A stretch of 64,000 nt of DNA, from contig CM075988.1 of assembly GCA_038087875.1 (NCBI GenBank), positions 14,882,001 to 14,946,000 of the forward strand, given 5' to 3'. This document shows positions 1 to 64,000 of this stretch, in pieces. Numbering within the stretch: the first letter of the stretch is position 1; each line of letters opens with the position of its first letter. The position numbers were made by a program, and so were the translations under genes. The notes below the pieces were generated by a model. That model worked only from the letters and a program-made list of their open reading frames with translations, did not search any database and was not told where the DNA came from. The stretch is from Malacoraja senta. Lineage: Eukaryota.

Positions 1-362
1 GGGGGGGTTGGGTTGAAGTAAAAAGGCAGTGCAAATGGTTGTTTGGTTTTTTTGGGGGTTGAAGTAAAAAGGCAGTGCAAATGGTTGTTTGGGGGGGGGT
101 TTGGATTGAAGTAAAAAGGCAGTGCAAATGGTTGTTTGGGGGGGGTGGGTTGAAGTAAAAAGGCAGTGCAAATGGTTGTTTGGGGGGGTGGGTTGAAGTA
201 AAAAGGCAGTGCAAATGGTTGTTTGTTTTTTTTTGGGGTTGAAGTAAAAAGGCAGTGCAAATGGATGTTGGGGGGGTTTGGGTTGAAGTAAAAAGGAAGT
301 GCAAATGGTTGTTTGGGGGGGGTGTTGGGTTGAAGTAAAAGGCAGTGCAAATGGTTGTTTGG
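1..362. repeat. Tandem repeat, ~45-bp unit, 8 copies (inside a Helitron-like element)
   Basis: The core GTTGAAGTAAAAAGGCAGTGCAAATGG recurs at about 12, 58, 105, 149, 192, 238, 282 and 329, separated by variable G/T runs. Confidence 0.95.
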
Positions 363-844
363 CTAAACTTGACAACTTCCTGTTTGCACTACATTGATTT
401 TAGATGAACCTGAATTTGGTGGCCTTGCACCCTGCTTGAAGTGGTATGAAACTGCACTTGAAATTTGTGGCCTTGCACCCTGCTTGAAATGGTAGGAAAA
501 TGGATTTGAATTTGGTGCCCTAGCACTCCGCTTGAAATGTAATTTCAAGGAATAGCCGTGAGTCAACTGCCAGCCCACCAGCCGTGAGTGAGCTGCCAGC
601 ACATCAAGCTTCAGGGACTGAGCTGCCACCCCAAGAATCCATTTGGCCCACAATGTCCATACTAACCCTCTGGAGACCAGTAGTCCCTGCAGCCAACAAC
701 ACCCATACCAGCACTCCAGAAAGCCCCCGCCCCCCCCCCCCCCACTGGCCACCAATATTGGAATTGGTGGAGAGGTGGAATATTGCGTTGGGGGACCAGC
801 CCTCCCGTGTGAACATGGGACCCAACGGGTCCCACTTAGTCTAG
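1..844 (+). mobile_element. Non-autonomous Helitron, 3' portion (5' end outside the window)
   Basis: Hairpin GGGACCC-AAC-GGGTCCC (817-833), then ACTTAGT, then CTAG (841-844) followed by T. About 580-844 is homologous in inverted orientation to about 12988-13270. Confidence 0.8.
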
Positions 845-1645
845 TACATTATTACAATCGAGCTGTCCACAGTTTACAGATACACCATAACAGGTTTGTG
901 AATGTTGACTTTGTGTTCTTACACTTCTCTGCCCACTTCTTGGGTACTTGGTATGCCTTCCTCTTGCACGCTTGTTTCTTTTATTGAAACAAAAAATTGC
1001 AAATGCTGTAAATCTGGAAGCAAAACAGAAAAAGCTGGAGGCACCCGTCAGGCTAAACAGCATCAGCAGAAGGAGAAACAAAAGATTGGCTTTTCGGGTC
1101 AAGGAACTTCAACAGAACTGGACAGGTCAGCAAACAGGTGCGCCTTATGTTGCAGAGTGGGGGAGCGGCAGAGGGAATGGCTGTGATAGGGCACAGGCTA
1201 AAGTTTTTAAATTGAAATAGGCAGATCGAGCCACATCTGTGGGGACAGAAAAAAGAAAAGGGGTAGTTGTCCAGTAATGAGTCCAATACGGGTTGCAACG
1301 TGCCAGACTAATATGAGGTGCTGACCCTAAGCTTATGATGGGCATGGTTGGAGAATTATAGGAGGCCAAAAAACAGAGAGCCAGTGTCAGAGAGATGGAG
1401 AATTAAAGAGACAGACAGCTGGAAGCTCAGGGTGGCCTTTTGGAGGTAATATGCAAAGTGATCACCGGGTCTGCTTTTGAAGAGAACACCATATTGTGAT
1501 GCTGTAAACCAATGGGGTTTTTTGTGGACGAGAATGTGCTGCTATGCATCTTTAATTCTTCTTATCGAGTCCACTTCACAAGATAGAAATTATTCAGCCA
1601 GAGCTGAACATACTTCTCGGCATCTGCATACAATGGTGTCAGTCT

Positions 1646-1735
1646 TGCTTCTTGTGCTTCTTGTGCTTCTTGTGCGTGGTGGTGGGAAGATTGGTGGAAA
1701 CAGGGCCGCGACGTGAACGCTCTTTCCTTGACCCC
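1646..1735 (-). mobile_element. ~90-bp retroposon: HDV-like ribozyme head plus (ACAAGAAGC)n tail
   Basis: The minus strand starts GGGGTC and ends in three 9-nt tail repeats. It shares TTCACGT and CCCTGTTTC with the element at 21336-21475. No clear TSD was seen. Confidence 0.65.
1684..1735 (-). ncRNA. Putative minimal HDV-like ribozyme (52 nt)
   Basis: Minus strand parses as GGGGUC-AA-GGAAAGA-GCG-UUCACGU-CGC-GGCCCU-GUUUCCA-CCAA-UCUUCCC, i.e. P1 (G1-U wobble), P2 (6/7 paired), P3, L3, P3', P1', vestigial P4, J4/2 CNAA, P2'. Confidence 0.7.
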
Positions 1736-1810
1736 AACCTTTAATTAAACCAATGTGCCACACATCGAGAAACCGAAATAACCTGTTTGTGGTGTTGGTA
1801 CGTTGTATCA

Positions 1811-2000
1811 GCAGGTACTATCACTAAATAAAGCATTGCTGTAAACTAATTTGGATCAAAGGTAAGAGAATTACTGCTTCAACTGGAAGGAATGTTTAGA
1901 TCCCTGAATGGTGGGAAGGAAAGAGTTAAAAAGGTTTCTGGTTTACCAGCCCTGACGAAGGGTCCTTGACCTGAAGAGTCAATACTGTTTCTCTACCCCT
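1811..2000 (+). repeat. Local direct duplication, copy A (copy B at 3558-3735)
   Basis: Both copies share GCAGGTACT..AAAGCATTGCTGTAAACTAATTTGG..GGTGGGAAGGAAAGAGTTAAAAAGG..GAAGGGTCCTTGACCTGAA. Confidence 0.85.
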
Positions 2001-2167
2001 CGACGGTGTATCACCTGCAGTGTGCCACCAGCACTTGCTTTTTTTATTCCTTTCATTTTTTGGAAGACCTTCATCAAGCTTTGAATCACCTCTCCTTAAA
2101 AAATATATTAATCAGTTGAGCATTCTATCAACGTGGAATCGGGAAAAGGCCATTTGGTCCATACTGG

Positions 2168-2468
2168 CTTAGTTACGTTTAGTTTGGAGGTACAGCGCGG
2201 ACACACCCTTCAGCCCACCAGGTCCGCACCAACCAGCGATCCTCACACACAAGCATTATCCTACACACTAGGGTTAATTTAGAATTTTACTGAAGCCAAT
2301 TAACCTACAAATCTGTACGTCTATGGAATGTGGTAGGAAACCAGAGGTCCCGGAGAAAACGCACGCTGTCACAGGGAGAATGTACAAATCCTGTACAGAT
2401 CGCACCCAGAGTGAGGATTGAACCCGGGTCTCTAGCGTTGTAAGGCAACAACTGTGCCACCGTGCCTC
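2168..2468 (-). mobile_element. HE1-type V-SINE
   Basis: Reverse complement of a tRNA-like head, the V-domain (GGTTTCCTNCCACA) and a CTAAA-type tail. Similar to 21706-22018. Confidence 0.85.
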
Positions 2469-3255
2469 CACTTGAAGGATTTATGCAGTTGCTTCACTTG
2501 CTCTACAATCCTTTTCTTTACAGCCATTATTAAATTTCCCTTAATTCTTCCATTTTAGCATTTTGTACTGCAACAACTCACTGCATGAAATGCCTGCCCA
2601 TCCCTCTTCTAATTCTTTTGTAAATTACCTCACAGAAGTACTTACCTCTTTTTTTCCAAAAGAGTGGTAAGCAGTTTCAAATGATTAGAATTATCCTTAT
2701 TCGAATAGATTTTGTTGGGAGGTATTGTGCACTCGAGCTATAATCTACTTTTATCTCTTCCAAGCTGATTCCTTTAACTGCTGGGACATCCAATGGCAAT
2801 GAAAATATAATATGGAACACAATTGAAAAGAGGTTTCTATACCTGCTCATCCTTGCAGACAATGAACTGCAGTTTCATTCTTGTGGTGTCTCATTGACTC
2901 ATAATCTCCTCCAAGGCCATGGATAATCGTGCTCATTCTCTTCTACACAGTTTCTAATGCCTCAACAAATGTTCTAAGAAAGAGAGAGCAAAACTCCACA
3001 CCATTCTCTGAGAAGAAATATACCATTATTCCTCATTTCAAGCAATCACAATTTTAAATCCTTTAATGCCCTGTGACCATTGAATAAGAAGTATATTTAA
3101 GACAAAGTGATTTCTCTACTACATTAATTTTTCTCATTAAAATGTCTCAAAAAAATAATCTCCACCACAGTAGAAAATGTTTAAATCCATCTGCTAATTA
3201 ACGTGATTCCAATGAAGACAAGCATAACAATGAGATTTTTTATTATTATTGTTTT

Positions 3256-4215
3256 AGAATATAGAACATAGTAAAGTACAGCACAGGAACAGGTCCTTCG
3301 GCCTTATGTCAAGATAGACCAATCTCATCTGCTTCCACAAGATTCATGTCCCTCCATTTCTACACACACATGTGCCTATCTAACAGCCTCTGAAACACCA
3401 CTATTGTATCTGCTTCCACATCACCCCTGGTGGTACATCACCAGCATCTCCCACTCCCTATGTATTAAAAAAAAAGCCCTGCATATCTACTTTATACTCC
3501 CTCCCCCTCTCTCACCTTAAAGCCACGCCCTTTAGTATTTGACTAAATAATGTTTCGGCAGGTACTGTCACTAAAAAAAAGCATTGCTGTAAACTAATTT
3601 GGAACAAAGGTACGAGTGGGAGGACTGTATAGATCCCTGGATGGTGGGAAGGAAAGAGTTAAAAAGGGTTTCTGGTTTTCCAGCTCTGATGAAGGGTCCT
3701 TGACCTGAAAAATCAACACTGTTTCTCTCCCCCTGGATAAAATGAGGTCGGTCGGACTGTCTATCCGATCTGTGCCTCTCATAATTTTAACAACTTTTAT
3801 CAGGTCTCCCCTCAGCCTTCTATACTCCAGAGAAAACAATCCAAGTTTGTCCAAACTCTCCATATGGTGAATACTCTCTAGTCCACTGCAACCTGGTAAA
3901 CTTTTTCTAAATATCTCTCGAATGCTACTATCACTTCTGACTCTACCACCATCCCTGGAAGTTCGTTCCAGACACCCACCACCCTCTGTGTAAAAAAACC
4001 TGCCCCGCACAAGCTTTAAACGATACCTCTCTACCTTAAAGCTATGCCCTCTAGTCTTTGGCATTTCCACCCTTGGAAAAAGATTTTGACTGTCTACCCT
4101 ATCTATGCCTCTTGTAATTTTATAAACTTCTATCAGGTCTCTGTTCAATTTTATAAACTTCTATCAGGTCCCAGCATTCCAGAGAAAACAATCCATGTTT
4201 GTCCAACAAACTTGC
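3256..4215 (-). mobile_element. CR1/HER1-like LINE 3' fragments, interrupted at 3558-3735
   Basis: ORF 3594..4148 contains the CR1 ORF2 C-terminal motifs DLIEVYKI..GIDRVD..LFP..TRGH and LGLFSLE.RRLRGDLI. Confidence 0.85.
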
Positions 4216-4744
4216 ACTTGAAACAAATTAAAAAGTTTTACACAATAAAAATTCTGTAAATATCAGGAGTGTGCTAATATTATTGATATGATGGATTTTA
4301 GTATGCCAATGTCATGAAAAATATTTAATTGATCATAGCTCCAGATGCAATAAGCAATAAAATAAACTCACTGATAACATGTACCTTATTGTTTCTTATT
4401 CACAAGTGTATACTTGATGTAATCACAATCTGAGTTTATCAGCAGCCTACACATCTTAGGAAAAGTCTTGTTTTGTCACCAACTGCAAATAGCCACTGTG
4501 GGTTTGTGTAATAACCCTGATAAAGGAGATACCATCTGCAAAGCATAATAAATCAAAAGCTCTGTGACTGAGTATTGATCAATTAAGATTTATGTTAAAT
4601 TAATAAACCGGCAAGAGTTCTCTCAATAACAGAAGTTCAAGATAGCTGATAAGGGGTCAGCACTGCAACTGACCATTATCATCACTCACTGCAAATTTAA
4701 GACTATGGTTATACTTAAACAAGCACTTAATCACTCTACAAACA

Positions 4745-5085
4745 AAGAACTGTGGATGCTGGAGAATACATAAAGGACACAAAGTACTGGAGTAACTCTG
4801 CAGGAGAACATGGAGAAGAGGCGTTTTGGGTCGTTTCGTTGTCACCTTCCGCTCAGCTAACAATAAAGCATTGAGCATCGTCGGGTTTGATCTGTCATTT
4901 TCACACTTTAGCCTTCCATGTCTCTAGTCTCCCTCTCCCCTGACTCTCAGTCTGAAGAAGGGTCTCGACCCGAAAGATCTCCCATTCCTTCTCTCCAGAG
5001 ATGCTGCCTGTCCCACTGAGTTTCTCCAGCATTTTATGTCTATCTTCAGTGTAAACCAGCATCTGCAGTTCCCTCCTACACTTCT
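4745..5085. mobile_element. Penelope-like element 3' end, head-to-head inverted arrangement
   Basis: A minus-strand piece at about 4745-4833 is followed by a plus-strand CTGAAGAAGGGTCTCGACCCGAAA..GATGCTGCCTG..CCAGCATCTGCAGTTCC. Same family as 16488-16830. Confidence 0.75.
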
Positions 5086-5436
5086 ACCAAGATATCAGGT
5101 GATTCTTCGATCATGGCCTATCTAAAACATAGCTGCTTTCCCATGCACTTTCCCATGCGATGGTCTGAAGGGAATATTATCCACAAGATAACACCATCAA
5201 GCACATTGATCACACAATCACTGTAACAGTGAAACGTAATCAGAAATACCCAGCTCAATCCCCGTGATGGTGCTGAACATAACAAAGAGATTGCAGCTGC
5301 CATTTTGTCACTCACCGATCCAGGCTGAATCCCACTGTGGTGAATAAATAAACATAGCAAATACAAATCTGGAACTCTGTCTTATGGAGCAGTTATAAAA
5401 TAAAGTTTTATCATGAAATGCCCTCAGATATAATGA

Positions 5437-5530
5437 AGGTAGACAAAAATGCTGGAGAAACTCGGAGGGTGAGGCAGCATCTATGGAGTGAAGGAAATAG
5501 GCGACGTTTCGGGTCGAGACCCTTCATCAG
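5437..5530 (-). mobile_element. Penelope-like 3' fragment with an intact hammerhead-like core
   Basis: The minus strand of 5503-5530 reads CTGATGA-A-GGGTCTCGACCC-GAAACGTC. Confidence 0.75.
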
Positions 5531-6410
5531 ATATAATGAATGCTCTTTTGGTGCAGGGAAAGTCTGACCCAGGAAATTAATTGAGATCAACAAATAGCCT
5601 GAACCAGGCCGAAATAAAACATATTACTAATGTATTGGCCTTTTTGTTTTCTTTGCAAGATAAAACTATCTCTCCAATGACTTCTGTGCCTCCTTGGCCG
5701 ATTATAAGAATAAACTTAATTTTTTTCCAGTCCGAGCATTGTACACAAAACTAATCATGTTTTGGTTTGTGACTGCAACTTCGAATAAGATGTGAATCCA
5801 CAAGTCAATTCCACTTGTATTCTGAGATAATTAGGGCATTTATCTCCATCTTGATCCATGCCAAGTCTGTCATCAGTCACTGCTGCAGAAAATATATAAG
5901 CCCTTTGCAGAGTGAATGAGGTAATAAAATGTGAGATATTCTCAGGCCTCCGTTTGTTCTCGTTTCTCAGGAACATAAAAGCCTCTGTCCATCAAATACT
6001 AATTTTGCTTATTTGTTGTTTATTCCTAATGTATAAAAAAATGATGAAACTTTGTGCAGTAAATTGCTGCATGTTCCAATTCCAAATAAGCAGTAATTGT
6101 TTACTTAATTGGGATCCCCTCAGCACCATTAACACACTTTTCATAATTAGTTTCATTCAAAATATGAATGGTATAACATCAGGGCACCGTGCACTTAAGC
6201 ACACATTGCATTTTAAAGATCTTCATCTGCACTAATTTTTTAATATAATTCTGTTAATTATATTGCAAGTGTATTTTAATTATAATTATAAATAATCAGA
6301 AAGATCATTCTGAATTTTAATGTAGTTTCACACTCACTTGAGGTCATTTCATGGACCATGAGAAATAAATTGAGCTAAATTGGTGTGTTTGCTGGCATTA
6401 CTCAGGCAAA

Positions 6411-6765
6411 GATGTACAAAATCATGAGAGGAATAGATTGGGTAAAAGCACAGAGTCTTTTGCCCAGAGTAGGGTAATCAAGAACCAGAGGACATAGGTT
6501 TAAGGTAAGGGGCAAAATATTTAATGTTAACCTAAAGCGTAACTAGTTCTTTACACAAAGGGTGGTGGGAGTATGGAACAAGCTGCCATGGTGAGGCAGG
6601 TACTATTGCAATGTTTCAGAAACATTTGGGCAGGTACATGGATAGGATAGAGAGGGATGTGGGCCAAACACAGTCAGATGGGACTAGTGTAGATGGGGCA
6701 TGTTGGTCGGTGTGGGCAGGTTGGGCCAAAGGGCCTGTTTCCACGCTGTACGGCTCTTTGACTCT
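6411..6765 (+). mobile_element. CR1/HER1-like 3' end
   Basis: Translates YKIMRGID..RTRGHRFKV and ends with the tail GGGCCAAAGGGCCTGTTTCCACGCTGTA. Confidence 0.85.
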
Positions 6766-8407
6766 AAGATGACGTAGAAAATGGGGTTCAACTTGCAGAT
6801 GCATTTTCTGAAGGAAATCATCAAAATACTGCCTTCATGAAAGGATTTGCAGTGTGAGGGGCTGAATCACCATCAGTAATGAGCTGGGTAACAAAACATG
6901 GCCAACATAGTACTGAAGCTCTTTGAAGCTGTTGCTACTATTTTGTAACTGCAGCCTGTGTCTCCTTTCAATCTTAGCTGCACACAGTATGAAACAGAAT
7001 GAGTGATGCTCATTCTGAACCAGCACAGTTTGTATCCTCTTTGCAATTGTACACATTCCACAACTTGACTGGAGTTTTAGCACTCTGCAGCGATACAGCC
7101 CGGTGATTTTATTTTGATTTTCATGTTAAAAATGTATGTAGCCTGCAAGGACCTCCACTGTGAATTGAATAAGAGTGAGTAAGGAGAGCCCCCACAGATA
7201 AGGAGGGAGGTTCTCAGTGTGAAACCATCTATTTAAGGTCTTCAGTGAACATCAATGCCTTCTGATTTTGAATGCACATGGAGTTTGCGGGTGGACCATG
7301 GCTCTTTGCCTTCATACGTCTGCTTCCTCCAAGGCTGCTGCAGGAGAGAAGCTTGCCGTTTGTATTGCTATTCTATGCAAGCAAGGTCCTTGGACTTCAG
7401 TGCATAAAGTATCGTCGGCCGCCTGTACAAAGTGCACATTGACAAGCCTGTTCCTCAGCAAAAGATACATTTTTAAATCGGTCAGAAAAACACTTCCCCT
7501 CCCCTGGCGTGTGGTCACGGGCATCGATTCCTATCTCTCAATGGACCTGAACCTGGTGGCAGTAACGATCCTTTCATTCTACTACCATCCTCTGCTCCAC
7601 AGCGAGTCAAAGATTGGCCACTGGGCAACAAGGTCAACAAGGTGCATGACTGCAGTCCTAAGCCTATGAACTTGAGGTCAATAGAGGCCATTGACAAATG
7701 TTGCTCTAGCTACTACAAGACCTGGTATAAAGTTACCATCTTTCCATGTAGTTTTACACTCATTTGAGGTGATTTCATGGAGCATGAGAACGAAATTATT
7801 CTGTGGTGTATGGTCTGTGACTGTGTCGACTGTGGTGTACAGACAGCAGTTCTGCTGACGGTCACTCTGGAGGAGCCCAGCCCTCCTCATCTGAATGGCA
7901 TGAAGATTTGTGGCAGTCTGCTGCACAATCTGGTCATTGAGTGAATTGTCCCTGCCACCATCATTCGGTCCATGTGCTGGAGAACAGGGACTAGGAAAAG
8001 GTGGAAGGAGGGAGGGGAGTGAGCTGAGAGGTAGAGAAAAGAGAAAAGAGAAGAAAGGGAAGAAGGGAAGGGCAGGTTAGAGAGAATGCCAAGCAATAAT
8101 GAAGGGCTGGGTAGAGAGAACGCACAGATAAGGGAAGGGAGGATCATGTAGGGAAGGAAGGAAAGCTTAGGGTAGGTTAGTGACACAGGAGGGAAAGGAA
8201 AATAAGGCAAGTACAGGAAAATCTAAGAGCTTCTGCCCAGGTGCACCAAACAATGGCAAAGGAAATAGTTTGACATAAAGACTTGGTTGAAAAGATTCAA
8301 GAAGTGAGATGCTCGATTAGTGCAAGGATGGGTGTTCCAGCTACGACATTTGCTGAAACTCAAAGGTTAATAGAGACAATACCAATATAGTGGCAAAGGC
8401 TCAAGAG

Positions 8408-8738
8408 TTTAGTTTAGTTTAGTTTAGAGATACAGCATGGAAACAGCCCTTCGGCCTACCGAGTCTGCACCGACCAGCGATCCCCGCACATTAACACTAT
8501 CCTATGCAGACTAGGGACAATTTACACTTATACCAAGTCAATTTACCTACATACCTGTACGTCTTTGGAGTGTGGGAGTGTGGGAGAAAACCGAAGATCT
8601 CGGAGAAAACCCACGCAGTCACAGGGAGAAGGTACAAACTCCGTACAGACAGCACCCAGAGTCTGGATCGAATCCGGGTCTCTGGTGCTGTCAATGCTGT
8701 AAGGCAGCAACTCTACTGCTGTGCCACTGTGTCACCCT
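8408..8738 (-). mobile_element. HE1-type V-SINE, near full length
   Basis: (TTTAG)n tail at the left end, V-domain, and tRNA-like head at the right end. Confidence 0.9.
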
Positions 8739-10739
8739 GTTTAGTCATAATAAAAGTATAAAAGTATAAGGGTAGACAAAACCCAGTGAATCATTTAAAC
8801 TTGGAAACGTATAACCATTGTTACCTATTTCCACCACTTATTTTCTTTTAAAGTAAATGAATATGCCATCATTATATCAAGCGTTTGATCTGATGTATTA
8901 TTGCGAATGTGTGCAGTCTGAGTAGAAACTTGGATGAACCAAAAACACCTTTCATTTTTCTTTTTCCCCTGCACATTCACATTCTGCACCCAAGACTAGG
9001 AGCTCATAGGGGGGATAGACACAGAATGGCTGAAGTGGCTCAGCAGGACAAACAGCATCACAGGAGAATGTGGATAGGCAATGTTTTGGGTCAGGACCCT
9101 TCTTCCAAATGAAAGTGTGAATAGTTATCACTGTTCTCCAGAGACGCTGCCCGACCCACTGAACTACTCCAGCACTCTGTGTCTTCATTTGCAAACCAGC
9201 ATCTGCAATTCTTTGTTCCTACAACTCATGGGGTGGAGGGGGGGAGGGGCGTGGGAGGGGGAGGGGGGATGTACGTGATGTACATCTCACGTTGTTTTAC
9301 AAAATAAACTAGAGTACTTGCGCTGAAAGATGAGATCTCAACAAGGTTTCAATTGCCATTGCCTCTTAAATATATGTCCTCCTGAGAGCCATGAAAAGCA
9401 ATGAAAGAATTGTAAGACTGTGTGAAGTTTTGGCCTGAAGGAGCATTAAATGTGGAACTAGTTGATGGGAACATTTTGCGGTAAGCAATCTCAGGGTGTC
9501 TGTGAGATATATGATAGCACCGGGTCATCAGCCCTTGCCTGAGTCCATGAAACATCTTGCCTCCTCATAAATCTGTTCCTTTATCCTGGGGCTGAAGCAA
9601 AAAACTTGATGCCTTGTTATTTTCAACTGGCAAGAACAGCACATTTATTCCACTGCCTACTGCTTCATCACATCACTTGTCCAAAGAAAACATCTTGCAC
9701 TTTCTCACTGAAGTACTTTTCATATATTTATCTCTGCCACTATTCCCCTCCATCTGCCTTCAAGGTTTGGAGAAATCTAAACGTTATTTGGATACTTGCT
9801 AGAACAAATTTCACCCTCACAAGCAATCACTTACATCGAAGAGTACACATCCTAAGCAAGCCAGATTTCCTGTTCCCTTCATTAAACTTGCAATGCCAGC
9901 TATGAATAATGCTTTAAAAGTTTTTCAAAACTGCTGACACTGGAACTCTGAAGAGAACAGAAAATGTAGGAAATAGGGTTAATGTTTTGGGTTGATGGTA
10001 TTTGATCAGTACAGTTTTACTGAAACGAAGATAGACACAAAAAGCTGGAGGTACTCAGCGGGACAGGCAACATCTCTGGAGGGAAGAAATGGGTGACGTT
10101 TTACTGAAACATTAGCTCCGATGCTCTCCGTAGATGCTGCCTGACATGCTGGGCCTTTCCACCATTTTCTGTTCATGTTATGCACAAGGGTTTAAGGGGA
10201 AACTGGGAGAGTCAGTTCACGATTCCGCTGGCTGTCTTTGATTTAAGCTTCAATAGTAATAAACATGGGCTGGAAATAGTTTTGAATGTCATTTCCCCCA
10301 CAACACTCTAGTTTGTTAATAAAGAAGACACAGAGACTGCAGATGCTGAAATCTGCAGCAAAAAAGGAGAGCAACTGGAGGAACCCAACAGGTCAGGCAG
10401 CAGCTGTGAAAAAAAAATGAACAGTCGACAGTCAACAAAGGTCTTCGCTCAACCAGAACAATAAAAGAGATCCCTATTTCAAATTGAAGGCTTATTTTCT
10501 TGCTTACAATCTAAGAAAGTTATTTTCTAAAATGGTGGATAAAAATCAATGTACCAATAAATCAGCTCCCAGTAGAAACAAGGAACTGCAGATGTCGGTT
10601 AACAAATCAGCTCCGAGCTCAGACAGCCAAACCAAAGTGTTTGAAGTATTCTTTGTAAGCACTCTTCTTCAATGGTTCAATGGCACTTTATTGTCACCTG
10701 TACCTACGTACAGTAAAATTCTTGTTTTGCATACATTAT

Positions 10740-11057
10740 TTAGTTTAGTTTAGAAATATAGTGCGGAAACAGGCCCTTCGGCCCACCGAGTCCTCGCCGA
10801 CCAGCGATCCCAGCACATTAACACCATCCTACACACACTGGGGACAATTTACACTTATACCAAGCCAATTTACCTACACACCTGTACGTCTTTAGAGTGT
10901 AGAAGGAAACCGAAGATCTCGGAGAAAACCCACGCGATCACGGGGAGAACGTACAAACTCCGAACATACATCATCTGTAGTCGGGATCGAACCTGGGTCT
11001 CCGGCGCTGCAAGTGTTGTAAGGCAACAACTCTACCACTGCACCACCGTGCTGCCCT
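10740..11057 (-). mobile_element. HE1-type V-SINE, near full length
   Basis: Same layout as 8408-8738. Confidence 0.9.
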
Positions 11058-11298
11058 GATTTCTGATCCATAAATAGACTAGAGTGAGAAGCAGCTGAGC
11101 TATAACTCCGTTTTACTGTGTAGAGATATCCAGCTGTCTCATGTCTTCTGTCAAATGTGTGCTATGACTAATTTTCAATAAATTAAATTGATGGATTTAA
11201 CAGACAGGCATCAGATAGCATGTCAGCGGAAAACATAATCAGACAGCTTTGCAACTTCCTATTTAAATTCCCAACTTTCTCCGTAACATGGACACATC

Positions 11299-11333
11299 AA
11301 CTAAACTAAACTAAACTAAACTAAACTAAACTA
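11299..11333. repeat. (CTAAA)n microsatellite
   Basis: Directly visible pentamer run, identical to the SINE/LINE tail unit. Confidence 0.9.
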
Positions 11334-11756
11334 TCCCCTAACATGTCTCAGTCTTGTTGCCAAACTTATATAATCCTGTGTTTTGATAGATATGTGGAAC
11401 ACAAGTTTATTTTGCAGGTTACATATTAAACAGTCCATTAAAACACATTTATTCATTTTTGCTCTAATTGTATTCAAAAATTATCCATTGGAATAATTCG
11501 CAATTTAGAATATTTGCATGGACTCAGAAACATCTCCTCCAACCAATCAGGTGGAAACTGCTTGTTTGATTTTGCTCAAACATGCTTATTCTCATTCACT
11601 ATTTATAGTGTTTCAAAGAACTCTCAATCCTTGCATTATTCCTTGCACTGATCATTTCTATGTGGAATCTTTGCCATCAAATAATAACATCAAGATACAA
11701 ATTAAATATTAATTATACGCAGATGGATGCATTATAGCATTGGGACTGCTACACCG

Positions 11757-11956
11757 NNNNNNNNNNNNNNNNNNNNNNNNNNNNNNNNNNNNNNNNNNNN
11801 NNNNNNNNNNNNNNNNNNNNNNNNNNNNNNNNNNNNNNNNNNNNNNNNNNNNNNNNNNNNNNNNNNNNNNNNNNNNNNNNNNNNNNNNNNNNNNNNNNNN
11901 NNNNNNNNNNNNNNNNNNNNNNNNNNNNNNNNNNNNNNNNNNNNNNNNNNNNNNNN
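11757..11956. other. Assembly gap (200 N)
   Basis: Run of exactly 200 N. Confidence 1.
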
Positions 11957-12960
11957 GATCTGAGCCATTTCTGCCTGGTTCCACCGTGTTCAGCAGGCTG
12001 TTCCTTACTGCGAAGCCTATTCCGTGCTCTCTGGGCTTGTCAGAGTCCTTCCCCTGCCAGTAAAATGTGTACTCCTTCTCCTTCAGTGTGCCCGCGTCTG
12101 CCAGCCTTGTTTCCTGAAGGTGGCTACGTCTACGATGAGTCTTTTGAGCTTGTCGTTTATGACAGCTGTTTTACTGGAATCGCTGAAGTCCTGTAGGTTT
12201 TCAGAGAGGCCAGTCATCATTGTCCGGACATTCCAAGTTCCCAGTTTTAGAGCTGGTCTCTTTTGATGTGTTCCTTTGTTGTTGGTTGGGATCTGCTGTT
12301 CAGATGGTTCCTAATCCCCGTTCACCCAGCGAGGATAGCAGACCGTGGCGGGACAGCACCTTATTGGCTGGGGGCTGCCCAGATTGAGGCGGGCGGTAGC
12401 TGTCCTGTGAGATCTGAAAATCCCTCCCACTGTCGGGAGCAACCCCTGACGCCTCGCTTTACGCCAAACTAGCGATGACTTATAACCGGTAACTGTTACG
12501 CCCCGCGTTGTGTCGACGTCGCAGGCGAAGCTGGAGTGTCCTCTCCAGTTTGTAGATGTAGGTTTGCAGGTGATGTGTGGTCGGATGCAAGCCTAGGCCA
12601 TGTCATATGGAGGACAGGCTGTTGCCCATGCAGCACGTCCCCCCCTCTTCACGTCGCTGATCGATCCAAAGGAACAGCAGGGCCGTTACAGTTTGGCACC
12701 AGCGCCGTCGCAGGAGCTGCCAGAGCGAGGTTGTAGACAACGACAAACTGCCTTAGGGGCTCACACTCCGGATTTTCTTGAGGTTTACTCCTGGAGACTT
12801 TTCCATGAGTGGATATGGCCACAAGGCAGTTGAAGTTTTAAATCAGAGTTTTCCCTCTCCTAGATGCACTGCCTTCCCAGGCTGATGAGCCCCATCTGCC
12901 CGAAACTCATGGGGGTGGGAGCGTCTACCTTCCCACTGCAGGTCTATAACACCTACCCAT
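11957..12960 (-). mobile_element. RTE-clade LINE, 5' UTR plus start of the APE endonuclease (frameshifted, cut by the gap)
   Basis: The minus strand translates LKLGTWNVRTM (around 12221-12250)..QETRL..YTFYWQG..EHGIGFAVRN. The 5' UTR motif CTAGGAGAGGGAAAACTCTGA lies near 12845-12865. Confidence 0.85.
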
Positions 12961-12987
12961 TGCCCACTACACATACATATATATGTA

Positions 12988-14829
12988 CTAGACTAAGTGG
13001 GACCAGTTTGGTCCCATGTTCACATGGGAGGGCTGGTCCCTCAACACAATATCCCACCTCTCCACCAATTTCAATATTGGTGGCCAGTGCAGAGGCGGGG
13101 GGGGGGGGGGCTTTCTGGAGCGCTAGTATGGGTGTTGTGGGCCAAAGGGACTGGTTTCCAGAGGGTTCGTTTCCATTGTGGGCCGAATGGATTCTTGTAC
13201 TGACAGCTCAGTCACTCAGGCCTGGTGGGCTGGCAGCTCAGTCACTCAGGGCAGGTGGGCTGGCAGCTCAGAAACTGCCAGAAATTCTGCCCAAAACAGG
13301 TGAGAGTCTGTGAGAGGGTGGAGAATCAATTTTAGACATTTTTCATCTATTTCTGCAGATCACAGCAATAAAGGAGGAAAGTATATCATGGCTGGAGCTC
13401 ACAGGGAGCCAATGAAGGGAGGGAGAAAAATACTCGGGTGAGGTTTAATACTTTCAGGGGGAATACTTACTGATGGGCCAAAGGGACTCCTCCTGGGCTA
13501 GTACAGGCCTGATGGGCTGAAGGGACACTAATAAAATGTGAGTGAAATCTCAGTGAAAGGCACTTTTTCTGGACTTTTCCTGGCCTGGCATGGGCCTTTT
13601 TGGCAAAAATGCTCTTCCTGGGCTAATATGGGCATTTGGGGCAAAAGGGACTGCTTTCTCAGCTAATATGAGCCTTGTGGGCCGAAATGAGTGGTTTCAG
13701 GCAGGCCAAACAACTCATCTCATTTTCATTTCATTTCATTTCCATTGCCATTTCAGTTTCAAGCACAGGGCAGGCCAAACAACTCATCTCATTTTCATTT
13801 CATTTCATTTCCATTGCCATTTCAGTTTCAAGCACAAGCCAGGCCAAACAACTCATCCCATTTTCATTTCATTTTCATTTCCATTGCCATTTCAGTTTCA
13901 AGCACAGGGCAGGCTAAACAACTCACCTCATTTTCATTTTATTTCATTTCCATTGCCATTTCAGTTTCAAGCACTGGGCAGGCCAAACAACTCATCTCAT
14001 TTTTATTTCATTTCATTTCCATTGCCATTTCAGTTTCAAGCACAGGGCAGGCCAAACAACTCATCTCATTTTCATTTTGTTTCATTTCCATAGACATTTC
14101 AGTTTCAAGCACAGGGCAGGCCAAACAACTCATCTCATTTTCATTTAATTTCATTTCCATTGCCATGTCAGTTTCAAACACAGGGCAGGCCAAACAATTC
14201 ATCTCATTTTCATTTTATTTCATTTCCATTGCCATTTCAGTTTCAAGCACAGGGCAGGCCAAACAACTAATCTCATTTTCATTTCATTTCCATTGCCATT
14301 TCAGTTTCAAGCACAGGGCAGGCCAAACAACTAATCTCATTTTCATTTCATTTCCATTGCCATTTCAGTTTCAAGCACAGGGCAGGCCAAACAACTCATC
14401 TTATTTTCTTTAAGGGCTAACAAATCATTTATTGCAAGTACATTGCAGACTCACAGTTTAGTAGACTCACAGTTCAGATGACTCACAGCAGTATCAGAGT
14501 TGTGGCCTCTCCCTCGTGATCTTCCAGATTGACTGACTCACGTCCAAGCATCCGGGGTTTTATAATCCTGCCCCCCCCCCCCCGGAAGTGGCGTTACTTT
14601 CATCATGGTGATTGACAGGCGAGAGGACCAATCAGCTGACCTCAAGATTTTTTAAACACTTATAACATGTTTATTTTTGATCGATTGGAAAAGTCCTCAG
14701 GGTGCCTCAGCAGAGGAGGACTGTGAGTAAGATGGCCAAAAATCATAACGATATAGGGTAGCGTTTTTTCTAAAATCAATATACAGCGCAGACAGGAAGT
14801 GGTCAAGATTAGACTTTTAGTTATACAGA
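12988..14829 (-). mobile_element. Complete non-autonomous Helitron (~1842 bp)
   Basis: Minus strand 5' end A|TCTGTATAACTAAAAG at 14829. 3' end has the hairpin GGGACCA-AAC-TGGTCCC (12999-13015) and ACTTAGTCTAG|T at 12988. It sits between A and T in an AT-repeat context with no TSD and no Rep/helicase ORF. Confidence 0.85.
13700..14405. repeat. Minisatellite, 69-bp unit (last two 64 bp), ~10 copies, inside the Helitron
   Basis: GGCAGGCCAAACAACTC recurs at about 13700, 13769, 13838, 13907, 13976, 14045, 14114, 14183, 14252, 14316 and 14380. Confidence 0.95.
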
Positions 14830-15139
14830 TATAAGATATATATATATATATATATATGCATAGGGCTTACTTGAATTTAGCAATAGTGGGGTGGAAGCCT
14901 CACCTTCAGCATTACTCCATCGCCATTATATTTACACATTGTTGACAAATGAAGAACTGTGACGAGAACAAGCTTTCTCAAAGAGCCATTAGTACACAAT
15001 GCAAGCTGGTAAACCCAACCCCACAGTAATTGAGTGATCCCACTTCACTAAAGTACTTTAGCAGAGGTTAATAACAATGTTTCATGGAGAAGATTTACAG
15101 AAAGGATGAGTGCTTCAAGAGGACAAAACAGAGTGCATA

Positions 15140-15262
15140 GGGAGGAACTGCAGATGCTGGTTTACACCGAAGATAGACACAAAATGCTGGAGTAACTCAA
15201 CGGGACAGGCAGCATCTTTGGAGAGAAGGAATGGGTGACGTTTCGGGTTGAGACCCTTCTTC
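15140..15262 (-). mobile_element. Penelope-like 3' fragment
   Basis: Reverse complement of the GAAGAAGGGTCTCAACCCGAAACGTC..GATGCTGCCTG motif. Confidence 0.75.
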
Positions 15263-16487
15263 ATACAGATTAATCTGTGTGGGCCTTTTTAGTGAAAGGG
15301 CAACGGGGGGAGGACAGAGCATTGGAGAGTGGAAACAGCAAGGGTGAAACACTGACCAGTGATGACAGTGAGGATGGTGAACAGGGCAACAAGACATCAC
15401 ACTGATAATACAGTTAGAAAACCACATATTCTTCAAAAGATTGCCAAGTGGCTATGAAAAAATCAACTGTATGTTAACTTTTTTGAGTTAAGAAGGGACA
15501 GGAAATGGAATCAAATTTCAAATAAATGAAAGAGGTCTGATGAAAATTATGAACTGAATGGGTGAACATCAAAATAGATCTAAGATTCCCCAGCCCCACC
15601 TGAAATCTTTGAGATTAATATCCTCTTTAACTGTGTGGATAAACACATTATCAACAGATGATTATTTCTGCGTTAAGTTTAATAAAATTTCAGCACATTG
15701 AGCTATTTCCATTAAAATAATTCATTATACTAGCAAGCTTAAACAGTGTCATATTAATTAGGCCAATTTTCCACTTAAGTTTAAACAGAATATGTTGGAA
15801 ATACTCAGCAGGTCAGCTAGCATCAGTGGGGAAGTAAAAATAGGTCACATTTCAAGTCAGTTTGTTTTGGACTAATTTCGTGTTACATGGCATCAATAAA
15901 AGTAATTACAGCCAGTCCTTTGAAATAATCCATTGAAAATTAAATTTACTTTACCAAAGCAATTTTAAAATTATTCATGCCTGCGCACATATATATATAA
16001 AATGGATGCAATCAAAACTGTATAGCGGCTGTTAGTTTAGAAAACTTGTGCAATGCATAAAAAATAATTGAGTAATAACATTTATGTATTTGATATACAT
16101 TTATACATTTGATAAAAATTGATTAAAAGTCAGTACACTTGAAAATGACAACAGCAGGCCGAGTGTATTAAATAACATGAAACAATTGCAGTTACGTTTC
16201 AATTTATTTCCTAACACTTGAAAATTAAATGATGGGGATTTCCTGATTGACTGGAGAGTGTGGAGGGAACTCTACCCGGCAAGCTAAAGGTTGATAGATC
16301 CGTTGGCATTGTATGGGCAGTGTGATGTATCTGCCCACCATACACTGAGTACCCTTAGCATCATGCTACCAGAGACTAAATGACTCCTTGCATATAACAT
16401 GTTCTGCACAAAGCATGCAACTCTTTTTCTGCAATGTGGTAATGTTAGGAAATCTCGCCTACTGTTCATTCCTGGACAGAGCAAGGC

Positions 16488-16830
16488 TTGGGCAGCTTAC
16501 AGCCCAGTGGAATGAATATTGATTTCTCTAACTTCAAGTAACCCCGGCATTCCCTCTCTCTCTATCCCTCCCCCACCCAAGTCGCACCAGCATCTCATTT
16601 TCACCCAACAAACAGCTAACAATGGCCTGTTTCCTTTATCATCATTACTTTTTGGCATATCTTTCATTCATTGTTCTTTATCTCTCCACATCATCTTCTA
16701 TATCTCTCATTTCCCTTTCCCGTGACTTTCAGTCTGAAGAAGAGTCTCGACCCGAAATATCACCCATTCCTTCTCTCCAGAGATGCTGCCTGTCCCGCTG
16801 AGTTACTCCAGTTTTTTTTGTCTATCTTCG
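16488..16830 (+). mobile_element. Penelope-like element: ORF C-terminus plus 3' terminal repeat
   Basis: 16488-16541 encodes LGSLQPSGMNIDFSNFK*, resembling the end of the PLE GIY-YIG domain. A CTGAAGAA..GACCCGAAA motif follows at 16734. Confidence 0.8.
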
Positions 16831-16869
16831 CAAGAAAGTAACGGCAAGAAGGGACTTTATTTTACAAAT

Positions 16870-17150
16870 ACAGCATGGAAATAGGACCACCATGACCATC
16901 AATCACCGTTCATGAGTTCTTTGCTATCCCACTTTCTCAACCACTCACTATAGATTCGATGTAATTTTACAGTGCCCAATCAAGCTACAAACTCACACAT
17001 CATTGGCATGTTAGTGGAAACCGGAGCACCCGGAGGATCCACATGGGTCACAGGGAGAACGCGCAAACTCCACACAGACAGCACCCAAGGTCAGAATCAA
17101 ATCAGGGTCTCTGGATAGTGAGGCAGCAGCTCTTCCAGGTGTGCCACTGG
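16870..17150 (-). mobile_element. Diverged HE1-type SINE
   Basis: Contains GGAAACCGGAGCACCCGGAG..CACAGGGAGAACG..CAAACTCCACACAGACAGCACCC. Confidence 0.75.
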
Positions 17151-17559
17151 GTGCTGCTCTTCTATAGATGCTGGGCAATGTTGGGCCATTGGTGATCGAT
17201 GGGAAAATGCCCAGATGTGAAGACAGAAAATAAAATTGAGCCAGTCAAAGAATTATATAAAATTGTTAGGGCACGGAATGCAGGACCTAGTGGAGAACTC
17301 TCATCAGCCTCTTCCTCATGTATTTATACCAATAACCCTACAAATTATTCTCTCCCAAATGTTCCCCGATTCCCATTTGAAGGCACTAATTGATGTTGCA
17401 TGTACCAGCACTGCAAGCAGTAAAATCCAGTTAATAGGTTTCTAATCATATTCCCTTTGTAGCTCGCATTTTCTTGTAATATGGAAGGTGGCCACTTGAC
17501 CCATCAAATCTATTCTGATACTCAGAACACTGTCATCAATCTCGCTCTCTCACTTATTT

Positions 17560-18265
17560 CCATAGTCCAAGATTCATATACCACTGAAACTGGCCCTTAG
17601 GCCCAACTCGTCGTTGCTAACCAAAATGCCCCACCCAAGATAGGAACCATTTGCCCGCATTTACTCCGTATCACCCTGACCATGTACCTGTCCATTCTCT
17701 TTTAAATGTTCATCCATGTTTTCCAGAGATGCTACCTGACCCTTTGAGTTACTGCAACACTTTATGTCCTATCTTTTAGATGTTATTATTGCACCTGCCT
17801 CAACTACATCCTCCGGCAGCTCATTCCATGCAACCACCACCCACTGAGTGAAAACATTGCCCTTCAGATTCCTATGAAAGCTTTCCCCTCTCACCCGTAA
17901 CCCGTGTCATCTGGTTCTTGATTCCACTACATCTGGTTCACCCATGTAACCTATTCTCTCTCACATGTTCATTAATGCTTCTGTTTCTCCCACCTGCAAC
18001 ACACAAAGGCTAGGATGCAATTTACAGCAGCCAAGTTACCTTCTGAGCAGCACAGCCCAGAATAAGCCTACATGGTCACACAGAGAACATGCAAACTCCA
18101 CACATCTCGGATCCACACTGAACCTGGATCGCTGGAGCTGAACGATGGCAGCATTACTTGCTGAACCTCGAAGATAGACACAAGATGCTGAAGTAACACA
18201 GCAGTCAGGCAGCATCTCTGGAGAAAAGGAATGGGTGACATTTCGGGTCGAGACCCTTCTTCAGT
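17560..18265. mobile_element. Cluster of CR1 (-), Penelope-like and SINE fragments
   Basis: CR1 3' motifs at about 17560-17950, a SINE remnant at about 18000-18165, and a PLE motif on the minus strand at 18170-18265. Confidence 0.65.
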
Positions 18266-19084
18266 GAACCTCTCTGTGCTCAGAATTTAGAGGGGTTTTT
18301 TTTATCTGTGTCCCCTGGAGAAAGTGACAGAGGTTGTAGAGTGCTGCTCTTGCCAGGAAAGTATTTCTTTTGATCAGTAAGTGATGTCTGTGGCTTCATG
18401 GAATCCAAGAAGTAATGCATTATTTACAAAATTTGGATGTTAATGTGTGCCGTAAGTGGATAGTCAATGCTGAAGCTTATAGTGCAGAGTTTTCTGCCTT
18501 GTCAACAGATAGTGACCCCAGTCAGATTAAACCTCTGGGTCATATCACTTTTTAGGTCACTAATCTGTTTCTGTTACATGCTTTTAAAGATCTTATGTTT
18601 GCAATTAAATGTAATCCTTTCTGGCTGACACTGTTCAGGGCTGAAAGACCCAGAATGAAAGTACCAGATTGCATGGCTCAAGATTCCAAGACAGCAATGG
18701 CTGTATTTTGTTAACAATCTGTTTATTGAGATACGAAGCCGTCCAGTTTGGTACACAATGCTTGCTCAGCTGCTCATATCTATATTTAACTTTACATAAT
18801 TACTTTCCTGTGGTTGTCCAAGTGATGACATTTCCCATCTCTGCGGAATTCTCTTTGTAATGAGTACATCCTTCTTTTTCTCTTTCACTCTTGGAGACGG
18901 TGGAGCGCTGTGCGCCTCCTAAACCGAAGGGCAAGTGGCAGAAAATCCCAAAGATCTTGCTGGGCTGTTTACAAAACCAACACAGGACCCACAAAGAGAG
19001 AAGAGTATAGTTGCACCTTGCCCCCTCCCTCTGCCTGAGCTTGAAAATGGGGATTGATTGCCTCCTATTGTAACTGCTCGCATT

Positions 19085-19500
19085 CATAAGACCATAAGAT
19101 ATATGAGCAGAATTAAGTCATTCGGTCCATCAAGTCTACTCCGCCATTCGATCATGGCTGATCTATTTTTCCCTCTCAGTCCCATTCTCCTGCCTTCTCC
19201 CCGTAACCTTTGACACCCTTCCTGATCAAGAATCTGTCCATCTCCGGTTTAAAGATAACCAATGTCTTGGGCTCCATAGATGTCTGCGGCAATGAATTGC
19301 ACAGAATCACCACCCTCTGGTTAAAGAAATTCTTCCTCATCTCCATTTCAAATGGTACGTCCTTTTATTCTTAGGCTGTCCCCTCTGGTTCTATACTCTT
19401 CCATTACAGGAAACATCCTTTCCACGTCCACTCCATCGAGGCCTTTCATTATTCAGTAGGTTTCAATGAGATCCTTTCTCATCCTTCCAAACTCCAGCAA
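19085..19500 (-). mobile_element. CR1 LINE 3' end
   Basis: Tail ATAAGACCATAAGA..GCAGAATTA..CATTCGG and TCACCACCCTCTGG..AAGAAATT..CCTCATCTC. Similar to 25750-27120. Confidence 0.85.
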
Positions 19501-19747
19501 ATACTGATTTGTATACGACTGCTATTGTTAACAGTTGTACCCCAGAGAATAACTCCAGATCACCCAAGCTTCCCCATTCTGTTACCAGGACTTTGGGGCC
19601 CATGAAGCTGTTATCTGATTCTTGAACAGGCCTCTTGTGTAAGCTAAGGATGCACTTCTGATCTCCCAATCTATTATGATGTGACCCTTGCACTCTCTCT
19701 TTTATTTGCATTTTTCTCTGTCACTGAAACACTATATTCTCCATCAG

Positions 19748-20125
19748 GAGGCACAGTGGCGCAGCAGTAAAGTTGCTGCCTTACAGCGCCAGAGACCCGG
19801 GCTCAATCCCATTCCTTCTCTCCAGAGATGCTCCAGCATTTTGTGTCTACCTTTGATTTAAACCAGCGTCTGCAGTTCTTTCCTACACATTCCTACTGGT
19901 GCTGTCCGTATGGGGTTTGTACATTCTCCCCGTTACTGTATGGGTTTTCTCTGGATGCGCTGGTTTCCTCCCACACTCCAATGATGTCCAGGTTTGTAGG
20001 TTAAATTGGCTTTGGTAAAAATTGCAAATTGGTGCTAGTGTGTATGATAGTGCTGGCGTATGGAATGACTTCTGGTTCACACAGACTCAGTGGGCCGAAG
20101 GGCCTGTTTCTGCACTGTCTGTCAA
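19748..20125 (+). mobile_element. HE1-type SINE interrupted by a Penelope-like fragment (~19808-19890)
   Basis: Head GGCACAGTGGCGCAGC..CCCGGGCTCAATCC, then PLE sequence, then the SINE resumes at GGTGCTGTC. Confidence 0.8.
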
Positions 20126-21335
20126 AAATCTAAAGTTTGATTGTAATCAAGCAAGGATGATTTACCTGGATAGTACGCAAAACTAAGTTTTATACTGTAT
20201 CTCATGTAAATGTGTGTATCTCTACATGTCTGGTAATGATAAACTAACACCAATACCAAAACCAAATTTAACTGATCAGCATGTTTTCTCATTTGCAGTG
20301 ATTTCCGTCGCAGTGCTGGCATTATTTGTGCTGAGCTGGTCGATTCACCGGATGCCGATGGAATATCATCCACTTCTATAGTCAATAATATTGTTTCATC
20401 TTGACTCTTGTCAGAAATATCATACATTGGTCCTTCTTTAACAATCATGGGATTCCCTTCAGGGACACAGTTGATCTCACAGTCTTCACTAATCTCCTGC
20501 ATATCATGCTGGAAAAGCAAGTGCTGTACGAGAAATCTTATGAATTTTTCACCAATCTTCATGAGATAATTCCTGGAACTACATACCTCGACTATTTCCC
20601 TGAAGTACCATTGTTTTCATCTCCTATCAGAGGTCTCAACATACAAACTCTATTGTGCAAATGGAATCTCTCTTCTTGCACCTTATGTCACAACACATGC
20701 ACTGTGTGAGTGCCTTAGCTCCACTTCTGCTTCCAAACTGAATGAAATTCAATTGTCCACACTGACGAAGGATTCTGACAATAAATGTCGCCCATCCTTT
20801 TTCTCCAGAGATGCTGCCTGACCCACTGAGTTACTCCAGCACTTTGTGTCTATCTTCTGTGCACTGAGTCCCAGTACACTTACATTTCATCTGTGGGGCA
20901 TTGTGCTGTGGTGTTTATTTAGGAGTTTAGAAAAAGTGCTGCAAGTCAATGTTTCATTGTGGCTTGCAGTTAATGTTCTCGGATCTCTTTCTACAACGTG
21001 TCCCTCTGTAGCACAAACACTCACACAACCCAAATTCAATGTCAGAAGCTCTTGCCATTGTTCTGCTCATTGTGGGTACATCATATTTACACAAATTTTC
21101 TGCACTAGCCAAGATCTCTTCAGCCTTTTACAGGTCATTTCTATCGATGCAACTATCTTGCATGCCCATTTGAAGATATGAAGATATGAACTACATGTTT
21201 AATAGCTTAGATGGGATAATGTCATCAGATAGTCCACACACAAACACAAATAAATGTTAGATGGAGAATAAAGTTATTGATGCGGCTCCAGGACAAGAAG
21301 GTCAGAAGGTCCTTGGGAACTTAAGGAATTCCTTC

Positions 21336-21475
21336 TTCTTCTTCTTGCGTATGGCGTGCACAGCCTAAAGTTGTCGGACAACTTGTTCTATTTGATCTTA
21401 TTTGATTGTGCACGCCGGGTTGATTGCATTAGTCGAAACAGGGCGGACCACGTGAAGGTTGCAATCTTCCACCCC
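21336..21475 (-). mobile_element. 140-bp retroposon with HDV-like ribozyme head, structured body, (AAG)n tail and 13-bp TSD; probably mobilised by an ingi/Vingi-type LINE
   Basis: TSD AAGGAATTCCTTC at 21323-21335 and 21476-21488. The minus strand ends CCATACGC(AAG)n. No Pol III A/B boxes are evident. Confidence 0.85.
21422..21475 (-). ncRNA. Putative minimal HDV-like ribozyme (54 nt)
   Basis: Minus strand parses as GGGGUGG-AA-GAUUGCA-ACC-UUCACGU-GGU-CCGCCCU-GUUUCGA-CUAA-UGCAAUC: 7-bp P1 with a G1-U wobble, perfect 7-bp P2, 3-bp P3, 7-nt L3 and J4/2 CUAA. Confidence 0.8.
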
Positions 21476-21705
21476 AAGGAATTCCTTCAGGATACTTAAA
21501 TGTAAAACATATTCAGATGTGTACTTAAACCTCCGGTGCACGTTTGCCAGCATTAGATGGCACCAGAGGAAGGGTCTGCAGCAGTAGAGAGTGGCACAAT
21601 TTAACTGGTCTGAAAATGTAATTCAATTCAATACCAGGCTGCATGCCGGAACTCTGAACCCTGATATCTGTAGACAAACTGTGTGGGAAGAAACCGATGA
21701 TGCGC

Positions 21706-22018
21706 GGGGCGGCACAGTGGCGCAGCAGTAGTGTTGTTGCCTTACAGCACCAGAGACCCAAATTCGATCCTGACTACGGGTGCTGTCTGTACGGAGTTTG
21801 TACGTTTTCCCCGTGACCAGCATGGGTTTTCTACCAAGATCCTCGGTTTCCTCCCACACTCCAAAGACATACAAGTTTGTAGGTTAATTGGCTTGGTATA
21901 AATATAAATTATCCCGTGTGTGTGTGTAGGATAGTGTTAATGTGTGGGGATCACTGGTCAGCACAGACTCGGTGGGCCAAAGGGCCTGTTTCCGTGCTGT
22001 ATATCTAAACTAAACTAA
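21706..22018 (+). mobile_element. HE1-type V-SINE, full length
   Basis: A-box-like TGGCGCAGCAG, B-box-like ATTCGATCC, V-domain GGTTTCCTCCCACA, and a CR1-like tail ending CTAAACTAAAC. Confidence 0.92.
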
Positions 22019-22029
22019 GATGGGCAAAA

Positions 22030-22330
22030 TGTGTACGAAGGAACTGCAGATGGACAAAATGTATAGGAATGTGGTACCCCCTCGTTAATACCTCTTTTAC
22101 AGCCAACAATGGACCATTGTGGGCTCCACCTTACCTTGATCATGCTTGTTGGCCTTGATTTGTTCTTTTCATACTTTTCATTCTTTTGTTCATTGCACCT
22201 TTTCTTACCTGTAGCTTCCCTCTCCCCTGACTCTCAGTCTGAAAAATGGTCTCTACCCTAAAATGTCACTTATTCCTTTTCTCCAGAGATGTTGCCTGAC
22301 CTGCTGAGTTACTTCAGCATTTTGTGTCTC
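22030..22330. mobile_element. Penelope-like 3' end with an inverted 5' stub
   Basis: CTCTCCCCTGACTCTCAGTCTGA..CTCCAGAGATG..GCTGAGTTAC. Confidence 0.7.
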
Positions 22331-22801
22331 TCCATCTGTAGACAAACACTGGTTTCAAGAGGCACCTTCAAACACTAACTGCACTGCAGCACGCTGTGTG
22401 TCTTAGTTCTGTGCTGGAGCATGCTGATCAAGAGGATAAAAGCATCCTCCTTCGAGGATCAAATGTTTGAATATTTCATTCTCTCCACCAAGTCAGAGGT
22501 TCAAATTCTTAAGATTTTGCAAGTTTAAAACGTATAGTAAGTAACACGAGCACTAATCTTTCATTGCCATCTGACATCATGCCAAATAATCAGCAAGTGG
22601 TATCGGGAAAGATTTGGCATGTGACATCCTTCCAAAATCTTAGCATGAGGAGAGCTTCCCACTACAAGTAATCAACAGTTTGATCCAATATTCATCCAGG
22701 AGCTATAGAGTTGTAAGATTATTTGGGAAGAGATAATAAAAGATAGGCAGTATGACGGAGGTAGCTGTGGTGCTGGAGTGCGCTGATGCTTCATTGCCTG
22801 G

Positions 22802-23090
22802 TCATAAGGTCATAAGATCAGAGAGAATAGGAGTAGAATTGGCCATTCGGCCCATCAAGTCTACACCGCCATTCGATCGTCGCTGATCTATCTCTCCATC
22901 TGAACCCCATTCTCAGCCTTCTCCCCATAACCTCTGACGTTAACCCAGAATCTATCATTCGCTGCCTTAAATATATTCACTGACTTGGCCTCCACAGCCT
23001 TCTGTGGCAAAGAATTCCACAGATTCACCACTCTCTGACTAAATATTTTTTTCCTCATCTCCTTCCTAAAAGAACGTTGTCTAATTCTGA
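22802..23090 (-). mobile_element. CR1 LINE 3' end
   Basis: GGTCATAAGGTCATAAG..GGCCATTCGGCCCATCAAG..GAATTCCACAGATTCACCAC. Confidence 0.85.
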
Positions 23091-23486
23091 CAGAAGCTTT
23101 CTCGAGTCTGTCATGTGTGTGTGGAACTGTGCACTCAGAGTGCTGGCAACCGCTTGCATCCTGTCAAGTTGCAACTGTCCGGGTCACTGCCGCATGTCAA
23201 GGATGTCCTTCAGTGCCATGTGGAGCAACCTTCCTTGTGCTCATCGCACACAGCGGGAGCTCCGGCACATTTGGAAGCTCAAGGGACTGCAGATGTTGGA
23301 ACTTGTAGAAAGCAAAGAACAGTTGGAGGAAATTAAGAGGAAAAAGTTTTTAAATATCATATGCCCCAGAAAAGGAACAATGAAATTCTTATTTGCACCA
23401 GCTTTAAGGGCACGCTAAACACCAACACAAGAAATAAATATACAACAAACAATAACACAATACATTTTCAATTATACTGGCAATTA

Positions 23487-23735
23487 GACGAGGAAACACT
23501 TTTTCTCACAGAGAGTGGCGAGCCTGTGGAATTCTCTGCCTCAGTTCTCTGGTTGCTTTCAAGAGAGAGCTAGATAGGGCTCTTAAAAATAGCAGAGTCA
23601 GGGGATATGGGGAGAAGGCAGGAACGGGGTACTGATTGGGGATGATCAGCCTTGATCACATTGAATGGCGGTGCTAGCTCGAAGGGCCGAATTGCCTACT
23701 CCTGCACCTATTGTCTATTGTCTATTGTCTATTGT
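23487..23735 (+). mobile_element. CR1 LINE 3' end with (CTATTGT)n tail
   Basis: Highly similar to 47350-47590. Confidence 0.85.
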
Positions 23736-23814
23736 AACCAGACTATAATAGGGAAGCTGAAGTACATAATGCAACCTATAAAAAGTAAATAGTATTCGGT
23801 ACTGAGTTGGGGTT

Positions 23815-24310
23815 GTGGTCAGGGTCGTGCAGGGCAGTTCAAGAGCATAGTGATCGAAGGGAAGAAGCTGTTCTTGAACCTGGAGGTAATGGGTCTTAGG
23901 CTACTAAACCTTCTTCCCAATGGTAGCAGTGAGATGAGAGTGTGGCCAGGGTAGGTGTAAGTCTTTGATGATGTCTTCCAGAGACAGCACTTCCTGTAGA
24001 TTAGTTTTGATGGTAGGAATGTCAATACCCATGATGGACTGGGCAATATTCAACACATTCTGCAGCCCCTTTTGTTCTACGGCGTTCGAGCTACTGGGCC
24101 AGGCTGTGATGGGCCCGAGTCAGTGAGCTCTCCACCGTACACTGTAGAGGTTCGATAGAGTATTTAGCTTCACGCCAAATCTCCTCAAACATCTGAGGAA
24201 GTAGAGGTGTTGATGATCCTTTGTGATGCATCAATGTGCTGGGCCCAGGGCAGATCTTCAGCGATGTGCACGACCAGGTACATGAAGTCGTTGACTCCCT
24301 CCACTGCCTT
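23815..24310 (-). mobile_element. Rex1/Babar-like LINE fragment
   Basis: Translates SLLPLGRRFSSL..TSRFKNSFFP, the C-terminal motif also seen at 40966-41319. Confidence 0.75.
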
Positions 24311-25749
24311 ACTGCTATCTCTCAACATCTATAGAGGGGTAACAGTCAGTCAACGCTCCATGTCAAGACCTTTCTAGATGCCTGACCCGCTGAGGTTGTC
24401 AAGCTCTTTCCCTTTTGTAGCTCCAGTATATATATATGGCTGCTCTGGGAAGAGAAGCCGGCACCATGCAGGACCTTTGCAATCTCAAAAGCCTTTCACT
24501 TCTCCGAGGAGAAAACGGATGTCAGAGACTTTCATGTTATTGTCCTGCAGACCTTGCATGAATGTTCCCTTAAGCTGGTTGCTGTGCCAGCACTTTCTCT
24601 CACAGATCAAACAACGTATGCAAATCCTGCCTCTGTGCAGGTAACAGAATCACTAGCCTCACATAGTTTATCCCTAATTCGTGCACAATCAGTCATTGCT
24701 AAACTGAAGTCTCTGAAGAGTATCTGTTGCATAAACATGAGCACAGGAGCAAAGCCGCTGGGCTGCTCAAATTCCACTGCGTTAAGATGTGACAATATTC
24801 CTTAGACAAACAATTGTCCCTAACCTTACTTGTATGAGGATTCACAAATCCCAACCCAAACTCCACTGGAAAATGTCAGGCAGGAAAATTAATGTGCGCA
24901 ACAAATTTAAAATGTGGACAAAGTGTGAGGATAATTAACACAAATTTAAAAGGCTGGAATAATCAAAAAGGACTGGCACAGGGTTATATTAGAACATTTC
25001 TTTAGTTTAGTTTAGTTTATTGTCATGTGTAGTGCAGTGAAAAGCATTTTTGCGCATGCTATCCAGTCAGCGGAAAAGACTATTATTCATGATTACAATC
25101 AATCTGTCCACAGTGTACAGATGCAGGACAAAGGGAATAACATTTAATGCAACATAAGTCCAGTTAAGTCCGATTAAAGATAGTCTGAGGGTCTCCGTTA
25201 AGCTCAGGACCACGTTCAAGTTGGTGATAGGATGGTTCAGTTGCCTGATAAAGGCATTGGGAATGTTAAAAGGCTTAGACAGGATGTCAGGAGAGTAACA
25301 GAGACTCTCTATTGGTAATGCATTAGATGGCTACCAAGAAAGTCTACCGCCTTGGCCATTTTATCTGAAACAGGGCAGCGTGGAACAATGTAATCAGAAG
25401 AGGCACCAAGTGCACAAGCCTTTACTGGATAGTAAAATGGAGCCTCATGTGAATAGGCTGCAGCAAGGTGGATCAGGACCACATGGTGTGTGCTCCTGTG
25501 GCAGCACAACTACATACCTGAACGGAGGGCCTTTCATTCCGAAGCCATGGCTGGATATGGCAGCTCCCGCACTTGTGCACAGCTTCTACTCGGCTGGTAG
25601 CCACTGTGTCCTGGCAGCAGATGGAAGAGCTCAGAATCTTGCCCTCTGCTGGTACTGACTTTGACAGAGAAGACGCCAAGTCTCCCTTTGTCAGGGCTCC
25701 CGTGAAAGATTGGTGACACCTTGGTAGATTGGTTGAACAAGCAACTGAT

Positions 25750-27120
25750 AAACATAGGAGCAGAATTAGGCCATTCAGCCCATTGAGTCTGCTCCACAGA
25801 TTCAATCATGGCTCATCTATTTTTTCCTCTTCACCCCATTCTCCTGCCTTCTCCCATAACCTTTGATGGCCTTACTAATCAAGAGCCCATCAATCTCCTC
25901 TTTAAAAATACCTAATGACGGCCTCCACTGTTGTCTGTGGCAATTAATTCCCCAAATTCACCACCCTCTGTCTAAATAAATTCCTCCTCATCTCCATTCT
26001 AAAGGTACGCCCATTTATTCTGAGGCTATGCCTTCTGGTCCTAGATTCATTCACTTCTGGAGACATCCACTCCCAGGCTTTTCATTATTCAGTAGCTTTC
26101 AATAAGATACCCCTTCATCCTTCTAAACTCCAGCGAGTACAGGCTTAGAGCCATCAAACGCTCCTCATACGTTAACCCAATCATTCCTCGAATCATACTC
26201 ATAAACCTCCTATGGACCCTCTCCATTGCCAACATATCCTTCCTCAGATATAGTGCCCAAAACTGCTCGCAATATTCCAAATGCGGCCTAACAAGTGCCT
26301 TGTAAAACATCAGCATTACATCCTTGCTTTTATATTCTATTTCTCTCAAAATGAATGCTAAAATTGCATTCCCCTTCCTTACTACTGACTCAACCTCCAA
26401 ATTAACCTTTTGGCAATCCCGCAGCAGCACTCCCAAGTCCCTTCTTCTGCCAAAGTGCATAACCGTACATTTTGCTATGCTGTATTCCATTTGCCACTTT
26501 GCCCAATCCCAACCTGCCCAATTCTTTCTACAGACTCCCTGCTTCCTCAACACTACATGGCCCTCCACATATATTCGTACCATCTGCAAACTTGGCCACA
26601 GTCATCATTTACAATATTTCAGACATCTTGCATCTGCCACATTCTGCTGTTCATAAGTTCATGTGATAGGAGCAGAATTAGGCCATTCGGCCCATCAAGT
26701 CTACTGTACCATTCAATCATGGCTGACCTATTTTGCCCTCCTAACCCCATTCTCCTGCCTTATCCCATAACCCCTGACACCCGTACTAATCAAGGATTTA
26801 TCTATCTCTGCCTTAAAAATATCCATTGACGGCCTCCACAGCCTTCTGTGGCAATGAATTCCACAGATTCACCACGCTCTGACAAAAGAAATTCCTCCTC
26901 ATCTCCTTCCTAAAGGAATGTCTTTTATTTCTGAGGCTATGACCTCTGGTCCTAGAATCTCCCACTGGTGGAAACATCCTCTCTATCCAAGCCTTTCACT
27001 ATTTGGTAAGTTTCAATGAGGTCCTCCCTCATCCTTCTGAACTCCAGTTAGTAGAGACCCAGTGCCATCAAACGCTCATCATATGTTAACTGACTCGTTC
27101 CTGGGATAATTCTCGTAAAT
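25750..27120 (-). mobile_element. Two adjacent CR1 3' fragments (~25750-26600 and ~26650-27120)
   Basis: ORF 26089..26589 contains KC.VMHFG..YKALVRPHLEYC.QFW..YEERL..L.LYSLEFRRM. Confidence 0.9.
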
Positions 27121-27357
27121 TTGTTTGAATAGTAACTAACACAAAAAGAATTTAGCATTAAATGTGTAATGGAAATAGATTGGATTAAAACCAGAAAATG
27201 CTGAAAATCATCAGATCAGGCACTGATGTGGACCAGGATGTACAAGAGAATACAGTCTCAAATGAGAAGAAAAATATAGTCCTGCCTGCATACAGGGTTT
27301 CACATAAGATTTGACGATATATGGAATGAATTTGCGGGTTCCGTGTTTATGGAGAAA

Positions 27358-27575
27358 ACACACACTGGGGACAATCCTACATTTATACCAAGCCAATCAA
27401 CCTACAAACCCGTACATCACCGGAGTGTGGGCATAAACCAGAGCACCAGGAGAAAACCCACGCAGGTCCTGGGGAGAACGTACAAACTCCGCACAGACAA
27501 GCACCCACAATCAGGATTGAACGCGGGTCTCTGCCGCTGCAAGGCAGCAGTTCCACCTCAACGCAACCGTGACAC
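27358..27575 (-). mobile_element. HE1-type SINE, partial
   Basis: V-domain and head in reverse orientation. Confidence 0.75.
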
Positions 27576-28022
27576 CCACTTATGGTACAAGAGTAGAGAT
27601 TCTTTATTTAGAGAGTGAAAGATAAAATGAGAAGGAGGGTAATGACAAATTCAACTTGAAACATCTACTCATTACATCAATGCACAAAAGTATAGAAAAC
27701 AAGAAGTGGTTTTTTTACATTAGGATGGCTGTTTTCTTATGAAAGATTTTTAATTATTTGCAAATAACTACCATGTTACTTTTTAACATTTTTCATATTT
27801 ATAATTAATATAAATATTAACAGGGCAGAGAGGTCAATATGGGCATGGGAAGGGGAGTTAAAATGGTTAGCAACTGGGAGACTGTGCAGGCCTTGGCGGA
27901 TGGATGTGAAGGAGTGTCTGAGACAAAGGTTCACATGCACCTCCTCCAACCTCATCTAATGCATTTGCTTCAAATGATGTTTTAATTCACATATGGTTCC
28001 GAACTGGCTGTGTGGCATTCTC

Positions 28023-28325
28023 TTTAGTTTTGTTTAGAGATACAGTGCAGAAACAGGCCCTGTGGCCCAACGGGTCCACACCGACCAGCGATCCCTGCAC
28101 ATTAACACTTTCCAACACACTAGGGGCATTTTTACATTGATACCAAGCCAATTAACCTACAAACCTGTACGTCGTTGGAGTGTGGGAGGACACCGAACGT
28201 CTCAGAGAAAACCCACGCAGGTCACAGAGAAAATGTACAAACTCTGTACAGACAGCACCCGCAGTCAGGATCGAACCCGGGTCACTGGCGCTGTAAGACA
28301 GTAGCTCTACCGCTGCACCACGGTT
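28023..28325 (-). mobile_element. HE1-type V-SINE
   Basis: Tail, V-domain and head in reverse orientation. Confidence 0.88.
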
Positions 28326-29884
28326 TCCTGCCATGTTGGAATTTTGGAACATAGCCTGCAAAAAATAAAAGCTTTCGCACACCATGTCTGCCAGAGTGAG
28401 TGTCACTCCCTTCCTGTGTATTCTGGAATCAACTTGTAAAGGATGGACAAGATGGCCAAAATAACACATGTACAGCCCAGAACATTCTTCTGGGCTGTCC
28501 TATTAATTGAAGATATCAGCCTGATAGATTCTAACCAGCAAACAACTCAGTCCCAAATCTGCAAAATCTCCTCAAGGTATGCCTACTTTGAAGAAGTTCT
28601 CCTCCTCCATCCGAAGAAGCCCCCCCCTCCCACCCTCACATCAGTCTGAAGAGGGGTTTCGACTCAAAACGTTGCCTATTTCCTTCGCTCCATAGATGCT
28701 GCCTCACCCGCTGAGTTTCTCCAGCATTTTGGTCTACCTTCAGTCCCAACAATGCGAGTTAATGGCAAATATATAAATAATTGCATCTTGCACCAACTTT
28801 GGGAACCAGCCTGAAAGAAAATGAACATATACAAGAAAGATTTCAGATGCCCTGACACCTTGTCCTGTTATTGTATGGTCTTTTTAATGCACTCCAACGA
28901 GGCCTCCTCAAGGCCTATCTCCGTCTAAGTTTTACTACTCTTGATTGAATACCAGATAGGCACCCAGCCCTTTGACAACCACTTCTGACTGTGCTGAGAA
29001 ATATCGAATCTCTTTCCAGGGGAATTTAACCTCCCAGATCACTGATGCTTTAAAGAAACAAGAATTTAACTTAAGTCATTTTCTGTACATCTAGAATTCC
29101 ACCACTGTTTCCGGTGGAGAAGATAGCAAGATAATCACCAGCACAGTTCTGCAGACTCACTTCAAACGTTAAACAGCAGCACCACCTATGGCCCACAATG
29201 CAAACCAAAAACTAAAATCGAGCTTCCTCAATAACCTCTTGATCAGTGCAAACAATTTGCTCCCGTTGACTTGCTAGCCATTCAAAGCTTAGCAGCATTT
29301 TGTTGCAAAAAGATAAAAGCTTTTATAATAAGCAATGATGAAAATCTGTTCCGATGAAGAATCTTTGAGCTGAACTGCGAACATTATCTGCCTTCCCACA
29401 AATGCAGCCTGACCTGCTGAGTGTTTCCAGCATTATCTGCTTTTATTATGAGAAGCAGTAGATGACTTCTAAATCATGAACCTCACTTGAAGGCTTTCGG
29501 GGAGCTATATTTAAATGCATGCTGCATCCACGACTGCACATATAGTGATAAAAGGGTTTGATGTAAATGGTATTACTGCAACATGGTGGTAGAATGACAT
29601 TAGGGGGATTGAATATTCCAGGCTACTTTCCATGTAAAATAGAAAAGGAGGTGAGTAACATTGTTCATCAGGGATATCATGAGTATAGCAGTGAAGCACA
29701 ATCTCAATTTAACAGATAATGCCATAGAATAGAATCATTTCCACTGGAGCTAAGAAGTAACAGGGATCAGAAAACATTTGGGTTGAGTTGTTTATGGGCC
29801 TATGAATAGTGGTAATGATGCAGGTAAATAATAAAATTACAGGTATGCATAACAGGGATAATGTAGAGGGATTTTAATTTACAT

Positions 29885-30390
29885 GTAGCAAACCTACGGA
29901 CAAGAAGGCTCTGCAGAGAGTAGTGCGTTCGGCCGAACGCACTATGGGAACTACACTCGTCCCCCCTGCAGGAACTATACATCAGAAGGTGCAACTCCAG
30001 AGCCAACAAGATCATGGGAGACCCCTTCCACCCCTGCAACGGACTGTTCCAGCTGCTACGGTCAGGCAAACGCCTCCGTTGCCACGCTGTGAGAACGGAG
30101 AGGATGAGAAGGAGTTTCTTCCCAGAGGCCATTAGGACTGTAAACTCTTATCTCTCCAGGGACTAACTTTACTGAACCATTCTACTGTTGTGTGGTGTCT
30201 TTTTAAAATTACTGGGCTTTTTTCTCCTTTTTCTTCCCTCCCACAAATATGTAATATGTGAATATGTGAATCTGTTCCATTCTGTTTGTAGGTTGTTTGT
30301 TTGTTTTTTTGCACAATCCGCGAGCATTGCCACTTTACATTTCACTGCACTTCTCATATGTGTATGTGACGAATAAACTTGACTTGACGA
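29885..30390 (+). mobile_element. Rex1/Babar-like LINE 3' end
   Basis: Translates KALQRVVRSAER..HPCNGLFQLL.SGKRL..RMRRSFFP and ends AATAAACTTGACTTGAC. Confidence 0.8.
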
Positions 30391-30521
30391 CAAAATAGCA
30401 CAAACATCTCAGACAATTCATTCCTGTAGTTTAGTTTAGAGTTTAGACTTTAGACTTTAGTGATACAGCGCGGAAAAAACTTACTTCACTTCACTGAGTC
30501 CACGCCGACCAGCGACCCCCA

Positions 30522-32612
30522 TATCTGGACTTTCAAAAAGCCTTTGACAAGGTTCCACACAAGAAATTGGTGTGCAAAATTAGAGCACATTGTATTGGGG
30601 GTAGGGTGTTCACATGGATAGAGAACTGGTTGGCAGACAGGAAGCAGTGTAGGAATTAACCAGTCCTTTTCAGAATGGCAGGCAGTGGGGGTGCCACAAG
30701 GCTCGGTGCTGGGACCCCAGTTGTTTACAATATATATTAATGATTTAGATGAGGGAATTAAATGTAACATCTCTAAGTTTGCGGATGACACAAAGCTGGG
30801 TGGCAGTGTGAGCTGCGAGGAGGATGCTATGAGGCTGTAGGGTGACTTGGATAGGTTGGGTGAGTGGACGGAAGCATGGCAGATACAGTATAATGTGGAT
30901 AAATGTGAGGTTATCCACTTTGGTGGCAAGAACAGGAAGGCAGATTATTATCTGAATGGTGTCAGATTAGGAGAAGTGGGGGGTGCAATGAGACCTGGGT
31001 GTGCTTGTACATCAGTCACTGAAAGTAAGCTTGCAGGTACAGCAGGCAGTGAAGAAGGCGAGAGGATTTGAGTTTAGGAGCAAGGAGGTCTGACTGTACC
31101 TGGAGTCATGGGTGGAAATCCCAGGTGGGATGGGTGGGGCATGTCCCTCCCATATTCTGAGAGGTGGGGGCCAGTCTCCCACCCCCCCCCCATGTTTTAT
31201 AACCCGAAAGTTAAAATTCAGTGGGGAAAGAAAACCTCCACTTTCCGTAAGACAATGGGGGTGTCACTGTTAAGCGCTTGTTAAATGTCTCTATTAACAT
31301 CGTATTAACATGATGTGTCACCAATTGTGTTTTGACCTTCAAGTATCACTGAAGGTATTCACGGAGGATTTTTTAAAGCTGTCTGGTGTGGGTACAGTTA
31401 CCATTTGAACTAATTGGATGTATTGGTGGATGGTAAAGATTTAAACGGGTATCTGATTTAAACAGGTCAGGTCATTAAGGGCTCAGGTCGAACGGGTTTC
31501 CTGGCCTGCTTGCAGGTAAGTCCCTCATTCACGGTCACTCACATTATTTCATATTTTTTCCCATTTCCCTCTCTCCCTCTCTCTCCCCCCTCCAAGGTTG
31601 GTTCTTCTGCCTTTATTTGCTTCAGTTTTATTTGTTTAAGTGTTATTTATCACATTGTAACTTTTGAAAGATTCAAGTGTGTATCAGACGCTTTCTAAGG
31701 GACTGAATCGGCCTGTTCGCGGGGCCTTTCATCGCTTGCCACGGCTTAAAATCGGCAGCAGAATCTTCCATCGCCCGGCGGTCAGGCAGTCAAACTGCTG
31801 CGTCGAAGCTCCCGATGTTGAAGCCTCTGCCGGCTGATTTTAAGCTGCTCAAGGCCCCGCAAATGGACCAATTCAAGCCACACGATTTGGGGCGGACGAA
31901 GCTGCTGTGGCTGGAGTTCGGATTCGGTCATCAACCAGGTCAGCTCCCGATGTTACCATCCACAGGGCCACGGCCGAAGCCTCCAAAGCCTCGCGTGTGT
32001 GTGTGCGTGCGCGGCCACCAATAAATTGTGTCCCTTCCATGTTTTGATAGCGATTTCCGCCCCTGCCTGGAGTATTGTGTGCAATTTTGGTCTCCTAATT
32101 TGAGGAAGGAGATTATTGCTATTAAGGGACTGCAGCGTATGTTCACCAGGTGAATTTCCAGGATGGCGGGACTGAGGTGTGATGAAAGAATGGGTGAACT
32201 GGGCTTGTATTCACTGGAATTTAGAAGGATGAGAGGCGATCTTATAGAAACATACAATTCTTAGTGGTTTGGTCAGGGTAGATGCCGGAGAAATGTTCCC
32301 GATGTTGGGGGAGTCCAGAACCAGATGTCACAGTTTAAGAATAAGGGGTAGCCATTTGAGACGGAGATGAGGAAAACATTTTTCACCCAGAGAGTTGTGA
32401 ATCTGTGGAATTCTCTGCCACAGAGGGCAGTGGAGGCCAATTCACTGGATGTTTTCAAGAGAGAGTTGGATTTAGCTCTTAGGGCTAAGGGAATAAAGGG
32501 ATATGGGGAAAAAGCCTGAACGGGGGACTGATATTGGATGATCAGCCATGATCATATTGAATGGTGGTGCTGGCTCAAAGGGCCGAATGGCCTATTCCTG
32601 CACCTATGTTTC
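30522..32612 (+). mobile_element. CR1 LINE (RT to 3' end), split by a hAT-type insertion
   Basis: Translates [21 protein letters not shown] and FADDTK. It resumes at 32066 as LEYCVQFWSP. Confidence 0.92.
31107..32065. mobile_element. Non-autonomous hAT-type DNA transposon (959 bp)
   Basis: 8-bp TSD CCTGGAGT at 31099-31106 and 32066-32073. TIRs CATGGGTGGAAATC and GATTTCCGCCCCTG match at 12/14. Confidence 0.85.
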
Positions 32613-32614
32613 TA

Positions 32615-33055
32615 AACTTACACTATCATACACACTAAGGACAATTTTCAATTTTTACTGAAGCCAATTAACCTACAAACTTACACGTCTTTGGAATGTG
32701 GGAGGAAACCGGACACCTGGAGAAAACCCACGTGGTCACGATGATGACATACAAACTCCATACAGGCACCACTTGTGGTCAGGATTGAACCCGGGTCTCT
32801 GGCATTGTAAGGCAGTAACTCTACCGCTGCACCACCATGCCGCCCTTTATATTAGAGATATAGCATGGAAACAGGCCCTTTGGCCTATCGGATCTGCGCT
32901 GACTGGCAATCATCCATACAGTAGTTCTATCCTAAACCGGAGCACCCAGAGAAAAGACTCGCGGTCACAAGGAAAATGAACAAACTCCATACAGACAGCA
33001 CCCGTAGTCAGGATCAAACCCAGTTCTGTGGCGCAACTCTACTGCTGTGCCATTG
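32615..33055 (-). mobile_element. Two HE1-type SINE pieces
   Basis: V-domain and head motifs occur twice (~32615-32845 and ~32850-33055). Confidence 0.75.
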
Positions 33056-34280
33056 TTTCGTCAGTTGTGCACACAAGATGGATTTTGAGATCAGTATATC
33101 GAAGGACTAACTTAGGAACAGGCTATTTTATATCGCGTACTGCACAGGTAAGTGTTAAAATACTAAAAACAAAAATGCTGGAAACATGCATCAAATCAGA
33201 CAACATCTGTGGAAAGAGGAATAGTAAGTGTTTCAGGTCCGTAACTTCATTGGAATGGGGAAAGAGAGGTAAAACAATTAGCTTTCAGGAGAAGAGACTG
33301 TTGGGGAATGGATGTGTAGAACAAGGGTGATAGGGTGAGACCAAATGAATACATGTAGCAGTCGGTGTAGCAGTGAGAATCAGATTATGCTTTTCTGTCT
33401 GTGTAATGTGATGAAAACAGCAAGTTTGTGCAAATGCACAAATTGACACAATATATAAAAATAAATCTTGTTTTAAAGAAGTCTCTAAGGGGGAATAACC
33501 ACAATATGATAGAATTTTGTATAATATTCGAAAGTGACCCAGTTCAATGTGAAAATATGGTTTTCATTCTAAAACTACGAAGATGTGAAGGATCAGTTGC
33601 CTACTGTAGATAGGGAACTACATTAAAGGGTATGACAGTATTCCAAGGGATCTCTGTATCCATGTACGTAAAGGGCCTGTCCCACAGGCTTTTTTTGGGC
33701 GACTACAGGTGACTAGGCTGTCGCCACATGGTGGCCAGGGTGTTGCCTGTATGGTCATGAGTAGTCTCCTCAGTCGCCCAATGAGTCGTAGCATCTTTCT
33801 AGTTGCCGTTGGATTTTCAAAATGTTCAAAAGTTTTTGGTGACAGTCGGCGACATGCGTTTGACGCCAATGAGCTTGACTTCTTCTGACATAGGTGCTGT
33901 CGTAGGTTGTCGCCAATGCTGACTTTGGTGAATTCCATTGGCGACTATCTACATCAACCTACGTCAACCGGCAACAGGTACCGGCGTCAAGAGAAGAGAA
34001 GTCAAGTGGTAAAATAACGTGAATTGTCTTCAGTTGTCACTGACAGGGTCGTAGCTTGTCGTAGCTTGTCACGGGTTGACTTTGGTTGTCGTAGGTTGCC
34101 ACCTGTGTCGTCGTAGGTTGTCATAGGTGTGATCGTAGGTGGACGTCCTAAGTCATGACGATTGGGTCGCCAGTTGTCGGTAGCTTGCTGTAGCTTGAAG
34201 TCAACTAGGTGGTAGGTTGTTGTAGTTTGTCGTAGACATTGTCGCAGGGGGGTCCAGTCGCCCGTTTTTCGACGACCTGC

Positions 34281-34633
34281 TGTAACGGGTATAGCTTGGA
34301 CCCGATAGCAGCACAGGATCAGGCAGGTATAGTTGGTACTGAACTTTATTCCGATACTGGAACACAGGAATGGGTACACCGTACTCACACAGAGGCTCAG
34401 GATTGAGCGAGGGTTCCGAAGAGGGGCAGGCAGGTTTGAATCCGTGTAGGCATTCGGGAAATCGCTGGAGAGTCTTGCATGAATGCTGAGAACAATCTGG
34501 CACTGTGGGAACGATGAGGAGAGTCTATATACTGGATTAATTGGTGATCAGAGGCAACTGAGTGCCACAGGTGAGGAGAGTTGGGCTGATGAGAGGGGAG
34601 TGGCAGGCAGGCAGGAGAGGGCAGACTGTGACA
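34281..34633 (-). repeat. 3' LTR of the sushi-like element
   Basis: Direct repeat of 39022-39359, with about ten substitutions and two indels by eye. Minus-strand AATAAA at 34345-34350. A PPT-like GGGGTTC is adjacent. Confidence 0.95.
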
Positions 34634-34797
34634 GAACCCCGTTAAGGGACGGCTCCTGACGTCCCAAAACAAAAGGAAAAATAAAAACACAATAAAGAAA
34701 ATAAACCCAATCCCACGCAGAGTTGGGTGGGAGGAGGGGGACCTCATCCTCCTCCATAGCATCAGAGGAAAGCTCCGACTCGTCGTCACTGGGCGCC

Positions 34798-37700
34798 TCA
34801 GATGGAAGTGGCAGACTTGGACGGCTGGTCGGGATGACGCCGGTGAAACTCCCTGAAGAGGGAGGCGTCCAGGATGTGTCGAGCAGGAACCCAGGACCTC
34901 TCCTCTGGACCGTAACCCTCCCAATCGACCAGGTATTGGAGACCCCTCCCGTGACGGCAGGAGCGCAGGAGGCGGTGCACCGTAAAGGCGGGGCCTCCGT
35001 CGATGAGACGAGGAGGTGGAGGAGGAGGGACTGCGGGGACCAGGGAGCTCTCCCGGACTGGCTTTGCTCTGGACATGTGGAACGTAGGATGGACCCGCAT
35101 GGAACGAGGCAACTTGAGCCTCACGGCCACTGGGTTGATGACCTTCTGGATCTCAAAGGGACCGATGAACTTGGGTGCCAACTTCTTGGACTCCACCCTC
35201 AAGGGAAGGTCCCGGGTCGACAGCCACACCCTCTGGCCCGCGAGGTAGTTGGGGGCCTGGGTGCGGTGACGGTTGGCAGTCGTGGCGTAACGGGCCACGG
35301 AGCGGAGAAGAGCCGCCCTGGCTTGGGTCCACATCCTGCGGCAGCGACGAATGAAGGCCTGGACGGACGGGCAGGAAACCTCTTTTCTCCAGCGCCGGGA
35401 ACAGTGGAGGCTGGAACCCGTAGGCACACTGAAAAGGGGAGAGCCCAGTGGCCGAGCTTGTCAGGGTGTTGTGGGCGTACTCCACCCACAACAACTGCTG
35501 GGACCAGGAGGAGGGATGCTTGGACACCATACACCGCAGCGCCGTCTCCATCTCCTGATTCTTCCTTTCAGTTTGGCCGTTGGACTGGGGATGAAATCCG
35601 GACGTCAGACTCACGGTGGCCCCCACAAGCGTGCAGAACTCCCTCCAGAACACAGAGGCAAACTGGGGTCCTCGGTCGGAGACCACATCGACGGGGATAC
35701 CATGGAGCCTGAAGACGTGGAGTAACATGGGCTCGGCAGTTTCCTTGGCTGACGGAAGCTTGGGCAGGGGCACGAAGTGAGCCATCTTGCTAAATCTATC
35801 GACCACGGTCAGGATGGTGGTGTGACCCCTGCATGGGGGCAGGCCGGTAACGAAGTCCAGGGAGATGTGGGACCATGGTCGATGGGGTACAGGCAGTGGA
35901 AGCAGATGACCCGCAGGAGCTTGGTGCGAGACCTTGTGCTGGTTGCAAACGGGACAGACGTTGACAAACTCCCGAGTGTCCTCCTCCAGCGATGCCCACC
36001 AGAACCTCCGTAGCATCATCTCCTTGGTCCGCTGAATGCCGGGATGACATGTGAGTCGAGAGCTGTGGGCCCACTGAAGGACGTCGGACCGCAGGGCAGA
36101 AACCACAAACAGGCGATCAGGAGGGCATGCACTGGGTCCCGGCTGGTTCTCCAAGGCCATCTTGACCCTCTCCTCCACCTCCCAGGTGAGGGAGGCAACC
36201 CTGTGCGAGGACAGGAGGATGGTTTTGGGGCCAGAGGCAGACTCCTCCTTCGCCAAGAACTGTCGAGAGAGGGCATCGGGCTTCACGTTGCGGGACCCAG
36301 GTTGGTAGGAGAGGGAGAAGTTGAAGCGGGTGAGAAAGAGAGACCAGCGGGCCTGACGAGAGTTGAGCCTCTTGGCTGACTGGAGGTATTCAAGGTTCTT
36401 GTGGTCAGTCCAAACCAAGAAAGGCTGTTCGGTTCCCTCCAGCCAGTGACGCCATTCCTCCAACGCCAACTTAACCGCCAATAGTTCTCAGTTGCCAATG
36501 TCATAATTCCTCTCAGCAGGGGTCAGGCGTCGGGAGAAGAAGGCGCATGGATGGAGCTTCTGGTCCCCGGCAGCCTGCTGGGACAGAACAGCTCCCACCC
36601 CCACGTCGGAGGCGTCCACCTCCACCACGAACTGTCTCTCTGAGTCCGGAACTTGGCGGATGGGGGCCGATGTAAACCGTGTCTTGAGTGTCTGAAAAGC
36701 TTCGTCGGCCGCGTCAGACCACCGGAATGGAACCTTGGAGGAGGTGAGTGCCGTGAGGGGTGCGGCCACAGTACTGTAGCCATGGATGAACCGTCGGTAA
36801 AAATTGGCTAACCCCAGGAACCTTTGGAGCTGCTTGCGGGAGTTAGGAACGGGCCAGGTGGTGACAGCAGAGACCTTGGCGGGGTCCATCTTGATGTTCC
36901 CTTGGCCAACGATGTATCCTAGGAAGGAGACTGACGGGGAGTGAAACTCGCACTTCTCAGCTTTAACGAAGAGCGAGTTTGCCAAGAGCCGATGTAGAAC
37001 TGCCTGGACGTGGTGTACGTGTTCCTCCTTGGTCCGTGAAAAGATGAGGATGTCATCAAGATAGACGAACACGTACTTGTTCAACATGTCTCTGAGAACG
37101 TCATTGACCAAAGCCTGGAAGACGGCCGGGGCGTTGGTGAGGCCAAAGGGCATCACCCGGTATTCATAATGTCCCGTGGGAGTGTTGAAGGCGGTCTTCC
37201 ACTCATCTCCCTCTATGATGCGGACCAAGTGGTAGGCGTTGCGTAGATCCAGCTTCGAAAAGATGGTGGCCCCCTCCAGGAGCTCGTAAGCAGAGGAGAT
37301 GAGTGGGAGAGGGTAGCGATTCTTCACCGTGATGCCGTTGAGCCCCCGGTAATCTATGCAGGGACGCAGAGATTTGTCCTTCTTCTCCACGAAGAAGAAC
37401 CCCGCCCCAGCAGGAGACGAGGAGGGACGGATGAGACCAGCAGCCAAGGAGTCGTTTATGTATTTCTCCATGGCGCCTCTCTCAGGGGCGGACAGGGAGT
37501 AAAGGCGACCCCTAGGAGGAGCGGAACCAGGCAGGAGGTCTATGGCGCAGTCATAGGGCCAATGAGGAGGAAGGGAGGTGGCCCTAGACTTGCTAAAAAC
37601 CTCCCCAAAGTCATGGTACTCGGCTGGGACCCCCGTCAGATCTGGAGCAGCACTGGAGCAGGTGGCCGGTTGGGGAGCTGAGGCTTGCTTCAGGCACACT

Positions 37701-39004
37701 TGGTGGCAGGAAGGGCTCCAACCCAAGACGACCCCCATCCTCCAGTCGATGTTGGGGTTGTGTTGCCGAAGCCAGGGGTAACCCAGGATGAGGGGAAGAC
37801 GGGGAGACTGCAGGATGTGGAACTGGATGGTCTCATGGTGATTACCAGACAGGAGCATGCGCACTGGGACCGTCCGGTGAGAAACAGTCCCCAGGCGATG
37901 GCCATCGAGGGCGTCGGCGGGAACAGGTTCAGGCAGGGGAACACAACTGATGCCTAGCTGGCGGGCTAGTTCCTTGTCCATAAGATTAATGTCACAACCA
38001 GAGTCTATGAAGGTGGCGAGGGTGTGAGGACCATCAGACAACAGCAGACGGGCATGACAAAGAGGGCGTCGGGAAGAGGAAAGTTCAGAGGTTCGACGTT
38101 CCCGTTCCTCGGGGGTGAGACTGGTGCGACCCACCTGCATGGGTTCGGGTTGCCTCGACGGTTGCCCCAACGAGGGTAGTCCAGTCTCCGGAGGAAAACG
38201 AGCTTGGGTGGATAGCTGGCGGTCCGCCGGTCCCTGTCGCCTCTCCCGACGTCTCGCCAGGATGCGTCGGTCCAGACGGGTCGTTAGCTCGATAAGCCCA
38301 TCCAGAGAAGAAGGAAGGTCGTGGGACACCAACTCATCCTTGATATAGTCATTCAAGCCCAGCAAGAAAGCGTCACACTGGGCCGGGGCGATCCAATCAC
38401 TCTCACGGGCCCTGGTGCGAAAGTCAATGGCGAAGTCAGCGACGCTCTGGTTCCCCTGGCTCAACCCCAGCAGACCTCCCGCAGCGTCCGGACCCATCGA
38501 AACCTTACCGAACACCTTGCAAAGCTCCGCGGCGAAGGCCTGGAAAGAGGAGCAAGCCGGCTTGCGTCGCTCCCATTCAGCCGTTCCCCACAGCCGAACT
38601 CTGCCAGTCAGGTGATTAATGGTAAACGCCACTCTCACCGCTTCCTGGGCGAAGGTGTAGGGCTGTAGGGTGAAGAGAATGGAACAGTTCGTGATGAATG
38701 GGTTGCAGCCCTCCGTGTCTCCAGCGTAACGCTCCGGGGTTCCCACCCGGGGCTCAGGTGATGTTCCTGGCCGACCAGGAGCTGGTGCTGTCGGAGCCGG
38801 AGGCGAAGCATGGGGTGTAGCCTGGGCGAGGGTGGTTGTCAGCTGTTGGACCTGGGTGGCTAGTGCAACCAATGCTTGTTCTTGGTTTGACACAGCCTGT
38901 CGAATCTCGGAGTTGGAGGCAGTGAGCATAGCTTCGTGCTGCAGGAGCGTGTGCTCAATCCTCCCGAAGCGGTTTGACGGAGACGTAGTGTGCGCCGAGT
39001 CCAT
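34798..39004 (-). pseudogene. Disrupted gag-pol polyprotein
   Basis: ATG at 39004 (MDSAH). Motifs: PR FIDSG, RT YLDD, RNase H VDASDVG, IN H..H..CPVC/DFVTGL/SDRG/QTE, chromodomain [16 protein letters not shown]. Premature TGA at 36488-36490 and a frameshift near 35385. Confidence 0.95.
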
Positions 39005-39009
39005 TGTTG

Positions 39010-39021
39010 GCCAGATTGTAC
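39010..39021 (-). promoter_or_regulatory. Self-priming primer-binding site
   Basis: Minus-strand GTACAATCTGGC lies directly after the 5' LTR and is complementary to the LTR sequence GCCAGATTGT (39237-39246). Confidence 0.8.
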
Positions 39022-39359
39022 TGTAATGGGTATAGCTTGGACCCGATAGCAGCACAGAATCAGGCAGGTATAGTTGGTACTGAAATTTATTCCGATACTG
39101 GAACACAGGAATGGGTACACCGTACTCACACAGAGGCTCAGGATTGAGCGAGGGTTCCGAAGAGGGGCGGGCAGGTAGGTTCGAATCCGTGTAGGCAATC
39201 CGGAAATCGCTGGAGAGTCTTGCATGAATGCTGAGAACAATCTGGCACTGTGGGAACGGTGAGGAGAGTCTATATACCAGATTAATTGGTGATCAGAGGC
39301 AACTGAGTGCCACAGGTGAGGTGAGTTGGGCTGATGAGAGGAGAGGGCAGACTGTGACA
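39022..39359 (-). repeat. 5' LTR of the sushi-like element
   Basis: Minus-strand TATATAG at 39270-39276 and AATAAA at about 39086-39091. Confidence 0.95.
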
Positions 39360-39624
39360 CCTGCTGCGACTATGACAGTCTCCGGAAGGCGCCTGAAAAA
39401 ACGCCTAAGTGGGACAGGCCCTTAAAAGTCATTGAAAGCTAATATGCAGGTATGGCAGGCAACTGGTAAGGCAAATGGTAGGATTTGTGTATGTGTCAGA
39501 AAGTCAGAATGTCTAACTACACTTACACAGGGCCTCAGTGAGACCATAGCTGGTATACTACAGTATGTGCAACTTAGGTCTCCATATGCAAAGATAATAT
39601 ACTCGACAAAGAGGTAGTGCCATG

Positions 39625-39930
39625 GGACGGCACAGGGGTGCAGCGGTGGAGTTGCTGTCTCACAGCGCCAGAGGCTCAGGTTCCATCCTGACTACGGGTG
39701 CTGTCTGTACGGAGATTGTGCGTTCTGTATGTGACACGCGGGTTTTCGCCGGCATTTCCAATTTCCTCCCACGTTCTAAAGACATACAGGTATGTAGGTT
39801 AATTGGCTTCTGTAAATTGCCCCTAGTGTGTAGGATCTGAAACTGGACTAACATAGAACTTTTCATCATTGGTCGGCACAGACTCAGTGATCTGAAGGAC
39901 CTGTTTCCACGCAGTATCTCTGGAACTAAA
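39625..39930 (+). mobile_element. HE1-type V-SINE
   Basis: Head, V-domain and tail. Confidence 0.85.
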
Positions 39931-40799
39931 CATAACATTCTATCGGACTATTTCCTGGGATGAGAGATCTGTCATATGAGGAGCATTTCTTTAGTCTAGC
40001 CTCGATTCATAGGAATGAGAGGCAACCTCACTGAGACATAGAAATTGTTTTAGGTTCCTGCTGTCAGATGAGTCTAGATCTTGGAGTCACAGCCTCAAAA
40101 TAGGAGCTAAGCCATTTAGGGCTGAAATAAGGTGAAATTTCTTCACTCAGATGGTAGTGAATCTTTGGAATTCTACACCCCAGAGGAATGCAGTCATTAA
40201 TAGCATTCAAAATTAAGATTAAGAGATTTATGGACAGTAGACAGTAGGTAAATCAAGGGATCTGGGAAAGGAAAGGAAAGGACCCAGTTTGTGGAACCGC
40301 CGGGAGGGAGACAAAGGGGGACCTGGCGCAGGATACTTTATAACTGTTGGTGCCCTCTATGTGGCAACTCTTTGCATATCTTGGGTACGCAAAGAGTCGC
40401 CATTTGATTCATGTGACAATAAACTATTCATTCATTCATACAAGTAGCACTGAGGTAGAAGATCAGCCGTGCTCTTATTAAATGGTGAAGCATTCAAGGG
40501 CCAGCCACTATAATGCGCGCTTTTGACCTATTTCCTTCGCTCCATAGATGCTGCTGCACCCGCTGAGTTTCTCCAGCATTTTTGTGTACCTTTTGACTTA
40601 GGTCCTTGTTTAGGAATAAAAGAAAGAATGGGGATGCAGATCACTAACTTTTGAGTCAAACCTACACCCCAGGGGTAAGACAACTTCACACAGCCTCCTA
40701 ATCAGGACAAGAATCAAAGCACAAGTGTTTAGCCCAGTTTTAAAGTTTGAGAGTGACTGCCTCTAGTCCATGCCCACAATTCCCAGTTACAAAAACAGT

Positions 40800-41320
40800 T
40801 AATAATAATAATAATATCTTTTATTGTCATTGCACGTCAGTGCAACGAGATTTAGTATGCAGCTCCACCAATGTACAAGAAAAGTAAAATAAATAAATAA
40901 ATAAGCAAGCTGAGTGACGTGACCATCCGAGGGAGACTGTCCAGGGGGGGTGGGTGGGGGGGCACTCAGCAGGGCCGGTTCAGAGCCGCTATAGCTCTTG
41001 GAATAAAGCTGTTTCTGAGTCTGGAGGTTCGGGCGTAGAAGGCCTTGTAACGTCTGCCGGAGGGAAGTAGTTCAAGCAGTCCGTTACAAGGGTGTGATGA
41101 GTCCTTATGGATGCTGACGGCCTTCCTAAGGCACCGTGTGTGGTAGATGCCCTCCAAGGCTGGTAGCTCTGTCCCAATGATCCTCTGCGCTCTGTGGACG
41201 ACGCACTGAAGAGCTCTCCTCTCCGCCTCCGTGCAGCTGAGATACCACACAGAGATGCCATACGTTAATATGCTCTCTGTGGTGCAGCGGTAGAACGTTG
41301 TCAGCAGCTGTTGGGGCATT
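40800..41320 (-). mobile_element. Rex1/Babar-like LINE 3' end
   Basis: ORF 40966..41319 has FYRCTTESILTYGISVWY..LQ.VV..A.RIIG..LLPSGRRY..RLRNSF. An (ATT)n tail lies at 40800-40816. Confidence 0.9.
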
Positions 41321-42046
41321 TGTTAAAAGATTTGTAAATCCCAGCTGGATTGCGAGGGCTGTTAATATTCCAGGGACGTTGTTGGCTCAAAGCTTTCTTG
41401 ATGCATGGATTTAAACCTGTTGAAAATACCTTCAGTGAATCGGAGAAATGCCATGTGAGGTTCAGAGTTGCCTCCATCTCGTCTTGTAACTGCCAGTTTG
41501 TCTGGCAGTTCCAGTGAAAAACTAATTAACTTGTGTGGATACGTTATGCTCTCCAACCAAAAAATATATACTGAGGAAGCTCGCAAACTTGTCCATGACA
41601 CGCCATGCATGTGCTTCATTCCCTTAAAGCATGGAAAGATGTAATGCAGTCTAAGGTACTCTGTGGGCAATGGTGCAGCAGGTAGTGCCGCTGCCTCTCA
41701 CCTCCAGTTGCTCGAGTTTAATGCTGATCTCTAATGCTGCCTGAGCAGAGTTTGCAAGTTCTGCCTATGACCACATGGATCTTCTACACATTCTAAAGAT
41801 GGGCATATATTAGGTCAATCGGCAACTGTAAATTACCTGGAATGAAGACAGGAACGTCAGCGTGGAGTTGATGGGAATGCAAGAAACAAATAGGTTACGG
41901 GGAAAGTAAATTGAGGAATGGGATTGATGGGAAAGTGCCAGCATAGACTCAAATGAGCCAAATGGCATTCAATGATGCCATGAAAAATATGTATCACATC
42001 CTTGAGTTGCTGGAAAGCATTAAACGTTGTACTGGGAAAAGAGAAT

Positions 42047-42355
42047 TAGTTTAGTTTAGAGATACAGCATGGAAACAGGCCCTTCAGCCCACCGAGCCCA
42101 TACTGGCCATCGATCACCCATTCACATGAGTTCTATGTTATCCCACTTTCACATCATCCACTCCCTACAGACTAGGGCGATTTTAGACTCCAAGTAAGCT
42201 ACTGACCCACATGTCTTTGGGATGTGGAAGGAAAGTGGAGCACCTGGGAGAACCCCACGTGATCACAGGAGGAACGTGCAAACTCCACACAGACATCACC
42301 TGAGGTCAGGATTGAACCCGGGTCTCTGGCATTGTGAGGCAGCGGCTAAATTAGC
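42047..42355 (-). mobile_element. HE1-type SINE
   Basis: (TTTAG)n tail, V-domain and partial head. Confidence 0.8.
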
Positions 42356-43849
42356 CGCTCGAGAAGATGTGAAGCGAATTTTATCTATGGACATCAGCTC
42401 AGTGCACATTCACTAAGTTAATTACCTGATGCACAGTAGTGCAGCAGGTAGTCCCACTGTATCACAGCGCCAGTAAATAGTGTTTGATCCTGATCACCAG
42501 TGTTGTTAGCACTTCCATCCAAAGTCATTCAAAATAGCACCCAAGTTATATATTCATTACATGCAATCAAAAGCTCGGTGAAGCTATCAGTAAATTCATC
42601 TTGACACCATCAGAGTGTTTTAACTCTGGAGATATTTTGGAATGTTTACTCCCTTAAGTGTGTGATCTAATAGATACGAGGAGCCAGTCAGACACAAAAA
42701 GATTAGTTTTAATCTGACATGTAACATTGTGGCAATCCTGGAGATGGCAGACAAGAGTGTCAGAGAATTCAATAATGCTCCAGTCACAAATATTATGGTA
42801 ACCTGCAACTGAAGAACAGTTCCCCAGAATTTGGTCCAGATATAAAGATGGCAAATGACATGATCCTCCTTTACATATGTACCAGCAATTATTATCTGCA
42901 CAATCGTGCTTTTGCAAGGACACATGTTATTCACATCAGAAGAAATGACACATAGTAAGTAGGCTTTTGCAAGACAATGTACAGGAATAAAGTCACAAAT
43001 GTAATTAGATTAGTTTATTATTGTCACGCATATTAAGGTAGAGTGAGAAGCTTTTATTTGCATACTATCCATTCAAAGAAAAGACTATACATGATTATAA
43101 TCAAGCCGTCCATAATGCACAGACAAAGAATAAAGGGCATTAAAGAGAGCACAGTGCAAGAAATACTGTTGGTGAAATAAAGATGTCAAAGAGTGAACTG
43201 ATTGTAATGGATGATAGCAGGTCTACTTCTGGAACCAGCATGCACCGCCGCCTAGATCCAACTCCATCTTAACATCAACACAAAGAGAACAAGTTTCTAA
43301 CAAGAAGTCAAAAAAAGGGGATCTGCTCAATATTAAAATCAATGCAAAATAAACAGTATTTAACATATATCACAAGCAGCCAATAGGATTTTAAAGCTAC
43401 TGTTTAATAGAAAGTAATTAAAAATGCAGATTAACGCTGCAGCAGACTGTTCCATTGTGGAGGACAAACGTGACACGCAGTTTAGTCATGTTCCTTAGAA
43501 AACACAGTTAGGCATACGACTTGTTTAAGATTAATTTTTAACATCTTGGGACAGTTGCAATGTTTTGGTGCAAACACACTTTGAAGAATGAAGCAGCCGG
43601 AATAAGTGTCAAAGCAAAACTTGGCAGCTATTCTATAGTTTAGGTCTGAATTATTCACCATCCAATGAGAACATCAAATTGTCACACTAAATTGTCTCTT
43701 TAAATGGATTGGAGACAAGCAGCATGCCAAATGAACTGCAATTATCTATCTTAAGATAAGTGCTTTCTGTGTACTGGTCAAACATTGAGAAAGAGCAGAG
43801 GTGATGTTTCCACTTGATCAGAGCCCCTACACCCAGGGGGTTAAATTAG

Positions 43850-44285
43850 GGCTTTCAAAATGATTGTGATGGGAAAGAATTCCTTCACCACAATGGTAGC
43901 TAATCCTGCTAATTCTGTACCCAAGTCATTGGCAGAGGCTCAGTCATAGTGTTGAAGCTGGCCATTCGGCCCAGCTTGCTCCCACCGCCCAACATGTCCC
44001 ATCTACACTAGTCCCACCTGCCAGTGTTTGGTCCATATCCTCCTAAACCTGTCCAGTCCATGCACCTGTCTAATTGCTTCTTAAACATTGCAATAGTCCC
44101 TGCCACAACTACCTCCTCCAGCAGTTCATTCCATACACCCACCGCCCTTTGCGTGAATTGCTGAGATTTTCAAGACAAAAACTGATCATTTTTCAGGAAT
44201 CAAGGGATAATAAAGGAAAGTGTAATAAGATCAATGACCATCCATGACCTTGTTGAAATTTTATTGGAGCAGGCATAATAGGTCA
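43850..44285. mobile_element. CR1 3' fragments (a minus-strand copy at ~43955-44155 inside an older plus-strand copy)
   Basis: CATGTCCCATCTACACTAGTCCCACCTG is the reverse of the 6660-6720 type sequence. Confidence 0.65.
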
Positions 44286-45733
44286 GACAATTAACTCCTG
44301 TTTCAACTCCCTATATTCTTGTGCCCTCACTCTGCACCAAAAAGAGATACCTCCCAAGAGCAAATAATTTTGGGAGATCTCATAGAAATCCTGCATGATT
44401 TTAATGCATTCAGAGATTGAAAACACTAGTTCATTCAGGGAACAGGGAACAGAATTAAAATTTGGGGCAATAGATACCAGGCAAAACGAGGGAAAGGCTT
44501 TATAAACATTCAGAGAGCACGTTAACTGGCTGCAGGCTGGTATGAACAGAATCAATGAGTGCTTTCAACCTGAAATTGGATAGGGAATTGAGAGAGTTTC
44601 ATTTGTAGAGTGGGTGAAAGAGATGTTTAATTGGGCAGAGAACTTGAGGAGACAGTACAGACTCAATGAGCCAAATGGTTGTCCGTGCCACAATAATTCT
44701 ATGGTTCTATGAACTGCATCTCCCCAACAAGGAGATTTGGCCTGATTCTACTGAGATATCAGTGACAAACTGGCAACTAATGAGCTCTTGTGTAATGTTT
44801 ATAAAATGGAAGCCAACCCCAATTGAAAAGGCTTGAGTTGACTCCAAACAATAAGCAGGCCTAAAAATGCCAACCTTGAAGCTCAGGAAAGCCTGATGAT
44901 GTTTATTCCCCCCCCCCCCCTCCTCATTTTCAAAGGGAATGGGATAGGAAATCAGCAAAGTACAGTTTTTTACTTGCCACAGTCTCGCTCCATTCAATTC
45001 CATTCTGTCTTGAAAATGAAATATGGTGAGGCAGCACATTAAGAAGATCTGAAAATTACAATCCAATGATGCCCTGTCTTCTCTTTATCTTGGTAGAGCA
45101 CAATTTCTGATTTACTGAATTCAGTAGGACTATTATTACACAGTAGCAATGTCTGAAGAAGAGTCTCAACCTGAAATGTCACCCGTTCCTTCTATCCAGA
45201 GACGCTGCCTGCCCGCTGAGTTACTGCAGCAATTAGTGTCTATCTACATTGTAAATAAGTATTTGTTGAGTCACTGAGTTATCCAGTAGAGGACAGGCCC
45301 TTCGGCCCAACCTCCCCATCCTGCATTCATCTATACTAATCTGAATATTGAACTTGAAAACATTGTTCAATTCACCATTTCTTTTACAGTTCATGAAACT
45401 CCATTCTTCACTGACAAGGTCAGCTGGCAAAATCATTCTAATAGAGACACATGGAACAGCAGATGCTGAAATCTTGAGCAAAATACAAAGTGCTGGACTA
45501 CCTCAGTGAGTCAGTCAGCATTTGTGGAGGGAGTGCGTAGGTGATGATTTGGGTCAGGGCCTTTCTGCAGACTCACTCGCCTCCATAAATGCTTTCTTCA
45601 GACTCACTCGCCTCAGAGTACGCCCCCTGAGGTACTCCAGCACTTTGTGTTTTAGCCACTCTGATATTGGCAGCGTTCTATAAAGATCTTTTCTTTGCTT
45701 CAAAGTAGTGATGTGAAAGTACTGTTAATGTGC

Positions 45734-45990
45734 ACCACCTCCACGCAGAGCACCGCCTCCACGCAGAGCACCGCCTCCACGCAGAGCACCGCCTCCACGC
45801 AGAGCACCGCCTCCACGCAGAGCACCGCCTCCACGCAGAGCACCGCCTCCACGCAGAGCACCGCCTCCACGCAGAGCACCGCCTCCACGCAGAGCACCGC
45901 CTCCACGCAGAGCACCGCCTCCACGCAGAGCACCGCCTCCACGCAGAGCACCGCCTCCACGCAGAGCACCGCCTCCATGCAGAGCACCAC
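45734..45990. repeat. Minisatellite, 18-bp unit CACCGCCTCCACGCAGAG, ~14 copies
   Basis: Near-perfect tandem array; variants occur only in the terminal units. Confidence 0.97.
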
Positions 45991-45995
45991 CTAAT

Positions 45996-46092
45996 GTCTG
46001 AAGAAGGGTTTCGGCCCGAAACGTTGCCTATTTCCTTCGCTCCATAGATGCTGCTGCACCCGCTGAGTTTCTCCAGCATTTTTGTGTACCTC
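45996..46092 (+). mobile_element. Penelope-like 3' fragment with a hammerhead-like core
   Basis: CTGAAGA-A-GGGT-TTCG-GCCC-GAAACGTT at 45998. Confidence 0.75.
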
Positions 46093-46916
46093 CTAATGAG
46101 TTCCAGTCACAGGGGAAACAACTGCATTCCAATCAGCACTTGAACACCCCAGCCATCAGTAAAACATTTGAATCAGCAAACTTTCAAAAAGTGAATCGCC
46201 AATCCATTAATTACTTTTGCTGAGAATATGCTCCATAAATACATAATACATTGCTGGAAAAAGTCTGGTCCCTCTTGAGCCTTTTTAGTTTATCGTTTTA
46301 AGTTTTATGTTGCTTCCGCTGTCACCTTCTTAACATAACAGCATGTTCATGTCTACATTAATTGCTTGCCCAGTGCTATCCTAACTCATCTCTTCTCTGA
46401 ATCTATCTGAATCTAGTCTCCAGTGAAAACTGACTTACACCTACTCAATCGATCTGTTTGGTATTCTGTACTGTTGCCACCATTTCTGCAAAGATGAAGA
46501 TAAACTTCTCAGTGCAGTCAACATTGTTGGGTAGTGGCAGAGAATGATTTGAATCAAACATAGTGATTGAAACTTTATATGTTATCATGGTGGCATCGTC
46601 CAATTGATCCAACATTTATAGAAACAATCCAATGACTCGATTCATGGAGAAATGGTACAACTTTATACAAGCTATATGAGTAGCCATCATTTTTATCATT
46701 AGCAAGTGACCCTCAGAATACTAGATATTACTCTTCCAAATATAACAACTCATTCAATATCTGAGCAACAGTATATATAGGGTTCTGGTGTTCTGAGGTT
46801 ACTAGATTCTTTGAGTTGAATATTCCACAAAATAATTGTTGCTTGAGCCCCTATCACACACTCCTTTAGTCTCTTCCCACAGTTTATTACAGGACCAGCT
46901 TTTCCTCTGTGAACTT

Positions 46917-47620
46917 GGGGCAGCACAGTGGCACAGTGGTGGAGTTGCTGCCTTATAGCGCCAGAGACCTGGGTTCAATCCTGACTATGGGTGCTGTCTA
47001 TACTGAGTTTGTACGTTCTCCCTGGGACCATGTGGGTTTTCTCCGGGTGCTCCGGTTTCCTCCCACACCAACCTACAGTTTATAGGTCAATTGGCGTCGG
47101 GAAAATTATAAAACTGGCCCTAGAGTGTAGGATAGTGCTAATGTACAGGGATCGCTTGTCAGACCAAAGGGCCTGTCATTCCTGGGATCATTCTTGTAAG
47201 GTGCTGTGGGAGTCCCCTGACCAGCAAGGCTGCAGCACTCTGAGAAGAGTCACTACATGCTGGAGGCAGGAAACATGTTCCCGATGTTGGGGGAGTCCAG
47301 AACCAGGGGCCACAGTTTAAGAATAAGGGGTAAGGCATTTAGAACGGAGATGAGGAAACACTTTTTCACACAGAGAGTTGTGAGTCTGTGGAATTCTCTG
47401 TGTCAGAGGGCGGTGGAGGCCGGTTCTCTGGATACTTTAGAGAGAGAGCTAGCTAGGGCTCTTAAAAATAGCGGAGTCTGGGGATATGGGGAGAAGACAG
47501 GAACGGGGTACTGATTGGGGATGATCAGCCATGATCACATTGAAGGGCTGGCTCGAAGGGCCGAATGGCCTAATCCTGCACCTATTGTCTTTTGTTTCCA
47601 CGCTATATATCTAAAGCCTA
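46917..47620 (+). mobile_element. HE1-type SINE (46917-~47175) with a CR1 3' piece (~47270-47590) inserted in its tail
   Basis: The SINE tail GGGCCTGT resumes as TTTCCACGCTATATATCTAAA at about 47595. The CR1 piece translates MFPMLGESRTRGHSLRIRG. Confidence 0.75.
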
Positions 47621-48319
47621 AATCACATAGGCTTCTCTGTCCCCTGAAACTTGTTATTATACTCATTTTTTCTCAATGCCTTTCTATTCAGTAATCCAAC
47701 TGTGCAACTCTGTGTTTGAAACAACTGCAAACAATTTGTTAGTTGGAAGGTCCCTCTCTTGATAATATTACAATTGTTTCCTTCTCTCTGAATTAGAGCT
47801 CAAGAGTGGAGAATCAACTGAATAATCTTTGAAGTCTGGGGGAAAAAACACAACCGCTGAATAGTTTTCTGATAAAGATCCAACTATTCAAACGAACATG
47901 TGGTGCTTTAACAGTGACTGTTAGCTCATGCAAAGTTGTGAGCATTGCATATTTTTGAAAACTACTAAGCCATTCAACAATCATGGCATGGTAATATTTA
48001 ATGGTCTTTTCTGCAAAGTACTTAGTATACACTATCTTGAGGAGCTTATCTTAAATATACAGGGCCTCCCCAGATTATAACAGGGTCATAGAGTTCCTGA
48101 GAACTGCTTATAACCAAAACCAGTTGGGAAGTTGAAAATGTGGCCTTTAGGCATTATACTTAAATAAAAAACATAGGCCAACCAAGGGCAATGTGTGGTT
48201 AAACCAAGCCTGTTAACTCAACTATTCAAATATTGCCACAAAGCAAATTACCACTTGCAGCCCCGTAGCAGCCAGCAATTTCACCCCACTAGTCTCCCCA
48301 CATGCTTGTTCATATGTAT

Positions 48320-48670
48320 GGTTTAGTTCAGTTTAATTTATTGTCACGTGTACCAGGGCACAGTGAAAAGCTTTTGTCGTGTGCTAACCAGTCAGTGGAA
48401 AGACAATACATGATTACAATCAAGCCATTCACAGTGTGCGGATACATAAGGGAATAAAGTGCAAGATAAAGCCAGTAAAGTCCGATCAAAGATAGTTCAA
48501 GGGTCTCCAATGAGGTAGATAGTAGTTCGGGACTGCTCTCTAGTTGTTGATAGAGTGGTTCCGTTGCCTGATAACAGCTGGGAAGAAACTTCCCCTGAAT
48601 CTGGAGGTAGGCGATTTCACACTTCTATACCTTTTGAGATGGGACAAGAGGAAGTGGCCAGAGTGTTGGA
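48320..48670 (-). mobile_element. Rex1/Babar-like 3' tail (related copies at ~25000-25250 and ~43005-43140)
   Basis: TTTATTGTCACGTGTACC..CAGTGAAAAGC..CATGATTACAATCAAG is shared between the copies, and an SRFRGSFFP-like motif is present. Confidence 0.7.
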
Positions 48671-49711
48671 AAGGGATAATACCTCAGGAAGATGAGTTTT
48701 TCTTGACCATGAAATGGTCCTCCAAATCTGGCATCTGTCCATCCTTAAATTGAATCTCTCCATCATTGATGGCCTTGCCTTCTGCCACCAAGGCCATACA
48801 TTTGGAATTCCCTCCATTATTTTAAGATTTTCTTTAAAGTTTACTCTGGTTATCTAATATCATTTAACATGACTCAGTGTTAAATGTTGTTCAAAAATAT
48901 TTATTTGAAGTACCTTGGAACAAATACTGCACGGACGTAAAATGCAACACCAATACAGTCATTGATGTAGCAGAAAAAGGGTTGGGTAGTGGTGACAGAG
49001 TAGTTTTAGAACAAAGGCTGCCCCATGCAGCCTGTGTCAGCGTATATTCCAGTGGTGCAGTATAGTCCAGTGGTCTCTATAAGTGAAGGAGGCCACTGAA
49101 CCATATAAAAAATAAGGGTACGTATACAGGAAAACTCTGATAATCTGCTCTCCAAATATTCAGAAGTCTAAATTGTTCATCTTTTGGCTTCTCAGGTATT
49201 GATAGCCATGTTCCCTTTCCACTCACCTCGACCCTTCTCGACCCGAAACGTTACCCATTCCTTCTCTTCAGAGATGCTGCCTGTCCCGCTGAGTTACTCC
49301 AGCATTTTGTGTCTATCTTCCCTAAATCCCAAACTCCGTCTCATACATCAAGTCTCCAGTTCCTGCACTTGCTTCCAACTCGCAGGCCCAGATTCCCTTC
49401 CAACCTACCTGATGCACTAAAAAATGTAGTTTTGAGGCATTTTACAAAGTGACATCAAAATTGTCCAGAAAGTCCAACACCATCGGTCTGAAGAAGGGTC
49501 TCGACCTGAAACGTCACCCATTCCTTCTCTCCAGACATGTTGCCGGTCCCGCTGAGTTACTCCAGCATTTTGTGTCTGCCATAGGCCTGAACATGTGGAT
49601 TATAAGAATTTTACTGTTTGTTTATTTTACTTGATTAGCTTCCACATTTAAATTAATTTATATCAGTTAATTATGTTTTTTGTTAATTTATTCAGCCATT
49701 TCGATTTTTTT

Positions 49712-50040
49712 TTCCATCAAGGACCCCTCCCACCCTAACCATGGACTGTTTGCCCTCCTCCCATCAGGGAGGCGGTACAGAAGCCTCAGGTCTCGTACAA
49801 GCAGGATGAGGAACAGCTTCTTTAACAACACTATCACATTGCTGAACTCGGAGTCCCGCCGATAGATTTCTCCAGTCTCTCCGTCCACATTGTTTGCTTA
49901 TTCTGTATTTTATTCTGTATATTGTTCTTGTTCTGTGTTTTTATTTCTATATTGCAATATTGCTACGAGCAGACGCTAGACTGCAATTCGTTGTACCCAT
50001 ACTTGTATCTGTGCAATGACAATTAAAGTTGAATTGAAGA
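49712..50040 (+). mobile_element. Rex1/Babar-like LINE 3' end
   Basis: Translates DPSHPNHGLFALLPSGRRYRSLRSRTSRMRNSFF. Confidence 0.85.
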
Positions 50041-51504
50041 AAAAAAAATCATTGAAGTCAAATGGAAGTAATGTAAAGATCTTCCACTAGGTGGAGCTGC
50101 CTGTACTATGGCACAGTGCACGAAAGGGGCTTTGGTTTGTGTTGCCTGCAGCACTGCTCATGGCCTGCTTTACGTCACAGAATAGCCATAGCAACTGGAC
50201 CTCAATGTCACGGTGTAGCCAGAGGATTGTTTCCACAAGTTGACTGCATTGCTTGTCCAGTAGTTTAACCAATGCACCGCCACCATACCTTCTTCTGCAA
50301 GGTTTTAGTGCAGAAGCATCGGCATTAACGTGACACAAGTTAAATGAATAGGACTGACATTTATCCTTTTATGCAGTAGCCTCTTTAAATTATCCTGACT
50401 GATGGCGAAAGATCACTCTGATGCTGCAGCAGTCGAGATAATTGTTTTCTTCCTCGCGTTCCATTTCTGTCACAATTGCCATTTATTTTGTTTTGTTTTT
50501 TACTGCAGTTGAGAGGACAGAGCACTGTGACGTTGGAAGTGCCTCGAATAATTTCTCGCCTTTTGAATGGCACGCAGTAAAATCTTTGTGAGTGATGTCG
50601 CTGATGGTGCAGTTCCATTGCACTGCAGTGTACACAGTGCAGAAGTACAGCAGCCCCACGCTATGTTAATACAATGACGACAGAAGGAAAAGCATTAAAC
50701 AAGAAGCAAGGACATAATTAAATAGCTGGAAGAAACATTGAAACGAGAGTAGACAATTTAACCCCAAGGCTCACACATTGATATGGGACATTGCTGACTC
50801 AGAACACTAGCAGTGAAAGGAATAAGATACGAATTGACATAATGCAGTTCTTTTCATTTATGTGAAGCACTGAGAGAGAGTGGAAGCATCAAACAATAAA
50901 TTGTCCACTGACAGTCAGTACAATGGCATTAGCCTGGGAGGAGAGTATGTACCAAGGCCAGTTGTTTTTGCACAATCTTAGCAGAGGCTGGGAAATAAAT
51001 TGGAAAATGAAAAACACATTCAATATTTCATAAAGCAGAGGATGCTCCCATACAAATATCCTCACGCTGTAAATCTTCAATGGTCACTTGTTCACCACAT
51101 TAGTAGTGAGGTATTACTCAGATAATCAACATTCTTAAAGGACAATGCACATTTCTTTCAAGTGGTGAGGGCAATATGCGCACAATGTTAACTCTGCAAT
51201 TTCAAAGTGAGAAAAATTATTCTTTTGAATGTGATTAGGATTTACCAGAAGATAATTTCATCTGAGGACTGGTTCAGTAAGTTCAATTAAACTTCTTCTA
51301 AACCTATCCTTTAGGGGGAAGAACTAAGGAGGACCTGGCATGGGAGAATCGCTGCGAGGGAGGGGGAGGGAGAACAAAGTAGTACCTGGCTCGTGATACT
51401 TTCTAACTTTGTCGTGCCCTTTATGTGGCAACTCTTTGCATACCTTGGGTATGCAAAACAAAGAATTTCACTGTGACTTGTTACATTTGACAATAAGGTA
51501 TTCA

Positions 51505-51880
51505 TTCATATCCATGTACCTGTTCAAATGTTTCTTAAACATTGTGACAGTACCAGCCTCAACTACCTCCTCCAGCACCTCGTTCCATATACTTACCACC
51601 CTTTGTGTAAAAAAAGTTGCTCCTCAGGTTCCTATTAAATCTTTCCCCCCTCACCTTAACCTAAGTCCTCTCATCCTTTAATTGGCTACTCTCGGTAAAA
51701 GACCATGCATTTGCCCTCTCATGATCTTATACCCACCAATATGATGGCCCTTCCTCTTCCTGTGCCCCCAAAATTAAAGTGCTAGCCTGCTCAACCTCTC
51801 CCCATAGCTTAGGCTCTCAAATCCCATCGTAAATCTTTTCTGCACTCTTCCTTTTAGCAACATCTTTCCTATAACTGGTT
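51505..51880 (-). mobile_element. CR1 fragment
   Basis: TCCATGTACCTGT..ACCACCCTTTGTGTAAAAAA..CTCTCATGATCTTATA. Confidence 0.75.
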
Positions 51881-52119
51881 TTTTTTAAACTGCGACAATG
51901 AGGGCACTTCCAAAGAGCTGTTTCAGGATCAAGATGCAGCAATGATTAAAAACTGTTAATATATTGCCAAGTCAGGGCAGTGTTCAACCTGCAGGGGAGA
52001 TGCAGGTGGTAGTGTTCCTACCCACCTGTTGCCCTTATTCTTCTTGGAGTTAGAGATCATGGGTTTGGGAAGTCACACAGTTGCCCGGGCAATTCACTCG
52101 AGTTTATTTTGCAGAAGGC

Positions 52120-52278
52120 ACTGAGAAACATTTAGACAGGTACATGGATAGAGTAGGTTTAGAGGGATATTGGCCAAAAACAGGCAGGTGGGACCAGTGT
52201 AGGTGGGACATGTTGGTTGGCGAGGCCAGGTTGGGCCGAAGGGCCTGTTTCCACACTGCATAACTCTATGACTATGAC
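52120..52278 (+). mobile_element. CR1/HER1-like 3' tail
   Basis: GGGCCGAAGGGCCTGTTTCC..CTCTATGACTATGAC. Confidence 0.8.
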
Positions 52279-52824
52279 TGGGAGAGGAAAGAGTGAGCAG
52301 GGCAGAATGTGCAGTCATACAGTAGCTTCCCATCCACAGTATAAAGTCGGGTTTCATATTTCTGCAGGTGAAGAGACAGGTATACCAACATTTTAATATA
52401 CAACTACTCCATGTCCAAGTTTAAGCAGCAACATTGGGGAAAAAACAAAAGCGCTCAATGCCCCCGTGCCAGGATATGCAGCATCTTCCCCTTCAAACAC
52501 TTCTCAATGGATCCACCGTTGAGGCAGAATTACTTATTAGTATTGTCAAGATGACAGCACACATTTTAGGGATCAATGGACAGCTACCTCTTTCAGTCTG
52601 GGTGCTGCTTCAGTGATTTTCATCAGTAACAGTGGGGAACCCAACCTTTCCATTCGCAATTTCAAAAAGTAAAAATAAACACCCCAGGGAACAATCTGAT
52701 TGATCAACAAACACAGAGTAAGAAATGAACATTTACAAAGCAGCATATATTCAGCTTCAAATGCTAAAAGGGAAAGAAAAGAGACAGCTCCAATATCACG
52801 AGTAATGTGTTATACAGTAGGTAC

Positions 52825-53779
52825 TGTCAAAAAGAAAAAAGGTAGGAACGGGAAGCAATAGCTCAGGGAAGAGCTAGGAAATCAAGCAGGGGCAGTAAGG
52901 GTCACCAAGCACGGTGTCAGCTTACCTGGAATGTATCCAGGGCTGTGAAGCCCACAGCCAAGCTCAAGCAGCGGCCACAGACGTTGGGTGGGGGCCTAGT
53001 ACCGTGAAGGCCACGGACAGGTTCAGAAAAGCCACCGACAAGAGGCTGAGTCTTCAGCCCAACTGGGAACAGTCAACCTGGTGGGGGGAGAAAGCAGAGA
53101 AAGCCCAGTCGGGAGCAGAGTCAGCCCGACCGTGCACAGAGAAGCGGAGATAAGCCGAGTTCCGCCCGGGGCTTTAAAAAAGGGCGCACAGCACCGGAAG
53201 CGAGGAAAATACGGAAGTTGACTTGCGGCTAAAAACGTGAACAGTATAATCTAAGAGACTGTCCTAAAAACTGCCGCGATCGCCAGCGAAGGCATGCAGG
53301 ACTGATTATCTACAGCACCCGATTGGCAGCCAGTTTTTCACCTGCTAAAAGACTAAACTGTTAAATACCTACAACATCCAAATGCCTTCAAAGTAATGGT
53401 TGAAGCAATAAATCAAGTGAAACTGTCAATTAATTGCTGAATCAGCCAAAATAAAAGGAGAAAAAAAAATGGAAAAGAAGTGGTTTGGTCATTGAGTGAA
53501 ATCCAGTTCATCATTTCGGGGTGGATGAATCAGATACAATACAATACAACAATACAATACCATTTATTGTCATTTGAACCTCAAATGAGGTTCAAAAGAA
53601 ATTTGGTTTCTGCAGTCAAACAAAACAAAACAGTTCCTACACAACACACAAACAATTCAATCCACAGAAAAACATCCATCACAGTGAATCTCCTCCTCAC
53701 TGTGATGGAAGGCAAAGTCTTTCAAGCGGGGATCCCTTTCAAGCGGGGAATCTGCACAAAAACATTAGAAGACTTGACA
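52825..53779 (+). repeat. Left LTR, carrying a ~204-bp insertion at ~53536-53739
   Basis: Aligns to 59397-60156 apart from the insert. Confidence 0.9.
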
Positions 53780-53845
53780 GTGAAAAACTGCTGTGACCAG
53801 GAGATCTGGAAACCTGGAAAAGAGACAGTTAAGTCAAGATAAATC

Positions 53846-54165
53846 ATGGCTGATGAAGTTACTGGAAAGTCAGCTGAGCAGCTCAAGGTGGAGAGGACAA
53901 CAGCAAAACGGGCATTCTCTCGTCTTGTTAACAGCATCATTAGGAACCATAAAGAAATGTCTGAAGAGGAGCTCAGGAACAATTTCAACAAACTCATGCA
54001 AGAGGCCGAAAAAGTCATGGAAGCCAATGACGATGTGGAGGCTGCACTCATTGCAGAGCTGGAGGCGGAGCTGGACGCAGATGAGGAAGCTGTGTTAACT
54101 GAACAGCAAAAAGCCAACCTGGCAAAGACTGCAAAGGAGTGTGAGTCGAAACTAAAAGAGGTCAA
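53846..54165 (+). pseudogene. BEL gag N-terminus, truncated
   Basis: MADEVTGKS..LKVERTTAKRAFSRL, coiled-coil-like, starting about 65 bp after the LTR. Confidence 0.75.
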
Positions 54166-54174
54166 GAAGAAGCT

Positions 54175-54763
54175 TTTTGGGGACGAGAAGCTCGAGTGTT
54201 CTTAGGTGTTTCTGGAAGCTCTCTTGCTCATCCAGGGGGACCCAACGTTTCCACCGACTGTACGTCTCCTTTGCAGTCTCTACCAGTTTCTGCAGGTGGT
54301 TAAGCATGAATTCATATGCTGCTTGGTTGCTATTTGATGGTGCGGTGGCAGCAGCAAGTTCACATGCACCATCTGCTGTCTGTAGTGAGGTGGATAATTC
54401 AACATTTCCAAAGTTTGCCCATAGAGTGTCCTGGATGAGCCCTTTGACCTATTTTAGTTTCGACTCACACTCCTTTGCAGTCTTTGCCAGGTTGGCTTTT
54501 TGCTGTTCAGTTAACACAGCTTCCTCATCTGCGTCCAGCTCCGCCTCCAGCTCTGCAATGAGTCCAGCCTCCACATCGTCATTGGCTTCCATGACTTTTT
54601 CGGCCTCTTGCATGAGTTTGATGAAATTGTTCCTGAGCTCCTCTTCAGACATTTCTTTATGGTTCCTAATGATGCTGTTAACAAGACGAGAGAATGCCCG
54701 TTTTGCTGTTGTCCTCTCCACCTTGAGCTGCTCAGCTGACTTTCCAGTAACTTCATCAGCCAT
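54175..54763 (-). pseudogene. Inverted, longer copy of the BEL gag N-terminus
   Basis: Same protein with a TAG at 54449-54451. The frame continues VKGLIQDTLWANFG..RWKRWVP through the spacer. Confidence 0.75.
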
Positions 54764-55182
54764 GATTTATCTTGACTTAACTGTCTCTTTTCCAGGTTTC
54801 CAGATCTCCTGGTCACAGCAGTTTTTCACTGTCAAGTCTTCTAATGTTTTTGTGCAGATTCCCCGCTTGAAAGGGATCCCCGCTTGAAAGACTTTGCCTT
54901 CCATCACAGTGAGGAGGAGATTCACTGTGATGGATGTTTTTCTGTGGATTGAATTGTTTGTGTGTTGTGTAGGAACTGTTTTGTTTTGTTTGACTGCAGA
55001 AACCAAATTTCTTTTGAACCTCATTTGAGGTTCAAATGACAATAAATGGTATTGTATTGTTGTATTGTATTGTATCTGATTCATCCACCCCGAAATGATG
55101 AACTGGATTTCACTCAATGACCAAACCACTTCTTTTCCATTTTTTTTTCTCCTTTTATTTTGGCTGATTCAGCAATTAATTG

Positions 55183-58100
55183 GTGTCAGCTTAAATGATT
55201 TGCTGATGAAAGGTCCAGACGTCCTCAACCAAATTCGCGCCGTCCTCCTCAGATTCAGAGGCGGAATCTATGCTGCTCTGGGAGACATAAAGAAGATGTA
55301 TAACTCAGTCTGGTTGGAGGACCGTGAAGTACACTTACACAGATTCCTCTGGCGAGATTCCGAGGACGAGGAGCTGGGAGAGTATGCTATCACAAGAGTG
55401 AACATCAGAGACAAACCTGCGGGGTGCATTGCACAGTTGGCAATGTGTGAGACTGCTAATCTTCCTTCTTTTACCCACCTCAAGGATGAGCAGCAAGTAC
55501 TCCAGAAAGACAGCTATGTTGACGACATCCTCACATCTCACAACAGCCTCGACCAGTTGAGAATCATCACAGCAAATGTGGAACGAATCCTGAAAGTTGG
55601 TGTGTTTGAGCTCAAGCCTTGGGTTCTGTCTGGCCAAAGTGGGAGGAAGGAGGACAGTGATACTTTAAAGAAAAGCAAAACAAAAACCATGATCCTACCC
55701 AACCAAATGCATGATGATGATAACAAGGCACTTGGTCTGGGCTACATTGTTGAAGAGGACATGCTCCACGTTATGGTGGGAATCAATTTCTCCAAGAGAA
55801 AGAAAAAGATGCAGCTTGGTCAAGGCCTTCTACAAGAGCAAATCAGAACTCAGACGCCAAATCCCCTAACAAGAAGAGAGCTTCTCAGCCAGGTAGCAGG
55901 GCTATATGACCTCATCGGCATAGTGGCTCCTGTTAAGCAAAAGGGAGCGATTCTAGTACGCAGAGCTTTCCAGGAAGCAAAAGAGGGAAGCTGTTCGGTC
56001 AGAGACACATGGGACATGGCACTCTCAGATGGACTCAGGGAGGATGCAATTAAGCACTTTGAAGAGTATGTACAACTTGGAAAAGTCAAGTTCGTCAGGG
56101 CACTGACTCCCTCTTGCTCCGCAACTGAACCCTTGGGGATCACCTTTTCTGACGGAAGTGAGCACACCTACGGGGCAGGGATGTACCTGAGATGGGATTC
56201 AGACCATGGCCCAATTGTCAGACTTGTGAAATCCAAGGCCAAGTTAACTCCCTTGGACCACAGAGGAGACGCTGTTAAAGCAGAGATGTGCGGAGCAGTG
56301 TTCGCCTCACGCTTGAGGAAGTATTTCGAGCTACACAGTCGAATTCAAGTGGAGAAGTGGTATCATCTTGTGGATAGCCAAACAATCCTTGGTGCAATAC
56401 AGCGAGAAAGCTACGGATTTCAGACATTCTTCGCCAATCGGATTGGAGAGATTCAAACAAGCACCAACATTCAGGACTGACGGTGGATTCCTGGCCCACA
56501 AAACATCGCTGATGTAATCACCAGAGGTGCCAGCCCTCAAGACCTTGATCAGTATTCGGAGTGGCAAAATGGACCGAAGTTCCTGGTGTTGCCTGTGAGT
56601 GAGTGGCCAATAAAATCAGCTAAGGAACTGGCTGCCACTGCCAGAGAGAACATCGAAAAGTTACAGAAGAAAGCTTTTGTTGCAGCACTATCAAGAGCCA
56701 AAGTAGAGAAACAAGAACCAGAACCAACAAATCCAAAGAGACCACCTGCAGGGTCAGCTATACAGAACCTTGTTGATGTCAAGCGGTTCAGCATTCTAAC
56801 TCGACTGATCAAGACAGTCGCATGGATTTGGAGAGCAGCGAAGAGGTTTCTTGGCAAGGAAAAAGCCCTAAACGATCCAAAGTGGGAGGCCATCTCTTTG
56901 ACAGGAGTCATTACAGGAAGAGAACGAGAAAATGCTCTAAAAGACATTTTTTGTGCTGCGCAATTGGGCACAACTTTCCCAAGCACCACAACAGATCGAC
57001 TGGTAGCCTATAAAGACCAAGATTCTGGGCTGATGGTTTGTGGTGGCAGAGTGCAGAGCTTTGAAGAGGATAAAGTTGCTGTTCCCATCCTGCCCGTTGA
57101 TGCCTGGGTGTCCATGCTGCTAGCTCGGGAGGCTCACAGGGAGAGTCATGACGGAGTGGCTGGGACCTTGCTTAAAATGAGAGGAAAGGCTTGGGTCATA
57201 AAAGGAAGGAGAATTGCTCAAAAAGTCGTTGATCACTGCATAATCTGCAAGAAAGCAAAGGCAAAGAAATGTCAACAAGTAATGAGTGATCTGCCGCCTG
57301 AAAGAACTGAACCTGCTGCTCCTTTTGAGTTTACAACAGTTGACCTCTTTGGACCCTACTACGTACACGATGACGTCAAGAAGAGGGTAAAACTCAAAGT
57401 CTGGGGAGTTGTCTTCTGCTGTATGGCCAGCAGAGCCATCCACACAGAGTTAGTCAACACCTTATCAAGTGAAGGGTTTCTGATGGCTTATCAAAGATTC
57501 ACAGCAATCCGTGGGCACCCCAAGAAGATCTGGTCAGATCCAGGCACCAATTTTATTGGCGCAAAACCAGTCTTAGAGGAACTATATAGATTTTTGGACA
57601 ACCTGGACAGAGCAGCTTTGGAGGAGAACGCAGCTAAAAATGGAACAGAGTGGATGTGGAAAATCCATCCTGCTGATTCTCCACACAGAAATGGCGCTGC
57701 GGAAGCTGCTGTGCGTGCTGTGAAGAGAGCGCTCCAAAGTTTTGGAAAAGAATCGTCACTCAGTTATAGTGAGTCTCAGGCAGCTCTTTACATGGCAGCC
57801 AACCTGTCAAATGAACGTCCGATCGACGCCAGGATACAAAGCCGGGAAGACTGCGTTCAGTACATCACACCAAATACTCTTCTGCTTGGCCGAGCAAAAG
57901 ACTTAGAACAATGCAGTCAGAGGTGAACAAGTTTTGGAAGAGCTGGAGCCAACTCGCCGGTCCTAACTTGTTTATAAGGAGCAAGTGGCACACCACTCAG
58001 AGAAATGTCACTGCCGGAGACATTGTCTGGTTAAGTGACCAAAATGCACTGAGGGGGCAATTCAAGCTGGGCAGAGTCCTCAGCTCCAATCCAGACCGCA

Positions 58101-58309
58101 AAGGCATCGTGAGAGACGTTAATGTACGGATCTTTCCAAGTTACTCCATTCCTCTGACAAAGGCTTTGAAAGGAAGGGCAAGGCATTCCACTCAGGGGAA
58201 GGTGAGGATCCAAGCCACGATTGTTCACATGGATGTTAGGCGGCTGGTTGTCTTGCTTCCAGTGGAAGAACAAGACAGCAATGCATCAGGAGACCAAGTT
58301 CAAACCTAG
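55183..58309 (+). pseudogene. BEL/Pao pol (RT, RNase H, integrase, C-terminal domain), disrupted
   Basis: Motifs SLND.L.KGPD.LN, DIKKMY, SYVDD, FSDGS, H..H..CIIC, DLFGP, SDPGTNF, NGAAE and FWKSW. TGA at 56478-56480 and a frameshift or deletion near 57900. Confidence 0.95.
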
Positions 58310-58364
58310 ACTTCAAAGTTTGACCTTAAAGCGTCGATCTCCCAAGTGGTTCCATTGGAAGATC

Positions 58365-58387
58365 GAGTGGGAGGTGTCGAGTCAAAC
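58365..58387 (+). promoter_or_regulatory. BEL polypurine tract plus a 13-bp stub of the original 3' LTR
   Basis: GAGTGGGAGG followed by TGTCGAGTC (58375), which matches the reverse complement of the LTR end GACTTGACA at 8/9. Confidence 0.7.
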
Positions 58388-58735
58388 TGTAATGAAAGGT
58401 ATTACCTGCCTCCAAGTTAAAGGGGGAGGAGTATTATGTATGTAATATAATTGGTGTTACCGGGCTCCAAGTTAAAGGGGGAGGAGTGTTAGGTATGGGA
58501 TAATTAGGATAAGTAATTGGTGTCTTGTGATGTCTGGGGCAAGTACGCAGGAGCAGAAAAGACAAGGTGGCGTCCTGCAGTAAAGAAGCTTGTATGATTC
58601 CTCCCGTGTCCGAGCCTTTATTCAAGATTGTTCAAAGCATCCGAATACACAACAATTGGCGTCGAGGATAAAAGAACGAAGATAAGAACAAGGCCAGCAA
58701 GAAGAATCGAAAATAAAAGTTAAAAATAGAAGTAG
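58388..58735 (+). mobile_element. Gypsy-type LTR (58388-58654) with PBS and leader
   Basis: TGT..ACA ends, PBS-like TGGCGTCGAGGA at 58657-58668, and two internal PPT-like 23-mers. Confidence 0.65.
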
Positions 58736-58738
58736 TAT

Positions 58739-59277
58739 AACCCCCACAATCAAAATGTGGATTATAGAAATGACAGAGACCTTAAACGTGGAAAGAATCA
58801 GATTTTCCCTGTTGGACAAACAGGAATTATTCGTTGGAACATGGTCTCCCTTTATTGATTATTTAAAGGGTCAGAATGGTTCAGCACAGGAACCTGACTA
58901 ACACTCGGGCTAAAGAATGGATGAAATGCTATACTCTGAAATGTACGAATATATCTCGAATGAAGTTTTTTATTTTAATAAATTTTTCCATTCATCTTTA
59001 ACTATCTTTTTCTTTTCTGTTTTGTTTTTTGTTTTTTGTTTTATTTTATTTATTTTTTTTTTTTTTCTTTCTCTCTCTTTTCTTCTCTCTCTTTTCTTTC
59101 TTTACTTCATCTATATTTTTAGTTCTATCTAGTTTAAAAAAAACAAAAAAGGCAAAAGGTATTGGAGACAATGTAATAATAATTGACAATATTATCAATT
59201 CAAAAATGTAAGACTGGTAATGATGTTAATAGGTTGTGTACTTATCTCCAATAAAAAATATTTTCAAAAAAAAAAAA
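58739..59277 (+). mobile_element. 5'-truncated L1
   Basis: Translates TPTIKMWIIEMTETLNVERIRF..WSPFIDYL*, followed by a T-rich 3' UTR, AATAAA and poly(A). AGTAGTAT lies on both flanks. Confidence 0.8.
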
Positions 59278-59396
59278 TATATAGTAGTATTTGGAAACAA
59301 GTGGAACAGCACCAAGCCAAATGGTTTTGAATTGGCGCCAAAAAGAAAAAAGGTAGGAACGGGAATATCACGAGTAATGTGTTATACAGTAGGTAC

Positions 59397-60156
59397 TGTC
59401 AAAAAGAAAAAAGGTAAGAACGGGAAGTAATAGCTCAGGGAAGAGCTAGGAAATCAAGCAGGGGCAGTAAGGGTCACCAAGCACGGTGTCAGCTTACCTG
59501 GAATGTATCCAGGGCTGTGCAGCCCACAGCCAAGCTCAAGCAGCAGCAACAGACGTCGGGTGGGGGCCTAGTACCGTGAAGGCCACGGACAGGTTCAGAA
59601 AACCCACCGACAAGAGGCTGAGTCTTCAGCCCAACTGGGAACAGTCAACCCGGTGGGGGGAGAAAGCAGAGAAAGCCCGGTCGGGAGCAGAGTCGGCCCG
59701 ACCGTGAACAGAGAAGCGGAGATAAGCCGAGTTCCGCCCGGGGCTTTAAAAAAGGGCACACAGCACCGGAAGCGAGGAAAAGACGGAAGTTGACTTGTGG
59801 CTAAAAACTTGAACAGTATAATCTAAGAGACTGTCCTAAAAACTGCCGCGATCGCCAGCGAAGGCATGCAGGACTGATTATCTACAGCACCCGATTGGCA
59901 GCCAGTTTTTCACCTGGTAAAAGACTAAACTGTTAAATAACTTAAGACCTACAACATCCAAATGCCTTCAAAGTAATGGTTGAAGCAATAAATCAAGTGA
60001 AACTGTCAATTAATTGCTGAATCAGCCAAAATAAAAGGAGCAAAAAAAATGGAAAAGAAATGGTTTGGTCATTGAGTGAAATCCAGTTCATCATTTCAGG
60101 GTGGATGAATCAGATCCAAGCGGGGAATCTGCACAAAAACATTAGAAGACTTGACA
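59397..60156 (+). repeat. Right LTR copy, flanked by GGTAC on both sides
   Basis: GGTAC at 59392-59396 and 60157-60161. Confidence 0.9.
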
Positions 60157-60479
60157 GGTACTATGAATGGAACACAAACATGAAACCATGCTGTCGCTCA
60201 AAATACACCAGTAAAAGTTTGAGGTTTGCGCATCAACCAATTTCTACCCTGGCACGATAGATAGAAGTTCAGTGTCATCAGGGTCAAAAAGATGGTGTTG
60301 GAGCAATTGACTCCAAATATGCTGGTGTCAAATTGGCTGGACCGGGCGCCGTTCCAAAAGCATAGACCGGACGCGATCTACTGCGGTGAAGCAGTGGAGG
60401 ACACATGGCTATGCTTGGCCAAGCCGGCCCTGCAATGCCGCCAGGACAACGGGCCTTCATGGTCAGGTCAAGAACCCTA

Positions 60480-60995
60480 TACTTACAACAACTGGGACTT
60501 GAGGAGATTTGGCATGTCAACAAATATTCTCTTGAACTTCCACAGGTGTAGGGTAGAGAGCATATTGATTAGTCTGATTCAGCAATTCAGACTCCCAGGA
60601 ACAAAGGAGATTACTAAAAGTGGTGAACACTGCCCAGTCCATCACGCATTCCGACCTCCACACCATCAAAGGGTTCTATAAGAGGTTCTGCCTCAGAAAG
60701 GCTGCCAGCACCATGCTTACACCATCCTGGCCATGCTTACGTCCAGTTTCAGGAACAGCTTCTTCCCAACAACCATCAGGCTATTGAACTCCTGACTATA
60801 AACTGCCTGTGTTTCACTGGGGACATTGGGCTTTGTTTTATTTTTGCACTATATGTTTTTTTTTTAATTAATTGAACTTCTTTTTTTTTTGTTTGTTTAT
60901 TAAATAATATGTTGAGTACTGTTTTGCAGTTGCTGCAAGTAAGAATTTCAATGTTCCATTTTGGGACATATGACAATAAAACTCTTTTGATTTTG
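60480..60995 (+). mobile_element. Rex1/Babar-like LINE 3' end
   Basis: Translates LRRFGMS..LLNFHRCRVESIL and FRNSFFPTTIRLLN. Tail TGACAATAAA. Confidence 0.8.
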
Positions 60996-61447
60996 ATGTC
61001 CATCATCCTGCCATGATGCATGGTAATACTCTACTAATTACTTTCACAGAAAAGGAAATCTCTGTATATTTCATGTCCTTATTATGCACCAACATTCCTA
61101 CTCTCTTTCTCCTTTCTCTGTATATTCCTTGAAAATATTTATCTAAAATCACAGCATTGATACTTCAAATTTCTAACTATCTGGCTCCTTAACCATATAC
61201 ACCATGGGGCTAAGTCCTCTGGTGTTAGACTCTCAGAATTGAGACTTAGAAATCTAACCAACAAAATTGGGAAGCCCGATGGCACTATTCTCGGTCACAC
61301 CACACCATAGATGCCGAGCATTGGTCATCATTTCCATCCCAGGCATCTGCTTGAATTTGATTTGAACTACTGCCAAAAGCTTTCTTGGCCACCCGAGCTA
61401 CCTGTGATGCCACTTTCAAGGAACAATGTCCCTGCACTATGTACCAC

Positions 61448-62075
61448 TGGGTGGCGCCGTACGATGGCAGCCTCGCCAACAGTCTGTCTCGTCCTTTTCT
61501 TCTTTTGTTATTTTAAGTCTGTTGTTAAACGTATATTTTAGTGCATCATTCGTTTTATATTATGCAGGGGGTGGGGGAAACGATTTTTAATCTCTTTCCT
61601 CGACGGAGATGCAACATTTTTCGTATCGTATCTCCGTCCGCGCTGCGGCCTAACATCGTGGAGCTGGCGTCCTCTTGTTGAGGATCGACTTCAGGAGCTC
61701 CAACCGCGGGAGCCTGCGGACTCAGCATTGTGGAGCTCATGGTCCCTTGGTTAGGGATCGACTTTGGGAGCTCCAAGCCGCAGGAACTTCGACCGCCTCG
61801 ATCGCGGGAGTTTTGCCCGCCGGCTGCGGGAGCTTCAATCACCCCGACTGCGGATGGTTTGACCGCCCCATCCGCGAGAGAATAAGGAGGAACGAAGATA
61901 AGACTTTATTGTCTTCAATCACAGTGAGGAATATGGGGGAGCCGCTGTGGTGGATGTTTATGTTAACCTTTATGTAGTTGTGTGCCTTGTTCCTTTTTTT
62001 GGTATGACTGTATGGCAAATCAAATTCCGTGTATGTTTTTACCTACTTGGCTAATAAATTCATTATAATTACAAT
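61448..62075 (+). mobile_element. Unclassified GC/CpG-rich non-coding repeat inserted in CR1
   Basis: Sharp compositional change and a LINE-like AATAAA tail. CR1 sequence lies on both sides. Confidence 0.5.
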
Positions 62076-63020
62076 TCCAACACTCCTAGATCCCTCTGCT
62101 CTACAACACTCCCAGACCCCTGCATTTCATTGTGCAGGTCCTGTCCTGGTTTGACTTCCAAAAATGCAGCACCTCAAGCTGATCTGTCTTAAACTCCATT
62201 AACCATTCCTCAGCTCACCTGCCCAACCAATCAAGATCCTGCTGCAATTTTGGATAACCATCTTCACTTTTTACAATACTACCTATTTAGTACCATCTGA
62301 AAAACTATTATTCAAGACTTGTACATTCTCATCCAAATTGTTGATCTAAGCCACAAAGAGCACTGATCCCTGAGGCACACCGCTAGCCACAGGCCTCCAT
62401 TCTGAAAAACAACCTTCCACCATCACCAGTCCTGAAGAAGAGTTTTGACCCAAAACGTTGCCTATTTCCTTTGCTCCATAGATGCTGCCTCACGCGCTGA
62501 GTTTCTCCAGCATTTTTGTCTACCTTTGATTTTCCAGCATCTGCAGTTCCTTCTTAAACGTTCCACCATCACCATCTGTTTCCTTCCAAGAAGCTAATTC
62601 TCTATCCTGTCAGCTAGCTTTCCCTGTATCCCATGCAATCTAACCTTCCAAAGAAGCCTACCATGCAGTACCTTATCAAATGCCTTGTCCATATAAATGT
62701 CTATGGCTTTGCCCTCATCAATCTTTTTAGTTAGTTCCTCAAAAAACTAAAATTCATGAGACACGATCTCCGAAGTACAAAACCGTGCTGACTATCCCTA
62801 ATCAGCAACTGTCTAAACAAATGCACATATGTCTTATCACACTCTCCAGTAATTTGCCTTCCACATACATTAGGCTCCCGAGTCTGTCATTCCCAGGCTT
62901 TTCCTTGCAATCCTTCTTAAATAGAGACATACCATTAGTCACCCTCCGGTCTTCCGGCACCACATCCATATGTAATGATGATTCGTATATCTCAGCTAGG
63001 GCATCTGTAATTTCTCCTCT
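62076..63020 (-). mobile_element. CR1 ORF2 fragment with a Penelope-like insert (~62428-62560)
   Basis: Translates EITDALAEIYESSL..VPED....LFKK..KEKPGN and KAFDKV. The PLE insert is flanked by TTCCACCATCACCA on both sides. Confidence 0.85.
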
Positions 63021-63260
63021 ACCTAACTTTGTCCCTCCTTCTCTCTGCGACCACTCAATCTCCATAATCCTTCATGGTAACTGCAATCCTCAAATTCTGG
63101 CCTGTTGACCTTGCCCAAATTTAATCATTCCTTCATTCTCACCCATTGCTTTCCTGAACTTTCCCCCCTCTTCTCCTCTCTTCCTTCCTTCCTTCAACAT
63201 GCCTTCAACTGTTTTGGTAATATATTTGGAGATCTGTCTCAATATGTCTTTCTGTCTCTC

Positions 63261-63291
<31 letters not shown>

Positions 63292-63926
63292 AGAAGTACA
63301 ATCATATGGCACCAAAGTGCCTAATATATAATGACTTATATAATATATAATATATAATGGCTTAATACATTTTATGTACAGCTTCTTATTTTTTTTATTA
63401 TGATAAAGAAGAATAAGAAAAAGAAAGTAGATAGTAGGTATTGGTGTATTTTTCCAGAATTTAAGTATTAGTTTTTTTGCTATTATTAAACCATAATTTA
63501 AAAATAAATTTTGAGATGAGTTCAATTTATTCCCATCTTCCATTACTCCAAATATAATCATTTCAGTATTAGGTTCCATTCTTATCTTGAATAATTTTGT
63601 AAATATTTCATAAATATCACTCCAAAATTTATAAAGTTTTATGCAGGAAACGAAAGAGTGTGTTATAGTTGCGTTTTGGGATAGACATTTATCACAAATG
63701 GGGAATATATTTGGATAAAATTTATTCAATCTAGTTTTTGAATAATATAATCTATGTAAAATTTTAAATTGAATTAAATTATGTCTTGCATTAATCGAAC
63801 ATTTGTGTATATAGATCAAATACTTTTCCCATGTAACCTTCGTAATTTTTATCATTAATTCCCGTTCCCACTCTTCTCTAAGTACCTCTGTCGATGGTAG
63901 GTCTATATTTAAAATACTATTATATA
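63261..63926 (-). mobile_element. 5'-truncated, internally deleted L1
   Basis: ORF 63205..63855 has IQFKILHRLY..CDKC..H.F.SC..FW..AKKLILKFWK. A (TAAAAA)n tail is present. TSD-like TTTCTGT(C/G)TCTC at 63249-63260 and 63927-63938. Confidence 0.88.
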
Positions 63927-64000
63927 TTTCTGTGTCTCATTGCTAAAAAAATGTATTAATAAATCCCCCCATTATTTTATTATGATATCTTGCTATATAA

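What the first reader, a model, noticed from the sequence alone, without database searches (positions are those of the whole stretch)
21323..21488. 140-bp retroposon headed by a minimal HDV-like self-cleaving ribozyme
Seen: the insert is bounded by a 13-bp TSD. Its first 54 nt on the minus strand parse into the HDV nested double pseudoknot: P1 GGGGUGG/CCGCCCU with a G1-U wobble, P2 GAUUGCA/UGCAAUC, P3 ACC/GGU, L3 UUCACGU, a P4 reduced to a UUUCGA stub, and J4/2 CUAA with the putative catalytic C. The predicted cleavage-site G1 (21475) is exactly the base next to the TSD. Known: HDV-like ribozymes define the 5' ends of R2, L1Tc/ingi and several other LINEs. Inference: this is a promoter-less, non-tRNA SINE that is cut out of host read-through transcripts by its own ribozyme and copied by an ingi/Vingi-type LINE, as the CATACGC(AAG)n tail suggests. 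I cannot tell whether the family is already catalogued.
Basis: partly seen in the sequence, partly recalled or inferred. Interest (0 to 1): 0.85.

Follow-up and report, generated by a model that had tools for sequence, protein, structure and literature searches.

The report
Ribozyme-headed short retroposon family
This is one copy of a young, very abundant 140-base mobile element whose first 54 bases form a stripped-down self-cutting RNA of the hepatitis-delta type, a known trick of certain jumping genes seen here in an unusually small form.

Summary
Window 21336-21475 (minus strand) is a 140-nt retroposon with a 10-13 bp target-site duplication. Its first 54 nt fit the HDV-like nested double pseudoknot with no mismatch.

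- **Copy number and ends:** the genome holds at least 2,365 copies, and 30 of 30 examined start at the predicted cleavage base G1.
- **Chance:** 1 of 200,000 shuffles fits the same anchored descriptor.
- **Relatives:** two relatives in the same genome, a compact single-ORF LINE with its deletion derivative and a second LINE, start with larger ribozymes of the same architecture. Both-sided compensatory changes occur at 11 of 17 helix pairs. Both LINEs carry (AAG)n tails.
- **RNA evidence:** in oligo-dT RNA-seq of a related organism, template-switch-oligo sequence abuts G1. RNAs therefore begin exactly there.

What is not shown:
- Self-cleavage itself was not tested, so transcription initiation at G1 is not excluded.
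- No LINE shares this element's head or 3' module at near-identity.
- The "ingi/Vingi" clade assignment is plausible but untested.

The kind of element is known (R2 SIDEs, NARTc/RIME, bipartite non-autonomous LINEs). The P4-less minimal ribozyme, the chordate-type host and the size series 85/67/54 nt are the new aspects.

The parts
21476..21488 (-). Upstream copy of the target-site duplication (GAAGGAATTCCTT in RNA sense)
   Evidence: The same 13-mer lies at 21323-21335. Among the 30 copies at other loci, 28 have their own duplication of 5-16 bp, median 12.
21422..21475 (-). 54-nt minimal (P4-less) HDV-like ribozyme. G1 is at 21475. The putative catalytic C44 is at 21432, in J4/2 (21429-21432).
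   Evidence: descriptor fit and pair list. RF02682 scores 16.0 bits and RF00094 13.4 bits, both aligned from G1 and both below their gathering scores; the published descriptor residues are present.
21469..21475 (-). P1 5' strand GGGGUGG, pairing with 21440-21446 (CCGCCCU)
   Evidence: Relatives change pairs 3, 5, 6 and 7 on both sides.
21460..21466 (-). P2 5' strand GAUUGCA, pairing with 21422-21428 (UGCAAUC); this is the pseudoknot with P1
   Evidence: Six of the 7 pairs change on both sides among relatives.
21447..21459 (-). P3 ACC/GGU enclosing L3 UUCACGU (21450-21456)
   Evidence: The L3 heptamer is identical, and in the same register, as in a primer for the mouse Cpeb3 ribozyme said to start 18 nt from the cleavage site.
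21433..21439 (-). G37-U38 (P1.1 side) plus the UUCGA linker that stands where P4 would be
   Evidence: 7 nt here against 20 nt in SINE2/LINE-A and 38 nt in LINE-B.
21347..21421 (-). 3' module. A long stem (21407-21416 GGCGUGCACA with 21353-21362 UGUGCACGCC) encloses the hairpin GUUGU-CCG-ACAAC (21370-21382). The module ends in CAUACGC.
   Evidence: MFE fold; whole-element z-score only -1.55. Subfamilies differ here far more than in the ribozyme.
21336..21346 (-). (AAG)n tail; it merges into the duplication, up to 15 nt
   Evidence: tail 7-21 nt in 28 copies, median 13.
21323..21335 (-). Downstream copy of the target-site duplication

Best explanation
The element is a non-autonomous non-LTR retroposon built from two functional modules and no ORF.

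1. Inferred: it is transcribed as part of longer host or neighbouring transcripts.
2. Fold shown by sequence and covariation, cleavage inferred: the 54-nt head folds into a minimal HDV-like double pseudoknot and cuts the RNA 5' of G1. This gives the RNA a defined 5' end.
3. [quoted passage not shown] That enzyme nicks a target and primes on the tail.
4. Outcome shown: the RNA is copied to its very 5' end, so each new copy starts at G1, keeps a complete ribozyme and is flanked by a 9-15 bp duplication.

The head is a miniaturised version, with P4 lost, of the ribozymes that open the related LINEs.
For: Family and ends:
- At least 2,365 matches to a 32-nt head/junction pattern at up to 1 mismatch, with 0 in the reversed control.
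- The 40 scored copies are 96-100% identical to the window copy.
- 30 of 30 loci start at G1 (29 GGGGTGG, 1 AGGGTGG), and 28 of 30 have their own duplication.

Fold:
- All 17 pairs are standard.
- The anchored chance rate is 1 in 200,000.
- The residues fixed in a published HDV descriptor are present at the matching places: the G1-Y wobble, the first L3 U, the L3 C-G, the P1.1 C-G pair and J4/2 C-R-R-A. The commonest subfamily has CGAA.
- Two Rfam HDV models align P1, P3 and L3 from G1.

Relatives:
- SINE2/LINE-A (67 nt) and LINE-B (85 nt) begin, next to their own duplications, with ribozymes of identical layout: helices of 7, 7 and 3 bp, a 2-nt J1/2 and a 7-nt L3.
- There are both-sided changes at 11 of 17 pairs, and no unpaired cell in 51.
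- P1.1 appears to change from C-G to U-A.
- The SINE2/LINE-A heads score 28-33 bits on RF02682.

Constraint: among places that vary in at least 5% of reads, 2 of 34 stem positions vary against 7 of 20 unpaired ribozyme positions (Fisher p = 0.009) and 26 of 86 body positions. The frequent stem change, G32 to A, turns U-G into U-A.

RNA:
- In two oligo-dT libraries, 456 and 539 reads have loose ends just upstream of G1, with median lengths 26 and 31.
- The consensus of those loose ends matches the reverse complement of the template-switch oligo printed in PMC8579666 at 25/30 and 22/30 positions, 18/18 and 15/18 over the first 18.
- The match includes the oligo's own GGG on top of the element's GGGG.
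- 91% of laid reads run on into unlike sequence, so the element is mostly embedded in longer RNAs.
Against: - No cleavage assay exists. A template-switch junction marks an RNA 5' end but cannot tell cleavage from transcription initiation.
- The RNA runs are from organism label C, which holds 0.7-0.8 of the element's sampled words, and may not be the window's own species. I saw only a consensus, not single reads, so the share of oligo-bearing reads is unknown.
- Rfam scores are far below gathering (16.0 against 44; 13.4 against 50), and RF00622 (CPEB3) gave nothing at E up to 10.
- Within the family there is no both-sided change (0 of 17 pairs in 66 copies). That sample was also biased by my search patterns.
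- The three-lineage comparison rests on structure-guided parses that require pairing. Homology of the three heads is inferred from layout and context.
- P4 is absent and P1.1 has one G-C pair plus U-U, so activity could be weak.
- No LINE shares the head or the 3' module. The tail likeness to LINE-A and LINE-B is only 13/20 and 12/20.
- The whole-element fold is not exceptional (z = -1.55).
Confidence: 0.8

Rival explanations
1. The head is an internal promoter or initiator. RNAs start at G1 because a polymerase (Pol II, as at the Pr77 region of L1Tc, or Pol III) initiates there. The HDV-like fold is then inactive or serves another purpose, such as 5' protection or protein binding.
For: - Template-switch junctions at G1 fit a transcription start equally well.
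- In L1Tc/NARTc the same first 77 nt are reported to be both a promoter and a ribozyme (abstract of PMC3383444, seen in the listing).
- P4 is missing and Rfam scores are low.
Against: - A-box and B-box matches are no better than in 2,771 of 5,000 shuffles.
- No tRNA was found, and no small-RNA family matches the 54-nt head at E up to 10; the sub-threshold snoRNA, miRNA and lncRNA matches lie in the flanks or the 3' module.
- A promoter does not explain 11 compensatory pair changes among three lineages with the catalytic-core residues kept.
- 91% of RNA reads continue into unrelated flanks.
Confidence: 0.1
2. The head is a dead relic. It descends from a LINE ribozyme but lost activity with P4. 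Copies start at G1 only because the master copies' transcripts happen to start there, or because of 5' processing by host nucleases stalled at the stable fold.
For: - Loss of P4.
- P1.1 is weakened to one G-C pair.
- No biochemical data.
Against: - The family is the youngest and most numerous of the three (96-100% identity, at least 2,365 copies).
- Subfamily-defining changes avoid the stems and the core residues and fall on J1/2 position 8 and J4/2 position 45, while the 3' module drifts.
- Minimal HDV-like ribozymes without P4 are a described class (PMC10879173, passage seen).
Confidence: 0.08
3. Chance resemblance: an ordinary repeat whose 5' end happens to be drawable as a pseudoknot.
For: - Earlier notes of this scan on other genomes found such drawings to be chance.
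- My descriptor was written after seeing the candidate.
Against: - The anchored chance rate is 1 in 200,000.
- Two further element types meet the same descriptor at their own 5' ends, with covariation.
- Rfam HDV models hit those relatives at E of 1e-3 to 1e-2.
Confidence: 0.02

Closest known systems
R2 SIDEs (short internally deleted elements) of Drosophila (PMC3414825, abstract read)
   Same: - A 5' HDV-like ribozyme joined directly to a 3' end that the reverse transcriptase recognises.
- No ORF.
- Spread by target-primed reverse transcription in trans.
   Different: - SIDEs are rare and site-specific in rDNA, and are recognisable deletion derivatives of R2 or R1.
- This family is dispersed and has thousands of copies.
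- It has a P4-less head and shares neither end at near-identity with any LINE found here.
NARTc/RIME of trypanosomatids and other bipartite ORF-less non-autonomous LINEs (RTE, Ingi, Vingi, R2) (PMC5786205 section 23; listing)
   Same: - LINE 5' end plus LINE 3' end.
- A ribozyme at the extreme 5' end is proposed to explain why the true 5' end is kept.
- SINE2 of this genome is exactly such a derivative of LINE-A.
   Different: - For the element in the window the parent is not identifiable.
- The head has lost P4 and the 3' module is unique.
- The host has a chordate-type genome, not a trypanosomatid one.
Minimal HDV-like ribozymes and theta ribozymes (PMC10879173, passage)
   Same: Double pseudoknot without the P4 domain.
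   Different: - Those come from metagenomes and gut phages, next to tRNAs. That paper says the origin and function of minimal variants remain to be determined.
- This one heads a eukaryotic retroposon.
Mammalian CPEB3 ribozyme (PMC4836649 passages; PMC10919898 primer)
   Same: - The same register for positions 1-38.
- L3 TTCACGT is identical.
- P1.1 has one G-C pair plus U-U.
- A 4-nt J4/2; the main subfamily has CGAA, and C57-G58-A59-A60 are named in CPEB3.
   Different: - CPEB3 is single-copy and intronic, has a P4 hairpin, and is not known as part of a mobile element.
- RF00622 gave no match here at E up to 10.

Membership tests
HDV-like self-cleaving ribozymes | Nested double pseudoknot: P1 and P2 interlaced, with P3 inside P1 | tested here: met
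   All 17 pairs are standard. The anchored descriptor is met by 1 of 200,000 shuffles.
HDV-like self-cleaving ribozymes | Cleavage 5' of G1, with G1 in a wobble pair closing P1 | tested here: inconclusive
   The G1-U36 wobble is present. Genomic copies (30 of 30) and RNA template-switch junctions start at G1. The chemistry of the end, and cleavage itself, were not tested.
HDV-like self-cleaving ribozymes | Conserved core: first L3 U and L3 C-G, the P1.1 C-G pair, and J4/2 C-R-R-A with the catalytic C (descriptor in PMC6326823) | tested here: met
   U20, C22, C24, G25, G37, C44, A46 and A47 are present. Position 45 is U in this copy, and G or A in most copies. The second P1.1 pair is U-U, as stated for CPEB3.
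HDV-like self-cleaving ribozymes | P4 helix | tested here: not met
   Only 7 nt lie between P1 and J4/2. The described minimal class also lacks P4.
HDV-like self-cleaving ribozymes | Covariation that supports the helices | tested here: met
   Across SINE1, SINE2/LINE-A and LINE-B, 11 of 17 pairs change on both sides and 0 of 51 cells are unpaired. The parses are structure-guided. Within the family, 0 of 17 pairs change on both sides.
HDV-like self-cleaving ribozymes | Rfam gathering score (RF00094, RF02682, RF00622) | tested here: not met
   16.0 against 44 and 13.4 against 50, with no RF00622 hit. The relatives score 28-33 bits against 44.
HDV-like self-cleaving ribozymes | Self-cleavage in vitro, abolished by mutating the catalytic C | not testable with these tools
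   Bench assay needed.
Bipartite ORF-less non-autonomous LINE (SIDE/NARTc type) | Both the 5' end and the 3' end are recognisably those of an autonomous LINE | tested here: not met
   Eight pattern searches found only variants of the element itself (read with 12 and 15). The last 20 nt match LINE-A at 13/20 and LINE-B at 12/20. The feature is met for the sister family SINE2 against LINE-A.
Bipartite ORF-less non-autonomous LINE (SIDE/NARTc type) | Target-site duplications, a 3' repeat tail, and no ORF | tested here: met
   The element is 140 nt.
Classical SINE (Pol III head from tRNA, 7SL or 5S) | Head related to a small RNA gene, with A and B boxes | tested here: not met
   No tRNA found, and no tRNA, 5S or 7SL family matches at E up to 10; the sub-threshold snoRNA and miRNA matches lie outside the 54-nt head. 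The box matches are equalled in 2,771 of 5,000 shuffles.
Vingi/Ingi-clade LINE as partner | Compact single-ORF APE+RT element without RNase H, sister to the RNase H-bearing Ingi (as described in PMC13708176) | tested here: inconclusive
   Homologues of LINE-A are about 1,000 aa on 3.1-3.6 kb contigs with APE+RT and no RNase H. Weaker hits carry PF00075. No phylogeny with named references was possible, and use of this LINE by the window's element is inferred from the tail only.

The most novel reading that the evidence does not exclude
A natural miniaturisation series of HDV-like ribozymes (85, 67 and 54 nt) exists within one chordate-type genome.

- The P4-less 54-mer is fully active in vivo. 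It drives the most successful, currently spreading retroposon of the three, which has freed itself from sequence identity with any LINE except a few terminal bases and the (AAG)n repeat.
- This would give minimal HDV-like ribozymes their first eukaryotic biological role.
- It would add a Vingi-like LINE group to the clades known to open with such ribozymes.
- It would make retroposons of this CPEB3-like core type a concrete candidate source for exapted single-copy vertebrate ribozymes.
Probability: 0.35. Interest if true: 0.75.

Novelty: new variant of a known kind. Interest (0 to 1): 0.6.

Why it matters
Ribozyme-headed LINEs and their deletion derivatives are known, so the principle is not new. 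Four things are worth having.

1. **A compact, high-copy, apparently active retroposon whose whole 5' function fits in 54 nt without P4.** A 2024 paper says the origin and function of minimal HDV-like ribozymes are still open.
2. **Three related ribozymes in one genome** that supply natural covariation and a natural P4-deletion experiment.
3. **In vivo read evidence** for RNA ends at the predicted cleavage base.
4. **A minimal pair of cis modules** (a 54-nt head and a roughly 75-nt 3' hairpin with tail) that may suffice for trans-mobilisation by a compact single-ORF LINE. LINEs of that kind are now being studied as gene-insertion tools.

Tried and rejected
**Partner hunt by exclusion patterns.** Patterns anchored on the head or the 3' module required non-element bases beside them.
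- All 45 exact hits that I read (30 loci) were variants of the element, as were the 19, 27, 67, 22 and 241 hits of the later calls.
- The variants were indel forms, a second body subfamily, or 5'-truncated copies.
- Three odd loci fetched gave no ORF.
- Only the looser tail pattern led on to SINE2 and the LINEs.

**(AAG)4+ tails in 311 kb of sampled sequence:** only 1 non-family case, a plain repeat.

**The look-up of sequencing runs:** no RNA holder is listed on record; X1-X14 are guessed RNA.

**Table 6** lists no begin or end pile-ups. The G1 signal appears only as loose ends that carry oligo sequence.

**Other negative checks:**
- RF00622 (CPEB3) gave no hit.
- Pfam found nothing on the degenerate 445-aa LINE-A fragment.
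- The whole-element fold z-score is -1.55.
- Covariation within the family is absent, and the sample was biased by my patterns.
- Earlier findings of this scan hold nothing for this genome or this sequence.

**Papers not held:** PMC3308841 (Ruminski 2011) and PMC3002237 (Kojima 2011). What they report on SINE-like or Vingi elements I know only through the review and the Kojima 2018 passages.

**In print:** searches found no paper describing this family or a ribozyme in Vingi. Dfam and Repbase could not be consulted.

Full report
**What is there.** The minus strand of window 21336-21475 is a 140-nt insert.
- It starts GGGGTGG and ends CATACGC followed by AAG repeats.
- It lies between two copies of GAAGGAATTCCTT. 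The first bases of that duplication cannot be told from the tail, so the duplication is 10-13 bp.

**A large, young family.** The window lies in a 1.94-Gb assembly whose sampled LINE protein resembles chordate proteins most.
- A search with the element found 773 first-look candidates. The 40 that were scored are 96-100% identical to it.
- A 32-nt pattern across the end of the head matched 2,365 places at up to one mismatch, and 0 for the reversed control.
- In the 30 loci fetched first, 30 of 30 copies begin at the same base (29 GGGGTGG, one AGGGTGG).
- 28 of those 30 carry their own duplication of 5-16 bp (median 12) after a tail of 7-21 nt.
- So this is a real retroposon family with a sharply defined 5' end.

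**The fold.**
- The first 54 nt form P1 (1-7/30-36, closed by G1-U36), P2 (10-16/48-54) and P3 (17-19/27-29). All 17 pairs are standard.
- The nested half (P1 plus P3) is within 0.2 kcal/mol of the minimum free energy of the 54-mer.
- L3 is UUCACGU. Positions 37-43 are GUUUCGA, too short for a P4. J4/2 is CUAA.
- A published HDV descriptor (PMC6326823, passages) fixes the G1-Y wobble, the first L3 U, the L3 C-G, the P1.1 C-G and J4/2 C-R-R-A. All have their counterparts here.
- Position 45 is U in this copy, and G or A in most copies.
- L3 is identical, and in the same register, as in a primer for the mouse Cpeb3 ribozyme that starts 18 nt from the cleavage site (PMC10919898).
- A P1.1 made of one G-C pair and a U-U is what PMC4836649 describes for CPEB3.
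- Minimal HDV-like ribozymes without P4 are a described class (PMC10879173).

**Chance.**
- My own descriptor, anchored at base 1, was met by 1 of 200,000 shuffles of the 54 nt.
- Unanchored, it hit 0, 2, 0, 0, 0 times in five shuffles of the window. It hit 7 non-family places in 622 kb of real sequence, against 61 family heads.
- The descriptor was written after seeing the candidate and partly from memory.
- Rfam gives only weak matches: RF02682 at 16.0 bits (gathering 44) and RF00094 at 13.4 bits (gathering 50). Both align P1, P3 and L3 from G1. RF00622 gave nothing.

**Relatives and covariation.** Exclusion patterns around the head and the 3' module found only variants of the element itself. 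A looser tail pattern then found another family with the same ACGC(AAG)n end.
- *SINE2* has 823 candidates; the 40 scored are 76-100% identical, and 34 of the 40 matches cover the 158-nt query from base 1 to base 157 or 158.
- SINE2 starts, next to its own duplications, with a 67-nt HDV-like ribozyme that has a 5-bp P4 hairpin.
- The same head opens *LINE-A*. About 48 nt after it come an ATG and an APE endonuclease domain.
- The 3' ends of LINE-A have the stop codon about 20 nt before the (AAG)n tail.
- The C-terminal 48 aa of LINE-A found 1,833 candidates.
- SINE2 is therefore an internal-deletion derivative of LINE-A.
- Homologues of LINE-A are about 1,000-aa APE+RT proteins on 3.1-3.6 kb contigs without RNase H. 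More distant ones carry RNase H.
- A second lineage, *LINE-B*, is bounded by duplications, ends in GACA(T/C)ACGACAG(AAG)n and opens with an 85-nt ribozyme.
- All three heads have helices of 7, 7 and 3 bp, a 2-nt J1/2 and a 7-nt L3 of the form U...CG.
- Among the three, 4 of 7 P1 pairs, 6 of 7 P2 pairs and 1 of 3 P3 pairs change on both sides. None of the 51 cells is unpaired, and P1.1 seems to change from C-G to U-A.
- The SINE2 and LINE-A heads reach 28-33 bits on RF02682.
- The caveat is that these parses demand pairing, so the weight lies in three separate element termini each passing a rare descriptor.

**Constraint within the family.**
- No pair changes on both sides in 66 copies. That sample was biased by my patterns.
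- In the read pile-up, places varying in at least 5% of reads comprise 2 of 34 stem positions, 7 of 20 unpaired head positions and 26 of 86 body positions. Stems against unpaired gives p = 0.009. Eight further rows of that table were not shown to me.
- The frequent stem change, G32 to A, keeps the pair (U-G becomes U-A).
- The subfamily markers in the head are position 8 (J1/2) and position 45 (J4/2).

**RNA.**
- The element's words are held by 20 runs of 11 studies under 7 coded organism labels. None is on record as RNA.
- I laid two raw oligo-dT RNA-seq runs of label C, reading about 5% of each. 3,029 and 3,143 reads fell on the element and none on its flanks.
- 91% of those reads run on into unlike sequence, so the element sits mostly inside longer RNAs.
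- Just upstream of G1, 456 and 539 reads carry short loose ends (median 26 and 31 letters, against 60-78 for other flanks).
- The consensus of those loose ends matches the reverse complement of the template-switch oligo printed in PMC8579666 at 25/30 and 22/30 letters. The first 18 match at 18/18 and 15/18.
- The oligo's three G stand in addition to the element's four. This argues against strand invasion at the element's own G run; that argument is my inference.
- So cDNAs end, and RNAs begin, at G1. This does not tell cleavage from initiation.
- The table of begin and end pile-ups was empty.

**Rivals.**
- A Pol III head is unlikely. No tRNA was found, no small-RNA family matches the 54-nt head at E up to 10 (the sub-threshold snoRNA and miRNA matches lie outside it), and box matches are equalled in 2,771 of 5,000 shuffles.
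- A Pol II initiator in the head, as reported for L1Tc, remains possible and could coexist with a ribozyme.

**Partner.**
- No LINE shares this element's head or 3' module.
- Its last 20 nt match LINE-A at 13/20 and LINE-B at 12/20. The ends compare as CA(T/A)ACGC and CATACG before (AAG)n.
- Mobilisation by this LINE group is inferred from that likeness and from the shared repeat tail.
- The clade is not settled. The features fit what a review says of Vingi. [quoted passage not shown]
- No paper in the held library links Vingi with a ribozyme.

**Verdict.** This is a genuine ribozyme-headed non-autonomous retroposon. The kind is known (SIDEs, NARTc/RIME; the review PMC6765202 also mentions SINEs with HDV-like ribozymes). 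The P4-less head, the lack of an identifiable parent and the three-step size series make it a new variant.

Noticed in passing
L083:1971-2053 (-) = G000:C1:320228970-320229052: A single-copy, canonical-looking HDV-type ribozyme candidate with P4. RF00094 scores 43.8 bits (gathering 50), E = 1.8e-5 in a local scan, over the full model. It contains the CUGGGCAAC stretch of the model consensus. There is no ORF of 80 aa or more on its strand in the 2 kb downstream, and no second copy in the assembly.
   Followed up: partly
L084:2411-2582 and loci L085-L121: SINE2 is an older family (76-93% identity to one another's reference), 160-195 nt long. It consists of the LINE-A ribozyme, 5' UTR and first codons joined to the last ~25 nt of LINE-A. 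A longer subfamily (about 193 nt) keeps more of the 5' UTR.
   Followed up: yes
L130-L133 (G000:C1:165.94 Mb and C6:42.56 Mb): A third related LINE lineage (44-45% identical to P0001, with open frames of 976-1,028 aa) ends in an AAAT-like repeat rather than (AAG)n. Its 5' end was not resolved.
   Followed up: no
G000, 22 places listed: A class of 5'-truncated copies of the window's family begins at or near the same point (CAAGTTGTCC, the foot of the inner hairpin), with unrelated upstream DNA. 15 of the 22 listed hits show this.
   Followed up: no
L033 (G000:C1:355.37 Mb): A copy consisting of the ribozyme head plus 17 other bases, flanked by an apparent 10-bp duplication, with no 3' module.
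   Followed up: no
L109 (G000:C1:232.81 Mb): A SINE1 head directly follows base 136 of a SINE2 copy: either a nested insertion or a chimera.
   Followed up: no
L049 (G000:C8:36.53 Mb) and G000:C18:2905262: Two copies carry TTGCGTAT (or TTGCTTAT) instead of AACCC after the head. This extends the long stem of the 3' module to a 17-nt perfect inverted repeat with the element's end.
   Followed up: no
window 34400-39300 (-): A GC-rich Ty3/gypsy-type LTR retrotransposon. It has gag, RVT_1, RNase H and integrase domains in two long ORFs (934 and 444 aa).
   Followed up: partly
window 55080-58300 (+), with 53441-53842 (+) and 54767-55168 (-): A Pao/BEL-type element (Peptidase_A17 and an integrase zinc domain). 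Just upstream, two identical 133-aa frames lie in inverted orientation, which indicates an inverted duplication.
   Followed up: partly
window 26089-26601 (-), 3594-4160 (-), 63205-63936 (-): Fragments of other LINEs. Two are CR1-like C-terminal frames with no Pfam hit, one followed by a tail region ending near 25740. The third is a frame with a weak zf-RVT match (20.7 bits, below the cut-off of 27.5).
   Followed up: partly
window about 11800-12000: A run of N (an assembly gap) inside a LINE-like frame.
   Followed up: no
G000 small contigs C727, C2178, C2824, C2485, C2310 and others: The same LINE-A copy, with the same flank and the same 3' disruption, recurs on many small contigs. This indicates a segmentally or tandemly duplicated block rather than independent insertions (checked for C727 against C2178).
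   Followed up: partly
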